From NCBI GenBank assembly GCA_035715725.1, contig DASTKT010000043.1, positions 1 through 24,456 of the forward strand: a stretch of 24,456 nt of DNA, read 5' to 3'. How positions within the stretch are numbered: the first letter of the stretch is position 1; each line of letters starts with the position of its first letter. The translations under genes and the position numbers were made by a program. This document shows positions 1 through 24,456 of this stretch, in pieces. The notes below the pieces were generated by a model. The model made no database searches. It had not been told where the DNA came from and saw nothing but the letters and a program-made list of their open reading frames with translations. Origin of the DNA: Longimicrobiales bacterium. Lineage in GTDB: Bacteria; Gemmatimonadota; Gemmatimonadetes; Longimicrobiales; RSA9.

Positions 1-89
1 CCGGCCGGCCCGGCGCCCCCCGCCCGCCTCAGGCGGATCAGCCGCGAAGGGGTGGGCGGAGGCGCGCGGGTGGGCCGGGACGAGAACGG

Positions 90-135
90 AAATCTTCACC
101 GCAGAGCACGGAGGGCACGGAGGAACACGGAGGAT
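90..135 (+). repeat. TTCACCGCAGAG anchor followed by three tandem CACGGAGG units (107-114, 116-123, 126-133): a member of the TTTTCACCGCAGAG/CRCRGAGG module family
   Basis: tcTTCACCGCAGAGCACGGAGGgCACGGAGGaaCACGGAGGat. Compare the plus strand at 22854-22884: TTTTCACCGCAGAGGCGCAGAGCACACGGAGAACGG. Confidence 0.55.
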
Positions 136-244
136 CACCGGGCACCGGAGACTCGCCGGCGTGACGCACCCTCTCTTGATGTCATTCTCCGGCGTACGCC
201 GGCGCCCGGCGTGGGGCCGGTGCGCTGCGGCCGTACCGCTGTGG

Positions 245-325
245 CCTCTGTGCCTCTCTGGTGTGCTTTTAATGGACGTGAGGCCGCGCGAACGTGAGGC
301 CGGACTCGCACTCCGCGCCGGCGGC
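245..325 (-). repeat. Copy of the GGCCTCACGT direct-repeat block (paired 12-mers at 275-286 and 292-303 on the plus strand as GACGTGAGGCC), followed on the minus strand by a degenerate CACACCAGAGAGGCACAGAGG tail. It lies 3' of the VOC gene.
   Basis: See the alignment under 20137-20230. Confidence 0.6.
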
Positions 326-351
326 ACTGCGCCCGGTCTCGACGTCCCGCG

Positions 352-1239
352 TCAGACCAGCCGCACCGCCGTCCCCCACGGGTCCTCGGCGCGGAACCCC
401 TCCGCCGTCCGGGCGACGGGGTAGCCCGCAGCCTCCAGGCTCGCGGCCGCCGCCTCGGCGTCCGCGCGCGACGGCAACACCACCTCCCAGTCCAGCAGCC
501 GCGCATCCTCCTCGCCCGCCGCCGGCGCGCCCGCCGCCCACGTGTTCAGCCCCAGGTGATGGTGGTAGCCGCCCGCCGACAGGAACAGCGCGCCCGGATA
601 GCTCCACACCACCGCGTCCAGCCCGAGCGCGGCGTGGTAGAAGGCCGCGGCCGCCTCCAGCTCGCCGACGTGCAGGTGCACGTGGCCCATCGTCGTGCCG
701 GGCGGCATCCCCGTCCAGCGCTCGCCGCGCCCCGCGGCCAGCACGCCCTCGGCGTCCAGCGGCCGCGTGTCCATGGCGAGCTGCCCGCCCTGCCAGCGCC
801 ACGCGCTCCGCGGCCGATCCGCGTACACCTCGATCCCCAGCCCGTCCGGGTCCCGCAGGTACAGCGCCTCGCTCACGAGGTGATCCGACATCCCGGCGTA
901 CACGCCCGCCCGCTGCAGGTGCGCCAGGAACCGGCCGAGCGCCGCCCGGTCCGGGAGCAGGATCGCGAAATGGTACAGCCCGAGCCGGCCGCGCTGCGGC
1001 ACCGGCCGCGCACCCCGCCGCTCCCGCAGCTCGACCAGCGCCTCTCCGGACTCCGAGCCGAGCACGACCCGGCCCTCATCCCGCTCCAGCTCCCGCAGCC
1101 CCAGCACCTCCCCGTAGTACCGGCGCGACCGCTCCAGCTCCGCGATCTGCAGCCGCACCCGCCCCAGCCGGACCTCCGCCGGCAGCCGGTACACCGGCGG
1201 CGCGATGCCGCGCTCCCCGATCGCCTCGTTCCCCCCCAT
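352..1239 (-). CDS. Two-domain VOC (glyoxalase/bleomycin-resistance/extradiol dioxygenase) family protein, catechol-2,3-dioxygenase-like (CatE-like). Start moved to the internal ATG at 1239 (MGGNEAIG...).
   Basis: Translation shows two tandem VOC modules with His-containing motifs (GHVHLHV, YHHHLGLN). ATG 1239 is preceded by GAGGAGG 6 nt upstream on the minus strand. It lies 37 bp downstream of the DoxX gene on the same strand. Confidence 0.7.
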   Translation of the reverse strand: MGGNEAIGERGIAPPVYRLPAEVRLGRVRLQIAELERSRRYYGEVLGLRELERDEGRVVLGSESGEALVELRERRGARPVPQRGRLGLYHFAILLPDRAALGRFLAHLQRAGVYAGMSDHLVSEALYLRDPDGLGIEVYADRPRSAWRWQGGQLAMDTRPLDAEGVLAAGRGERWTGMPPGTTMGHVHLHVGELEAAAAFYHAALGLDAVVWSYPGALFLSAGGYHHHLGLNTWAAGAPAAGEEDARLLDWEVVLPSRADAEAAAASLEAAGYPVARTAEGFRAEDPWGTAVRLV

Positions 1240-1276
1240 CGCTCGCCTCCTCGCCCGCCGCCGCGGCGGCGCCGGC

Positions 1277-1717
1277 TCACACGGTGACGTGGTCCCGACC
1301 GACGCGCGCATCCAGCGAATACGCCCCCGCCCCCGCCAGCGTCAGCGCGAGCAGGCTCGCCAGCAGCACCAGCGGGAACTCGACGCCCATCCCGCCGAAG
1401 AAGCCGTACTTCATGTGCACCAGCAGGATCGCTCCCACCATGTCGATCGCCAGCAACGGCGCCACCAGCCGCGTCAGCGCCCCCAGGATCAGCGCGAGCC
1501 CGCCGAGTGACTCCAGCGCCGTGACCAGCACGCTCGTCACCTCCGGCATCGGCGCCCCGACCTTCGTGAAGAACGCCGCCGTGCCGCCCAGCCCGAACTC
1601 GAACAGCTTCTGTGCGCCGTGCGCCACGAAGATCCCGCCGATCACGACGCGCAGCAGCAGCAGCGCGGCATCGGTCCGCCGGTCGTCCGCCGAAGTCCCA
1701 AGCTCCACCGGAACCAT
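1277..1717 (-). CDS. DoxX family membrane protein (CatD/MhqP-like)
   Basis: The C-terminal 146 aa of ORF 1277..2425 (MVPVELG...LLLLRVVIGGIFVAHGAQKLFEFG...) is a typical multi-TM DoxX. The ATG at 1717 is an internal Met. The upstream part of that ORF is low-complexity G/A/R junk that overlaps the MarR gene in another frame. Confidence 0.8.
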   Translation of the reverse strand: MVPVELGTSADDRRTDAALLLLRVVIGGIFVAHGAQKLFEFGLGGTAAFFTKVGAPMPEVTSVLVTALESLGGLALILGALTRLVAPLLAIDMVGAILLVHMKYGFFGGMGVEFPLVLLASLLALTLAGAGAYSLDARVGRDHVTV

Positions 1718-1794
1718 CCTTTCCCCACCCCGTCGGCTCGTCGTCTCGACGAATACCGCCGCAGGCGACGCGCCGCGCGCAAGCCGCGCCGCCG

Positions 1795-2262
1795 TTACGG
1801 CGACGGCGGCGTCGCCTCCTCCAGAAGCTGCAGCAGCGCCGCCAGCTTCTCCTCCCCCAGGTGCCCGAGCTGCCGCCGGTGCAACGCCGCGAACGGCGCG
1901 TCCAGATCCGCCAGGACCGCCAGCCCCTGGTCCGTGATCCGCGCCATCACCACCCGCCGATCCTCCGCGCTCCGGCCGCGCGCCACCAGCCCCTGCCGCT
2001 CCAGCCGGTCCAGCAGCCGCGTCATGTCCGGGTCCCGCGCGATCAGCCGCCCCGCGATCTCGCCGCACGCCAGCCCCGCGTCCCCCGCCCCACGCAGGAT
2101 TCGCAGCACGTTGTACTGCGCGGCGGAGAGCCCCGAAGGCTTCAGCAGCTCCGCCACCCCCTGCGAGAGCTCGCTGGCCAGCCGCTGGAGCGCGAGAAAC
2201 ACCGCGTGCTCCGGTCCGGAGAACGGTTTCTTCTGCTTGATGGCCGTCGCGATCCGGGTCAT
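1795..2262 (-). CDS. MarR family transcriptional regulator; start ambiguous between ATG 2262 (SD-supported) and ATG 2280 (near-leaderless)
   Basis: Winged-helix MarR core (AQYNVLRILRGAGDAGLACGEIAGRLIARDPDMTRLLDRLERQGLV). ATG 2262 is preceded by GGAGG with a 6-nt spacer. The ORF-track start at 2307 is a TTG. Confidence 0.75.
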   Translation of the reverse strand: MTRIATAIKQKKPFSGPEHAVFLALQRLASELSQGVAELLKPSGLSAAQYNVLRILRGAGDAGLACGEIAGRLIARDPDMTRLLDRLERQGLVARGRSAEDRRVVMARITDQGLAVLADLDAPFAALHRRQLGHLGEEKLAALLQLLEEATPPSP

Positions 2263-2291
2263 GCGTCGCCTCCGGGTCATGGTCCGCAGGA

Positions 2292-2320
2292 AGGATATTC
2301 GTTTCAACGAGCATTGTCAA
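2292..2320 (-). promoter_or_regulatory. Sigma70-like promoter for the MarR-DoxX-VOC operon: TTGACA -35 (rc at 2315-2320), 17-bp spacer, TATCCT -10 (rc at 2292-2297). Overlapped by direct repeats TCAACGAG (2304-2311, 2317-2324), a candidate MarR operator.
   Basis: Read directly on the minus strand: cTCGTTGACAatgctcgttgaaacgaaTATCCTtcctgcggaccATG. The -35 is a perfect consensus. The -10 lies 11 nt from ATG 2280. Confidence 0.5.
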
Positions 2321-2596
2321 CGAGGCGGACATCCAGCCGCGCGGCACCCCGATTTTCGCGCCTTGACAAAGGCTTTGGCGGAGTTGAACACTGGTGCGCC
2401 CGTTCCGCGGCGGGCGGCCTTCCACTCACACTCCGATCCGAGCCTGCAGCGACCCCGAGGAGGGGTCTGGCTCTCACCCGACGCGACCCCCACTCGCGGA
2501 GCGTCCCCGTGCATCGTGGCGGGGCGGTGCGGGGGGACGGGCGTGCCGCGCGGAACGGCTGCGGTCCATTTCGGCATCACACCCAGGAGGCACTCG

Positions 2597-5587
2597 ATGA
2601 GACCGACGAGGTACGTCCTGCCGACCTGCATCGGCCTGGCGCTGAGCCTGGGCGGGGCGGGTGGCCTGGCGGGACAGAGCACCGGGACGGTGCGGGGCAG
2701 GGTGATGGAGGCGGGCTCGGAGCGGCCGCTGGCGGGGGCGCAGGTCTTCATTCCGGGGACGTCGCGAGGCGCGCTGACGAATGCGTCGGGGGAATATGTG
2801 CTCTCCAACGTGACGCCGGGGACGCAGCGGGTGCGGGCGGAGATGCTGGGGTACACGACGGCGGAGCAGCCGGCGTCGGTGGCGGCGGGGCAGGCGGCGA
2901 CGCTGGATTTCCGGCTGTCGCAGAGCGCGGTGAACCTGTCGGAGCTGGTGGTGACGGGGACGCCGGGTGCGGTGCAGAGGAAGTCGCTGGGGAACACGGT
3001 CACGACGGTGAACGTGGCCGAGGTGACGCAGAAGGTGGCGAACCAGAGCGTCGCGGAGCTGCTGCAGTCGAAGGCGCCCGGGGTGACGATCTCGGGCGGC
3101 TCGGGTGAGGCGGGGACGGCGAACAGCATCAAGATCCGGGGCGTGACGTCGCTGACGGCGGGGAACCAGCCGGCGGTGTACGTGGACGGCGTGAAGGTCT
3201 TCAACGGCAGCCTGGGCAACTTCGCGCCGAACTGCTGCTCGGACCAGACGACGTCGCAGCGGACGGACGCGCTGGGCGGGATCACGCCGGAGGACATCGA
3301 GTCGATCGAGGTGGTGAAGGGCCCGGCGGCGGCGACGCTGTACGGCGCGGACGCGGCGGCGGGCGTGATCCAGATCATCACGAAGAAGGGGCGGCCGGGG
3401 CAGCAGAAGCTGCAGTGGGAGGCGAAGGTGCAGGCCGGGACGAGCAGCTGGGGCGCCGACCAGCCGGTGAACTACACGCTGTGCGATGCGGCGAAGATCG
3501 CGGCGAAGAACGCGGCGGGCGCGTTCCTCTGGCCGGGGTGCCAGGGCGTCGCTCCGGGGACGTTCATCAGCCAGAACGTGCTGACGTACGACCCGCGGGA
3601 GATCCGGGATGGCGCGCTGCGCAACTACGCGCTCTCCGTGCGCGGCGGCGGCGAGGCGTACTCGTTCTACCTGGCCGGCAACGTGGACGACGAGGACGGC
3701 GTCTTCTACAACAACTTCTCGAACCGGCGCTCGGCGCGGGCGAACTTCGCGTTCAACCCGATGCCGCAGCTCGACTTCAACGTCAACTTCGGCTACTCGC
3801 AGCAGCACATCCGGCTGCCGAAGAACGACAACGACGCGAACGGCATCATGTTCAACTCGATGCTGTTCAAGCCGGGCGCGCTGAACCCGTGGGGGAACGC
3901 GCTCCAGCCGGACACCGCGAACCTGTACGACAACCAGACGCGGGCCAGCAGCCTGATCCTGGGCGGGACGGCGAACTACCGGCCGTTCCCGTGGTTCAAG
4001 AACCGCCTGACCGTCGGGTACAACCAGACGGTGTCGCAGGCGGACATCTTCTACGCGCCGGGACAGATGGCGGTGCGGCTGGCGGCGGACCCGACGGGCT
4101 ACGTCGCGCAGCGGATCCCGCAGCAGCGGATCTACACGCTCGACTACGCCGGCACGATCTCGACGCCGGTCACGTCGACGATCAACTCCGACTTCTCGCT
4201 CGGCATGCAGTTCATCGCGAACCGCGGGCACTACCTGTACGCGGATGGGACGGGGCTGTCGAGCCCGTTCACGCGGCTGGTGAGCGCGGCGGCGAAGACG
4301 ACGGGGTCGGAGGCGGACTCGGCGGCGAACTCGCTCGGCTTCTTCGGCCAGGAGCAGGTCGGCTTCAGCGACCGGCTGTTCCTGACCGCCGGCGTGCGCA
4401 TGGACAACAGCTCGGTCTTCGGCGACCGGATCAACCGCATCTTCTACCCGAAGATCTCGGCGTCGTACGTCGTCTCGCAGGAGCCGTGGTTCCACCTCGG
4501 CCACGTCGACAACCTGCGCCTGCGCGCCGCGTGGGGGCAGGCCGGCAAGGCGCCGGGCGTCTACGCGGCGACGCGGACCTACTCCGCGTCCGTCGTGACG
4601 CTCGCCAACCACACCTCCGCGCCGGCGGTCATCGACTCGGTCTACGGCAACCCGGACCTGAAGCCGGAGCGGGGCGAGGAGATCGAGGCCGGATTCGACG
4701 CCTCGCTCTTCAACAACCGCGCGGGCGTCGAGTTCACCTACTACAACAAGCACATGCGGAACGGGCTGCTGCGGGTCGACGTGCCGCCCTCGTCCGGCTT
4801 CTCCGGCACGTACCTGCAGAACCTGGCGGAGATCGCGAACCACGGGCTCGAGATCTCGCTCACCGGCACGCCGATCCAGCGCCGCAACCTCTCCTGGGAC
4901 GCGCGCCTCAACCTCGCCACGAACTCCAACAAGCTCGTGAAGTTCGGCGTGGTCCGCCCGCCCATCATCTCCGCGACCTACGCGCCCTCGCAGCGCGTGC
5001 AGGAAGGCTTCCCGGTCTACGGCTTCTGGCGCGTCGACCCGAAGAAGGATGCCAGCGGCAACGTCGTCCTGGTGAACGGCCTGCCGCAGCGCGGCGACTC
5101 CGTCTACGTCGGCCCCTCGCAGCCCACGCGCGAGGCGTTCTTCTCGAGCACGCTCACGATCCTGCGGAACCTGACCGTGTTCGGGCTGCTCGACTACAAG
5201 GGCGGCTTCTACCAGTTCAACGTGCGCGACTGGCGGCGCGCCCGCGCGTTCCTCACGAAGGACGTGCTCGACCCGGGCGCGGACAAGACCCAGGTCGCGC
5301 TCTGGACCAGCACGTTCATCACGACGGATTGGATCCAGCCGGCGGACTTCATCAAGTTCCGCGAGCTCTCGCTCACGTACTCGCTGCCGACCGCCCTCGC
5401 CCAGCAGATCCACGCCGACCGCGCGAGCCTCACGCTCGCCGCGCACAACCTCGGCATCCTCTGGACCCGCTACGGCGGCCTCGACCCCGAGGCGAACTTC
5501 AACGGCGCCGAGGACTTCATCCGCAACGACGCCTGGACCGTCCCGCAGCAGCGCCGCCTGACGGCGTCGCTCAACGTGAGCTTCTGA
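2597..5587 (+). CDS. SusC/RagA-family TonB-dependent outer-membrane receptor with an N-terminal carboxypeptidase-regulatory-like domain
   Basis: ATG 2597 is preceded by AGGAGG with a 6-nt spacer. The translation has a signal peptide, a CarboxypepD_reg-like segment (GTVRGRVMEAGSERPLAGAQVFIPGTSRGALTNASGEYVL) and the SusC/RagA plug signature ITPEDIESIEVVKGPAAATLYGADAAAGVIQIITKKG. The C-terminal residue is Phe. The upstream part of ORF 1619..5587 is antisense to the MarR/DoxX genes. Confidence 0.9.
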   Translation: MRPTRYVLPTCIGLALSLGGAGGLAGQSTGTVRGRVMEAGSERPLAGAQVFIPGTSRGALTNASGEYVLSNVTPGTQRVRAEMLGYTTAEQPASVAAGQAATLDFRLSQSAVNLSELVVTGTPGAVQRKSLGNTVTTVNVAEVTQKVANQSVAELLQSKAPGVTISGGSGEAGTANSIKIRGVTSLTAGNQPAVYVDGVKVFNGSLGNFAPNCCSDQTTSQRTDALGGITPEDIESIEVVKGPAAATLYGADAAAGVIQIITKKGRPGQQKLQWEAKVQAGTSSWGADQPVNYTLCDAAKIAAKNAAGAFLWPGCQGVAPGTFISQNVLTYDPREIRDGALRNYALSVRGGGEAYSFYLAGNVDDEDGVFYNNFSNRRSARANFAFNPMPQLDFNVNFGYSQQHIRLPKNDNDANGIMFNSMLFKPGALNPWGNALQPDTANLYDNQTRASSLILGGTANYRPFPWFKNRLTVGYNQTVSQADIFYAPGQMAVRLAADPTGYVAQRIPQQRIYTLDYAGTISTPVTSTINSDFSLGMQFIANRGHYLYADGTGLSSPFTRLVSAAAKTTGSEADSAANSLGFFGQEQVGFSDRLFLTAGVRMDNSSVFGDRINRIFYPKISASYVVSQEPWFHLGHVDNLRLRAAWGQAGKAPGVYAATRTYSASVVTLANHTSAPAVIDSVYGNPDLKPERGEEIEAGFDASLFNNRAGVEFTYYNKHMRNGLLRVDVPPSSGFSGTYLQNLAEIANHGLEISLTGTPIQRRNLSWDARLNLATNSNKLVKFGVVRPPIISATYAPSQRVQEGFPVYGFWRVDPKKDASGNVVLVNGLPQRGDSVYVGPSQPTREAFFSSTLTILRNLTVFGLLDYKGGFYQFNVRDWRRARAFLTKDVLDPGADKTQVALWTSTFITTDWIQPADFIKFRELSLTYSLPTALAQQIHADRASLTLAAHNLGILWTRYGGLDPEANFNGAEDFIRNDAWTVPQQRRLTASLNVSF

Positions 5588-5622
5588 CCGTGCGAAACCG
5601 AACCGTGACGAGGATCGAGCCT

Positions 5623-6921
5623 ATGCGTACAGCCAGGCGCGGCCGGGCGGCCGGAATCGCCGCCATGTTCGCCGCCGCAATCGCGCTCGGGGCGTGCAGC
5701 AACCTGCTGGACGTCGAGAACCCCGGCGCCATCGTCGAGGACAACCTCAAGGACCCGCAGGTCATCCCCGGGCTGGTCAACGGCGCCGTCGCCGAGTTCC
5801 AGCGCGCCTTCGACGGCGTCGCCTTCTACGGCGGCATCTTCACCGACGAGCTGAACGACTACCAGGTCTTCTTCGAGGACCGCCCGATCGACCTGCGCGA
5901 CGTCACCCCCTCCAACGGGCTGCTCAACTCGTACGTCTACACGCCGCTGCAGCGCGCCCGCGCCGCCGGCGACCACAACGCCGACCGGCTGAAGAGCCTC
6001 CTCGGCGACAAGGCGAGCTCCAGCCTGGACGTGGCCCGCCTGCTCGACTACGCCGGCTACAGCTACCTCCTCCTCGCCGAGACGTACTGCCAGGCGCCGA
6101 TCGACGTCGGCAAGGCGCAGTCGCCCGACGACCTCTTCAAGGCCGCGATCGACCGCTTCAACCAGGCGATCACGATCGCCGCCGCGGCCAGGGCCGCCGG
6201 CGCCAGCGCCGCGTCCGCGGACTCCCTCACCAGCCTCGCCCACGTCGGCGCGGCCCGCGCGGCCCTCGACCGCAACGACAAGGCGACGGCGCTCACGCAC
6301 GCCCAGGCCGTGCCCGCCGCCTTCCAGTTCTGGGTCACGCACTCCGACAACTCGCTCCGCGAGAACAACCTCATCTACGACGCGACGAGGACCGGGAACA
6401 ACTACGCGAGCGTCGACCCCGCGTTCCTCAACCTGAACGACCCGCGCGTGCCGACCGACACGAAGCCGTCTGCCGTCGCATTCAACGTCAGCTTCTTCGC
6501 CTGGATCCCGTACCAGCCCTCCTCCTACGAGAAGTGGAACGGCCAGCTCACGCCGCTCGAGAAGGCCACGTCGATCCGCTTCGCCTCCGGCCTCGAGGCG
6601 CAGTACATCGCCGCCGAGGCGCAGGGCCCGACCGCCGCGACACTGGCGTTCGTCAACGCCCGCCGCACCGTCGGCAAGCAGGCCCCCGTCACCCTCACCG
6701 GCGATGCGCTCATGGCCGAGCTGCGCGATCAGCGCCGCCGCGAGTTCTTCCTCGCCGGCTACCGCATGGGCGACCTGCGCCGCTACAAGCAGTTCTACGC
6801 CGTCGACCAGTTCCCGACCGGCGTGTGGCCCGGCGACCAGAAGTCCGTCTACTCCACCACCGCCACCTGCTTCCCGATCCCGCAGTCCGAGCTGAACGGG
6901 AATCCGAACCTCGGGAGCTGA
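5623..6921 (+). CDS. SusD/RagB-like outer-membrane lipoprotein, cognate partner of the upstream SusC-like receptor
   Basis: It starts 35 bp after the SusC stop and has a lipoprotein signal with lipobox (AAIALGAC). Its size (432 aa), alpha-helical composition and position directly 3' of the SusC-like gene fit the family. ATG 5623 lies within the longer frame of ORF 3415..6921. Confidence 0.7.
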   Translation: MRTARRGRAAGIAAMFAAAIALGACSNLLDVENPGAIVEDNLKDPQVIPGLVNGAVAEFQRAFDGVAFYGGIFTDELNDYQVFFEDRPIDLRDVTPSNGLLNSYVYTPLQRARAAGDHNADRLKSLLGDKASSSLDVARLLDYAGYSYLLLAETYCQAPIDVGKAQSPDDLFKAAIDRFNQAITIAAAARAAGASAASADSLTSLAHVGAARAALDRNDKATALTHAQAVPAAFQFWVTHSDNSLRENNLIYDATRTGNNYASVDPAFLNLNDPRVPTDTKPSAVAFNVSFFAWIPYQPSSYEKWNGQLTPLEKATSIRFASGLEAQYIAAEAQGPTAATLAFVNARRTVGKQAPVTLTGDALMAELRDQRRREFFLAGYRMGDLRRYKQFYAVDQFPTGVWPGDQKSVYSTTATCFPIPQSELNGNPNLGS

Positions 6922-6947
6922 AGCCTCCCCTTCCGCTTCACCGCACG

Positions 6948-6975
6948 GGCCCGGCGCGCTCCAGCGCCGGGCCCG
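6948..6975 (+). terminator. GC-rich hairpin (11-bp perfect stem GGGCCCGGCGC / GCGCCGGGCCC, 6-nt loop) 27 bp after the SusD stop. No U-tract follows.
   Basis: Seen directly in the sequence. U-less GC hairpins are common terminators in high-GC genomes, which is inference. Confidence 0.5.
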
Positions 6976-7360
6976 TCGCAGCGGCGGCGCAGCCGCCGCC
7001 CCTCCTGCTCCCGCTCTCCCCGCGACTCCTGTTCCTGCTCGTGTCCCTCGAATCTCCCGCCTCGACGCTCGGCGCGCGGCCCGGGTGGCGCATCACCCGC
7101 CACCCTTCCGCGCACTGCCCCCTCGACCCGCCATCGGAGGCCTCCCCATCGCTCCACCCATCCGCATCCTCGGATTCGGCGGATCCCACTCTCCGGCCAC
7201 CGCCACGATCGTATCCGGCACCGTTATGATCGTATCACACGCCGTCACGACCCTGGCGGAGCCTGCAGGGGGGCCCCCGCAGCCGCCCCGTCGGCGATAC
7301 GCGTGAAAGCTCCTCACCGTCGGGGCGGCGCGCCGCGGCGCGCCGCCTCACTCGCTCCGC

Positions 7361-7490
7361 TCCTCTGGCTCTTGCTCGCCCTCTTGCTCTTGCTTCTCGA
7401 GACTCGGCGCTCCCGGCTCGACAGGTTTGAGCCGTGAGGTTCGAGGATGCGAGGGGCAAGAGCAAGAGCATGAGCAAGAGCATGAGACGC
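7361..7490. repeat. Long imperfect inverted repeat (arms about 7368-7399 and 7449-7480) built from tandem CTCTTGCTC units. It is preceded by a 24-bp GC palindrome at 7323-7346.
   Basis: The left arm gctcttgctcgccctcttgctcttgcttctcg matches the reverse complement of cgaggggcaagagcaagagcatgagcaagagc at 27 of 32 positions. It lies 3' of the MerR gene in a 613-bp non-coding interval. Confidence 0.6.
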
Positions 7491-7534
7491 CGGGGCACAC
7501 CCTTGCCGGGCCGCCTCGATCGCGCCCGGAACCA

Positions 7535-8257
7535 TCACCGCAGCGCCCGCAGCGCCCGCCCGATGTACTCCCACACCGCCGGATCGAACCCCGCCCGCTC
7601 CCGCACGGCCGGCTCGTTCCGGTACAGCTCCCGCACCCCCGCGGCCACGCCCGCGTCGCCGCCGGTGAACTCCTCGACCAGCCCCTTCCACCGGCGCGCG
7701 AGGGCGAGGACGGGCTCGCTCGTGGGGTCGGTCCCCTTCTCCATCTCCGCCTTCACCTCCGCGATCAGCACCGGCCACGCGGCCTCCACCTCCTTGATCC
7801 GCGCCGCGCCGACCCGCTCCCCCTGCTGGCGGATCCGCTCGAGCTGCTCCGCCGTGAAGTATTTCTCGTGCATCGCCATCTCCTCCATCGTCTCGAGGAA
7901 CTCCTCGGCGGACACGCTCCCGTCCGCCGTCAGCCGGGCCGCCATCCGCTCCAGCCGCCCGAGGAGCCGCGCCTTCAGCGCGATCTCCTCCCGCAGCCGC
8001 CCGACGTGCAGCCCGATCACCTCCCCCAGCGAGCCGCCCGGCCGGGCCAGGCACTCGCGGATCTCCTCCAGCGACAGCCCCAGCTCCCGCAACGACCGGA
8101 TCCGTTGCAGCCGCTCGATGTCCTCCGCCGCGTACAGCCGGTATCCCGCCGCCGTCCGCGCCGAGGGCGTCAAAAGCCCGATCTCGTCGTAATGGTGCAG
8201 CGTCCGCACGGTCAGCCCCGTCGCCTCCGCCAGCTCGCCGACCTTCCACACCCTCAT
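7535..8257 (-). CDS. MerR family transcriptional regulator with a TipAS-like C-terminal effector domain (TipAL-like)
   Basis: N-terminal MerR HTH (MRVWKVGELAEATGLTVRTLHHYDEIGLLTP...GYRLY). ATG 8257 is preceded by AAGGAGG with a 6-nt spacer. A promoter with 19-bp spacer lies upstream (next entry). Confidence 0.8.
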   Translation of the reverse strand: MRVWKVGELAEATGLTVRTLHHYDEIGLLTPSARTAAGYRLYAAEDIERLQRIRSLRELGLSLEEIRECLARPGGSLGEVIGLHVGRLREEIALKARLLGRLERMAARLTADGSVSAEEFLETMEEMAMHEKYFTAEQLERIRQQGERVGAARIKEVEAAWPVLIAEVKAEMEKGTDPTSEPVLALARRWKGLVEEFTGGDAGVAAGVRELYRNEPAVRERAGFDPAVWEYIGRALRALR

Positions 8258-8286
8258 TCGTCGCCTCCTTCCGGGCCCCGGCATGG

Positions 8287-8317
8287 ATGCTAAACCCCCA
8301 CGTAGCGTGAGGGTCAA
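8287..8317 (-). promoter_or_regulatory. MerR-type promoter: -35 TTGACC (rc at 8312-8317), 19-bp spacer holding the imperfect dyad ACCCTCACG-cta-CGTGGGGGT, and -10 TAGCAT (rc at 8287-8292). ATG is about 30 nt downstream.
   Basis: Read directly. The 19-bp spacer with a dyad centred between -35 and -10 is the hallmark architecture of MerR/TipA-family autoregulated promoters. Confidence 0.6.
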
Positions 8318-8476
8318 GGGGCATCAACACGCGATCGCCGCGAAGCCTCACGCTCGCGGGCGTCTCAGCGGTCCTTCTGTGTCGCACGGAGCCGCGGAGG
8401 GGTGGAGTCCATGTCATTCGGGGACGGGGCCGAACGGCCAGGCCGGCGTGATGGGAATCTGTACCGAATCACACAT

Positions 8477-8521
8477 GGAATGCGCCCGGTGGGATGCCTC
8501 CCACCGGGCGCTTCACATTCC
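8477..8521. repeat. REP-like palindromic hairpin, copy 1: gaatGCGCCCGGTGGGAtgccTCCCACCGGGCGCttcacattc
   Basis: Stem is perfect over 13 bp. The same core recurs at 20045-20080 and in degenerate form at 19326-19360. Confidence 0.7.
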
Positions 8522-8619
8522 CCGGAAACCATCTACTGCCCGGTACTCCTCCGCGGCTCCGCGCTCTCCGCGTGAGATGCCGTTCGCCGGCCCGGCCGGG
8601 GCCCATCCGGTGCCCGGAG

Positions 8620-8659
8620 CCCCGTGGCTCTCCGTGTGCCCCGTGGCTCCGTGTGACGC
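8620..8659 (-). repeat. Tandem direct repeat of about 19 bp (minus-strand reading CACACGGAG(A)GCCACGGGG, two copies) in the 3' region of the M20 peptidase gene
   Basis: On the plus strand, ccccgtggctctccgtgtg is followed by ccccgtggctccgtgtgac. The 15-mer GTCACACGGAGCCAC is identical to 20199-20213. Confidence 0.6.
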
Positions 8660-8711
8660 CTTCCGTTCCTCAGCCCTACCGGAGCGCCGGAGGACCGCCG
8701 GCATGAGCGAT

Positions 8712-10337
8712 TTACCGCGGGCTTCCCCCGTCCGCGCTGGTCTTCGTCAGCGTCGGGTACTTGATGCCGAGCTGCTGCAGGTAGTTGTCGTACTTCGTCT
8801 CGTCGAAGTAGAAGGGCTGCAGCTTGGGCTTGTACTCCTCCATGATCTTGCGGTTGAGCCAGGTGGCCGGCGGGTCGTCCTTGCCGATGAAGGGCGTGTA
8901 CTTCGTGTCCTTGGTCTGGACCTCCCGGAAGTACTTCCAGGCGTCGTCGAGCATCTTCGGGTTGAGGTAGTAGACCAGGGCGGTGCGGGCCATGACCTTT
9001 GCGCCGGCGGTGGCGCCCTTGTGGGCGATGGGCGTGGCCATGGAGATGGCGTTGGACCAGTTGTGCCCCGGCAGCCCCGGGATGTTGGACGGGAAGCGGA
9101 GCGTCACCGTGGGCACGACCCAGGAGACGTCGCCGATGTCGTCGGAGCCGCCGCTCTCGGGGCGGCGCGGCGGGCCGGAGAGGGAGTCGAGCTTCATGGC
9201 CAGGCCGGCCGTGTCGTTGCTGCTGACGAGCTTCTGCACGGCCTTGGCGAGCGCCTGGTCGTCGGCGGTCCAGGTGGGGAGGCCGACGGCCTGGATCTGC
9301 CGGTACATCAGCTCGGCGATCGGCCGGTTGAAGTGCCGCGGCCAGGCGGCGCCGAGGATGTGCTGCTTGACCTCGGTGTCGGTCATCTTCGCGGCGCCCT
9401 CGGCGATGCGCGTGCCGATGTCCCAGTTCTTCTTGATGTTCGGGTAGTCGAGCTCGCGGAAGTAGTACCAGACGGCGGCCTTGGACGGCACGACGTTCGG
9501 CTGGTCGCCGCCATCCGAGATGACGTAGTGGGAGCGCTGGTCGGGGCGCAGGTGCTCGCGGCGGAAGTTCCAGCCCACGTCCATGAGCTCGACGGCGTCG
9601 AGCGCGCTGCGGCCGCGCCAGGGCGCGCCGGCGCTGTGGGCGGACTCGCCGCTGAACAGGTACTCGACGGAGACGATTCCCGTCCCGCTGCCGGCGCCCC
9701 ACGAGACGCCCAGGTTGTCGCCGACGTGGGTGAAGAAGACCGCATCCACGTCCTTGAAGACGCCGTCGCGCACGAACCACTCCTTCGAGCCGAGCAGCTC
9801 CTCGGCGACGCCGGGCCAGAGCACGAGCGTCCCCGGGATCTTCTCGCGCTCCATGATCTTCTTGAGCGCGAGCGCCGCGGTGACGTTCACCGCCTGCCCC
9901 GAGTTGTGCCCCTCGCCGTGCCCCGGCGCGCCCTCCACGATCGGCTCGTGCCAGGCGACGCCGGGCTTCTGGCTCGCCTTCGGGATCCCGTCGATGTCGC
10001 TGCCGAACGCGATCACGGGCTTCCCCGACCCCCACTTCGCGACCCACGCCGTGGGGATCCCGGCCACGCCGGTCTGCACCTCGAAGCCGTTCTTGCGCAG
10101 GAGGTCCGTCACGTACTTCGACGTCTCGACCTCCTGGAAGCCGAGCTCCGAGAAGCTGAAGATCTTGTCGACCATCACCTGCGTGAGCTTCCGGTTCGCC
10201 TCCACCTCGGCCGTCACGTCCTGCAGCAGCTTGTTCTGCTTGCCGGACTGGGCGGACGCGGCGGTGGGGGCGAGGACGGCCGACGCGAGCGCGAGGACCG
10301 ATGCCAGCCGGAGCGTCGGCGATGCGGGTGTTCTCAT
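8712..10337 (-). CDS. Secreted M20-family metallopeptidase/amidohydrolase (AbgB-like). Start moved to the internal ATG at 10337, giving a signal peptide MRTPASPTLRLASVLALASAVLAPTAASAQ.
   Basis: ATG 10337 is preceded by AGGAGA. The translation carries M20 metal-binding-type motifs (GSDIDGIP, GHGEGHNSGQAV, WHEP) and is 541 aa. The upstream 79 codons of the track ORF are Arg/Pro-rich with no start support. Confidence 0.7.
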   Translation of the reverse strand: MRTPASPTLRLASVLALASAVLAPTAASAQSGKQNKLLQDVTAEVEANRKLTQVMVDKIFSFSELGFQEVETSKYVTDLLRKNGFEVQTGVAGIPTAWVAKWGSGKPVIAFGSDIDGIPKASQKPGVAWHEPIVEGAPGHGEGHNSGQAVNVTAALALKKIMEREKIPGTLVLWPGVAEELLGSKEWFVRDGVFKDVDAVFFTHVGDNLGVSWGAGSGTGIVSVEYLFSGESAHSAGAPWRGRSALDAVELMDVGWNFRREHLRPDQRSHYVISDGGDQPNVVPSKAAVWYYFRELDYPNIKKNWDIGTRIAEGAAKMTDTEVKQHILGAAWPRHFNRPIAELMYRQIQAVGLPTWTADDQALAKAVQKLVSSNDTAGLAMKLDSLSGPPRRPESGGSDDIGDVSWVVPTVTLRFPSNIPGLPGHNWSNAISMATPIAHKGATAGAKVMARTALVYYLNPKMLDDAWKYFREVQTKDTKYTPFIGKDDPPATWLNRKIMEEYKPKLQPFYFDETKYDNYLQQLGIKYPTLTKTSADGGSPR

Positions 10338-10613
10338 GGCGTCTCCTGAACGGGCGGGATGCGGCTCCCGGTCGGTTCCGCGGCGCCGCGGGATCGGCGC
10401 GGCTTCCTGGAGGGGCGCCCCTCGGCAGGCGGCCGGCCGCGCCGGCGGAATCGGTCTCGGGAGTGCGTCTCTGGAGTGATGCGGCACAATGTACGGCGGG
10501 AACGCGACGTCGCCAACGGCGGCGTCCCGGGGCGACGCACGCGCCCGCGAGCGCCCCGCGCTCGTCGCACCCACGAGCGCCCGGCGGTCGCTACACCCGC
10601 GAGTGCCGCGCCG

Positions 10614-13259
10614 TCACTCCGCCCGCAGCGTGGACGCCGGGTCCACCCGCGCCGCGCGGGACGCCGGCACCCAGCACGCGACGAGCGCCGCGAGGACGAG
10701 CACGCCGGCGACGCCGGCGTACGTGAGCGGATCGCTCGCGGAGACGCCGAACAGCAGCCCATCGAGCAGGCGGGTGGCGGCGAGCGCGGCCGCGAGACCG
10801 AGGACCAGGCCAACGGTCGTCAGCGCGAGCCCCCGCCGGACCACCATCGCTACGATCTCCGCGCGGGATGCGCCCAGCGCCGCGCGCACGCCGATCTCCC
10901 GCATCCGCTCGACGACGCCGCCCGCCAGCACGCCGTAGAGGCCCGCGCCCGCGAGCGCCACCGCCACCGCGGCGAACGCGCCGAACAGGAGCAGCGCGAA
11001 GCGGCGCTGCGCCGCCGAGTCGGCGACCAGCCGCTCCATCGTCGCCACGCGCGTGATCGGCTGGTCCTTGTCCACCGCGTGGACCGCCCGCCGAAGCGCC
11101 GGCAGCAGCGCCGCCGCGTCGCCGCGCGTGCGCACGACCAGCGTGAGCGCGCCGTCCGCGAACGGCCACTGCGCCTCGGGGACGTAGATCGCGTCCGGCT
11201 GCTCGGCCGCGAGCGAGACCTGGCGCACGTCGCCGACGATGCCGACGATCGTGCGCCACGCCCCCTCCGTGGCGGAGCCCATGCGCACGCGCTGCCCGAT
11301 CGGGTCCTCGCCCGGCCAGCCGCGCCGCGCGAACGACTCGTTGATCAGCACGACGGGCGGCGCATCCGCGCGGTCGCGCGCCGTGAGCGCGCGGCCGCGC
11401 ACGAGCGGGATCCCCATCGTCTGGAGGTAGCCGTCGCTCACGGCGTAGCGGTGCGCGCTCGGGTCCTGCTCCGGATTGGCCCGCGACCACGACTCGCTGT
11501 GCACGCCGTACTGGTCGAAGTCGTCGCTCAGCGGGAGCTGGCTCGTGAGCGCCGCCGACTCCACGCCCGGCACCGCGCGCACGCCCTCCAGCACGCGGTC
11601 GAAGAACGCGTGCGTCGCCGTGTCGTCGGCGAAGCGCGGACCGGACGTCTGCACCTGCACGGTGAGCAGGCCGTGCGCGTCGAAGCCCGGCGAGACCGCG
11701 AGCAGCCGCGACACGCTCTTCAGCAGCAGCCCGGCGCCGACCAACAGCACGAGCGCCAGCGCGACCTCCGCCACCACCAGCGCCCCGCGCAGGCGCCGCG
11801 ACGTCCCCGCGATCCGCCGCGTCCCCCGCTGGATCCGCTCGTTCAGCTCGCCGCGCCCCGCCACGAGCGCGGGCAGCAACCCGAACAGCACTCCGACCAG
11901 CGTCGTCAGCGCGAACGCGAAACCCGCCGCGCGCGCGTCCACGCGGATCGCATCGAGCCGCGGCAGCCCCGCCGGGCTGATCGCGACGAGCGCCCGCACG
12001 CCCGGCACGGCCACCGCCATCGACGCCGCGCCGCCGACGAGCGCCAGCAGCAGGCTCTCCGCCAGGAGCTGCCGGACGAGCCGGCCGCGGCTCGCGCCCA
12101 GCGCCGTCCGGATCGAGAACTCCGCCTCCCGCTGCGCCGCCCGGGCCAGCAGCAGGTTCATCACGTTCGCGCACGCCAGCAGGAGCACGAGCGCGACCGC
12201 GCCCAGGACCGCCAGCAGCACCGGCCGCACCCCGCCCGCCACCTCCTCCCGCAGCGGCACCAGCCGGAAGCCGGCGCGCGGATACTCCGTCGGGTGCTCG
12301 CTCACCACTCGCGCCGACAGCGCGTCCATCTCCCGCGCCGCCGCCCCGACCGCCACCCCCTGCCGCAGCCGCCCCACCGCCCGCAGGTGCCGGCACGTCC
12401 GGCACGCCCACGCCAGCGACGCGTCGTAGCGCAGCGGTGCCCACAGCCGCGCCTTCGGGTCCAGCAGGTTCTCGAACCCCGCCGGCATCACCCCCACCAC
12501 CGTCCACGGCGAGCCGTCCAGCGTCACCTTGCGCCCCACGATCCCGGCATCGCCGCCGAAACGGCTCCGCCACAGCCCGTGGCTCAGCACGACCACCCGC
12601 TCCGCGCCCGGCGCATCCTCCGCCGCGTCGAAGCCCCGTCCCAGCGCCGGCGCGACCCCCAGCACCCGAAAGTACGTCCACGACACCCGCTGCCCGTCCA
12701 GCCGCTCCGGCTCGCCCCGACCCGTCACCGTCGGCAGCCAGTCCCGCACCGCCGCCACCGCCTCGAACGAGCGGCTCTCCCGCGCCACGTCCGCGTATGT
12801 CGCGAACCCCGTGTTCGTCTTCTCCCCGTCCAGCCCCCGCTCCCACACCATCACGATCCGCTCCGCCCCCGGATACGGCAGCGACTCGAACAGGATCGGC
12901 CGAACCACGCTGAAGATCGCCGTGTTCGCCCCGATCCCCAGCGCCAGCGTCAGGACCGCGACGACGGTGAAGCCCGGCGCCCGCACGAGCAGCCGCGCCG
13001 CCAGCCGCACGTCGCGCAGCAGATCCTCCACCGGCCTCACGCCGCGCGCGTCCCGCGTCGCCTCCGCGTACTGGTCCACTCCCCCGAACGACCGCGCCGC
13101 CTCCCGCCGCGCCGCCTCCGGCGCGAGCCCCCGCTCCGCCTCCAGCCGTCGCGCCTCCATCTCCAGGTGGAACCCGATCTCCTCCGCCATCTCCCGCTCC
13201 ACCCGCCGCCGCGCCAGTAGCGCCCCCAGCCGCTCCCGCCAGTCCGATACGAGGCTCAT
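10614..13259 (-). CDS. ADOP-family permease (FtsX-like ABC transporter permease with a MacB-type periplasmic domain; acidobacterial duplicated orphan permease type)
   Basis: The N-terminus (RERLGALLARRRVEREMAEEIGFHLEMEARRLEAERGLAPEAARREAARSFGGVDQYAEATRDARGV..DLLRDVRLAARLLVRAPGFTVVAVLTLALGIGANTAIFSV) is the ADOP signature. ATG 13259 is preceded by AAGGAG. It is 881 aa with duplicated FtsX modules. No ABC ATPase gene is adjacent. Confidence 0.85.
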   Translation of the reverse strand: MSLVSDWRERLGALLARRRVEREMAEEIGFHLEMEARRLEAERGLAPEAARREAARSFGGVDQYAEATRDARGVRPVEDLLRDVRLAARLLVRAPGFTVVAVLTLALGIGANTAIFSVVRPILFESLPYPGAERIVMVWERGLDGEKTNTGFATYADVARESRSFEAVAAVRDWLPTVTGRGEPERLDGQRVSWTYFRVLGVAPALGRGFDAAEDAPGAERVVVLSHGLWRSRFGGDAGIVGRKVTLDGSPWTVVGVMPAGFENLLDPKARLWAPLRYDASLAWACRTCRHLRAVGRLRQGVAVGAAAREMDALSARVVSEHPTEYPRAGFRLVPLREEVAGGVRPVLLAVLGAVALVLLLACANVMNLLLARAAQREAEFSIRTALGASRGRLVRQLLAESLLLALVGGAASMAVAVPGVRALVAISPAGLPRLDAIRVDARAAGFAFALTTLVGVLFGLLPALVAGRGELNERIQRGTRRIAGTSRRLRGALVVAEVALALVLLVGAGLLLKSVSRLLAVSPGFDAHGLLTVQVQTSGPRFADDTATHAFFDRVLEGVRAVPGVESAALTSQLPLSDDFDQYGVHSESWSRANPEQDPSAHRYAVSDGYLQTMGIPLVRGRALTARDRADAPPVVLINESFARRGWPGEDPIGQRVRMGSATEGAWRTIVGIVGDVRQVSLAAEQPDAIYVPEAQWPFADGALTLVVRTRGDAAALLPALRRAVHAVDKDQPITRVATMERLVADSAAQRRFALLLFGAFAAVAVALAGAGLYGVLAGGVVERMREIGVRAALGASRAEIVAMVVRRGLALTTVGLVLGLAAALAATRLLDGLLFGVSASDPLTYAGVAGVLVLAALVACWVPASRAARVDPASTLRAE

Positions 13260-13447
13260 CGCGCCACTCCTTCAGAGGATCTGAAGAAAGAATGCGGGCG
13301 CCGCTGCCGATGGACAAGCGGAGTGGGGCGAGTGGCGGCGAACGCGACGTGGGGCGCACCCGCCCGCGGAGCCCGGTGCACGGCCGCCGACCGGCCGTCG
13401 GCCTCGGCGCGACCGTCGGTGCGGCGCGGGCGCCGCGCCGGACGGCC

Positions 13448-14539
13448 TCAGCCCAGCGCCGCCGCCAGCCGCCGCAGCCCCTCCTCCAGCACCGCCGTGT
13501 CCATGCCGAAGCCGATGCGGAACGCCGCCGGGTCGCCGAAGAAGCGCCCCGGCGCGACCGTCGTGTCGTAGCGGGTCTCCAGCCGCTCGACCAGCGCGTC
13601 GACGTCGCCGCCGTCCAGCCGCACGAAGCCGACGGTGCCGGCCGGCGGGCGCAGCCACGAGAGGCGCGGCTCCGCGGCGACGAACGCGTCCACGACGTCG
13701 CGGTTGTGCGCGGTCAGCGCTTCGAGCGGCGCGAGCAGCGCCGTCGCGCGCGCGAGCGCCCGCGTGGCGAGCCGCTCGGACGGCATCGCGAGCGTCGTGA
13801 AGAACAGGTTCTGGACGCGGCGGATCCGCTCCGCCAGCTCCGGCGCGGCCAGGATCCAGCCGACGCGCACGCCGTCCAGGCCGTACGCCTTCGTCAGGCT
13901 GCGCGTCGTGACGAAGCGGGGCGAGACGTGGACGGCCGAGCCGTGCCCGCCGGCGTGCAGCCACTCGAGGTAGACCTCGTCCACGAGCACGTGCAGGTCG
14001 TGCGCGTCCGCGAGCTCGGCCAGCGCGATGAGCTCCGGAGCGCCGATCAGGGCGCCGCTCGGGTTGTGCAGGTTCGTGAGCACGAGGAGCCGGGTGCGCG
14101 GCGTGAGCGCGGCGCGCACGCGCTCCGGGTCCACCGCGTAGGCGTCGGCGCGCGCCCGCTCGAAGAAGCGCACGCCGGCGTGCAGGTATCTCGGCACGGC
14201 GTGCAGCGGCTCGTACGTCGGGCTCTCGAGGAGCACCTCGTCGCCCGGCTGGAGGAGCGTGGCGCAGACCAGGTGGTTGGCGAGGGAGGCGCCGGTGGCG
14301 AGCACGATCCGGCGCGCGTCGACGCCGTAGCGCGCGCCGAGCGCCTCGAGCAGCGGCGGCCAGCCGGAGGTGTTCGCGCCCGCGGGCGCGAGATCCTCCA
14401 GCACGGGATCGAGCAGCTCCAGCGGGCACGCCCGCACGCCGCTCGCCGAGAGGTTCCAGCGGATCCCGGCACGCGACTTCGCCCACTCCAGGTAGCGGCT
14501 CCCCGGCGCGTCCGCGCCCGCCGCGATCCGTTCCCTCAC
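13448..14539 (-). CDS. PLP-dependent class I/II aminotransferase; proposed GTG start at 14539, overlapping the upstream permease stop (GTGA)
   Basis: Lys-containing motif SLTKAYGLDGVRVGWIL (SxxK...GxRxG) and overall class-I fold. There is no in-frame ATG near the N-terminus. GTG 14539 is preceded by GGAGG with a 5-nt spacer and gives 363 aa. The rest of ORF 13448..15682 is antisense to the APC permease. Confidence 0.65.
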   Translation of the reverse strand: MRERIAAGADAPGSRYLEWAKSRAGIRWNLSASGVRACPLELLDPVLEDLAPAGANTSGWPPLLEALGARYGVDARRIVLATGASLANHLVCATLLQPGDEVLLESPTYEPLHAVPRYLHAGVRFFERARADAYAVDPERVRAALTPRTRLLVLTNLHNPSGALIGAPELIALAELADAHDLHVLVDEVYLEWLHAGGHGSAVHVSPRFVTTRSLTKAYGLDGVRVGWILAAPELAERIRRVQNLFFTTLAMPSERLATRALARATALLAPLEALTAHNRDVVDAFVAAEPRLSWLRPPAGTVGFVRLDGGDVDALVERLETRYDTTVAPGRFFGDPAAFRIGFGMDTAVLEEGLRRLAAALG

Positions 14540-15879
14540 GCGCGCCTCCGGCGCCAGAAGAGGAAGACCGGCACGCCGAGCGCGATCAGCGCGCCGCCGA
14601 TCGCGGCGTTCACGGGGTTCGACCGGACGGAGCTGAGCACCACGAACGCGGCGACGGCCACGAAGCCCGCCGGGAGCCACGGGTAGCCCGGCGCGCGGAA
14701 GCCGCCCTCGTCGGCCGCGGGGTGCGCGCGCCGCCGGTACACGAACAGCGTGGCCACGACGCTGCCGAAGAAGATCCAGTCGCCGAAGACGACGTAGTCG
14801 AGGAGCTGGCCGTACGTGCCGGAGAGGAGCAGCAGCACGGCCCACGCGGCCTGGAAGAGGATCGCGCCGCCGGGCGTGCGCCAGCGCGGGTGCAGCTCGG
14901 CGGCCCAGCCGAAGAACAGGCCGTCGTCGGCCATGGCCTGGTAGACGCGCGGCGCCGCCAGGATCGACAGGTTGAGGAAGCCGAACGTCGAGGCGACGAT
15001 CCCCAGCGCGATCGCCGTCCCGCCCGCCGGCCCGAGCGCCGCCCGCATCGTGTCGGACGCCGGCGCGAGGCTGGCCGCCAGGCCGCCGGCGCCCAGCGTC
15101 GCCAGGTACGCGACGTTCGCGAGCACGTACGCCGCCACCACGATGGCCGTGCCGATCAGGAGCGCGCGCGGCAGGTTGCGGCGCGGCTCCACGATCTCCT
15201 CGGCCACGAAGTTCGCGTTCTGCCAGCCGCCGTACGAGAAGAGCACCGGGATGAGCGCGGCGCCGAGCGCGACGACGAGCAGGGGCCCGCCGGGCGCCGC
15301 CGGCTCCGCGCCCGCGGCCGGCGCCGGCCCGCCGCGCCCCGCGAACGCCAGCGCGACCACGATCAGCACCGCCAGCGCCGCGAGCTTCAGCACCGTGAGC
15401 ACGTTCTGCGTGATGCTGCCGGGGCGGACGCCGAAGTAGTTCACGCCCGAGAGGAGCAGGATCGCGCCGGCCGCCAGCGGCTTGACCGCGCCGCCCGGCA
15501 GGTGCGCCAGGTCCGTGGCGTAGCGCGCGAACGTGACCGCGACCGCGGCGACGCCGCCGGTGTTGATGACCAGCAGCAGCGTCCAGCCGTACAGGAACGC
15601 CGGCAGCGGGCCGAACGCCTCGCGCAGGTAGACGTAGCCGCCGCCGGCCGCGGGGCGGCGCGCGCCCAGCTCCGCGAAGCACATCGCGCCGACCAGCGCC
15701 ACCACGCCGCCGATGGCCCAGGCGCCCAGGATCCAGGCGCCCGTGCCCACGCGCTGCGCGACGATCGCGGGGTTCAGGAAGATCCCCGCGCCGATGATCC
15801 CGCCGACGACGACCATGGTGCCGTCGAAGAGCCCGAGTCGGCGCGCGTAGCTGGTCCTCTGCTCGGTGGTAGTAGACAT
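14536..15879 (-). CDS. APC-superfamily amino acid permease; start at ATG 15879 (MSTTTEQRTSY...)
   Basis: 12-TM permease with APC hallmarks (GAGIFLNPAIVAQ..., GGYVYLREAFG, FSYGGWQNANFVAEE), 447 aa. The track ORF starts at a TTG (16029). No clear SD precedes ATG 15879. Confidence 0.75.
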   Translation of the reverse strand: MSTTTEQRTSYARRLGLFDGTMVVVGGIIGAGIFLNPAIVAQRVGTGAWILGAWAIGGVVALVGAMCFAELGARRPAAGGGYVYLREAFGPLPAFLYGWTLLLVINTGGVAAVAVTFARYATDLAHLPGGAVKPLAAGAILLLSGVNYFGVRPGSITQNVLTVLKLAALAVLIVVALAFAGRGGPAPAAGAEPAAPGGPLLVVALGAALIPVLFSYGGWQNANFVAEEIVEPRRNLPRALLIGTAIVVAAYVLANVAYLATLGAGGLAASLAPASDTMRAALGPAGGTAIALGIVASTFGFLNLSILAAPRVYQAMADDGLFFGWAAELHPRWRTPGGAILFQAAWAVLLLLSGTYGQLLDYVVFGDWIFFGSVVATLFVYRRRAHPAADEGGFRAPGYPWLPAGFVAVAAFVVLSSVRSNPVNAAIGGALIALGVPVFLFWRRRRA

Positions 15880-16104
15880 GGGGGCGAAGATACGCGCGCG
15901 GTGCGCCGCGTCCAACCCGGCCAGGTCGGCGACGGCCGGTCCGGCCATGGGAGCGCCACGGGGGGCGGTCGATTCACTTCCGCGCGCGGATTGGGCGTTG
16001 AATGGAGGCCGAAGTGCTTCGGCGTCCAAAACCCGCCGTTCCCCGCAACCACCGCGACCGCCGCCCGTATTGCTCTGTACGCCACTTCGTCATTAGGGTC
16101 GTGC

Positions 16105-16881
16105 ATGCACCCGTACCTCTACTGTCTGCTGCTGGGTTTCGCCGGCCTCGTCGCCATGGCGGTCATGGGCGCGTTCGCCCACGGCGGCGGCCACGACCAC
16201 GGCGCCGGCCATGACCATGGCGGCGGCCACGCGGGCGGCGCCGACGGCCACGGCGCCTTCGGCCACCACGCCGGTCACGCCGACTCCGGCGCCGCCGGCC
16301 ATGCCGACGCCCACGGGCACTTCGCCCCCGATGGCGCCCACGCCGCCGGCCACGGCCCCGCCGCCGGCCACCCCCACGCCGGCGAGCACGCGGCCCAACA
16401 CGACCACGGCGGCGGCGCCGTCCGCGGCGCGCTCGGCGGTGCGCTCGCCTGGCTCTCGCCGCGCGTCGCGTTCAGCGTGCTCGTCGGCGTCGGCGCGGTA
16501 GGCACCGCGCTCCGCCCGCTCCTCCCCGCGCCGGCCGTGCTCGCGCTGGCGCTCGTCGGCGGCGTCGCGTTCGAGCGGGTGCTGGTGGGGCCGCTCTGGA
16601 ACCTCGTGTTCCGCTTCGCGTCGCAGCCGGCGGCCACGCTGCAGGACGCGCTCTTCGAGCGGGCCGAGGCGGTGACCGCCTTCAACGCGGCGGGGGAAGG
16701 GATCGTCCGCGTGCTGCTCGGCGGACAGGTCCGGCAGGTCCTGGCGCAGCTCCGGCCGGAGGAGGTCGGCAGCGGCGTGCGCGTCCGCGCCGGCGACGGC
16801 GTCCGCGTCGAGGAGGTGGACGCCGCCCGCGGTCGCTTCGTGGTGTCGTACCTCGGCCGGCTTCCGGCCGAGACCGGGTGA
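16105..16881 (+). CDS. NfeD-like membrane protein with an unusual ~80-aa His/Gly-rich insert (about 25 His; motifs GHDHG, HAGH) between the first TM helix and further TM helices, and a C-terminal NfeD-type beta-barrel domain
   Basis: ATG 16105 is an internal Met of ORF 14722..16881, whose upstream part is antisense to the permease. The C-terminus (GEGIVRVLLGGQVRQVLAQL...GVRVRAGDGVRVEEVDAARGRFVVSY) resembles NfeD OB-fold tails. It sits immediately upstream of an SPFH/flotillin gene, the canonical NfeD-SPFH pairing. Confidence 0.6.
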   Translation: MHPYLYCLLLGFAGLVAMAVMGAFAHGGGHDHGAGHDHGGGHAGGADGHGAFGHHAGHADSGAAGHADAHGHFAPDGAHAAGHGPAAGHPHAGEHAAQHDHGGGAVRGALGGALAWLSPRVAFSVLVGVGAVGTALRPLLPAPAVLALALVGGVAFERVLVGPLWNLVFRFASQPAATLQDALFERAEAVTAFNAAGEGIVRVLLGGQVRQVLAQLRPEEVGSGVRVRAGDGVRVEEVDAARGRFVVSYLGRLPAETG

Positions 16882-16923
16882 GCCACAGGGCCCGCCCGTG
16901 CACCTTGTTCCCGTGAGGAACGT

Positions 16924-18216
16924 ATGCAACTGCAACAGCTTCCGGAGTCGCTGCTGACGATCGGGATCATCGTCTTCGTCGTCCTCGTCGTGGTGCCGTT
17001 CATCGCCACGCGCTTCCTGCGGGACGTGGAGAAGGGCCAGATCCGCATCGTGAGCTGGCTCGGCGGGCGCCCCGCCATCTACCGCGGCCCCGGCAAGTCC
17101 AAGGAGATCCCGCTCCTCACCACGGGCGCGACGATCCCGTCCAGCGCGATCAACGTCGACCTGGACATCACCGACCAGACGGCGGACCGGGATGCGCACG
17201 GCAACCCGCAGCCCATCAAGGTGCAGGTGCTGGCCAGCGCCATCGTCTCGGTCGGTGACACGGACGACATGATCCTGACCGCCGCGAACCGCTTCTTCTC
17301 GAAGAGCGAGAGCGAGCAGACGAGCACGCTGATCGACCTGATGTCGAGCTCGGGGCGTCGCGCCATCAACCTGCTGACGCACAACCAGCTCTTCTCCGCG
17401 GCCGAGGCGCCGAAGGTGGCCGAGGCCGCGGACGACGAGGAGGACCCGCTCGCGGTGATCATCAAGAAGGCATGCTCCCGCGAGCTCACCGACCTCGGGC
17501 TGACGTTCAACTCGCTCAACATCAAGTCGGTGCAGTCCGAGGTCGCGGAGGCGCTGCGCCGGCAGTCCGCGGCCGTCGCCAAGGCCGAGGCCGAGATCGT
17601 CGCGGCCGTGCAGGCCCGCCGCGCCAAGGAGGCACAGCTCGAGGCCGAGCGCGCCATCTCCGACAAGGAGCGCGAGCTCGCCTCGACCCGCGCCGCCAAC
17701 GCGGCGCTCGTCGCCCAGGCCGAGGCGCAGAAGCAGGACGCGCTCGCCGTGCAGCGCCAGGCCGAGCTGCGCGCCACGCAGATCGCGCAGGCCTCCGCCG
17801 ACGCCGAGCGCGTGAAGATCGAGGCGACCGCCAGCGCCGAGGCCGAGGCCATCCGCATCGCCCGCATCGCGGACGCGCAGGCGGAGGCCATCCGCAAGGT
17901 CAACGAGGCGATCCGCCTCGGCGGCGAGGCCTACTTCCGCTACCGCCAGATCGAGATGCTCCCCGACATCGCGCCGGTCGTGGCGGACGCGCTCGGTAGG
18001 GCCCGCCTCGTCACGATCTCCGGCGACGGCAAGGGCGCCGCCTCCGGCACCGCCGACCAGATCGGCCAGGTGCTGAACGCCGTCCTGGCCATGCAGGTCG
18101 TCGGGCAGAGCGGCCTCGTCAACGGCACGCCGGCCATCGAGGCGACGCCGGCGCCGCCCGCGCCCGAGCCGCCGCCGGCCCCGCCGCGCCGCGGCATCGT
18201 GCCCCCGGCGCGGTAG
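16924..18216 (+). CDS. Flotillin-like SPFH (band-7) domain protein with a long Ala/Glu-rich coiled-coil 'flotillin' region
   Basis: N-terminal TM segment, SPFH core, then an extended EA-rich repeat (AEAEIVAAVQARRAKEAQLEAERAI...AEAEAIRIARIADAQAEAIRKVNEAI) as in FloT/YuaG-type flotillins. GAGGAA lies 4 nt before ATG 16924. It is 42 bp after the NfeD gene. Confidence 0.8.
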   Translation: MQLQQLPESLLTIGIIVFVVLVVVPFIATRFLRDVEKGQIRIVSWLGGRPAIYRGPGKSKEIPLLTTGATIPSSAINVDLDITDQTADRDAHGNPQPIKVQVLASAIVSVGDTDDMILTAANRFFSKSESEQTSTLIDLMSSSGRRAINLLTHNQLFSAAEAPKVAEAADDEEDPLAVIIKKACSRELTDLGLTFNSLNIKSVQSEVAEALRRQSAAVAKAEAEIVAAVQARRAKEAQLEAERAISDKERELASTRAANAALVAQAEAQKQDALAVQRQAELRATQIAQASADAERVKIEATASAEAEAIRIARIADAQAEAIRKVNEAIRLGGEAYFRYRQIEMLPDIAPVVADALGRARLVTISGDGKGAASGTADQIGQVLNAVLAMQVVGQSGLVNGTPAIEATPAPPAPEPPPAPPRRGIVPPAR

Positions 18217-18221
18217 GCGCG

Positions 18222-18247
18222 CTCCGGCGGGTCCCGCGGCCGGCCGG
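18222..18247 (+). terminator. 20-bp perfect GC palindrome CCGCGGCCGGCCGGCCGCGG a few bp after the flotillin stop; a possible terminator hairpin
   Basis: Seen directly. No U-tract. Confidence 0.4.
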
Positions 18248-18390
18248 CCGCGGAACCCGCCATCCCGGAGCGGGACACCCACCGGCCGGCGGCGGCGCGG
18301 CACTCTTGTTGCACGCTGACCCCGGCCGGACCGCAACCCCCGGCCTGACCCCCAACGTCATGCCGCAGCACCCTCAGCCGGAAGGCGACG

Positions 18391-18831
18391 ATGCATCACG
18401 TCGATGAGCATCGTCGCCTGATCCTCGTCGCCGACGACAACGCCGAGATCCGCGAGTACTTTCGCAGCGTGCTCACCGAGGCCGGCTACGGCGTCCTGCA
18501 GGCCGCCGACGGGGAGCTGGCCGCGCTGCTCGCGCGGACCTACCGCCCGGACCTCGTCCTGATGGACGTCGCCATGCCGATCATGGATGGGCTGCGCGCC
18601 ATGGAGCTGCTGCGGCTCGACCCGCGCACCGAGCACCTCCCGGTCATCGCCGTGAGCGGCTACGGCCTCGTGGGCGCCGCGATGCGCCGGGCCGGATTCC
18701 AGGCCGTGCTCTCGAAGCCGGTACTGGCGGCGGAGCTGCTCTCCGCCGTCCGCTGCTGGATCGAGCTGGCGCCGGGAGCCACGCTCTCGCGCGCGGTCGC
18801 GGACCTCCGCTCCGAGGGGGTCGACCCATGA
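18391..18831 (+). CDS. Stand-alone CheY-like response-regulator receiver domain protein
   Basis: LILVADDN acidic pocket, LVLMDVAMP phospho-acceptor Asp, VIAVSGYG (conserved S/T) and SKP (conserved Lys). 146 aa with no output domain. GGAAGG precedes ATG 18391. Confidence 0.8.
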   Translation: MHHVDEHRRLILVADDNAEIREYFRSVLTEAGYGVLQAADGELAALLARTYRPDLVLMDVAMPIMDGLRAMELLRLDPRTEHLPVIAVSGYGLVGAAMRRAGFQAVLSKPVLAAELLSAVRCWIELAPGATLSRAVADLRSEGVDP

Positions 18832-19226
18832 CGCGGCCATCGATCGAGAACGGCTGGCTCACGCGCGCCGTGCTCAACGTGCTGCACCAGCGGCGCGATG
18901 CCGGCCACGAGCTGCCGCTGCACGACCTCCAGCTCGCGGTCTGGGGACCGACCCGCCAGGCGCTGCGCCCGCGCCTGCTGCGCGCGCTCAGCACGCTCGA
19001 GCGCGCGGGCCTCGTCTGGACCGGCGCCGAGACGACGATCCGCCCCGGCCACACCACGGTACAGGTCGGCCTGACTCAGGCCGCGCTCGACCGCCTCGGC
19101 CGCGCCGACCTCGACGTCGTGCTGAAGCAGGTCTTCGAGCGCCACGGGATCACGCTCCCCAAGGAGGGGCGCCGCCGCCGCCGCTCGACGCCGCGCGAGG
19201 CGCCGGCCGGGCGCGGCGAAGGCTGA
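18828..19226 (+). CDS. Hypothetical small protein with a putative winged-helix fold, translationally coupled (ATGA overlap) to the receiver gene
   Basis: ATG 18828 overlaps the receiver's stop TGA 18829-18831. The segment RLLRALSTLERAGLVWTG resembles a wHTH recognition helix plus wing. The C-terminus is Arg-rich. The function is not recognisable from sequence alone. Confidence 0.45.
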   Translation: MTRPSIENGWLTRAVLNVLHQRRDAGHELPLHDLQLAVWGPTRQALRPRLLRALSTLERAGLVWTGAETTIRPGHTTVQVGLTQAALDRLGRADLDVVLKQVFERHGITLPKEGRRRRRSTPREAPAGRGEG

Positions 19227-19325
19227 CCGCTGTCCCCCGCCGGCGGACGCGGCCGGGTGGATTCCCGACTGGCGCGGGCGACCCGGCGTCCCCACTATCC
19301 GGATGGACCGGACCACCCGACGCCG

Positions 19326-19360
19326 GGGGCCCGGTGGTTGCGTCCTCCCCACCGGCCACG
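19326..19360. repeat. Degenerate third copy of the REP-like hairpin (ggcCCGGTGGttgcgtccTCCCCACCGGcc) in the intergenic region upstream of the SRPBCC gene
   Basis: It shares the CCCGGTGG...TGC..TCC.CACCGG core with 8477-8521 and 20045-20080. Confidence 0.45.
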
Positions 19361-19406
19361 CCGCGACGCGTGGCCAAACGCTTCCACCAGCCGGAAGGAA
19401 GGGACG

Positions 19407-19916
19407 ATGCTTGCGAACGACCCTCTGGACGGAGCCAGCACCGCAGAACTCGACGGCGCAGATGGAGTGACCCGCGTGGAGGCCGCCGTCCGGATCCACC
19501 TCCCGCGGGACGATGTCTACCAGGCCTGGCACGACCTCCAGCGGCTCCCCCGCCTGATCTCGCAGATCGAGGACGTGGAGGTCCTCCCCGACGGCGACTC
19601 GCGCTGGACCGTGCGCGAACCCGCCGGCCCCGCCCGCTGGCACGCCGAGACCCTCGCCGACGACCCCGGCCACCGCATCGCCTGGCGCACCGTCGGCGAC
19701 GCCGACGTCCGCCACCACGGCGAGGTCACGTTCCAGTGCGTCGGCAACGGCCGCACCACCGAGGTCCGCCTCGCCCTCGCCTGCGACCGCCCGCCCGGCG
19801 CGCACGGTCACGCCGCCGGCGGCCGCCTCGGCGTCCCGGCCGAGGACCAGGCGGCCGAATGGCTCGAGGACTTCAAGCGCGGCCTCGAGGCCGGGAGGCC
19901 GCAGCACCCACGCTGA
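19407..19916 (+). CDS. SRPBCC (polyketide cyclase/dehydrase-like, START/Bet v1 fold) family protein
   Basis: ATG 19407 is preceded by GGAAGGAAGGGA. The 169-aa product has the typical SRPBCC pattern (VTRVEAAVRIHLPRDDVYQAWHDLQRLPRL...HHGEVTFQ). It is an internal Met of ORF 19257..19916. Confidence 0.65.
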   Translation: MLANDPLDGASTAELDGADGVTRVEAAVRIHLPRDDVYQAWHDLQRLPRLISQIEDVEVLPDGDSRWTVREPAGPARWHAETLADDPGHRIAWRTVGDADVRHHGEVTFQCVGNGRTTEVRLALACDRPPGAHGHAAGGRLGVPAEDQAAEWLEDFKRGLEAGRPQHPR

Positions 19917-20044
19917 CCGCCCGGTTCGGCAGCGGCGGGTCACCCTCGGGGACCCGCTCCGGCCCCGCGGCGGCCGAACGTTCCGGGGAGCTCCCGCGGA
20001 GGCGGGAGAATGCCCGGGCGTTCGAGAGTTTCCGGTGAACGTGA

Positions 20045-20080
20045 ACGGCGCCCGGTGGGTTGCTTCCCACCGGGCGCCGT
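20045..20080. repeat. REP-like hairpin, copy 2: 15-bp perfect stem ACGGCGCCCGGTGGG / CCCACCGGGCGCCGT with loop TTGCTT. It lies between convergent genes and is a candidate bidirectional terminator.
   Basis: Seen directly. The core GCGCCCGGTGGG..CCCACCGGGCGC is identical to 8482-8511. Confidence 0.7.
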
Positions 20081-20136
20081 CGATTCTCCGAGGAGCGTCG
20101 ATCTCGTCTTTTCGGTGTTTCGAGCCCGCGCCCAGC

Positions 20137-20230
20137 GCCGCCGGCGCGGAGCCCGAGCCCGGCCTCACGTCCGCGGGCGGCCTCACGTCCGAAAGTGTCA
20201 CACGGAGCCACCGAGGGCACGGAAGAGCCG
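20137..20230 (+). repeat. Roughly 55-bp conserved block GCCGCCGGCGCGGAG..CGAG..CC followed by two direct repeats GGCCTCACGTCCG (20161-20173, 20180-20192) and a CACACGGAGCCAC tail. It is homologous to 245-325 in the opposite orientation.
   Basis: Minus strand of 245-325 reads gccgccggcgcggagtgcgagtccGGCCTCACGTTCGCGCGGCCTCACGTCC. Plus strand of 20137-20192 reads gccgccggcgcggagcccgagcccGGCCTCACGTCCGCGGGCGGCCTCACGTCC. Confidence 0.65.
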
Positions 20231-20336
20231 CGGAGGGCGGCCGCACCCTTCCGGCAGCACCCCGAGCCGCCGGCGTACGCCGGGAATGACATCGTAGGAA
20301 GGTGCGCTCCCCGGCGGTTCTCCAGTGCCCGGTGAC

Positions 20337-20417
20337 CCTCTGAGCCCTCTGCGCCTCTGCGGTGAAAAAGTCCGTTCCCGACCGCAGCCGCGCCCGCGGA
20401 CCGGGCCGAACGCGCCC
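20337..20417 (-). repeat. Copy A of the TTTTCACCGCAGAGG-CGCAGAGGG-CTCAGAGGG module (minus-strand reading). It abuts the stop codon (20418-20420) of the ring-cleaving dioxygenase gene.
   Basis: The plus strand 20347-20369 reads ctctgcgcctctgcggtgaaaaa. The flanking about 50 bp also align with copies at 23205-23283 and 22803-22883. Confidence 0.7.
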
Positions 20418-21488
20418 TCACGCCCCGAGCGGCACCAGCCCGCCCGCGATCTCCTCGCGGGACGCCTCCAGCCAGGCCGGCAGCTTCAGCTCCGTGCCGA
20501 GCGCGCCCGCGGGCTCGTCGACCAGGAAGCCGGGCCCGTCCGTCGCCACCTCGAGCAGCAGCCCGTCCGGGGCGCGGAAGTAGATGCTCCGGAAGTAGAC
20601 GCGCTCCATCACCGGCGAGACGTCCACGCCCAGCTCCAGCAGGTGCTCCCGCCACGCGCGCTGCTCCTCGTCGTCGCGGGCGCGGAACGCGATGTGGTGC
20701 GTCTGGCCGGCGCCGCCACGGCTGAGATAGCTCGAGCCGGCCCAGGCGAAGAGCGTGAGCGCGCTGTGTGGCGCCACGACCCGCCCGTCGTAGCTCGCCC
20801 AGAACCAGTGCGGCGTGCGCAGATCGTCCTGGTTGACGCTCTTCTTCACGACGCGCAGCCCGAGCGCCGCGTGGTAGAACTCGTCGGCCCGCTGGATGTC
20901 GTCCGTGATCCCGGTGATGTGGTGGATCCCCCGCAGCCGCATGTCGGCACCGATCGCCTCGACCGGCTCGGGCCACGTCCGCTGGCGGATCGCCTCCTCG
21001 TCGCGCGCGCCGCGCAGCTCCGCCCCGGGCGGGAGCGTCTCCTTCTGCCCGAGCGCGTCCGCCGGCTCGTCGATCGCGTAGCCCGGCCCCGACGTCGCGA
21101 TCTCCAGGATCTGCCCGTCCGGATCGGCGAAGTAGATGCTGCGGAAGTACCCACGGTCGAACGGACCCGTGACCGCGACGCCGTGGTCCTCCAGCCACCG
21201 CTTCCACCTGAGCTGCGCCTCGGGCGTCTCCACGCCGAGCGCCAGGTGATGCACGCCGCCCACGCCCCAGCGGCCACGCCCCGCGTGCGGCCACTCGAAG
21301 AACGTCAGCAGCGTCCCCGGCTGCCCCGTCTCGTCGCCGAAGTAGAGGTGGTACGAGCCCGGGTCGTCGAAGTTGACCGTCCGCTTCACCACCCCGACGC
21401 CGAGCACCTCCCGGTAGAACGCCAGCGTCCGCCGCGCGTCCGCCGAGACCATCGTGATGTGGTGGAATCCCGCCGTCCGAAGCTCCAT
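20418..21488 (-). CDS. Ring-cleaving dioxygenase, two-domain VOC family (MhqA/MhqE/MhqO/YfiE-like)
   Basis: ATG 21488 is preceded by GGAGGAG. Both halves carry the motifs (GFHHITMVSAD..FYREVLG..VKRTVNFDDP..YHLYFGD in the first; GIHHITGITDD..FYHAALGLRVVKKSVNQDD in the second) characteristic of this dioxygenase family. Confidence 0.8.
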   Translation of the reverse strand: MELRTAGFHHITMVSADARRTLAFYREVLGVGVVKRTVNFDDPGSYHLYFGDETGQPGTLLTFFEWPHAGRGRWGVGGVHHLALGVETPEAQLRWKRWLEDHGVAVTGPFDRGYFRSIYFADPDGQILEIATSGPGYAIDEPADALGQKETLPPGAELRGARDEEAIRQRTWPEPVEAIGADMRLRGIHHITGITDDIQRADEFYHAALGLRVVKKSVNQDDLRTPHWFWASYDGRVVAPHSALTLFAWAGSSYLSRGGAGQTHHIAFRARDDEEQRAWREHLLELGVDVSPVMERVYFRSIYFRAPDGLLLEVATDGPGFLVDEPAGALGTELKLPAWLEASREEIAGGLVPLGA

Positions 21489-21530
21489 CGTCTCCTCCTG
21501 TCCCCGCCCTGCGTCCCGCGAACCCGCGCG

Positions 21531-21559
21531 CCGGCGGCGGGAGGGTCCCGCCGCCGGCC
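21531..21559 (-). terminator. 13-bp perfect stem GCCGGCGGCGGGA / TCCCGCCGCCGGC with a 3-nt loop, just downstream of the YceI stop
   Basis: Seen directly. GC-rich, with no U-tract. Confidence 0.5.
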
Positions 21560-21564
21560 GCGCC

Positions 21565-22134
21565 TCACCGCGCCTGCGTCGCCTGCGCCTCGATCTCGAT
21601 CCGGATCTCGTTCCCGACCAGCACGCCGCCCGCCTCCAGCGCCTGGTTCCAGACCAGCCCGAAGTCCCGGCGGTCGATCTTCGCCGTCGCGCTGAACCCG
21701 GCCCGCTCGCCGCCCCACGGGTCCTTCCCCTTCCCCTCGTACGTCGCCTCCAGCACCACCTCGCGCGTCGTGCCGTGGATCGTCAGGTCGCCGTACACCT
21801 TGAAGCGGTCCCCCGCCTCCACCGCCGCGCCCTCGACCCGCCGGCTCCGGAACGTCACCAGCGGGTAGTGCTCGACGTCCAGGAAGTCCGCCGACCGGAG
21901 GTGCCCGTCCCGCTGCTCGACACCCGTGTCGATGCTCGCCGCCGGAATCTCGACCTCCACCCGCGACCGGTCCGGGTTCGCACCGTCCACGACGATCGTC
22001 CCCTTCACCTCGTTGAACTTCCCGCGCACCGTCGTGAACATCATGTGCTTCGCGGAAAACCCGACCAGCGTGTGCGTCGGATCGATCGTCCAGGTCGTGG
22101 CGACCGCCTGCGTCGTGCTCTGATTGCTCGACAT
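21565..22134 (-). CDS. YceI family protein (polyisoprenoid/quinone-binding lipocalin-like), apparently cytoplasmic
   Basis: Internal ATG 22134 gives MSSNQSTTQAVATTWTIDPTHTLVGFSAKHMMFTTVRGKFNEVKGTIVVD, a typical YceI N-terminus with no signal peptide. 189 aa. Confidence 0.8.
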   Translation of the reverse strand: MSSNQSTTQAVATTWTIDPTHTLVGFSAKHMMFTTVRGKFNEVKGTIVVDGANPDRSRVEVEIPAASIDTGVEQRDGHLRSADFLDVEHYPLVTFRSRRVEGAAVEAGDRFKVYGDLTIHGTTREVVLEATYEGKGKDPWGGERAGFSATAKIDRRDFGLVWNQALEAGGVLVGNEIRIEIEAQATQAR

Positions 22135-22239
22135 GACTCCCTCACCCGCGGGGGCTCTGCCATGACGGGCGACGGCGGCGTCCCCCGATCCCCCGCCGCG
22201 CCCGGTACTGCTCGCTTCCAAATCACCTCGCCGGACCCC

Positions 22240-22743
22240 TCACCCCGCCGGCTCCGCCACCGCCCGCGTCGACCCCTCGGTCGACGATGCCGCGGGCGAC
22301 GCCGCCGCCCGCAGCCCCAGCTTCCGCAGCAGCGCGATCGCCGCCGCCTGCTCCGCCTCCGTCAGCCCCGACACCGCCTCGACGATCGCCGCGGCGTGCT
22401 CCGGGAAGATCCGCCCCATCAGCGCCTCCCCCGCCGGCGTCAGCGCCGCGTAGATCGCCCGCCGGTCCTCCGGGCACCGCCGCCGCTCCGCCAGTCCCTT
22501 CCGCTCCAGCCGGTCCACCAGGAACGTGATCCCGCCGCTCGACGCCAGGATCTTCCGCTTGATCTCCCCCAGCAGCAGCGGTCCCTTGTGGAACAGCGCC
22601 TCCAGCACCGCGAACTCGCCCTCGCTCAGGCCGTGTCGGCCGATGTCGCCGCGCGCGTGCTGCGCCACGGCGCCGTGCGCCCGGGCCAGCACGACCCACA
22701 GCTTGAGCGCGAGCTCCCGTTCCTTGTCGTCCCGTTCCGCCAT
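22240..22743 (-). CDS. MarR family transcriptional regulator, in an operon with the YceI gene
   Basis: Internal ATG 22743 (MAERDDKERELALKLWVVL...) gives a 167-aa protein with the MarR wHTH (SEGEFAVLEALFHKGPLLLGEIKRKILASSGGITFLVDRLERKGLAERR). GAGGAG lies upstream of the ATG. Confidence 0.75.
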   Translation of the reverse strand: MAERDDKERELALKLWVVLARAHGAVAQHARGDIGRHGLSEGEFAVLEALFHKGPLLLGEIKRKILASSGGITFLVDRLERKGLAERRRCPEDRRAIYAALTPAGEALMGRIFPEHAAAIVEAVSGLTEAEQAAAIALLRKLGLRAAASPAASSTEGSTRAVAEPAG

Positions 22744-22768
22744 CGCTCCTCGCAACGATATTTCACAA

Positions 22769-22799
22769 CCAAGATACTTGGCGGTGGCCGATCGGTCAA
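22769..22799 (-). promoter_or_regulatory. Sigma70-like promoter for the MarR-YceI operon: -35 TTGACC (rc at 22794-22799), 17-bp spacer, -10 TATCTT (rc at 22771-22776). The 13-bp palindrome CCAAGATACTTGG (22769-22781) overlaps the -10 and is a candidate MarR operator.
   Basis: Minus-strand read: cccTTGACCgatcggccaccgccaagTATCTTggttgtgaaatatcgttgcgaggagcgATG. Confidence 0.5.
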
Positions 22800-22802
22800 G
22801 GG

Positions 22803-23283
22803 CCGCGGCGGCGACGGGGCCCGGCGCAGCGGCGTCGGCCTGCGAACGACCCTTTTCACCGCAGAGGCGCAGAGCACACGGAGAACGGCGACGGAGCCGG
22901 GCGGCGCGGCTTCGTCGCATCCGAAAGATCCTCTTTGAGTTGGACCGGTGGTAAGCGGGGTACCGGTACGACTTCAGTGTTCGAGTTGGACCGGTGGACC
23001 GAGGTTCATCGGTCCACCTCCTCTTGGGAGGTGGACCGGCGTGATGCGGGTCACTGGTGCCGTGGCCGGACCGGAGATTTGCGGCTCACCGGTCCACTTC
23101 ATCATCCCTGCTTCCACGTCGGAGCCGGCGTAGCCCGGATCCAGACCCCAACAGGTGGTGCGTTCGCCCGCGAAGGCTGCTCCCCGCCGGCTCAGGCCGT
23201 TCTTCGTGTACTCTGCGCCTCTGCGGTGAAAACCGTCGTTCGCAGGCCGACGCCGCTGCGCGGAGGCCCGTCGCCGCTCGCCT
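22803..23283. repeat. Roughly 480-bp foldback element. The left arm (22803-22925) and right arm (23160-23283) are imperfect inverted repeats. The outer 80 bp are about 90% identical and inner identity decays. Each arm carries the TTTTCACCGCAGAGGCGCAGAG module. The central 235 bp is rich in ACCGGT-core palindromes.
   Basis: rc(22803-22883) reads ...gtgtgctctgcgcctctgcggtgaaaagggtcgttcgcaggccgacgccgctgcgccgggccccgtcgccgc. 23205-23281 reads gtgtactctgcgcctctgcggtgaaaaccgtcgttcgcaggccgacgccgctgcgcggaggcccgtcgccgc. The right arm ends exactly at the AKR stop codon (23282-23284). Confidence 0.7.
23005..23040. repeat. Perfect hairpin in the foldback centre (GGTCCACCTCC tcttg GGAGGTGGACC), flanked by further GGACCGGTGG / GTACCGGTAC palindromes (22940-23095)
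   Basis: Seen directly. GAGTTGGACCGGTGG occurs twice as a direct repeat (22936-22950, 22983-22997). Confidence 0.6.
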
Positions 23284-24184
23284 ACCGCGCGGCGTCCAGC
23301 AGCCGCATGTCCTCCTCGTCCAGCTCGATGCTCGCCGCCGCGAGGTTCTCCTCGAGGTGCGAGACGCGCGAGGTGCCGGGGATCGGCAGCATGACGGGCG
23401 AGCGGGCCAGGAGCCAGGCGAGCGCGATCTGCATGGCCGTGGCGTCGTGGCGGCGGGCGACGCGCTCGAGGCGCTCGCGGGCGGCGCGCTCCTCGGCCTC
23501 CTCGCCGAGAGAGCCGGCGCCGAGCGGGAACCAGGGGATGAACGCGATGCCGGCGTTCTCGGCGTACTCGAGGACCGCCTCCCACTCGCGGTCGAGGATG
23601 TTGTAGCGGTTCTGGACGGAGGCGATCGGCACGACGCGGCGGGCGCGCTCGATGTCGTCGACGCCGACCTCGGAGAGGCCGACGTGGCGGACGAGCCCCT
23701 CCCGGACGAACTCGGCGAGCGCGCCGAACTGCTCGTCGGCCGGGACCTCGCGGTCGATGCGGTGGAGCTGCCAGAGGTCGATGCGCTCGAGGCGGAGTCG
23801 GCGCAGGCTTCCCTCCAGGGCGCGGCGCAGGTACTCGGGCCGGCCGTTCTCGACCCAGCGGCCCGGGCCGGGGCGCTCGAAGCCGCCCTTCGTCGCGATG
23901 ACGAGGCCGTCGGGGTACGGCCGCAGCGCCTCCGCGATGAGGTCCTCGGAGACGTACGGGCCGTAGGAATCCGCGGTATCGATGAAGTCGACGCCGAGCT
24001 CGACGGCGCGGCGGAGCACGCGCTTCGCCTCGGCGATGTCGGCGGGCGGCCCGAAGATGCCGGGCCCGGTGATGCGCATGGCGCCGTAGCCCATGCGGTT
24101 GACGACGAGGTCGCCGCCGAGGGTGATCGTGCCGGCCTGCGCGGCGGGCGGTGCGCCGGGTGTCCGGATGCTGCTGGTGCTCAT
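23282..24184 (-). CDS. Aldo/keto reductase family oxidoreductase; start ATG 24184 preferred (AAGGA, 7-nt spacer). An alternative ATG at 24352 would add an (EA)n low-complexity extension encoded by the hexamer repeat.
   Basis: AKR N-terminal pattern (TITLGGDLVVNRMGYGAMRITG), the internal LRRLRLERIDLWQLHRID motif, and the C-terminal IPGTSRVSHLEENL. Confidence 0.8.
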   Translation of the reverse strand: MSTSSIRTPGAPPAAQAGTITLGGDLVVNRMGYGAMRITGPGIFGPPADIAEAKRVLRRAVELGVDFIDTADSYGPYVSEDLIAEALRPYPDGLVIATKGGFERPGPGRWVENGRPEYLRRALEGSLRRLRLERIDLWQLHRIDREVPADEQFGALAEFVREGLVRHVGLSEVGVDDIERARRVVPIASVQNRYNILDREWEAVLEYAENAGIAFIPWFPLGAGSLGEEAEERAARERLERVARRHDATAMQIALAWLLARSPVMLPIPGTSRVSHLEENLAAASIELDEEDMRLLDAAR

Positions 24185-24298
24185 CGGTCGATCCTTCTCG
24201 TCGGGAACAGCCGCCTCGCGGGCGGGGTCGCGGCCCGCGGCGCCACGGGTCGATGTCCAGCGGTTGCAGGATGGGTTCCACCCGGCCCGCGCCCCACC

Positions 24299-24352
24299 CG
24301 CCTCCGCCTCCGCCTCCGCGCCCGCCTCCGCGCCCGCCTCCGCCTCCGCCAT
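24299..24352. repeat. Imperfect hexamer microsatellite (CGCCTC/CGCGCC) of about 9 units, 115-170 bp upstream of the AKR start
   Basis: cgcctccgcctccgcctccgcgcccgcctccgcgcccgcctccgcctccgcc. Confidence 0.7.
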
Positions 24353-24456
24353 CCGCGCGACAGCCGTCCCCGCGCATGGTGCAGCTGACCCATGCCGCCC
24401 GGCCGCCCTAGCCGATAGCTTGAGGCACCCCCGAGGCCCGTGTCCGCGCGGCGTCG

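Follow-up and report, generated by a model that had tools for sequence, protein, structure and literature searches.

We analyzed a 24,456-nt stretch of DNA from a Longimicrobiales bacterium (contig DASTKT010000043.1, positions 1 to 24,456; here, the window), in which G+C content is 73%, together with loci of relatives, which carry labels of the form L001. Two overlapping open reading frames (ORFs) lie on the forward strand. The first, at 18391-18831, starts with ATG and encodes a 146-aa receiver; the second, at 18828-19226, also starts with ATG and encodes a 132-aa protein with a predicted winged-helix fold. The initial annotation described the receiver gene as translationally coupled to a gene for a small basic protein through an ATGA sequence, and both ORFs and the overlap of stop and start codons (18828-18831) are present as described. 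Reading the sequence, we found a Shine-Dalgarno-like GGAAGG (18380-18385) located 5 nt 5' of the receiver ATG and a second such site, GAGGGG (18814-18819), inside the receiver ORF near its 3' end and 8 nt ahead of the ATG of the 132-aa ORF.

At this G+C content, many long ORFs are noncoding, and the 132-aa ORF could in principle be a high-GC artifact or the adjacency of the two genes a matter of chance. The GC content at the three codon positions (GC1/GC2/GC3) is 0.78/0.45/0.93 in the receiver ORF and 0.79/0.54/0.95 in the 132-aa ORF, which matches the pattern of neighboring genes with Pfam matches. Overlapping antisense ORFs do not have a coding-type pattern; the values for the one at 18660-20246 are 0.83/0.63/0.81. 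The 132-aa protein also has homologues down to approximately 27% identity that share invariant motifs, its gene has a dN/dS well below 1, and AlphaFold2 predicts a confident fold. Both genes are coding, and the idea of a spurious ORF or chance neighbor is effectively refuted.

The other genes in the window include those for a glyoxalase, a TonB-dependent receptor, MerR/TipAS, an M20 peptidase, MacB/FtsX, an amino-acid permease, SRPBCC, a second glyoxalase, YceI, MarR, and an aldo-keto reductase. We assigned an aminotransferase gene by synteny with L001 and a SusD-like lipoprotein gene by reading its translation. In the region 1619-6921, a SusC-like TonB-dependent receptor gene with a CarboxypepD_reg domain is followed by this second gene (approximately 5590-6921), the translation of which reads as SusD/RagB-like. 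As initially annotated, the window has no histidine kinase gene; the receiver is therefore an orphan single-domain response regulator.

Residues 11-121 of the receiver match the Pfam family Response_reg (PF00072) with 75.8 bits (3.7e-21; cutoff 30.2 bits), covering the whole 111-position model, and a tail of approximately 25 residues follows the REC domain. Pfam and NCBIfam searches detected no second domain on the 146 residues, which bears out the earlier description of a receiver without an output domain and makes this a single-domain protein; the NCBIfam matches were generic REC matches only, all far below their cutoffs. Residues D15/D16, D59, S89, and K109 align with D12/D13, D57, T87, and K109 of Escherichia coli CheY, and Val occupies the aromatic switch position (CheY Y106). 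The claim that every conserved phospho-relay residue is present thus holds for the catalytic quintet (D15, D16, D59, S89, and K109) but not for the switch position. Judging from the aligned residues, the REC active site is intact.

Neighboring genes and intergenic elements

Two sets of relatives were informative for the surroundings of the pair. In L006, the receiver is 97% and the small protein 98% identical to those of the window, and the gene order is the same: NfeD-like gene, 430-aa gene, receiver gene, small gene, SRPBCC gene. L001 to L005 are five contigs from five samples, in which the small protein is 81% identical to the one in the window and the order is aminotransferase (-), permease (-), small gene (+), SRPBCC (+), and glyoxalase (-), with no receiver gene.

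The pair had been linked to a flotillin/NfeD operon upstream, with flotillin proposed to scaffold a kinase. The 430-aa neighbor is weakly flotillin-like in its C-terminal part (NCBIfam FloT, 40 bits against a cutoff of 700; PDB Flotillin-1, E = 6e-4), and neither SPFH/Band_7 nor any other Pfam family matches it. The ORF at 16105-16881 has no match of any kind, NfeD included, in Pfam, NCBIfam, or PDB sequences. It encodes a membrane protein with a low-complexity insert rich in His, Gly, Ala, and Asp (HGGGHDHGAGHDHGGGHAGG...), and its L006 counterpart is called as 223 aa. The gap between the 430-aa gene and the pair is 174 nt long and contains a strong hairpin as well as a leader that is conserved separately. 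Flotillin-like genes are present in L006 and absent from L001 and all remaining family loci. Relative to L001, the NfeD-like and flotillin-like genes constitute a 2.36-kb indel (15935-18290) that is independent of the adjacent receiver indel. With domains that are weak or undetected, a hairpin in between, and a linkage that is not conserved, we abandoned the flotillin connection.

The hairpin is a GC-rich 18+18-nt palindrome at 18226-18261 (+), just 3' of the stop codon of the flotillin-like gene; its arms are 94% complementary with no spacer, and it resembles a terminator. It is present in L006 and absent in L001, where all of 15935-18290 is missing. The region that follows, 18291-18389 (+), aligns with L006 and L001 and appears to be the leader/promoter region of the receiver-winged-helix unit, with conserved blocks GGCAYTCTTGTTGCACGC, ACGTCATGCCGC, and GCCGGAAKGCGAC. 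In L001, this 99-nt leader (2604-2697, 77% identity) lies directly 5' of the small gene, indicating that the leader is linked to the small gene rather than to the flotillin-like gene. Because a terminator-like palindrome follows the 430-aa gene and the leader stays with the small gene, the pair is probably its own transcription unit. We found no inverted repeat common to the leaders of the window, L006, and L001, and no convincing operator in the leader of the window. A scan of 15900-20450 for sigma-70-like promoters found none; such a scan is uninformative for this phylum.

Leaders of more distant relatives, those encoding a small protein of 112 aa (the 112-aa clade), have a different feature. 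The leader of L010 (5565-5590) and its equivalents in L018, L023, and L014 share GGTATCTCTTTG... followed by an inverted repeat, GGACG-ACGATTGCG-CGTCC, just 5' of the ribosome-binding site. In L014, both arms are altered (GGTACG/CGTACC). Found in only four distinct sequences, the repeat is a candidate for an operator or for a leader hairpin.

The leader of the SRPBCC gene (gene at 19407-19916; leader at 19300-19406) is nearly invariant over approximately 100 nt across the window, L006, and L001, and the genes flanking it are less conserved (approximately 80%) than this noncoding stretch. It includes an inverted repeat with 8-nt arms, GGCCACGC/GCGTGGCC, at 19354-19375; both arms are changed in L001 (GCCGCGC/GCGCGGC). 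An exact 11-mer, CAGCCGGAAGG, followed by GACGATG is common to 19300-19406 and the region around the receiver start (18375-18393). Possibly, the two regions share an element for regulation or for translation initiation.

Direct repeats of GGCCTCACGTCC were initially suggested as plausible targets of the pair. Exact copies occur on the plus strand at 20161 and 20179, approximately 950 nt downstream of the pair, beyond the next gene and between the convergent SRPBCC and glyoxalase genes; on the minus strand, there is an exact copy at 274 and one with a single mismatch at 290. By sequence comparison, these copies belong to a dispersed intergenic element of approximately 100 nt, present at 20120-20240 (+) and 230-352 (-). 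Each copy of the element consists of a tandem GGCCTCACGTCC pair and shared flanks (GCCGCCGGCGCGGAG...CACAC..AG...GGCAC.GA.G.GCC). In both cases, the element is found on the 3' side of a glyoxalase/dioxygenase gene, and the two genes are paralogous. Neither L001 nor L006 has the element, and in L006 a flavodoxin_2/FMN-reductase gene occupies its site; the GGCCTCACGTCC pattern is absent from all relatives' loci examined. Given their distant position and their membership in a dispersed element, we rejected the repeats as an operator for the pair. No Rfam family matches anywhere in the window. Between the SRPBCC gene and the plus-strand copy of the element lie a perfect 15-nt inverted repeat, ACGGCGCCCGGTGGG/CCCACCGGGCGCCGT, with a 6-nt loop (20045-20080) and then a weak terminator-like site (20089-20116).

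The 132-aa protein and its family

The 132-aa protein has no match in Pfam, even at E <= 10, and none in NCBIfam or PHROG. A word-indexed search of 5.8 billion proteins returned only the protein itself and one relative at 81% identity. Searching 1.84 billion cluster representatives without a word index gave seven matches at E <= 1e-3, and a follow-up profile search extended these to 22 clusters, all unnamed or called hypothetical. The relatives likewise have no significant Pfam, NCBIfam, or PHROG assignment; sub-threshold Pfam matches in other members were to MarR_2 (0.013, 2 of 22) and HTH_41 (0.0022, 10 of 22). With no significant profile match, we did not assign the protein to the PadR (PF03551) or MarR (PF01047) sequence families. 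One locus, in a Gemmatimonadetes metagenome-assembled genome, was found in a set of 185,579 species-representative genomes, and all family members with a source name are from Gemmatimonadota. On the basis of these sequence searches, the family is very small and is not represented by an existing Pfam model.

Structure prediction had been proposed as a check on whether the protein has a winged helix-turn-helix, and AlphaFold2 and Foldseek together give a winged-helix fold. The AlphaFold2 model from the 22-sequence alignment has a mean pLDDT of 72.6 (71-86 for 10-residue blocks in the core) and comprises a core at residues 9-105, followed by a disordered, Arg-rich tail. Its predicted elements are helices at residues 9-21, 31-39, 44-60, 84-92, and 95-105 and strands at 28-30, 63-72, and 75-82, which contain the winged-helix topology alpha1-beta1-alpha2-alpha3-beta2-beta3. 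A second run, in which the receiver and the 132-aa protein were concatenated, gave the same elements at pLDDT values mostly of 75-94. The central segment initially interpreted as a recognition helix and wing coincides with the predicted recognition helix H3 (residues 44-60; 18957-19007, +) and the predicted beta-hairpin wing (residues 63-82; 19014-19073, +).

Foldseek matches in the PDB were almost only winged-helix regulators (probability approximately 1.0, E from 2e-3), with TM-scores normalized to the target of 0.45-0.68 for the top matches. They included proteins of the PadR type (3elk, LmrR, 3hhh, 5dym, 6abt, and 4esb), the MarR type (HpaR, AbsC, MftR, and HosA), and the HxlR type (1yyv). 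The best profile-to-PDB sequence match, 2esh_A (TM0937), extends from H1 to the wing with an E-value of 0.1. We regard the winged-helix fold as established, at the level of prediction, with reasonable confidence. Compared with MarR, PadR (subfamily 2: LmrR, 3elk, 3hhh, and 5dym), and HxlR proteins, this family has no significant model match and has motifs of its own; in contrast to MarR, the 132-aa protein does not have long N- and C-terminal dimerization helices.

Two motifs are invariant in the family, L-x-R-x-G (LERAGLVW) and VGLTQxA, and in the family alignment the invariant residues L57, R59, G61, and V80-G81-L82-T83-Q84 fall in the H3/wing region. The protein is basic, as initially described, with a net charge of +9; the net charge is +3 to +12 in the family members tested, all 18 of which are basic. 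An RRRRR stretch at residues 115-119 (19170-19184, +), in the low-confidence C-terminal tail, is shared with the clade of 148-152-aa proteins and missing in the 112-aa clade. From the charge, the Arg-rich tail, and the conserved H3 and wing, the 132-aa protein likely binds DNA.

A winged helix can also serve protein binding, as in kleisin, ESCRT-II, and TFIIE-type complexes, and the 132-aa protein might be an adaptor that relays the state of the receiver to another target. The fold matches do include the non-DNA-binding cohesin Scc1 (6qpq), a retron effector (7v9x), and ADAR1 Z-beta (1xmk), and no member has a significant sequence match to any DNA-binding family. Most of the top structural matches, however, are bacterial or archaeal DNA-binding repressors, all members tested are net basic and several have Arg-rich tails, and the invariant Arg and Gly that close H3, together with a conserved wing, would be typical of winged helices that contact DNA. 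We consider an adaptor role unlikely.

Pairing with the receiver and receiver loss

The small proteins of the 112-aa clade are 35% identical to the 132-aa protein, and in several loci of that clade (L010/L011, L018/L025-L027, and L023) a full-length, stand-alone receiver gene lies directly 5' of the small gene. The gene calls give these receivers 133 aa in L010, L011, and L025 and a start farther upstream in L026/L027; for L020 and L028, the end of the contig falls inside the receiver gene or immediately upstream of it. The REC domain of the L010 receiver is 41% identical to that of the window. By phmmer, receivers of the 112-aa clade score 65-77 bits against the receiver of the window and rank with the best non-self matches listed for it in the 5.8-billion-protein database, where the two matches above them, among those listed, are two-REC proteins. 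All loci with an intact receiver have overlapping stop and start codons, as ATGA in the window, L006, and L023 and as TGATG in L010/L011, L018/L025-L027, and L020. Altogether, a 1- or 4-nt overlap with the receiver gene 5' is found in six lineages (the window, L006, L010/L011, L018/L025-L028, L020, and L023) belonging to two clades, between which identity is 35% for the winged-helix protein and 41% for the receiver. Kinase genes adjoin some loci: two PAS/GAF HisKA kinases lie divergently upstream of the pair in L010, and a PAS/GAF HisKA kinase gene adjoins the small gene in L014. A fixed order and a 1- or 4-nt overlap maintained across this divergence, with kinases adjacent in some loci, argue that the two genes form a functional unit and are not neighbors by accident.

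The initial annotation interpreted the two genes as a split response regulator, with REC and DNA-binding domains on separate polypeptides. The recurrence of the pair and the kinases beside some loci agree with part of this interpretation, but the searches give no support to fission of a fused regulator, which a split would imply. An HMM search of the 1.84 billion representatives without a word index found no fused receiver-winged-helix protein, and the family members among the seven matches there are 109-162 aa long, none with a REC domain. The longer REC homologues of the receiver (230-250 aa) are REC-REC tandems. We therefore rejected a split, or fissioned, response regulator, given that the databases searched contain no fused form.

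Co-occurrence of the two genes in other genomes had been named beforehand as the test that could refute a split regulator, and it partly fails: in L001-L005, the nearest separate lineage at 81% identity, the small gene is present without a receiver gene. Aligned to the window by blastn, L001 has two separate gaps, 15935-18290 and approximately 18390-18793, the latter corresponding to the body of the receiver gene. What survives of that ORF in L001 is its final 65-75 nt, with ccATGA; this noncoding remnant reads ...AVDPRSVSADP* where the window has ...AVADLRSEGVDP*, and the Shine-Dalgarno-like GAGGGG site lies within it. From this alignment, the receiver domain looks to have been deleted in the L001 lineage.

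The receiver is missing or decayed in two or three lineages of the 112-aa clade as well. L014/L015 keep the kinase gene and the leader without a receiver gene, L021/L022 have no receiver gene, and L017/L019 retain only the C-terminal half of the receiver, with an internal deletion that also removes the conserved Lys. Because L023 has an intact receiver and is syntenic with L017 (PPTase and CBM48-like genes), the truncated state is derived. Conservation of the gene neighborhood is thus divided: the pair with its overlap occurs in six lineages of two clades, but the receiver is absent or decayed in at least four lineages of the same clades. Elsewhere in the family, the 148-152-aa clade has no receiver, and its small gene follows an unknown gene of 208-210 aa; the P0024 and P0029 clades have none either. 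No Pfam match was found for the 208-aa, 256-aa, and other upstream neighbors in these other clades. The P0024 homologue (L007-L009) is preceded by an XRE-type HTH gene and followed by several unknown genes and by a SNF2-family helicase gene, with an AAA-domain (AAA_22) gene on its other side, and this region looks like a mobile or defense island.

Whether or not the receiver is present, purifying selection acts on the small gene. Its dN/dS is 0.07 between the window and L006, 0.34 between the window and L001, 0.11 for one receiver-bearing pair, and 0.14-0.20 for pairs that include a locus with no receiver or a truncated one. Since the winged-helix gene is kept and constrained after receiver loss, it must function autonomously, and the receiver looks like an optional accessory input rather than half of a split protein. 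In a neighbor-joining tree, the receiver-bearing clades are not sisters. The remnants in L001 and L017 and the resemblance of receivers across clades favor an ancestral pair with repeated receiver loss, as far as these few lineages indicate; two independent receiver gains are a possible alternative for the same few lineages.

Persistence of the small gene without the receiver can also be understood if the two genes are coexpressed and independent. The winged-helix protein would then be an ordinary regulator, perhaps an autoregulator, of the locus, possibly including the SRPBCC gene, as small regulators of the MarR/PadR type commonly autoregulate. The receiver would be an unrelated single-domain regulator (a phosphate sink, a connector, or the partner of another protein) that merely shares the promoter, and the two proteins would not touch. 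Besides the persistence of the winged-helix gene under purifying selection in many receiver-less lineages, this account draws on the leader, which belongs to the small gene, and on the concatenated AlphaFold2 model, which shows no confident packing of the domains (pTM 0.43; receiver half unfolded, at a pLDDT of approximately 45, because only two sequences cover that half, so that the model is uninformative about an interface). Against it, six lineages across the 35%/41% divergence keep one arrangement of the genes with an overlap of 1 or 4 nt, which is unexpected for functionally unrelated neighbors. Moreover, loss of the receiver is precise and leaves the small gene and its leader intact, suggesting that the receiver is an accessory of this particular unit rather than of some other pathway. 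Independence of the two genes is possible, and we treat it as a serious but doubtful alternative.

A candidate two-gene output module

The interpretation that we prefer, with a probability of roughly 0.5, is that the pair is a two-gene signaling output module, consisting of an autonomous winged-helix factor and an accessory receiver that most likely binds it. Structurally, the 132-aa protein would fall in the MarR/PadR/HxlR class of small winged-helix proteins and would most likely act as a dimeric transcription factor that binds DNA; the overlapping stop and start codons would tie its synthesis to that of the receiver. A kinase encoded elsewhere would phosphorylate D59 of the receiver, and the phosphorylated receiver would most likely bind the winged-helix protein and alter its DNA binding or dimerization. 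In this way, a factor also able to work alone would gain a phosphorylation input from the receiver. For this module, we infer DNA binding, contact between the two proteins, phosphorylation dependence, and target genes. Against the module stand the dispensability of the receiver in cis, the absence of a kinase gene from the window, of a fused form from the databases searched, and of a convincing operator from the leader of the window, and the tiny size of the family, with named members from one phylum and few independent lineages. A stricter version, in which the two proteins make up a phosphorylation-dependent heteromeric response regulator in trans and the factor of L001, L014, and L017 has become independent of a kinase, is one that we hold only tentatively.

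Single-domain response regulators that act by protein-protein contact include CheY (with FliM), DivK, and CpdR (with ClpXP). A large share of bacterial response regulators are single-domain receivers, most of them without a known partner. The receiver of the window resembles CheY, DivK, CpdR, and DrdR in having an intact phospho-acceptor pocket, no output domain, and a proposed target in a separate protein. Here, the receiver gene overlaps the gene for its candidate partner downstream, a member of a winged-helix family not described before, and the receiver has been lost repeatedly. A precedent for the proposed contact is DrdR, a REC protein without an output domain, which binds the transcription factor FleQ; DNA binding by FleQ is reduced as a result (PMC13535131). 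Like OmpR/PhoB regulators (REC and Trans_reg_C), the pair would combine a receiver with a winged helix as a two-component output. Unlike them, it consists of two polypeptides, its winged helix is not Trans_reg_C, no fused form was found in the databases searched, and the putative DNA-binding partner persists without the receiver.

Single-domain receivers and small winged-helix proteins are both known kinds of protein, and their combination appears undescribed; a literature search for a split response regulator or for a single-domain receiver paired with PadR found no paper. What appears to be new is a winged-helix family without a profile model, whose gene is translationally coupled to a stand-alone receiver gene in two distant clades and from which the receiver has repeatedly been lost. 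The practical reach is limited by the tiny size of the family, whose named members occur only in uncultured Gemmatimonadota. For an orphan receiver, the overlapping gene names a concrete candidate partner. If the stricter version is true, a heteromeric regulator acting in trans would have no described counterpart among two-component systems. If the receiver is indeed an input to the winged-helix factor, the receiver-loss variants would represent an evolutionary series for the gain and loss of a regulatory input by a transcription factor, and the intact, half-deleted, and fully deleted receivers beside a conserved winged-helix gene would show that signaling inputs can be modular and disposable.

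Follow-up and report, generated by a model that had tools for sequence, protein, structure and literature searches.

Paired 12-mers in a Longimicrobiales contig belong to a non-coding, dispersed foldback repeat whose arms recur in other bacteria and in phages

MITEs such as the Correia/NEMIS, ERIC and RUP elements are recognized by their terminal inverted repeats, by a target-site duplication at their borders, by the occurrence of several dispersed copies with filled and empty orthologous sites, and by an autonomous partner, a transposase gene that has the same ends. Many MITEs have been reported in both phage and host sequence, and 97% of the catalogued MITE clusters are genus-specific (PMC11602168). 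REP/REPIN sequences are defined by a palindrome of 20-40 nt and a GTAG or CGTC tag (PMC3733652). They are also expected to flank a RAYT (Y1 HUH) gene. Paired repeats can also be read as binding sites for regulators. A site for a dimeric regulator is expected to show a fixed helical phase, a promoter location and conservation above background, and an operator for a TipA-class regulator of the MerR family is expected to show a CTCACG-N3-CGTGAG dyad in a 19-bp spacer that runs from TTGACC to the -10 element.

We analyzed a stretch of 24,456 nt from a Longimicrobiales bacterium (contig DASTKT010000043.1), referred to here as the window, in which a preliminary description had singled out a block with paired 12-mers. 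The G+C content of the window is 73%, and its proteins find their best matches among proteins of Longimicrobiales and Gemmatimonadota MAGs, the closest at 94%. An origin in Streptomyces, which the G+C content might suggest, is rejected by these matches, and the source is no actinomycete. The genes that bear on the analysis are as follows.

2307-1795 to 1311-352, minus strand: operon before copy A of the repeat, with genes for MarR (2307-1795), DoxX and glyoxalase (1311-352)
22743-22240 to 21488-20418, minus strand: paralogous operon before copy B, with genes for MarR (22743-22240), YceI (22221-21565) and glyoxalase (21488-20418)
7535-8257, minus strand: TipA-class MerR gene (MerR_1+TipAS)
8712-10574, minus strand: M20 peptidase gene
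ending at 19916, plus strand: SRPBCC/cyclase gene
23282-24352, minus strand: aldo-keto reductase gene

Elsewhere in the window, an ORF at approximately 16106-16880 (plus strand) has a His/Gly-rich N-terminal region (HGGGHDHGAGHDHGGGH...) that derives from repeats with an 18-nt period (families D1 and D6).

The paired 12-mers occur, as had been stated, at two distant loci in opposite orientation, on the plus strand in copy B and on the minus strand in copy A.

20161-20172, plus strand: first 12-mer of copy B, GGCCTCACGTCC
20179-20190, plus strand: second 12-mer of copy B, also GGCCTCACGTCC
301-290, minus strand: first 12-mer of copy A, GGCCTCACGTTC
285-274, minus strand: second 12-mer of copy A, GGCCTCACGTCC
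20120-20190, plus strand: module M1 of copy B, made up of the 41-nt M1a (TCGAG..GCCGCCGGCGCGGAG..), the first 12-mer, the spacer GCGGGC and the second 12-mer

Measured from start to start, the two 12-mers are 18 bp apart in copy B and 16 bp apart in copy A, not 17-19 bp as had been reported. No further match with 0-1 mismatch is found in the window beyond copies A and B, and the 9 matches with 2 mismatches are at the level expected by chance (7.9). The M1 block as a whole (20120-20190 versus 342-274) is 86% identical over 71 nt, with an E value of 8e-19. The preliminary description was also correct that an exact 15-mer, GTCACACGGAGCCAC, is shared with another locus, and only its positions need to be changed, from 20199-20213 and 8639-8658 to 20197-20211 (plus strand) and 8643-8657 (minus strand). 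The match at this 15-mer extends to 33 nt at 82% identity.

The block had been given a length of about 55 bp, but the homology between the two copies covers 259 nt. A blastn comparison aligns positions 20120-20378 (plus strand) in copy B with 342-83 (minus strand) in copy A at 73% identity over 294 aligned columns (E=5e-36), and the homology ends at both borders, where similarity drops to 31-45% in both flanks. Given that the indels between copies A and B are 1, 2, 3 and 10 nt long, no reading frame is kept and nothing in the repeat is coding. A small ORF starting from the conserved GATGTCATTC was considered and rejected, since the 2-nt indel between the 12-mers shifts the frame of one copy relative to the other. 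In every full copy the modules follow one order, namely M1, a degenerate left arm, a spacer, M3 and a canonical right arm ending in ..CTCTGCGGTGAA-N-CCGTTC.

20120-20378, plus strand: copy B, the full element, whose homology to copy A begins at 20120 and ends at 20378
20191-20240, plus strand: degenerate left arm of copy B, GAAAGTG-TCACACGGAG-CCACCGAGG-GCACGG.., in tandem units of 8-10 nt
20263-20337, plus strand: module M3 of copy B, with the palindrome CCGGCGTACGCCGG (20270-20283), GAATGACATC (20284-20293) and ..TGCCCGGTGA
20338-20378, plus strand: canonical right arm of copy B, CCCTCTGAG CCCTCTGCG CCTCTGCGGTGAAAAAGTCCGTTC, found by the nhmmer arm profile at E=3e-12
83-342, minus strand: copy A, with 12-mers at 301-290 and 285-274, a palindrome at 189-202 and a canonical arm core at 95-106

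The left arm of copy B aligns with the canonical arms, TCACCGCAGAGGCGCAGAGG, and has the exact 15-mer in common with the arm of a partial copy, D2, described below. Its right arm contains an exact TTCACCGCAGAG on the minus strand at 20355-20366. Within M3, TGCCCGGT is retained in all three full copies and in D2, and M3 is partly found in a further element, C. When the modules of copies A and B are compared one by one, the identities are as follows.

M1a: 83%
12-mer pair: 82%
left arm: 48%
M3 core: 85%
M3 rest: 74%
right arm: 64%
flanks: 31-45%

The 12-mer pair is conserved no more than its neighbors, at 82% versus 83% for M1a and 85% for the M3 core. The 12-mer block is real and non-random, but it is repeat-element sequence. 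We also compared M1 with the right flank, of which it might be an inverted copy in an extended palindrome such as that of element C; the signal is weak for copy B (p=0.01) and absent for copy A (p=0.94), whose flank is cut by the window edge. The idea that the 12-mers are duplicated arm termini was unsupported for copies A and B (p=0.2-0.6) and marginal for copy ED versus D1 (p=0.04).

Copies A and B no longer form strong hairpins, unlike the canonical members of the family. Both retain a canonical right arm only, their left arm being degenerate, and both fold no better than shuffled sequences (z of +0.4 and -0.8). We found no promoter or terminator consensus in copies A and B, and a consensus scan for intrinsic terminators, which consist of a GC-rich hairpin with a T-run after it, detected none at the elements. 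The T-run stands before the stem and the A-run after it (TTTTCACC...GGTGAAAA).

A repeat copy of the A/B type follows each of the two MarR-X-glyoxalase operons, and its orientation relative to the operon is opposite in the two cases. Copy A starts 10 nt past a stop codon, and copy B lies between convergent genes. Since the two operons are paralogous and their glyoxalase genes have stretches of DNA in common at 74-75% identity (D17 and D18), the two loci could be taken for a recent segmental duplication without constraint, a possibility that the preliminary description had allowed, in which copies A and B would mark the ends of a duplicated glyoxalase operon. We give this scenario next to no probability and regard it as excluded, because the flanks are unrelated, with homology stopping sharply at the element borders, and because the element is inverted relative to the upstream operons. 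A third copy in an unrelated context also argues against it, as does the distribution in relatives, where copy B is missing from the orthologous sites and copy A is present at one.

Rather than the two loci first described, five loci of the family lie in the 24 kb, namely A, B, ED, D2 and C. These copy counts apply within the 24-kb window, the source genome being otherwise outside the collections that were searched.

8340-8590, plus strand: copy ED, a third full but diverged copy, with AGCCTCACGCTC-GCGGGC-GTCTCAGCGGTC at 8344-8373, a left arm TCGCACGGAGCCGCGGAGGGG at 8382-8402, an internal hairpin at 8483-8510, an M3 tail with TGCCCGGT, and a right arm that ends in GTGAGATGCCGTTCG, with CCGTTC at 8580-8585
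8604-8670, plus strand: partial copy D2, with the M3 tail CATCCGGTGCCCGG, a right arm with CACGGAGCCAC units, and CCGTTC at 8663-8668
22808-23277, no strand assigned: element C, an intact foldback of another subfamily, with 82-nt inverted arms that are 91% complementary and a 306-nt interior

The 5' half of copy ED gives a local alignment score of 45, compared with 15.7 ± 2.4 in 1000 shuffles (p<0.001), and shuffle tests of its 3' half give p=0.007 and p<0.001. Its first 12-mer matches at 9/12 positions and its spacer at 6/6, and its second 12-mer is broken by two indels and matches at only about 5/12. The alignment of D2, which contains the exact 15-mer (8643-8657), with the 3' part of copy A scores 43 versus 17 ± 3 in shuffles. 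In element C, each arm has GAACG-N4-TTTTCACCGCAGAGGCGCAGAG, the DNA folds with z=-14, the arms are found by nhmmer at E=3e-12 and 5e-12, and the right half is similar to M3 and the right arm of copies A and B. An arm-profile search of the whole window returns four canonical arms (E of 3e-12 to 9e-9), and the arm core is matched with at most 2 mismatches at 9 places, compared with 2.0 expected. The terminal inverted repeats that characterize a MITE are thus present in element C, as its 82-nt arms, and in copy ED, whose arms pair with each other (foldback z=-5.0). The block always occurs together with the TTTTCACCGCAGAG and CRCRGAGG modules in a unit of about 260 nt, in agreement with the alternative offered in the preliminary description that all of these belong to the same REP-like family.

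Several other structured sequences lie near these copies. The interior of element C (22930-23110) holds at least five copies of GTGGACCGG / CCGGTCCAC, including GAGTTGGACCGGTGG twice, in a stretch of lower G+C content; these repeats could be an operator array or element cargo. Element C ends 65 nt upstream of the MarR start at 22743. A GC-rich hairpin, CGCCCGGTGGG-N6-CCCACCGGGCG, adjoins copy B at 20049-20076 and lies inside copy ED at 8483-8510, with similar flanks (52 nt at 77% identity), and it is also found in L108, a contig of a relative, at 881-908. Because that relative lacks the element, the hairpin is ancestral at the copy B site; its role could be that of a terminator, or it could be a REP-like unit of small size. 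Another foldback, at 7363-7399 / 7450-7486, pairs tandem hexamers (CTCTTG)n with (CAAGAG/CATGAG)n at 81% complementarity across 50 nt, and has the architecture of the main family with a different unit.

We compared the sites of copies A and B with the orthologous sites of relatives. In the relative at 90% identity (L108), the orthologous intergenic site has no copy B and consists of just 96 bp, in which the ancestral GC-rich hairpin is all that is retained. In the closest relative, whose contig for this site is L107, a flavodoxin-like (FMN_red) gene is present (L107 2209-2826). Given its absence from the orthologous sites of two relatives, copy B is a lineage-specific gain. A flavodoxin-like gene follows the glyoxalase gene in several relatives (L107, L139) and is missing from the window, where copy B fills the gap at 19917-20417. 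At the copy A site, the closest relative (L142, 94% protein identity) has the same element start, in a contig that ends 44 nt after the stop codon and inside the arm (sequence TGAcgcccgaccttcgtgggcGGCCCCACGTCCttgaaagcacacca). The second 12-mer matches there at 11/12 positions, the first is missing or matches at about 8/12 depending on the alignment, and the 45-nt left (M1a) part of the block is absent. No family arms were found in 62 kb from five other Longimicrobiales-type loci, and a more sensitive arm profile detected no arm in approximately 69 kb made up of those five loci together with L142 and L143. The repeat combines several dispersed copies with filled and empty orthologous sites, as MITEs do.

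Direct repeats that are exact or nearly so at two loci, both of which follow paralogous MarR-X-glyoxalase operons, would be expected if the 12-mers were tandem sites through which a nearby regulator, either the MarR proteins or the receiver/wHTH pair, co-regulates the two loci. M1 is moreover among the better-conserved modules of copies A and B. MarR-type regulators, however, bind palindromes, which counts against a MarR reading of direct repeats. The two-turn spacing that had suggested a response regulator or dimeric regulator is in fact 16 bp in one copy and 18 bp in the other, or about 1.6 turns, and it is broken by indels in copy ED, where the second 12-mer is degraded. None of the sites is in a promoter, their positions being downstream of stop codons or between convergent genes, and the orientation of the block relative to the operon is reversed between the two loci. 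In L142, the orthologous site lacks 45 nt of M1, and the first 12-mer is missing or matches at only about 8/12. We therefore find this reading unsupported, given the variable spacing, the location of copies A and B at the 3' ends of genes, and the lack of both extra conservation and a dyad, and we consider it extremely unlikely.

A search for the pair beyond the window points in the same direction. We searched 185,579 genomes, each standing for one species, for two copies of the 10-mer GGCCTCACGT placed 4-12 nt apart. The 106 loci obtained are unrelated short tandem repeats with many periods and from many taxa, some of them coding, and none of the 106 is an M1-like locus or has the element context. 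Among them, six Streptomyces contigs (L016, L021, L043, L061, L071 and L095) have an orthologous gene ending in ...MPALGLT-stop that is followed by a second GGCCTCACGT at a variable distance. These Streptomyces pairs reflect repeated local duplication around the stop codon and have nothing to do with the repeat.

The 12-mer does contain CCTCACGT, which is the half-site of ptipA (TTGCACCTCACGTCACGTGAGGAGGC) and is similar to that of skgA (TTGACCCTCACGCCACGTCAGACCTG) (PMC7762955), and this sequence occurs four times in the window, all within M1, compared with 0.83 expected. M1 might accordingly consist of TipA-class half-sites that the element spreads as decoy or auxiliary sites, tying its neighbors to a multidrug/thiopeptide response. 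The TipA-class gene in the window has a matching minus-strand promoter, TTGACCCTCACGCTACGTGGGGGTTT, at 8317-8292, and copy ED starts 27 nt upstream of the -35 element of this promoter. On its own account, the sequence at 8292-8317 (minus strand), upstream of the gene at 7535-8257, is a canonical TipA-class promoter/operator, and its first 13 nt are identical to a Caulobacter skgA probe sequence (PMC7762955). MerR-family dimers, however, need a dyad within a 19-bp promoter spacer, and of this dyad M1 has the left half-site only. Its repeats are direct, the expected partner half-site matches at only 1-4 of 7 bases, and there is no -35 or -10 element around M1; for these reasons we rate the reading as very unlikely. 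The enrichment must also be seen against the 7-mer CCTCACG, which is itself mildly enriched in the window (13 occurrences versus 6.0 ± 2.4), and the motif comparison was made post hoc.

We looked for the repeat outside this genome and find that it belongs to a foldback (MITE/REPIN-like) family, within which it forms a local subfamily that appears to be decaying. What defines the family is its inverted arms, which read TTCACCGCAGAG and then 2-4 units of CRCAGAG. When metagenomes were scanned for GAACG-N4-TYTTCACCGCAGAG, 30 loci were returned, of which about 14 are true members. These members are hairpins of 70-230 nt with CRCAGAG units every 8-9 nt and unrelated loops, and they fold with z of -6 to -18 relative to shuffles. 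The arms are thus carried by soil metagenome contigs, one of which is Verrucomicrobiota-like, as judged from an adjoining GlmM that is 91% identical to a protein of a Pedosphaera sp. MAG. No copies were found in the 21 kb examined of the cultured Pedosphaera parvula Ellin514. Searches of plasmid and GenBank phage collections gave no match except a 36-nt GC-rich chance one, and no relevant paper came up when the literature was searched with the sequences of the arms and unit arrays.

The arm core TTCACCGCAGAG-RCRCAGAG is also present in 56 IMG/VR viral contigs, often several times per contig. One of these, L147, has genes for a T7-like portal and for a capsid protein, and its hairpins, one of which is at 7860-7978, occupy narrow gaps between cistrons. 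Across the phage contigs, the hairpins stand 4-40 nt from the flanking co-directional genes. At an orthologous site just upstream of the capsid gene in three diverged T7-like phage contigs, the arms are 81-88% identical, compared with 30-38% for the loops and 36-62% for the flanks, and a fourth phage relative has a single arm at the same site. The capsid-upstream hairpins are located at 10688-10806 in L147, 5154-5299 in L181 and 3427-3565 in L198 and are followed by AAAGGAG-N7-ATG; in L179, at 2447, there is a single arm only, with ATG directly after it. Many solo arms in the viral contigs stand immediately upstream of start codons.

Copies outside this genome share only the arms with the repeat in the window, and M1 and M3 thus appear from these alignments to be private to the window's subfamily. 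The block had been proposed as the conserved core of its family; it is instead a peripheral, subfamily-specific module.

The positions of the copies raise the question of whether the whole repeat, including M1, acts as RNA and is kept for that function, whether as a 3'-UTR or intercistronic stabilizer, as a processing site or as a terminator. All copies are intergenic and most lie just past stop codons, the phage hairpins are close to co-directional genes, and their arms are kept at the capsid-upstream site while loops and flanks drift. The sense strand also folds better than its complement in 10 of 14 co-directional cases, although this difference is not significant. Against an RNA role, copies A and B have lost hairpin stability, the stems have no T-run after them, and M1 lies outside the foldback. 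There is also no match to an Rfam family: Rfam 15 gives none in the window at the gathering score, none in the region of copy B at E<=10, and none in nine metagenome loci with canonical hairpins. Finally, the arms are conserved in sequence and not in pairing alone, which suggests a partner at the protein or DNA level. We consider an RNA role for the whole repeat unlikely.

We think it probable that the 12-mer pair is a short tandem duplication, with a period of 16-18 bp, in module M1 of a non-coding, dispersed foldback repeat of about 260 nt. Copies of such an element may have spread through trans-mobilization, or copying, of the foldback, and a partner protein or other trans-acting factor would recognize the conserved bases of the arms. 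The short-unit arrays vary in number between copies, and replication slippage could account for the growth and shrinkage of both these arrays and the M1 pair. Copies A and B would then be old and decaying, with their hairpin potential largely lost, and M1 would be a hitch-hiking, subfamily-specific sequence whose own constraint is undetectable. Any effects on neighboring genes would presumably come about through structure at transcript 3' ends or between cistrons, rather than through a regulator bound to the 12-mers. We found no transposase bearing the arms in the window or at the examined loci, and the borders of copies A and B, of element C and of the metagenome copies show no direct repeat; the filled and half-filled phage sites are too diverged for a target-site duplication to be recognized. 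Since neither was found, mobility is inferred only from presence/absence differences and dispersed copies.

M1 and the M3 core are the best-conserved parts of copies A and B, at 82-86% versus 48-64% for the arms, and this conservation could reflect constraint rather than slower slippage-driven decay. More speculatively, the foldback family may be an undescribed, sequence-constrained module, consisting of TTCACCGCAGAG and 2-4 CRCAGAG units spaced 8-9 nt with free loops, that is common to Gemmatimonadota, Verrucomicrobiota-like bacteria and T7-like phages and is recognized by a conserved protein or RNA-processing activity. M1 would then be a private Longimicrobiales addition that happens to carry TipA-class half-sites. 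We hold this broader proposal to be doubtful.

The block is part of a repeat element, so that the REP-like alternative of the preliminary description was essentially right and the regulator reading is unsupported. For annotation, this means that the paired 12-mers, which make a tempting but false regulon motif, should be masked as repeat and not scored. The block has little interest on its own, and the wider value lies in the family, which is moderately interesting for its breadth and for the conservation of its arms.

Of the described systems, the TipA-class MerR operators (ptipA, mta and skgA) share with M1 the half-site CCTCACGT within the 12-mer, and the same window has a bona fide operator of this class at 8292-8317. 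They differ in that the M1 repeats are direct instead of inverted, that no promoter with a 19-bp spacer is present, and that copies A and B are found at the 3' ends of genes.

REP/REPIN sequences with RAYT and the TIR repeats of 'TIRtrons' (Di Nocera et al. 2013, PMC3733652) are, like the present family, extragenic and palindromic and lie mostly downstream of genes. They also form inverted doublets that give long hairpins, some of them within longer palindromes, and have a short conserved motif at the base of the hairpin, which is GAACG-N4-TTTTCACC here. The family arm, however, is not itself a palindrome of 20-40 nt; it is not self-complementary, carries GAACG / TTCACC, and has no GTAG/CGTC tag and no GGGGWSAS motif. 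No Y1_Tnp was found among the window proteins scanned, and no Y1/HUH transposase gene was seen adjoining any copy.

The intercistronic RNase III processing hairpins of T7-like phages resemble the family by position, since the foldbacks also lie in tight intercistronic gaps, including the one just upstream of the major capsid gene, and we take this likeness as an analogy. T7 RNase III sites have phage-specific sequences that are not known to recur in bacterial chromosomes, and in this respect they differ from the family.

The closest likeness in form is to the MITE group (Correia/NEMIS, ERIC and RUP). The repeat is 70-470 nt long, non-coding, intergenic and dispersed, with inverted terminal arms that form long hairpins; its presence or absence differs between related genomes, and it occurs in both phage and host sequence. 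It differs from this group in that no target-site duplication or cognate transposase was identified, in that its arms are built of tandem 8-9-nt units, and in that copies A and B have the extra module M1 outside the left arm. It differs further in the conservation of its arm sequence across at least two phyla and phages: almost the same arms are found in a Longimicrobiales chromosome (73% GC), in a Pedosphaera-like contig (56% GC) and in uncultivated T7-like phages. Given that catalogued MITE clusters are overwhelmingly genus-specific, this breadth is unusual. It suggests that the arms have spread horizontally on a very wide scale or else that their carriers have a recognition factor in common.

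Follow-up and report, generated by a model that had tools for sequence, protein, structure and literature searches.

Foldback repeats with arms of tandem 7-nt cores in a Longimicrobiales contig belong to an arm family found in at least six bacterial phyla and in tailed phages

What is the short anchor, followed each time by tandem units of a few nucleotides, that keeps returning between unrelated genes of a Longimicrobiales contig? The window, by which we mean the whole 24,456-nt stretch of DNA that was analysed, has a GC content of 73%, and the best protein matches of its dioxygenase are in Longimicrobiales metagenome-assembled genomes (MAGs). Look-ups of four proteins of the window for exact database entries gave no match. 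The genes flanking the repeats are ordinary: two VOC dioxygenases, a MerR/TipAS regulator, an M20 peptidase, a polyketide cyclase-like protein, YceI, MarR and an aldo-keto reductase (AKR). No transposase is encoded in the window, and all of the repeat copies in it are intergenic. A preliminary description had listed five copies of the module, all of which are present, within ~3 nt of where it had placed them, and had likened them to dispersed REP/BIME-type elements; this was right in kind, as they belong to a genuine family of the REP/BIME/MITE kind.

The recurrence is clearly beyond chance. From base composition, ~0.002 exact matches to the 12-nt anchor TTCACCGCAGAG are expected in the window, as against the four observed, and every one of the four is followed by tandem CRCRGAG units; when up to two mismatches are allowed there are nine matches, a number reached in none of 100 dinucleotide shuffles. 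A hidden Markov model (HMM) of the arm, trained on 95 arms from other organisms only, with the window arms left out, finds the arms of the window at E = 4e-10, 2e-9, 2.5e-9 and 2.6e-4, and a degenerate arm at E = 0.31.

The modules first noted are single arms of larger elements, here called e1 to e4 (Table 1), and the inverted pairing of the arms, the second arm of e2, the e4 locus and the homology of ~280 nt between e1 and e2 are all additions to the preliminary description. As to the last of these, e1 63-342 aligns with the reverse complement of e2 20120-20398 at 83% identity (MAFFT; BLAST E = 2e-29), and the alignment takes in the left arm, the central palindrome CCGGCGTACGCCGG, the degenerate right arm, the duplicated ACGTGAGGCCG and the GC-rich hairpin. 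Within the arm, three units of CACGGAGG in e1 stand against CGCAGAGG, CGCAGAGGG and CTCAGAGGG in e2, with an 8-nt gap in the alignment. The idea of a minisatellite-like expansion on a conserved anchor is borne out to the extent that unit number and unit sequence vary in this way, but the basic unit is the arm, usually in a convergent inverted pair. The VOC gene 352-1311(-) has its stop 10 nt from the end of e1, and e2 is placed in the gap that separates the cyclase gene (stop 19916) from the convergent dioxygenase gene (stop 20418). The non-repetitive sequence that e1 and e2 have in common is in opposite orientation relative to the adjacent VOC genes, and the pair is thus not the product of a gene-plus-flank duplication.

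e3 occupies the whole spacer from the AKR stop (23282) to the MarR start (22743), its arms enclosing 306 nt of unrelated sequence (22890-23195) for which there is no match in Rfam. Several copies of GGTGGACCG / TGGACCGGTGG, on both strands, are found in this interior together with internal hairpins, and it could be a nested element or a set of operator sites upstream of the MarR gene. e2 and e3 match each other by BLAST at 74% over 66 nt (E = 1e-7), and the outer segment of the right arm of e3 (23235-23281), part of the e3 inverted repeat, is the counterpart of e2 20370-20417; this GC-rich segment between stop and anchor resembles a decayed back-to-back arm. That copies begin exactly at stop codons, as had been claimed for two of them, is true approximately: the e3 repeat extends to 23277, 4 nt from the AKR stop, and the e1/e2 homology to 20398, but the anchors of e2 and of the right arm of e3 each begin 51 nt past a stop codon.

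The fourth element is different in layout. Both arms of e4 are sense to the M20 peptidase gene (stop 8712), with arm A beginning ~54 nt past the stop; the two arms are direct and form no long hairpin (z = -1.1). A perfect small hairpin, GCGCCCGGTGGG-N6-CCCACCGGGCGC, occurs at 8482-8511 and again at 20048-20077, each time 30-45 nt from an e-element, and is probably either a real terminator or a separate REP-like repeat. At 7363-7486, 49 nt behind the MerR/TipAS stop (7535), there is another long hairpin (z = -5.9), whose arms consist of five tandem hexamers (CTCTTG in one arm, GCAAGA in the other); it has the architecture of an e-element, but an unrelated unit and no TTCAC anchor.

Table 1. Repeat elements of the window and their parts (positions counted from the first letter of the window).
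Feature	Position	Strand	Description
e1	63-342	+	~280-nt composite
e1 left arm	95-134	+	TTCACCGCAGAG + CACGGAGG x3
e1 central palindrome	189-202		CCGGCGTACGCCGG
e1 right arm	236-270	-	degenerate
e1 extension	276-342		ACGTGAGGCCG x2 + GC-rich hairpin
e4	8546-8657	-	two degenerate arms in tandem (direct) orientation, GAACGG before each
e4 arm B	8546-8577	-	TCTCAC-GCGGAG-AGCGCGGAG-CCGCGGAGG
e4 arm A	8628-8657	-	GTCAC-ACGGAG...
e2	20120-20398	-	inverted copy of e1; holds the module first noted at 20337-20372
e2 extension	20120-20190
e2 second arm	20197-20237	+	sense arm on plus strand
e2 central palindrome	20270-20283
e2 arm	20336-20369	-	anchor 20355-20366
e2 outer GC-rich segment	20370-20417	-	dioxygenase stop to T-run; GAACGG + reverse-unit-like GTCCGCGG
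e3	22808-23277	.	470-nt foldback
e3 inverted arms (82 nt)	22808-22889 and 23196-23277		91% complementary
e3 left motif arm	22853-22888	+	anchor 22855-22866
e3 right motif arm	23197-23232	-	anchor 23219-23230
Exact anchor (12-mer)	95(+), 20355(-), 22855(+), 23219(-)		TTCACCGCAGAG; 4 exact matches in 24 kb

It had been suggested that the repeat might be lineage-specific. It is not: the arm family is real and widespread, extending over at least six phyla and to tailed phages. The arm, TTCAC followed by three times CGCAGAG with 1-2 purines, occurs in Planctomycetota, Verrucomicrobiota, Acidobacteriota, Pseudomonadota, Cyanobacteriota and Gemmatimonadota. A scan with GAACGNNNNTNTTCACCGCAGAG, taking one genome per species, gave 32 matches, 13 of which run on into tandem NCGCAGAG units that are absent from the pattern; these 13 loci come from Planctomycetota, Verrucomicrobiia, Acidobacteriota (Pyrinomonadaceae, Blastocatellia), Pseudomonadota, a Gemmatimonadetes MAG and a Longimicrobiales MAG, and have inverted partner arms 75-310 nt away. 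Among viral contigs, a 19-nt arm pattern matched 52 IMG/VR stretches, where a regular expression picks out 116 arms, and several of the carrier contigs are true tailed-phage structural modules (tape measure, capsid, Mu F-like and baseplate V-like genes). BLAST of the consensus arm against plasmids found it in the cultured Gemmatirosa kalamazoonensis (15 and 8 places), in Sphingobium, Sphingomonas and Nostoc, and in other cyanobacteria, and the copies on the plasmids of the four named genera were confirmed by direct reading of the sequence. E. coli genomes gave no arm match, cultured phages two weak matches only, and e3 as a BLAST query no match among plasmids.

The HMM consensus of the arm is an A-rich flank followed by TTCACC GCAGAG R CGCAGAG RR CGCAGAG AA, with the third unit 73-87% conserved even though it was in no search pattern. 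In Rfam 15, neither the window nor 13 other loci with elements match anything at E up to 1 save chance miRNA-like hairpins far below the gathering score. Many of the genome matches lie within a few hundred bases of contig ends (L001 and L012, from a Burkholderiaceae MAG; L005, L006 and L019), which suggests that the repeats break short-read assemblies. The centre of ~97-nt elements in phages (L051, L084) reads GTCAT-G-CCGGCG-NN-CGCCGGC, and that of e1 and e2 GTCAT-TC(T)-CCGGCG-TA-CGCCGGC (window 182-203 and 20270-20290); the resemblance of the two may be due to a common descent of whole elements in very distant hosts, or to chance. A metagenome scan for the e1/e2 centre (GTCATTC.CCGGCGTACGCCGG) returned four chance matches in coding DNA, and the e1/e2 composite was not found elsewhere.

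Each arm is TTCAC and then about three 7-nt cores, CGCAGAG or its variants CACGGAG, CACAGAG, CGCGGAG and CGCAAAG, with 1-2 purines between cores. Among 127 distinct arms, a complementary partner within 600 nt faces inward for 73 and outward for five; the paired elements so formed are 58-632 nt long with unrelated interiors, the minimal forms being hairpins of 60-80 nt, while ~50 arms (~40%) are solo and tandem arms also occur. The enrichment behind gene ends that had been proposed as a check was found: 57 of the 127 arms (45%) start 0-20 nt past the stop of a co-directional long ORF, compared with 88 of 1320 random positions (6.7%). Solo arms are sense to the upstream gene in 25 cases and antisense in 5; a Nostoc solo arm between coxII and ctaD is antisense. 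Many solo arms come to an end 5-25 nt ahead of an ATG, where AGAGGA is placed like an SD. The elements of phage late operons take up the stop-to-start spacers exactly, and in Sphingomonas parapaucimobilis an element of 153 nt exactly spans the gap between two annotated convergent stop codons; in this and the other convergent pairs, each gene meets a sense arm first.

Whole elements, with their interiors and arm mismatches, have been copied within a genome, as is seen in one phage with five copies of ~97 nt that have a common interior and identical arm-specific mismatches. Site occupancy, moreover, differs between close relatives. The dioxygenase of GCA_019689775.1 is 90% identical, and the spacer that separates it from the cyclase there measures 96 nt and is without e2, keeping the small hairpin GCGCCCGGTGGG...CCCACCGGGCGC (L034 880-909); in a relative at 94% (L033 2209-2826), a flavodoxin_2/FMN-reductase gene stands between the dioxygenase and the cyclase, where the window (19917-20417) has e2. 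The dioxygenase-cyclase spacer is thus a variable spot, holding e2, the flavodoxin_2/FMN-reductase gene, or neither. The AKR-MarR spacer of GCA_019689775.1 is 785 nt long and has a different foldback at the e3 site, of 503 nt (L090 3400-3902) with 39-nt arms made of ACAGGAT units. The ACAGGAT arm, GACAGGATGAACAGGAT, is found in 40 IMG/VR stretches with the same three-unit architecture, often as hairpins of 60-70 nt, and the ACAGGAT family is a sister of the TTCAC-(CGCAGAG) arms. Plasmid 1 of Gemmatirosa kalamazoonensis (L087 24804-24884 and 25762-25843) has hairpins with arms of tandem CGTGGAG-type units and of GGGACTC x4, which suggests that hairpins built of tandem units are common in Gemmatimonadota genomes generally. 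Within an arm the units become homogenised, and this, with the drift of unit number and sequence, is consistent with slippage.

The reading that we prefer, and hold with about even confidence, is that of a foldback, non-autonomous intergenic repeat, broadly REP/MITE-like, with each arm an array of a conserved 7-nt core that a putative factor would read. The element would spread by copying, in a way that makes no target duplication, and spread would require a trans-acting, sequence-specific factor reading the 7-nt cores, perhaps an enzyme of the transposase type or else a conserved protein of the host; copies would persist behind stop codons because insertions are harmless there, and perhaps because they are useful as 3'-end hairpins. 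The sense bias of the solo arms is not what a purely selfish DNA element predicts.

Of the known mobile repeats, bacterial MITEs and ERIC (Correia/NEMIS, Nezha, Chunjie, ERIC) are similar in having inverted ends, a non-coding interior, a size of 60-500 nt, filled and empty sites and size variants from internal insertion (PMC3184786). Inverted repeats are found here in e3, with its 82-nt arms at 91%, and in 37 pairs elsewhere, and filled and empty sites in the close relative, in which e2 is absent and the e3 site holds another element. In contrast to MITEs, no consistent direct repeat of 2-6 nt was found at any boundary offset in the 37 pairs, and hence no target-site duplication; the arms consist of tandem sub-repeats, and solo arms are common. 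An IS200-like TnpA, searched for in a weak test with an approximate query sequence, had no match in 5286 ORF segments from ~1 Mb of element loci, and in the same ~1 Mb neither a parent IS with these ends nor arms flanking a transposase turned up in searches with patterns too short to span a gene. Nor did any copy come to light in which the arms flank a gene. The only convergent pair of 1.4 kb (L082) encloses phage baseplate genes.

REPs are imperfect palindromes of 20-40 nt with a 5' tetranucleotide of the GTAG/GTGG type, and their cognate RAYT, a Y1 HUH transposase, is typically flanked by repeats. The REP, BIME and REPIN elements of Enterobacteria and Pseudomonas share with the window family that they are short, extragenic and multicopy, form hairpins from inverted pairs, leave no target duplication and lie close behind stops. 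The unit of a REP, however, is a palindrome, while the arm here is a direct tandem array with a TTCAC head and is not palindromic. No RAYT was found in the window. Eukaryotic Foldback (FB) transposons likewise have long inverted arms of short tandem sub-repeats in variable number around a variable middle, but they are eukaryotic, much larger, make target duplications and in some cases carry a transposase. Integron attC sites were rejected, as the ends here are TTCACC ... GGTGAA and not RYYYAAC ... GTTRRRY, and the copies in the window are 2.5-12 kb apart with no cassette array; likenesses to attC, CRISPR repeats, DnaA boxes, boxA and 16S fragments were weak, and protein-binding arrays of the CsrA or TRAP type were set aside because spacing and core do not match the known consensus sites.

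In breadth of distribution, too, the family departs from REPs, which are species-specific, while the present arm is common to several phyla. Small palindromic repeats are normally confined to a species, and this fits their dependence on a cognate transposase. An arm of ~30 nt that is nearly invariant in cultured and uncultured members of at least six phyla and in tailed phages points to a very conserved partner, be it a protein of the host or a mobile enzyme that is promiscuous, or else to extensive horizontal transfer, for which phages are possible carriers; near-identity across phyla would need one or the other. A more ambitious proposal, possible but rather unlikely in our estimate, is that TTCAC-(CGCAGAG-R)3 and sisters such as GACAGGAT-GAACAGGAT form a pan-bacterial and phage class served by one conserved putative factor, which would act on ssDNA or RNA behind stops in a mobilisation or post-termination mechanism that is neither REP/RAYT nor an IS derivative. 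Such a partner, if it is found, could account for an entire class of hairpins with tandem units in environmental genomes, a class that would include the ACAGGAT family and the class 1-3 sites of Geobacter.

The position of the arms also invites a reading at the RNA level, in which the purine-rich sense arm behind the stop, either solo or folded with its partner into a hairpin whose mismatches are periodic, has its effect on the transcript. It could serve in stabilisation or processing of the 3' end or in insulation of convergent or adjacent cistrons, or its repeated SD-like GAGG could hold ribosomes after termination for coupling to the next gene. We think this unlikely, although much of the positional evidence agrees with it: the 45% of arms just past co-directional stops, the sense bias of the solo arms (25 vs 5), the AGAGGA placed like an SD before many an ATG, the exactly filled spacers of the phage late operons, and the order of arms in convergent pairs, with the sense arm first for each gene. 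The spacers between cores are purine on the TTCAC strand in both arms (arm HMM), that is, on the sense strand only, which leaves room for a single-strand role, be it of RNA or of ssDNA. e3 (fold z = -14.8) and e1 form long hairpins. On the other hand, shuffled sequences fold as well as e2 and e4 do, the solo arm of Nostoc is antisense, and there is no Rfam match.

The pairing of the arms likewise speaks for a constraint on DNA and not on a transcript. In 37 pairs, with the direction of transcription inferred, mismatches on the sense strand are of the G.U type in 56 cases and of the A.C type in 65, so that G.U is not favoured. When 29 arm pairs were aligned, 90.3% of the cells of arm and partner paired, compared with 89.4% after partners were shuffled; changes on both sides were seen in 11 pairs as against 7.0 +/- 1.5 in the shuffles, a weak covariation with almost nothing beyond the shared consensus, and the spacer positions were unpaired in about half of the elements. 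The arms follow the consensus individually and not their partner, and the hairpin is thus largely a by-product of two convergent copies of the motif. Nor is the element an intrinsic terminator. The two have in common a GC-rich hairpin just past the stop, sometimes between convergent genes; in a terminator, however, the U-run follows the stem, whereas here a T-run lies 5' of the stem and an A-run 3' of it, on both strands, the stem is conserved across phyla, and solo arms form no hairpin. With its T-run on the wrong side the intrinsic terminator is rejected, and termination at the TTTT of the anchor, which had been put forward for testing, is unlikely.

If each arm fits the consensus by itself, the arms might simply be arrays of binding sites for a DNA-binding protein, whether an IHF/HU-like nucleoid protein or a regulator, and a pair would then be two sites on opposite strands and not a hairpin. 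A proposal of this kind has been made for Geobacter metallireducens (Aklujkar et al. 2009, PMC2700814), where "putative global regulator binding sites" of classes 1-3 are described as sites paired across the two strands with a variable distance between them, each site of 3-5 tandem repeats of 7-9 nt, intergenic and multicopy; they come from one genome, are called unique to it, and binding by IHF/HU was the authors' guess. In the account of the sites given there, class 2 has the consensus TCTCCGTS(Y) x3, which corresponds in reverse complement to the CACGGAGR unit of the window, so that class 2 agrees with the window family in architecture and unit, and the e1 arm, with CACGGAGG/CACGGAGGA x3 and an inverted partner, falls under the class 2 definition; the comparison is with the published description. 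The variable spacing within pairs (58-630 nt) and the occurrence of solo and tandem arms are also as expected of binding sites. Against this, three units with a period of 8-9 bp fit no known IHF/HU site, and the Geobacter proposal (PMC2700814) is itself speculative; a regulon would be unexpected at unrelated genes of six phyla and between phage structural genes, and the copying of whole elements and their position at stop codons would be left unexplained. We regard binding-site arrays as an improbable account of the family.

The same comparison qualifies the view that the repeat is undescribed. Paired three-unit TCTCCGTS(Y) arrays have been catalogued in Geobacter metallireducens since 2009 (PMC2700814), and MacGregor (2015, PMC4679880) reported direct repeats of the heptamer TAACTGA near start codons, with a patchy distribution across phyla and no known mechanism; with the Geobacter sites taken alongside the TAACTGA arrays, the architecture is not new. 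The TAACTGA arrays and the cyanobacterial STRR heptamers resemble the window family as intergenic, tandem 7-nt units that are candidate sites for a factor (PMC4679880), but they are plain direct arrays of another unit sequence, with no non-repetitive anchor, and are almost never inverted. The cross-phylum TTCAC-(CGCAGAG)3 family, for its part, was found neither described nor named in the literature, where searches with its sequence strings returned primers only, or nothing.

Local simple-sequence expansion, in which slippage and the formation of palindromes give rise locally to microsatellites of 7-9 nt, the loci being unrelated by descent, is highly improbable and largely refuted by the shared anchor and the shared interiors: heptamer-class tandem repeats are the commonest long SSRs of bacteria (Mrazek 2007, as cited in PMC4679880), unrelated tandem-unit hairpins do occur in the window (7363-7486) and in Gemmatirosa, and units are homogenised within arms, but slippage accounts for the number of units and not for the family, given a non-repetitive TTCAC anchor with the same core in six phyla, the 280 nt that e1 and e2 share, non-repetitive parts included, and the common interiors of the phage copies.

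There is also a practical side. Tandem-unit elements probably break assemblies and generate spurious small ORFs, and the arm consensus can be used for masking the elements in MAG annotation. One further array is seen close to the end of the contig, where a (CCGCCT) hexamer is repeated 9.7 times at 24298-24356, almost reaching the contig end and lying ahead of the position where the AKR gene probably starts; the AKR protein in the database is 300 aa long, with its start near 24184.

Follow-up and report, generated by a model that had tools for sequence, protein, structure and literature searches.

A 480-nt foldback behind an aldo/keto reductase gene of a Longimicrobiales bacterium belongs to a dispersed family of tandem-heptamer hairpins

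The foldback between the AKR and marR genes

In the window, i.e. the whole stretch of 24,456 nt analysed here (GC content 73%), genes for an aldo/keto reductase (AKR), a MarR-family protein, a YceI protein and a VOC/glyoxalase are found on the minus strand (Table 1). An exact-protein look-up of the MarR protein gave no match. The gap between AKR and marR is taken up by a large foldback, the left arm of which ends a few nucleotides from a promoter-like TTGACC-17-TATCTT sequence. A first-pass annotation of the sequence had let the right arm end on the AKR stop codon, had put the left arm upstream of the predicted MarR promoter and had seen no coding capacity, all of which was upheld. As AKR and marR both lie on the minus strand they are co-directional, and the convergent transcription that had been suggested for this site does not apply.

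A repeat search gave core arms of 82 nt at a separation of 306 nt, and the gapped alignment of the 123/124-nt arms agrees with the earlier description of reverse-complementary arms whose identity decays inward. Over the full length, a gapped alignment of 22808-23277 to the reverse complement of the same segment gives 69%. The arms carry the signature GAACG-N4-TTTTCACC-(GCAGAGNN)n ... (NNCTCTGC)n-GGTGAAAA-N4-CGTTC, and the arm 22-mer CTCTGCGCCTCTGCGGTGAAAA occurs three times in the window with none expected. The ACCGGT-core palindromes reported for the centre were found again as TGGACCGGTG / CACCGGTCCA motifs, TTTGAGTTGGACCGGTGG-like motifs occurring in three direct copies at a spacing of 45-46 nt and also in inverted copies. 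The perfect central hairpin is also real, its stem measuring 12 bp (23010-23021 / 23027-23038, loop of 5 nt) and not 11 bp as first given. Folding of the intergenic region (22744-23290, minus strand), one of the checks proposed at the outset, resulted in -336 kcal/mol compared to -244.6 +/- 6.6 kcal/mol for shuffles (z = -13.9).

Table 1: Features of the AKR-marR locus and relatives of the foldback in the window.
Feature	Position	Strand	Remarks
AKR gene	23282..24184	-	PF00248; stop codon 23282-23284 adjoins right arm
MarR-family gene	22240..22743	-	downstream of foldback; orthologue in the closest relative (L023) has PF01047
Promoter-like site of marR	22799-22771	-	upstream of marR
YceI gene	21565-about 22135	-	
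VOC/glyoxalase gene	20418-21488	-	
Whole foldback	22803..23283	.	fills gap from AKR stop codon to marR promoter-like site
Left arm, marR-proximal	22803..22925	.	22808-22889 pairs with 23196-23277, 91% complementary
Right arm, AKR-proximal	23160..23283	.	terminates on AKR stop codon
Family half-site GAACGACCC-TTTTCACC-GCAGAGG-CGCAGAG-CACACGGAG	22844..22891	+	nhmmer half-site profile 44.1 bits, E = 4e-12; also pattern match
Mirror half-site	23193..23241	-	plus strand reads ...CTCTGCGCCTCTGCGGTGAAAACCGTCGTTC; nhmmer 44.1 bits; also pattern match
Central domain	22926..23159	.	TGGACCGGTG / CACCGGTCCA motif copies and perfect 12-bp hairpin 23010-23038
TGGACCGGTG / CACCGGTCCA copies	22934-22951, 22980-22997, 23025-23042, 23087-23101		in central domain
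Element C (second member)	20195..20417	.	strong arm 20328-20400, 46.4 bits, adjoins VOC/glyoxalase stop
Element A (third member)	63..270	.	arm 84-142 = (CACGGAG)n; 33.6 bits
Fourth region, diverged arms of same type	8375..8680		arms 8385-8401 (-), 8549-8585 and 8620-8680 (+)
Same-principle hairpin of opposite polarity, (CTCTTGC)4 ... (GCAAGAG)4	7363..7486	.	downstream of MerR/TipAS gene; z = -6.1

A dispersed family of tandem-heptamer hairpins

In total, four to five family members lie within the 24 kb of the window. The arm copy at 20337-20417 had been taken for a solo copy; it is real and represents one arm of a foldback (element C) whose degenerate partner is found at about 20195-20240. Element A likewise has a degenerate partner arm (233-265) next to the arm with (CACGGAG)3, and both elements are 73% identical over 291 nt, with 65-342 being an inverted copy of 20120-20398 (73%) that also aligns with the right half of the large foldback. 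The arms of the fourth region were spotted by eye and with a regular expression and score below the nhmmer threshold. In the reading direction of the neighbouring gene, the copies in the window start with GAACG-N4-T(T/C)TTCACC-GCAGAG followed by tandem heptamers, e.g. GCGCAGAG and CACACGGAG.

To look beyond the window, as had also been proposed, we used the arm sequence for searches of other genomes, which turned out to be decisive as they revealed a family that crosses phyla. The first scan (CTCTGCGGTGAARA-N4-CGTTC) resulted in 22 loci from species-representative genomes and 30 from JGI metagenomes with one match each. About 20 of these loci show two or three extra (C)CTCTGCG(N) units immediately upstream of the match and most of them have a mirror arm 10-300 nt away; these shared tandem heptamers and mirror arms in the flanks distinguish the about 20 loci from chance singletons. 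They derive from MAGs labelled Burkholderiaceae, Proteobacteria, Planctomycetota, Verrucomicrobiia, Gemmatimonadetes and Blastocatellia with a GC content from 43% to 71%, and the neighbouring genes, whose translations were inspected by eye, are apparently unrelated. A second scan with CTCTGCGNCTCTGCGGTGAA in IMG/VR gave 52 loci, many with two to four elements. Over 765 kb of loci the half-site profile identified 152 half-sites and 43 inverted pairs (36 distinct) of 66-400 nt.

The arms of the family consist of two to four tandem heptamers of the CGCAGAG type (variants CACGGAG, CACAGAG, CGCAAAG and CGCTGAG) with one or two free nucleotides in between, they are closed by TTCACC ... GGTGAA, and they enclose a variable, lineage-specific loop and are flanked by A/T-rich sequence. 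Typical copies are near-perfect hairpins of 80-170 nt with -50 to -100 kcal/mol. Both arms of the 22803-23283 foldback match the half-site profile (TTCACC and tandem CGCAGAG-type heptamers) in inverted orientation, and its membership in the family is well supported; at 480 nt it is the largest copy found, also when compared to the lengths of the half-site pairs.

Carriers belong to at least six bacterial phyla (Gemmatimonadota, Bacteroidota, Acidobacteriota, Planctomycetota, Verrucomicrobiota and Proteobacteria) and to phages. Among them are MAGs of Planctomycetota, Verrucomicrobiota, Acidobacteriota and Burkholderiaceae and several cultured strains, namely Gemmatirosa kalamazoonensis with about five foldbacks in 100 kb of its megaplasmids, Bacteroides ovatus with a plasmid copy between gmd and fcl, and Sphingobium and Sphingopyxis, in whose plasmids TTTCGC replaces the closing motif TTCACC. 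The family gave no match in 5,426 E. coli genomes and none among the INPHARED phages, and the full 481-bp element had no match in plasmids. An apparent multi-copy repeat shared by two loci (L001 and L011) was discarded as it is merely a 141-nt assembly k-mer overlap.

A search of Rfam 15 at the gathering score with the window and more than 14 element-bearing loci gave no match, and a permissive search only sub-threshold matches to generic long hairpins (miRNA precursors). In the searchable, incomplete literature the arm sequence appears in unrelated primers alone, and a keyword search there found no paper on a tandem-heptamer motif, a paper on REP sequences (PMC3733652) being the nearest. Thus, the tandem-heptamer hairpin family is represented neither in Rfam 15 nor in this searchable (incomplete) literature.

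With relatives in the window, in other genomes and in phages, the earlier view of a dispersed repeat family instead of a local duplication was confirmed. The same data bear on the suggestion that the palindrome was generated by recombination, i.e. by a one-off inverted duplication at this locus that has no meaning for a family. Such an event would fit the arms being 91% alike and only about 70-80% identical to other copies of the window, but a high arm-to-arm identity is the rule in the family, both arms score as family half-sites, and signature and architecture recur in many phyla in the inverted pairs mentioned above, making a locus-specific origin highly improbable.

Structure, placement and inheritance of the copies

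The pairing of the arms is conserved with compensatory changes. In 35 arm pairs 89.6% of the cells are paired, compared to at most 60% when the partner is slid out of register, and 15 of 31 pairs carry changes on both sides, which none of 500 shuffles reached. The heptamer is almost invariant and the 1-2 nt spacers are often unpaired, showing that the sequence is conserved as well as the structure. A structural role leaves unexplained why the heptamer sequence itself is kept across phyla while the spacers often do not pair.

Regarding their gene context, 19 copies lie between co-directional and nine between convergent genes and none between divergent genes, and the distance from stop codon to stem is mostly 0-16 nt. 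The foldback behind AKR shares this placement, as it adjoins a stop codon and is not located between divergent genes. Of 18 clear cases, 16 have the more stable fold on the strand that is sense for the preceding gene (p = 0.0013), with the sense strands assigned from raw ORFs, which are error-prone in high-GC DNA; an excess of G.U pairs in the sense strand was not significant (73 vs 56, p = 0.16). This strand asymmetry is equally compatible with single-stranded DNA hairpins on one replication strand. The 8 nt past GGTG are 74% A/T compared to a background of 41%, with AA first and T-rich positions at +5 to +8, and lower-GC carriers show an A-tract / stem / T-tract arrangement. The 22803-23283 copy is one of the two exceptions among the 18 cases, its plus strand (-241 kcal/mol) being more stable than the minus strand, which is the AKR sense (-221 kcal/mol). 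Its flanks (AAAACCGTCGTTC) contain AAAA and no T-run, and a terminator scan of 22600-23400 found no canonical intrinsic terminator. As this copy is oversized, lacks a T-run and is more stable on the antisense strand, its own activity is less certain.

Nine of the loci are related T7-like phages (portal PF12236, capsid PF20911), in which the copies follow the portal gene, lie between the scaffold and capsid genes or follow the capsid gene, depending on the phage. Close phage relatives are without the element at the same junction, and in other phages of the group the capsid gene is followed by hairpins built from other tandem units, (CTGAGGA)n or (GGCTGAAG)n, suggesting that this position requires a hairpin. 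Phage T7 has RNase III sites between its late genes and, behind the capsid gene, the T-phi terminator. The phage copies are found at equivalent places upstream of the next ribosome-binding site, and the likeness is one of position alone, the T7-group sequences being unrelated to the heptamer hairpins.

One could also imagine the heptamers or TGGACCGGTG as protein-binding sites in double-stranded DNA, either operators (e.g. for MarR) or nucleoid- or partition-type sites, possibly on a cruciform. At least six copies of the 10-bp ACCGGT-core motif are present upstream of the marR promoter-like site, one GGACCGGTG is retained about 100 nt upstream of the marR promoter in L023, the closest relative of the window, the heptamer is conserved beyond what pairing needs, and TTTCAC / GTGAAA presumably resembles parS half-sites. 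However, over 130 nt separate the -35 box from the beginning of the motif array upstream of it, the copies follow unrelated genes and sit inside phage structural operons, the strand asymmetry is unexpected for a site in duplex DNA, and similar centres exist in family members that are not beside marR, so that we regard a binding array as very unlikely. Such GGTGGAC / GACCGG-rich centres were seen in a long-loop member at L023:1-245 and in a member of L052. Because of the similar centre in L023 (60-115), the TGGACCGGTG array resembles filler specific to the lineage more than an operator for MarR.

The loops of different copies are 85-97% identical only among copies of one contig or genome. Thus, whole units including the loop multiply within a genome, even inside one phage, and only the arms are common between lineages. 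How copies are passed on can be followed at the gmd-fcl junction of Bacteroides, where two B. ovatus-like genomes share the hairpin but have its inner heptamer and loop in opposite orientations, and where B. acidifaciens genomes (Gmd 97-98% identical) have just TCTGTGGTGA left immediately past the stop codon. This pattern points to an inherited copy that can flip inside its palindrome and be lost through deletion, and not to a fresh insertion, and the B. acidifaciens remnant shows how solo arms originate.

In L023 the AKR is 86% identical and the AKR-marR synteny is kept, and homology to the window extends no further than the AKR stop on one side and the marR -35 box on the other. The 785-bp interval in between is larger than that of the window, has no recognisable arms and contains an unrelated element of 503 bp bounded by terminal inverted repeats of 39 nt. 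We therefore rejected L023 as the clean empty site that had been looked for on the advice of the first-pass annotation, also in view of a faint GGCGGAGG / CCTCCGCG complementarity (z about -1.4), which could be a decayed relative.

A search for target-site duplications, likewise advised, found none at the arm ends, since no direct repeats flank about 36 copies or the 22803-23283 copy, and complementarity fades gradually outward. There is no transposase between the arms of any pair, the widest of which (L058) encloses two small membrane-protein ORFs, and no autonomous IS with the same ends was seen in the element-bearing loci examined. These results disfavour the MITE-like element that had been put forward, in other words a non-autonomous cut-and-paste element with terminal inverted repeats bound by a DDE transposase and the heptamers as multiple binding sites. 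It would account for inverted arms in dispersed copies and for their absence from the orthologous L023 site, some copies start with TGAACG ... CGTTCA, which recalls TG...CA ends, and the unrelated element with terminal inverted repeats in L023 indicates that the site tolerates insertions. Yet the ends are not sharp, the complementarity running out into the flanks, the element length is continuous from 66 to 400 nt, and copies avoid divergent genes altogether, so that a classical MITE is improbable.

Known repeats and possible role of the hairpins

REPs measure 20-40 bp, have stems of 8-13 bp and end in a GTAG or CGTC tag (Di Nocera et al. 2013, PMC3733652). Like REPs and BIMEs, the heptamer family is extragenic, palindromic and multicopy, as seen from its density in the window and in the Gemmatirosa megaplasmids, and is located between co-directional and convergent genes. 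In both cases inverted dimers form larger hairpins, a short tag is common to several phyla, and roles in termination or mRNA stabilisation have been proposed. In contrast to REPs, the arms of the family are tandem-heptamer arrays of 25-35 nt in a stem closed by TTCACC / GGTGAA, a consistent GTAG/CGTC tag is missing, whole elements reach from 66 to 480 nt and, unlike the REPs of enterobacteria, the family is not found in the E. coli genomes searched. The GTAG- and CGTC-tagged REP superfamilies (PMC3733652) are thus the nearest described things, with ecology and a cross-phylum tag shared and size, stem and tag being different.

Other repeats resemble the family in single aspects. Correia elements of Neisseria and ERIC/IRU of enterobacteria are imperfect palindromes of 100-150 bp that are transcribed with their neighbours, affect mRNA processing or termination and are polymorphic between strains. 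They have defined termini, in the case of Correia with a TA duplication, and each is restricted to one bacterial family; we know of no description of tandem-heptamer arms in them. Bidirectional intrinsic terminators and the U-tract-less 'I-shaped' terminators of high-GC bacteria also place a strong GC-rich hairpin immediately past the stop codon, and the A-rich 5' and T-rich 3' flanks in low- and mid-GC carriers are those of the bidirectional type. Terminators are not sequence families, whereas the heptamer family repeats a specific conserved heptamer in stems of 30-45 bp, and its whole units are copied within genomes. The hairpin of the 22803-23283 copy, with no T-run, also differs from the hairpin plus U-tract of a canonical terminator.

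A parallel in architecture is offered by REPINs, in which two inverted units and a spacer form a hairpin, target duplications are absent, solo units look like decay products and sequence subfamilies are genome-specific. The family could accordingly be selfish DNA whose single-stranded hairpins are mobilised in trans by a single-copy HUH enzyme (RAYT/IS200-like) or another structure-specific enzyme, with the heptamers and TTCACC / GGTGAA as binding or cleavage signals and any effect on transcripts being incidental. Hairpin doublets next to solo arms, the absence of target-site duplications, the multiplication of whole units with their loop within a genome or even one phage, variable presence at orthologous phage junctions and a REP-like location all agree with this, the cross-phylum tagged REP superfamilies (PMC3733652) offer a precedent, the heptamer is more conserved than pairing requires, and the strand asymmetry would also fit hairpins of single-stranded DNA. 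On the other hand, no RAYT is linked to the family: a tblastn search of 765 kb of loci found no Y1/RAYT-like gene, which is weak evidence as such genes are single-copy and the two Y1 protein queries were approximate. Nor is there a recurrent neighbour protein able to mobilise the copies, only phage structural genes recurring because several loci are related phages. Moreover, the GTAG or CGTC tag is absent, single arms are not palindromic, a given REPIN sequence is confined to one genus or species whereas the heptamer arm motif recurs across phyla and phages, and the Bacteroides site speaks for long vertical persistence and loss by deletion and not for fresh insertion. Taken together we consider trans-mobilised selfish DNA unlikely.

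The best explanation in our opinion, held with about even confidence, is that the foldback, rich in GC and very large, belongs to a widespread group of extragenic hairpin repeats that would function as REP-like or terminator-like RNA hairpins at 3' ends and persist also as repeated DNA. Among the functions offered in the first-pass annotation, a structured RNA or terminator-type role is the best supported one. The position behind stop codons, the lack of divergent sites, the bias towards the sense strand, the terminator-like flanks and the sites occupied in phage operons together suggest an RNA hairpin at transcript 3' ends. The foldback would then act mainly at the 3' end of the transcript that precedes it, in this case that of AKR, where it may block or pause read-through into marR-yceI, and thus insulate this operon from AKR transcription, and may protect the upstream mRNA against 3' exonucleases. 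In carriers of low or medium GC content the A-tract / stem / T-tract order gives the copies the look of a bidirectional intrinsic terminator; having no T-run, the 22803-23283 copy would be a hairpin barrier and not a canonical terminator. The complementarity of the arms is probably maintained in part via template switching or inversion inside the palindrome.

A more far-reaching but only tentative idea is that (CGCAGAG)n closed by TTCACC / GGTGAA might be an undescribed sequence-level element that is read across phyla by something universal, the foldback being a giant derivative of it with nested inserts. RNA polymerase would be a candidate reader, for which successive pauses could replace the missing U-tract in high-GC genomes, and in the 8-nt-spaced arrays the repeated UGCG of the 3' arm fits what we take to be the elemental pause consensus G(-10) Y(-1) G(+1). 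It could also be possible that a conserved nuclease or binding protein recognises the heptamer.

If the family is as broad as our samples suggest, it would provide a searchable mark for 3' ends in poorly studied phyla and in phages and an aid for the annotation of operons and terminators in MAGs, and it would explain contig breaks at palindromes and flag spurious small ORFs on the repeats. It also raises the question why one heptamer is kept in genomes from 43% to 73% GC. With cultured carriers at hand, i.e. B. ovatus with its gmd-fcl copy, Gemmatirosa kalamazoonensis and the sphingomonads, experiments on these hairpins are possible.

Repeats and hairpins elsewhere in the window

Besides the foldback, the window holds a pair of VOC/glyoxalase paralogues, each of which is followed by one of two related repeat elements, and these two elements lie in opposite orientations relative to their VOC/glyoxalase genes. 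A second shared hairpin, GCGCCCGGTGGG-N6-CCCACCGGGCGC, is present in two intergenic regions, where the similarity of the flanks (77-84%) extends across a further 37-52 nt and where the hairpin adjoins tandem-heptamer arms at both sites. On the 3' side of the MerR/TipAS gene we found the hairpin (CTCTTGC)4 ... (GCAAGAG)4, adjoined by the perfect palindrome GGCGGCGCGCCGCGGCGCGCCGCC. This hairpin has the tandem-heptamer principle in common with the extragenic hairpin family, but its pyrimidine-rich arm is located on the 5' side. Two GC-rich regions, which may encode a repetitive protein, contain CGCCCACGGCGGCGGCCACGACCAC-like periodic repeats, and in neither of them did any ORF pass the GC3 filter.

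Coordinates of the repeats, hairpins and genes described in this part
Feature	Sequence	Position	Property
VOC/glyoxalase paralogues	window	352-1341; 20418-21488	nucleotide identity ~74-75% in stretches
Repeat elements after the VOC/glyoxalase genes	window	63-342; 20120-20400	73% identical
Second shared hairpin	window	8480-8511; 20045-20080	perfect 12-bp stem
Palindrome	window	7324-7347	perfect, 24 nt
(CTCTTGC)4 hairpin	window	7363-7486	fold z = -6.1
GC-rich repeats	window	13270-14535; 16176-16430	18-nt period
AKR-marR intergenic element	L023	3400-3902	503 bp, 58% GC overall
Phage hairpin	L073	1545-1640	
Inverted family arms	L058	5560-5595; 6156-6197	560 nt between arms

The AKR-marR intergenic region of the closest relative

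The intergenic region between AKR and marR in L023, the closest relative of the window, carries an unrelated element. Its terminal inverted repeats of 39 nt start with ATTAATTAGACAGGATGAACAGG, are AT-rich and are 87% complementary, and the element looks like a MITE inserted where the window carries the foldback.

Family elements near contig ends

At the contig ends of L001/L011, L005, L006, L016, L048 and L054, all loci from other sequences, family elements are often no more than a few hundred nt away, and the overlap between L001 and L011, located at one such element, is exactly 141 nt long. The family palindromes may be a cause of breaks in de Bruijn-graph assemblies.

Phage, viral and Bacteroides loci

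Hairpins built from other tandem units occur in related T7-like phages, namely 3' of the major capsid gene in L066, L094 and L103 as well as in L073. Some of the post-capsid hairpins have (CTGAGGA)n units around an A8 loop and others have (GGCTGAAG)n units, and the hairpin of L066 has the direct repeat TGAAGCG on either side. The inverted family arms of the viral contig L058 form no compact hairpin; between them lie two small ORFs on the opposite strand, predicted to encode membrane or coiled-coil proteins.

Among the Bacteroides gmd-fcl loci (L116-L132), the copy number of TTATAGCATATC-containing units (~25-40 nt) differs between genomes ~20-200 nt 3' of fcl, a spot that is a run of N in one assembly. 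The hairpin at the gmd-fcl junction is common to two B. ovatus-like genomes, L111 and L132, and the orientation of its inner heptamer and loop in one is the reverse of that in the other; between the strains, the palindrome has undergone an inversion of its centre.
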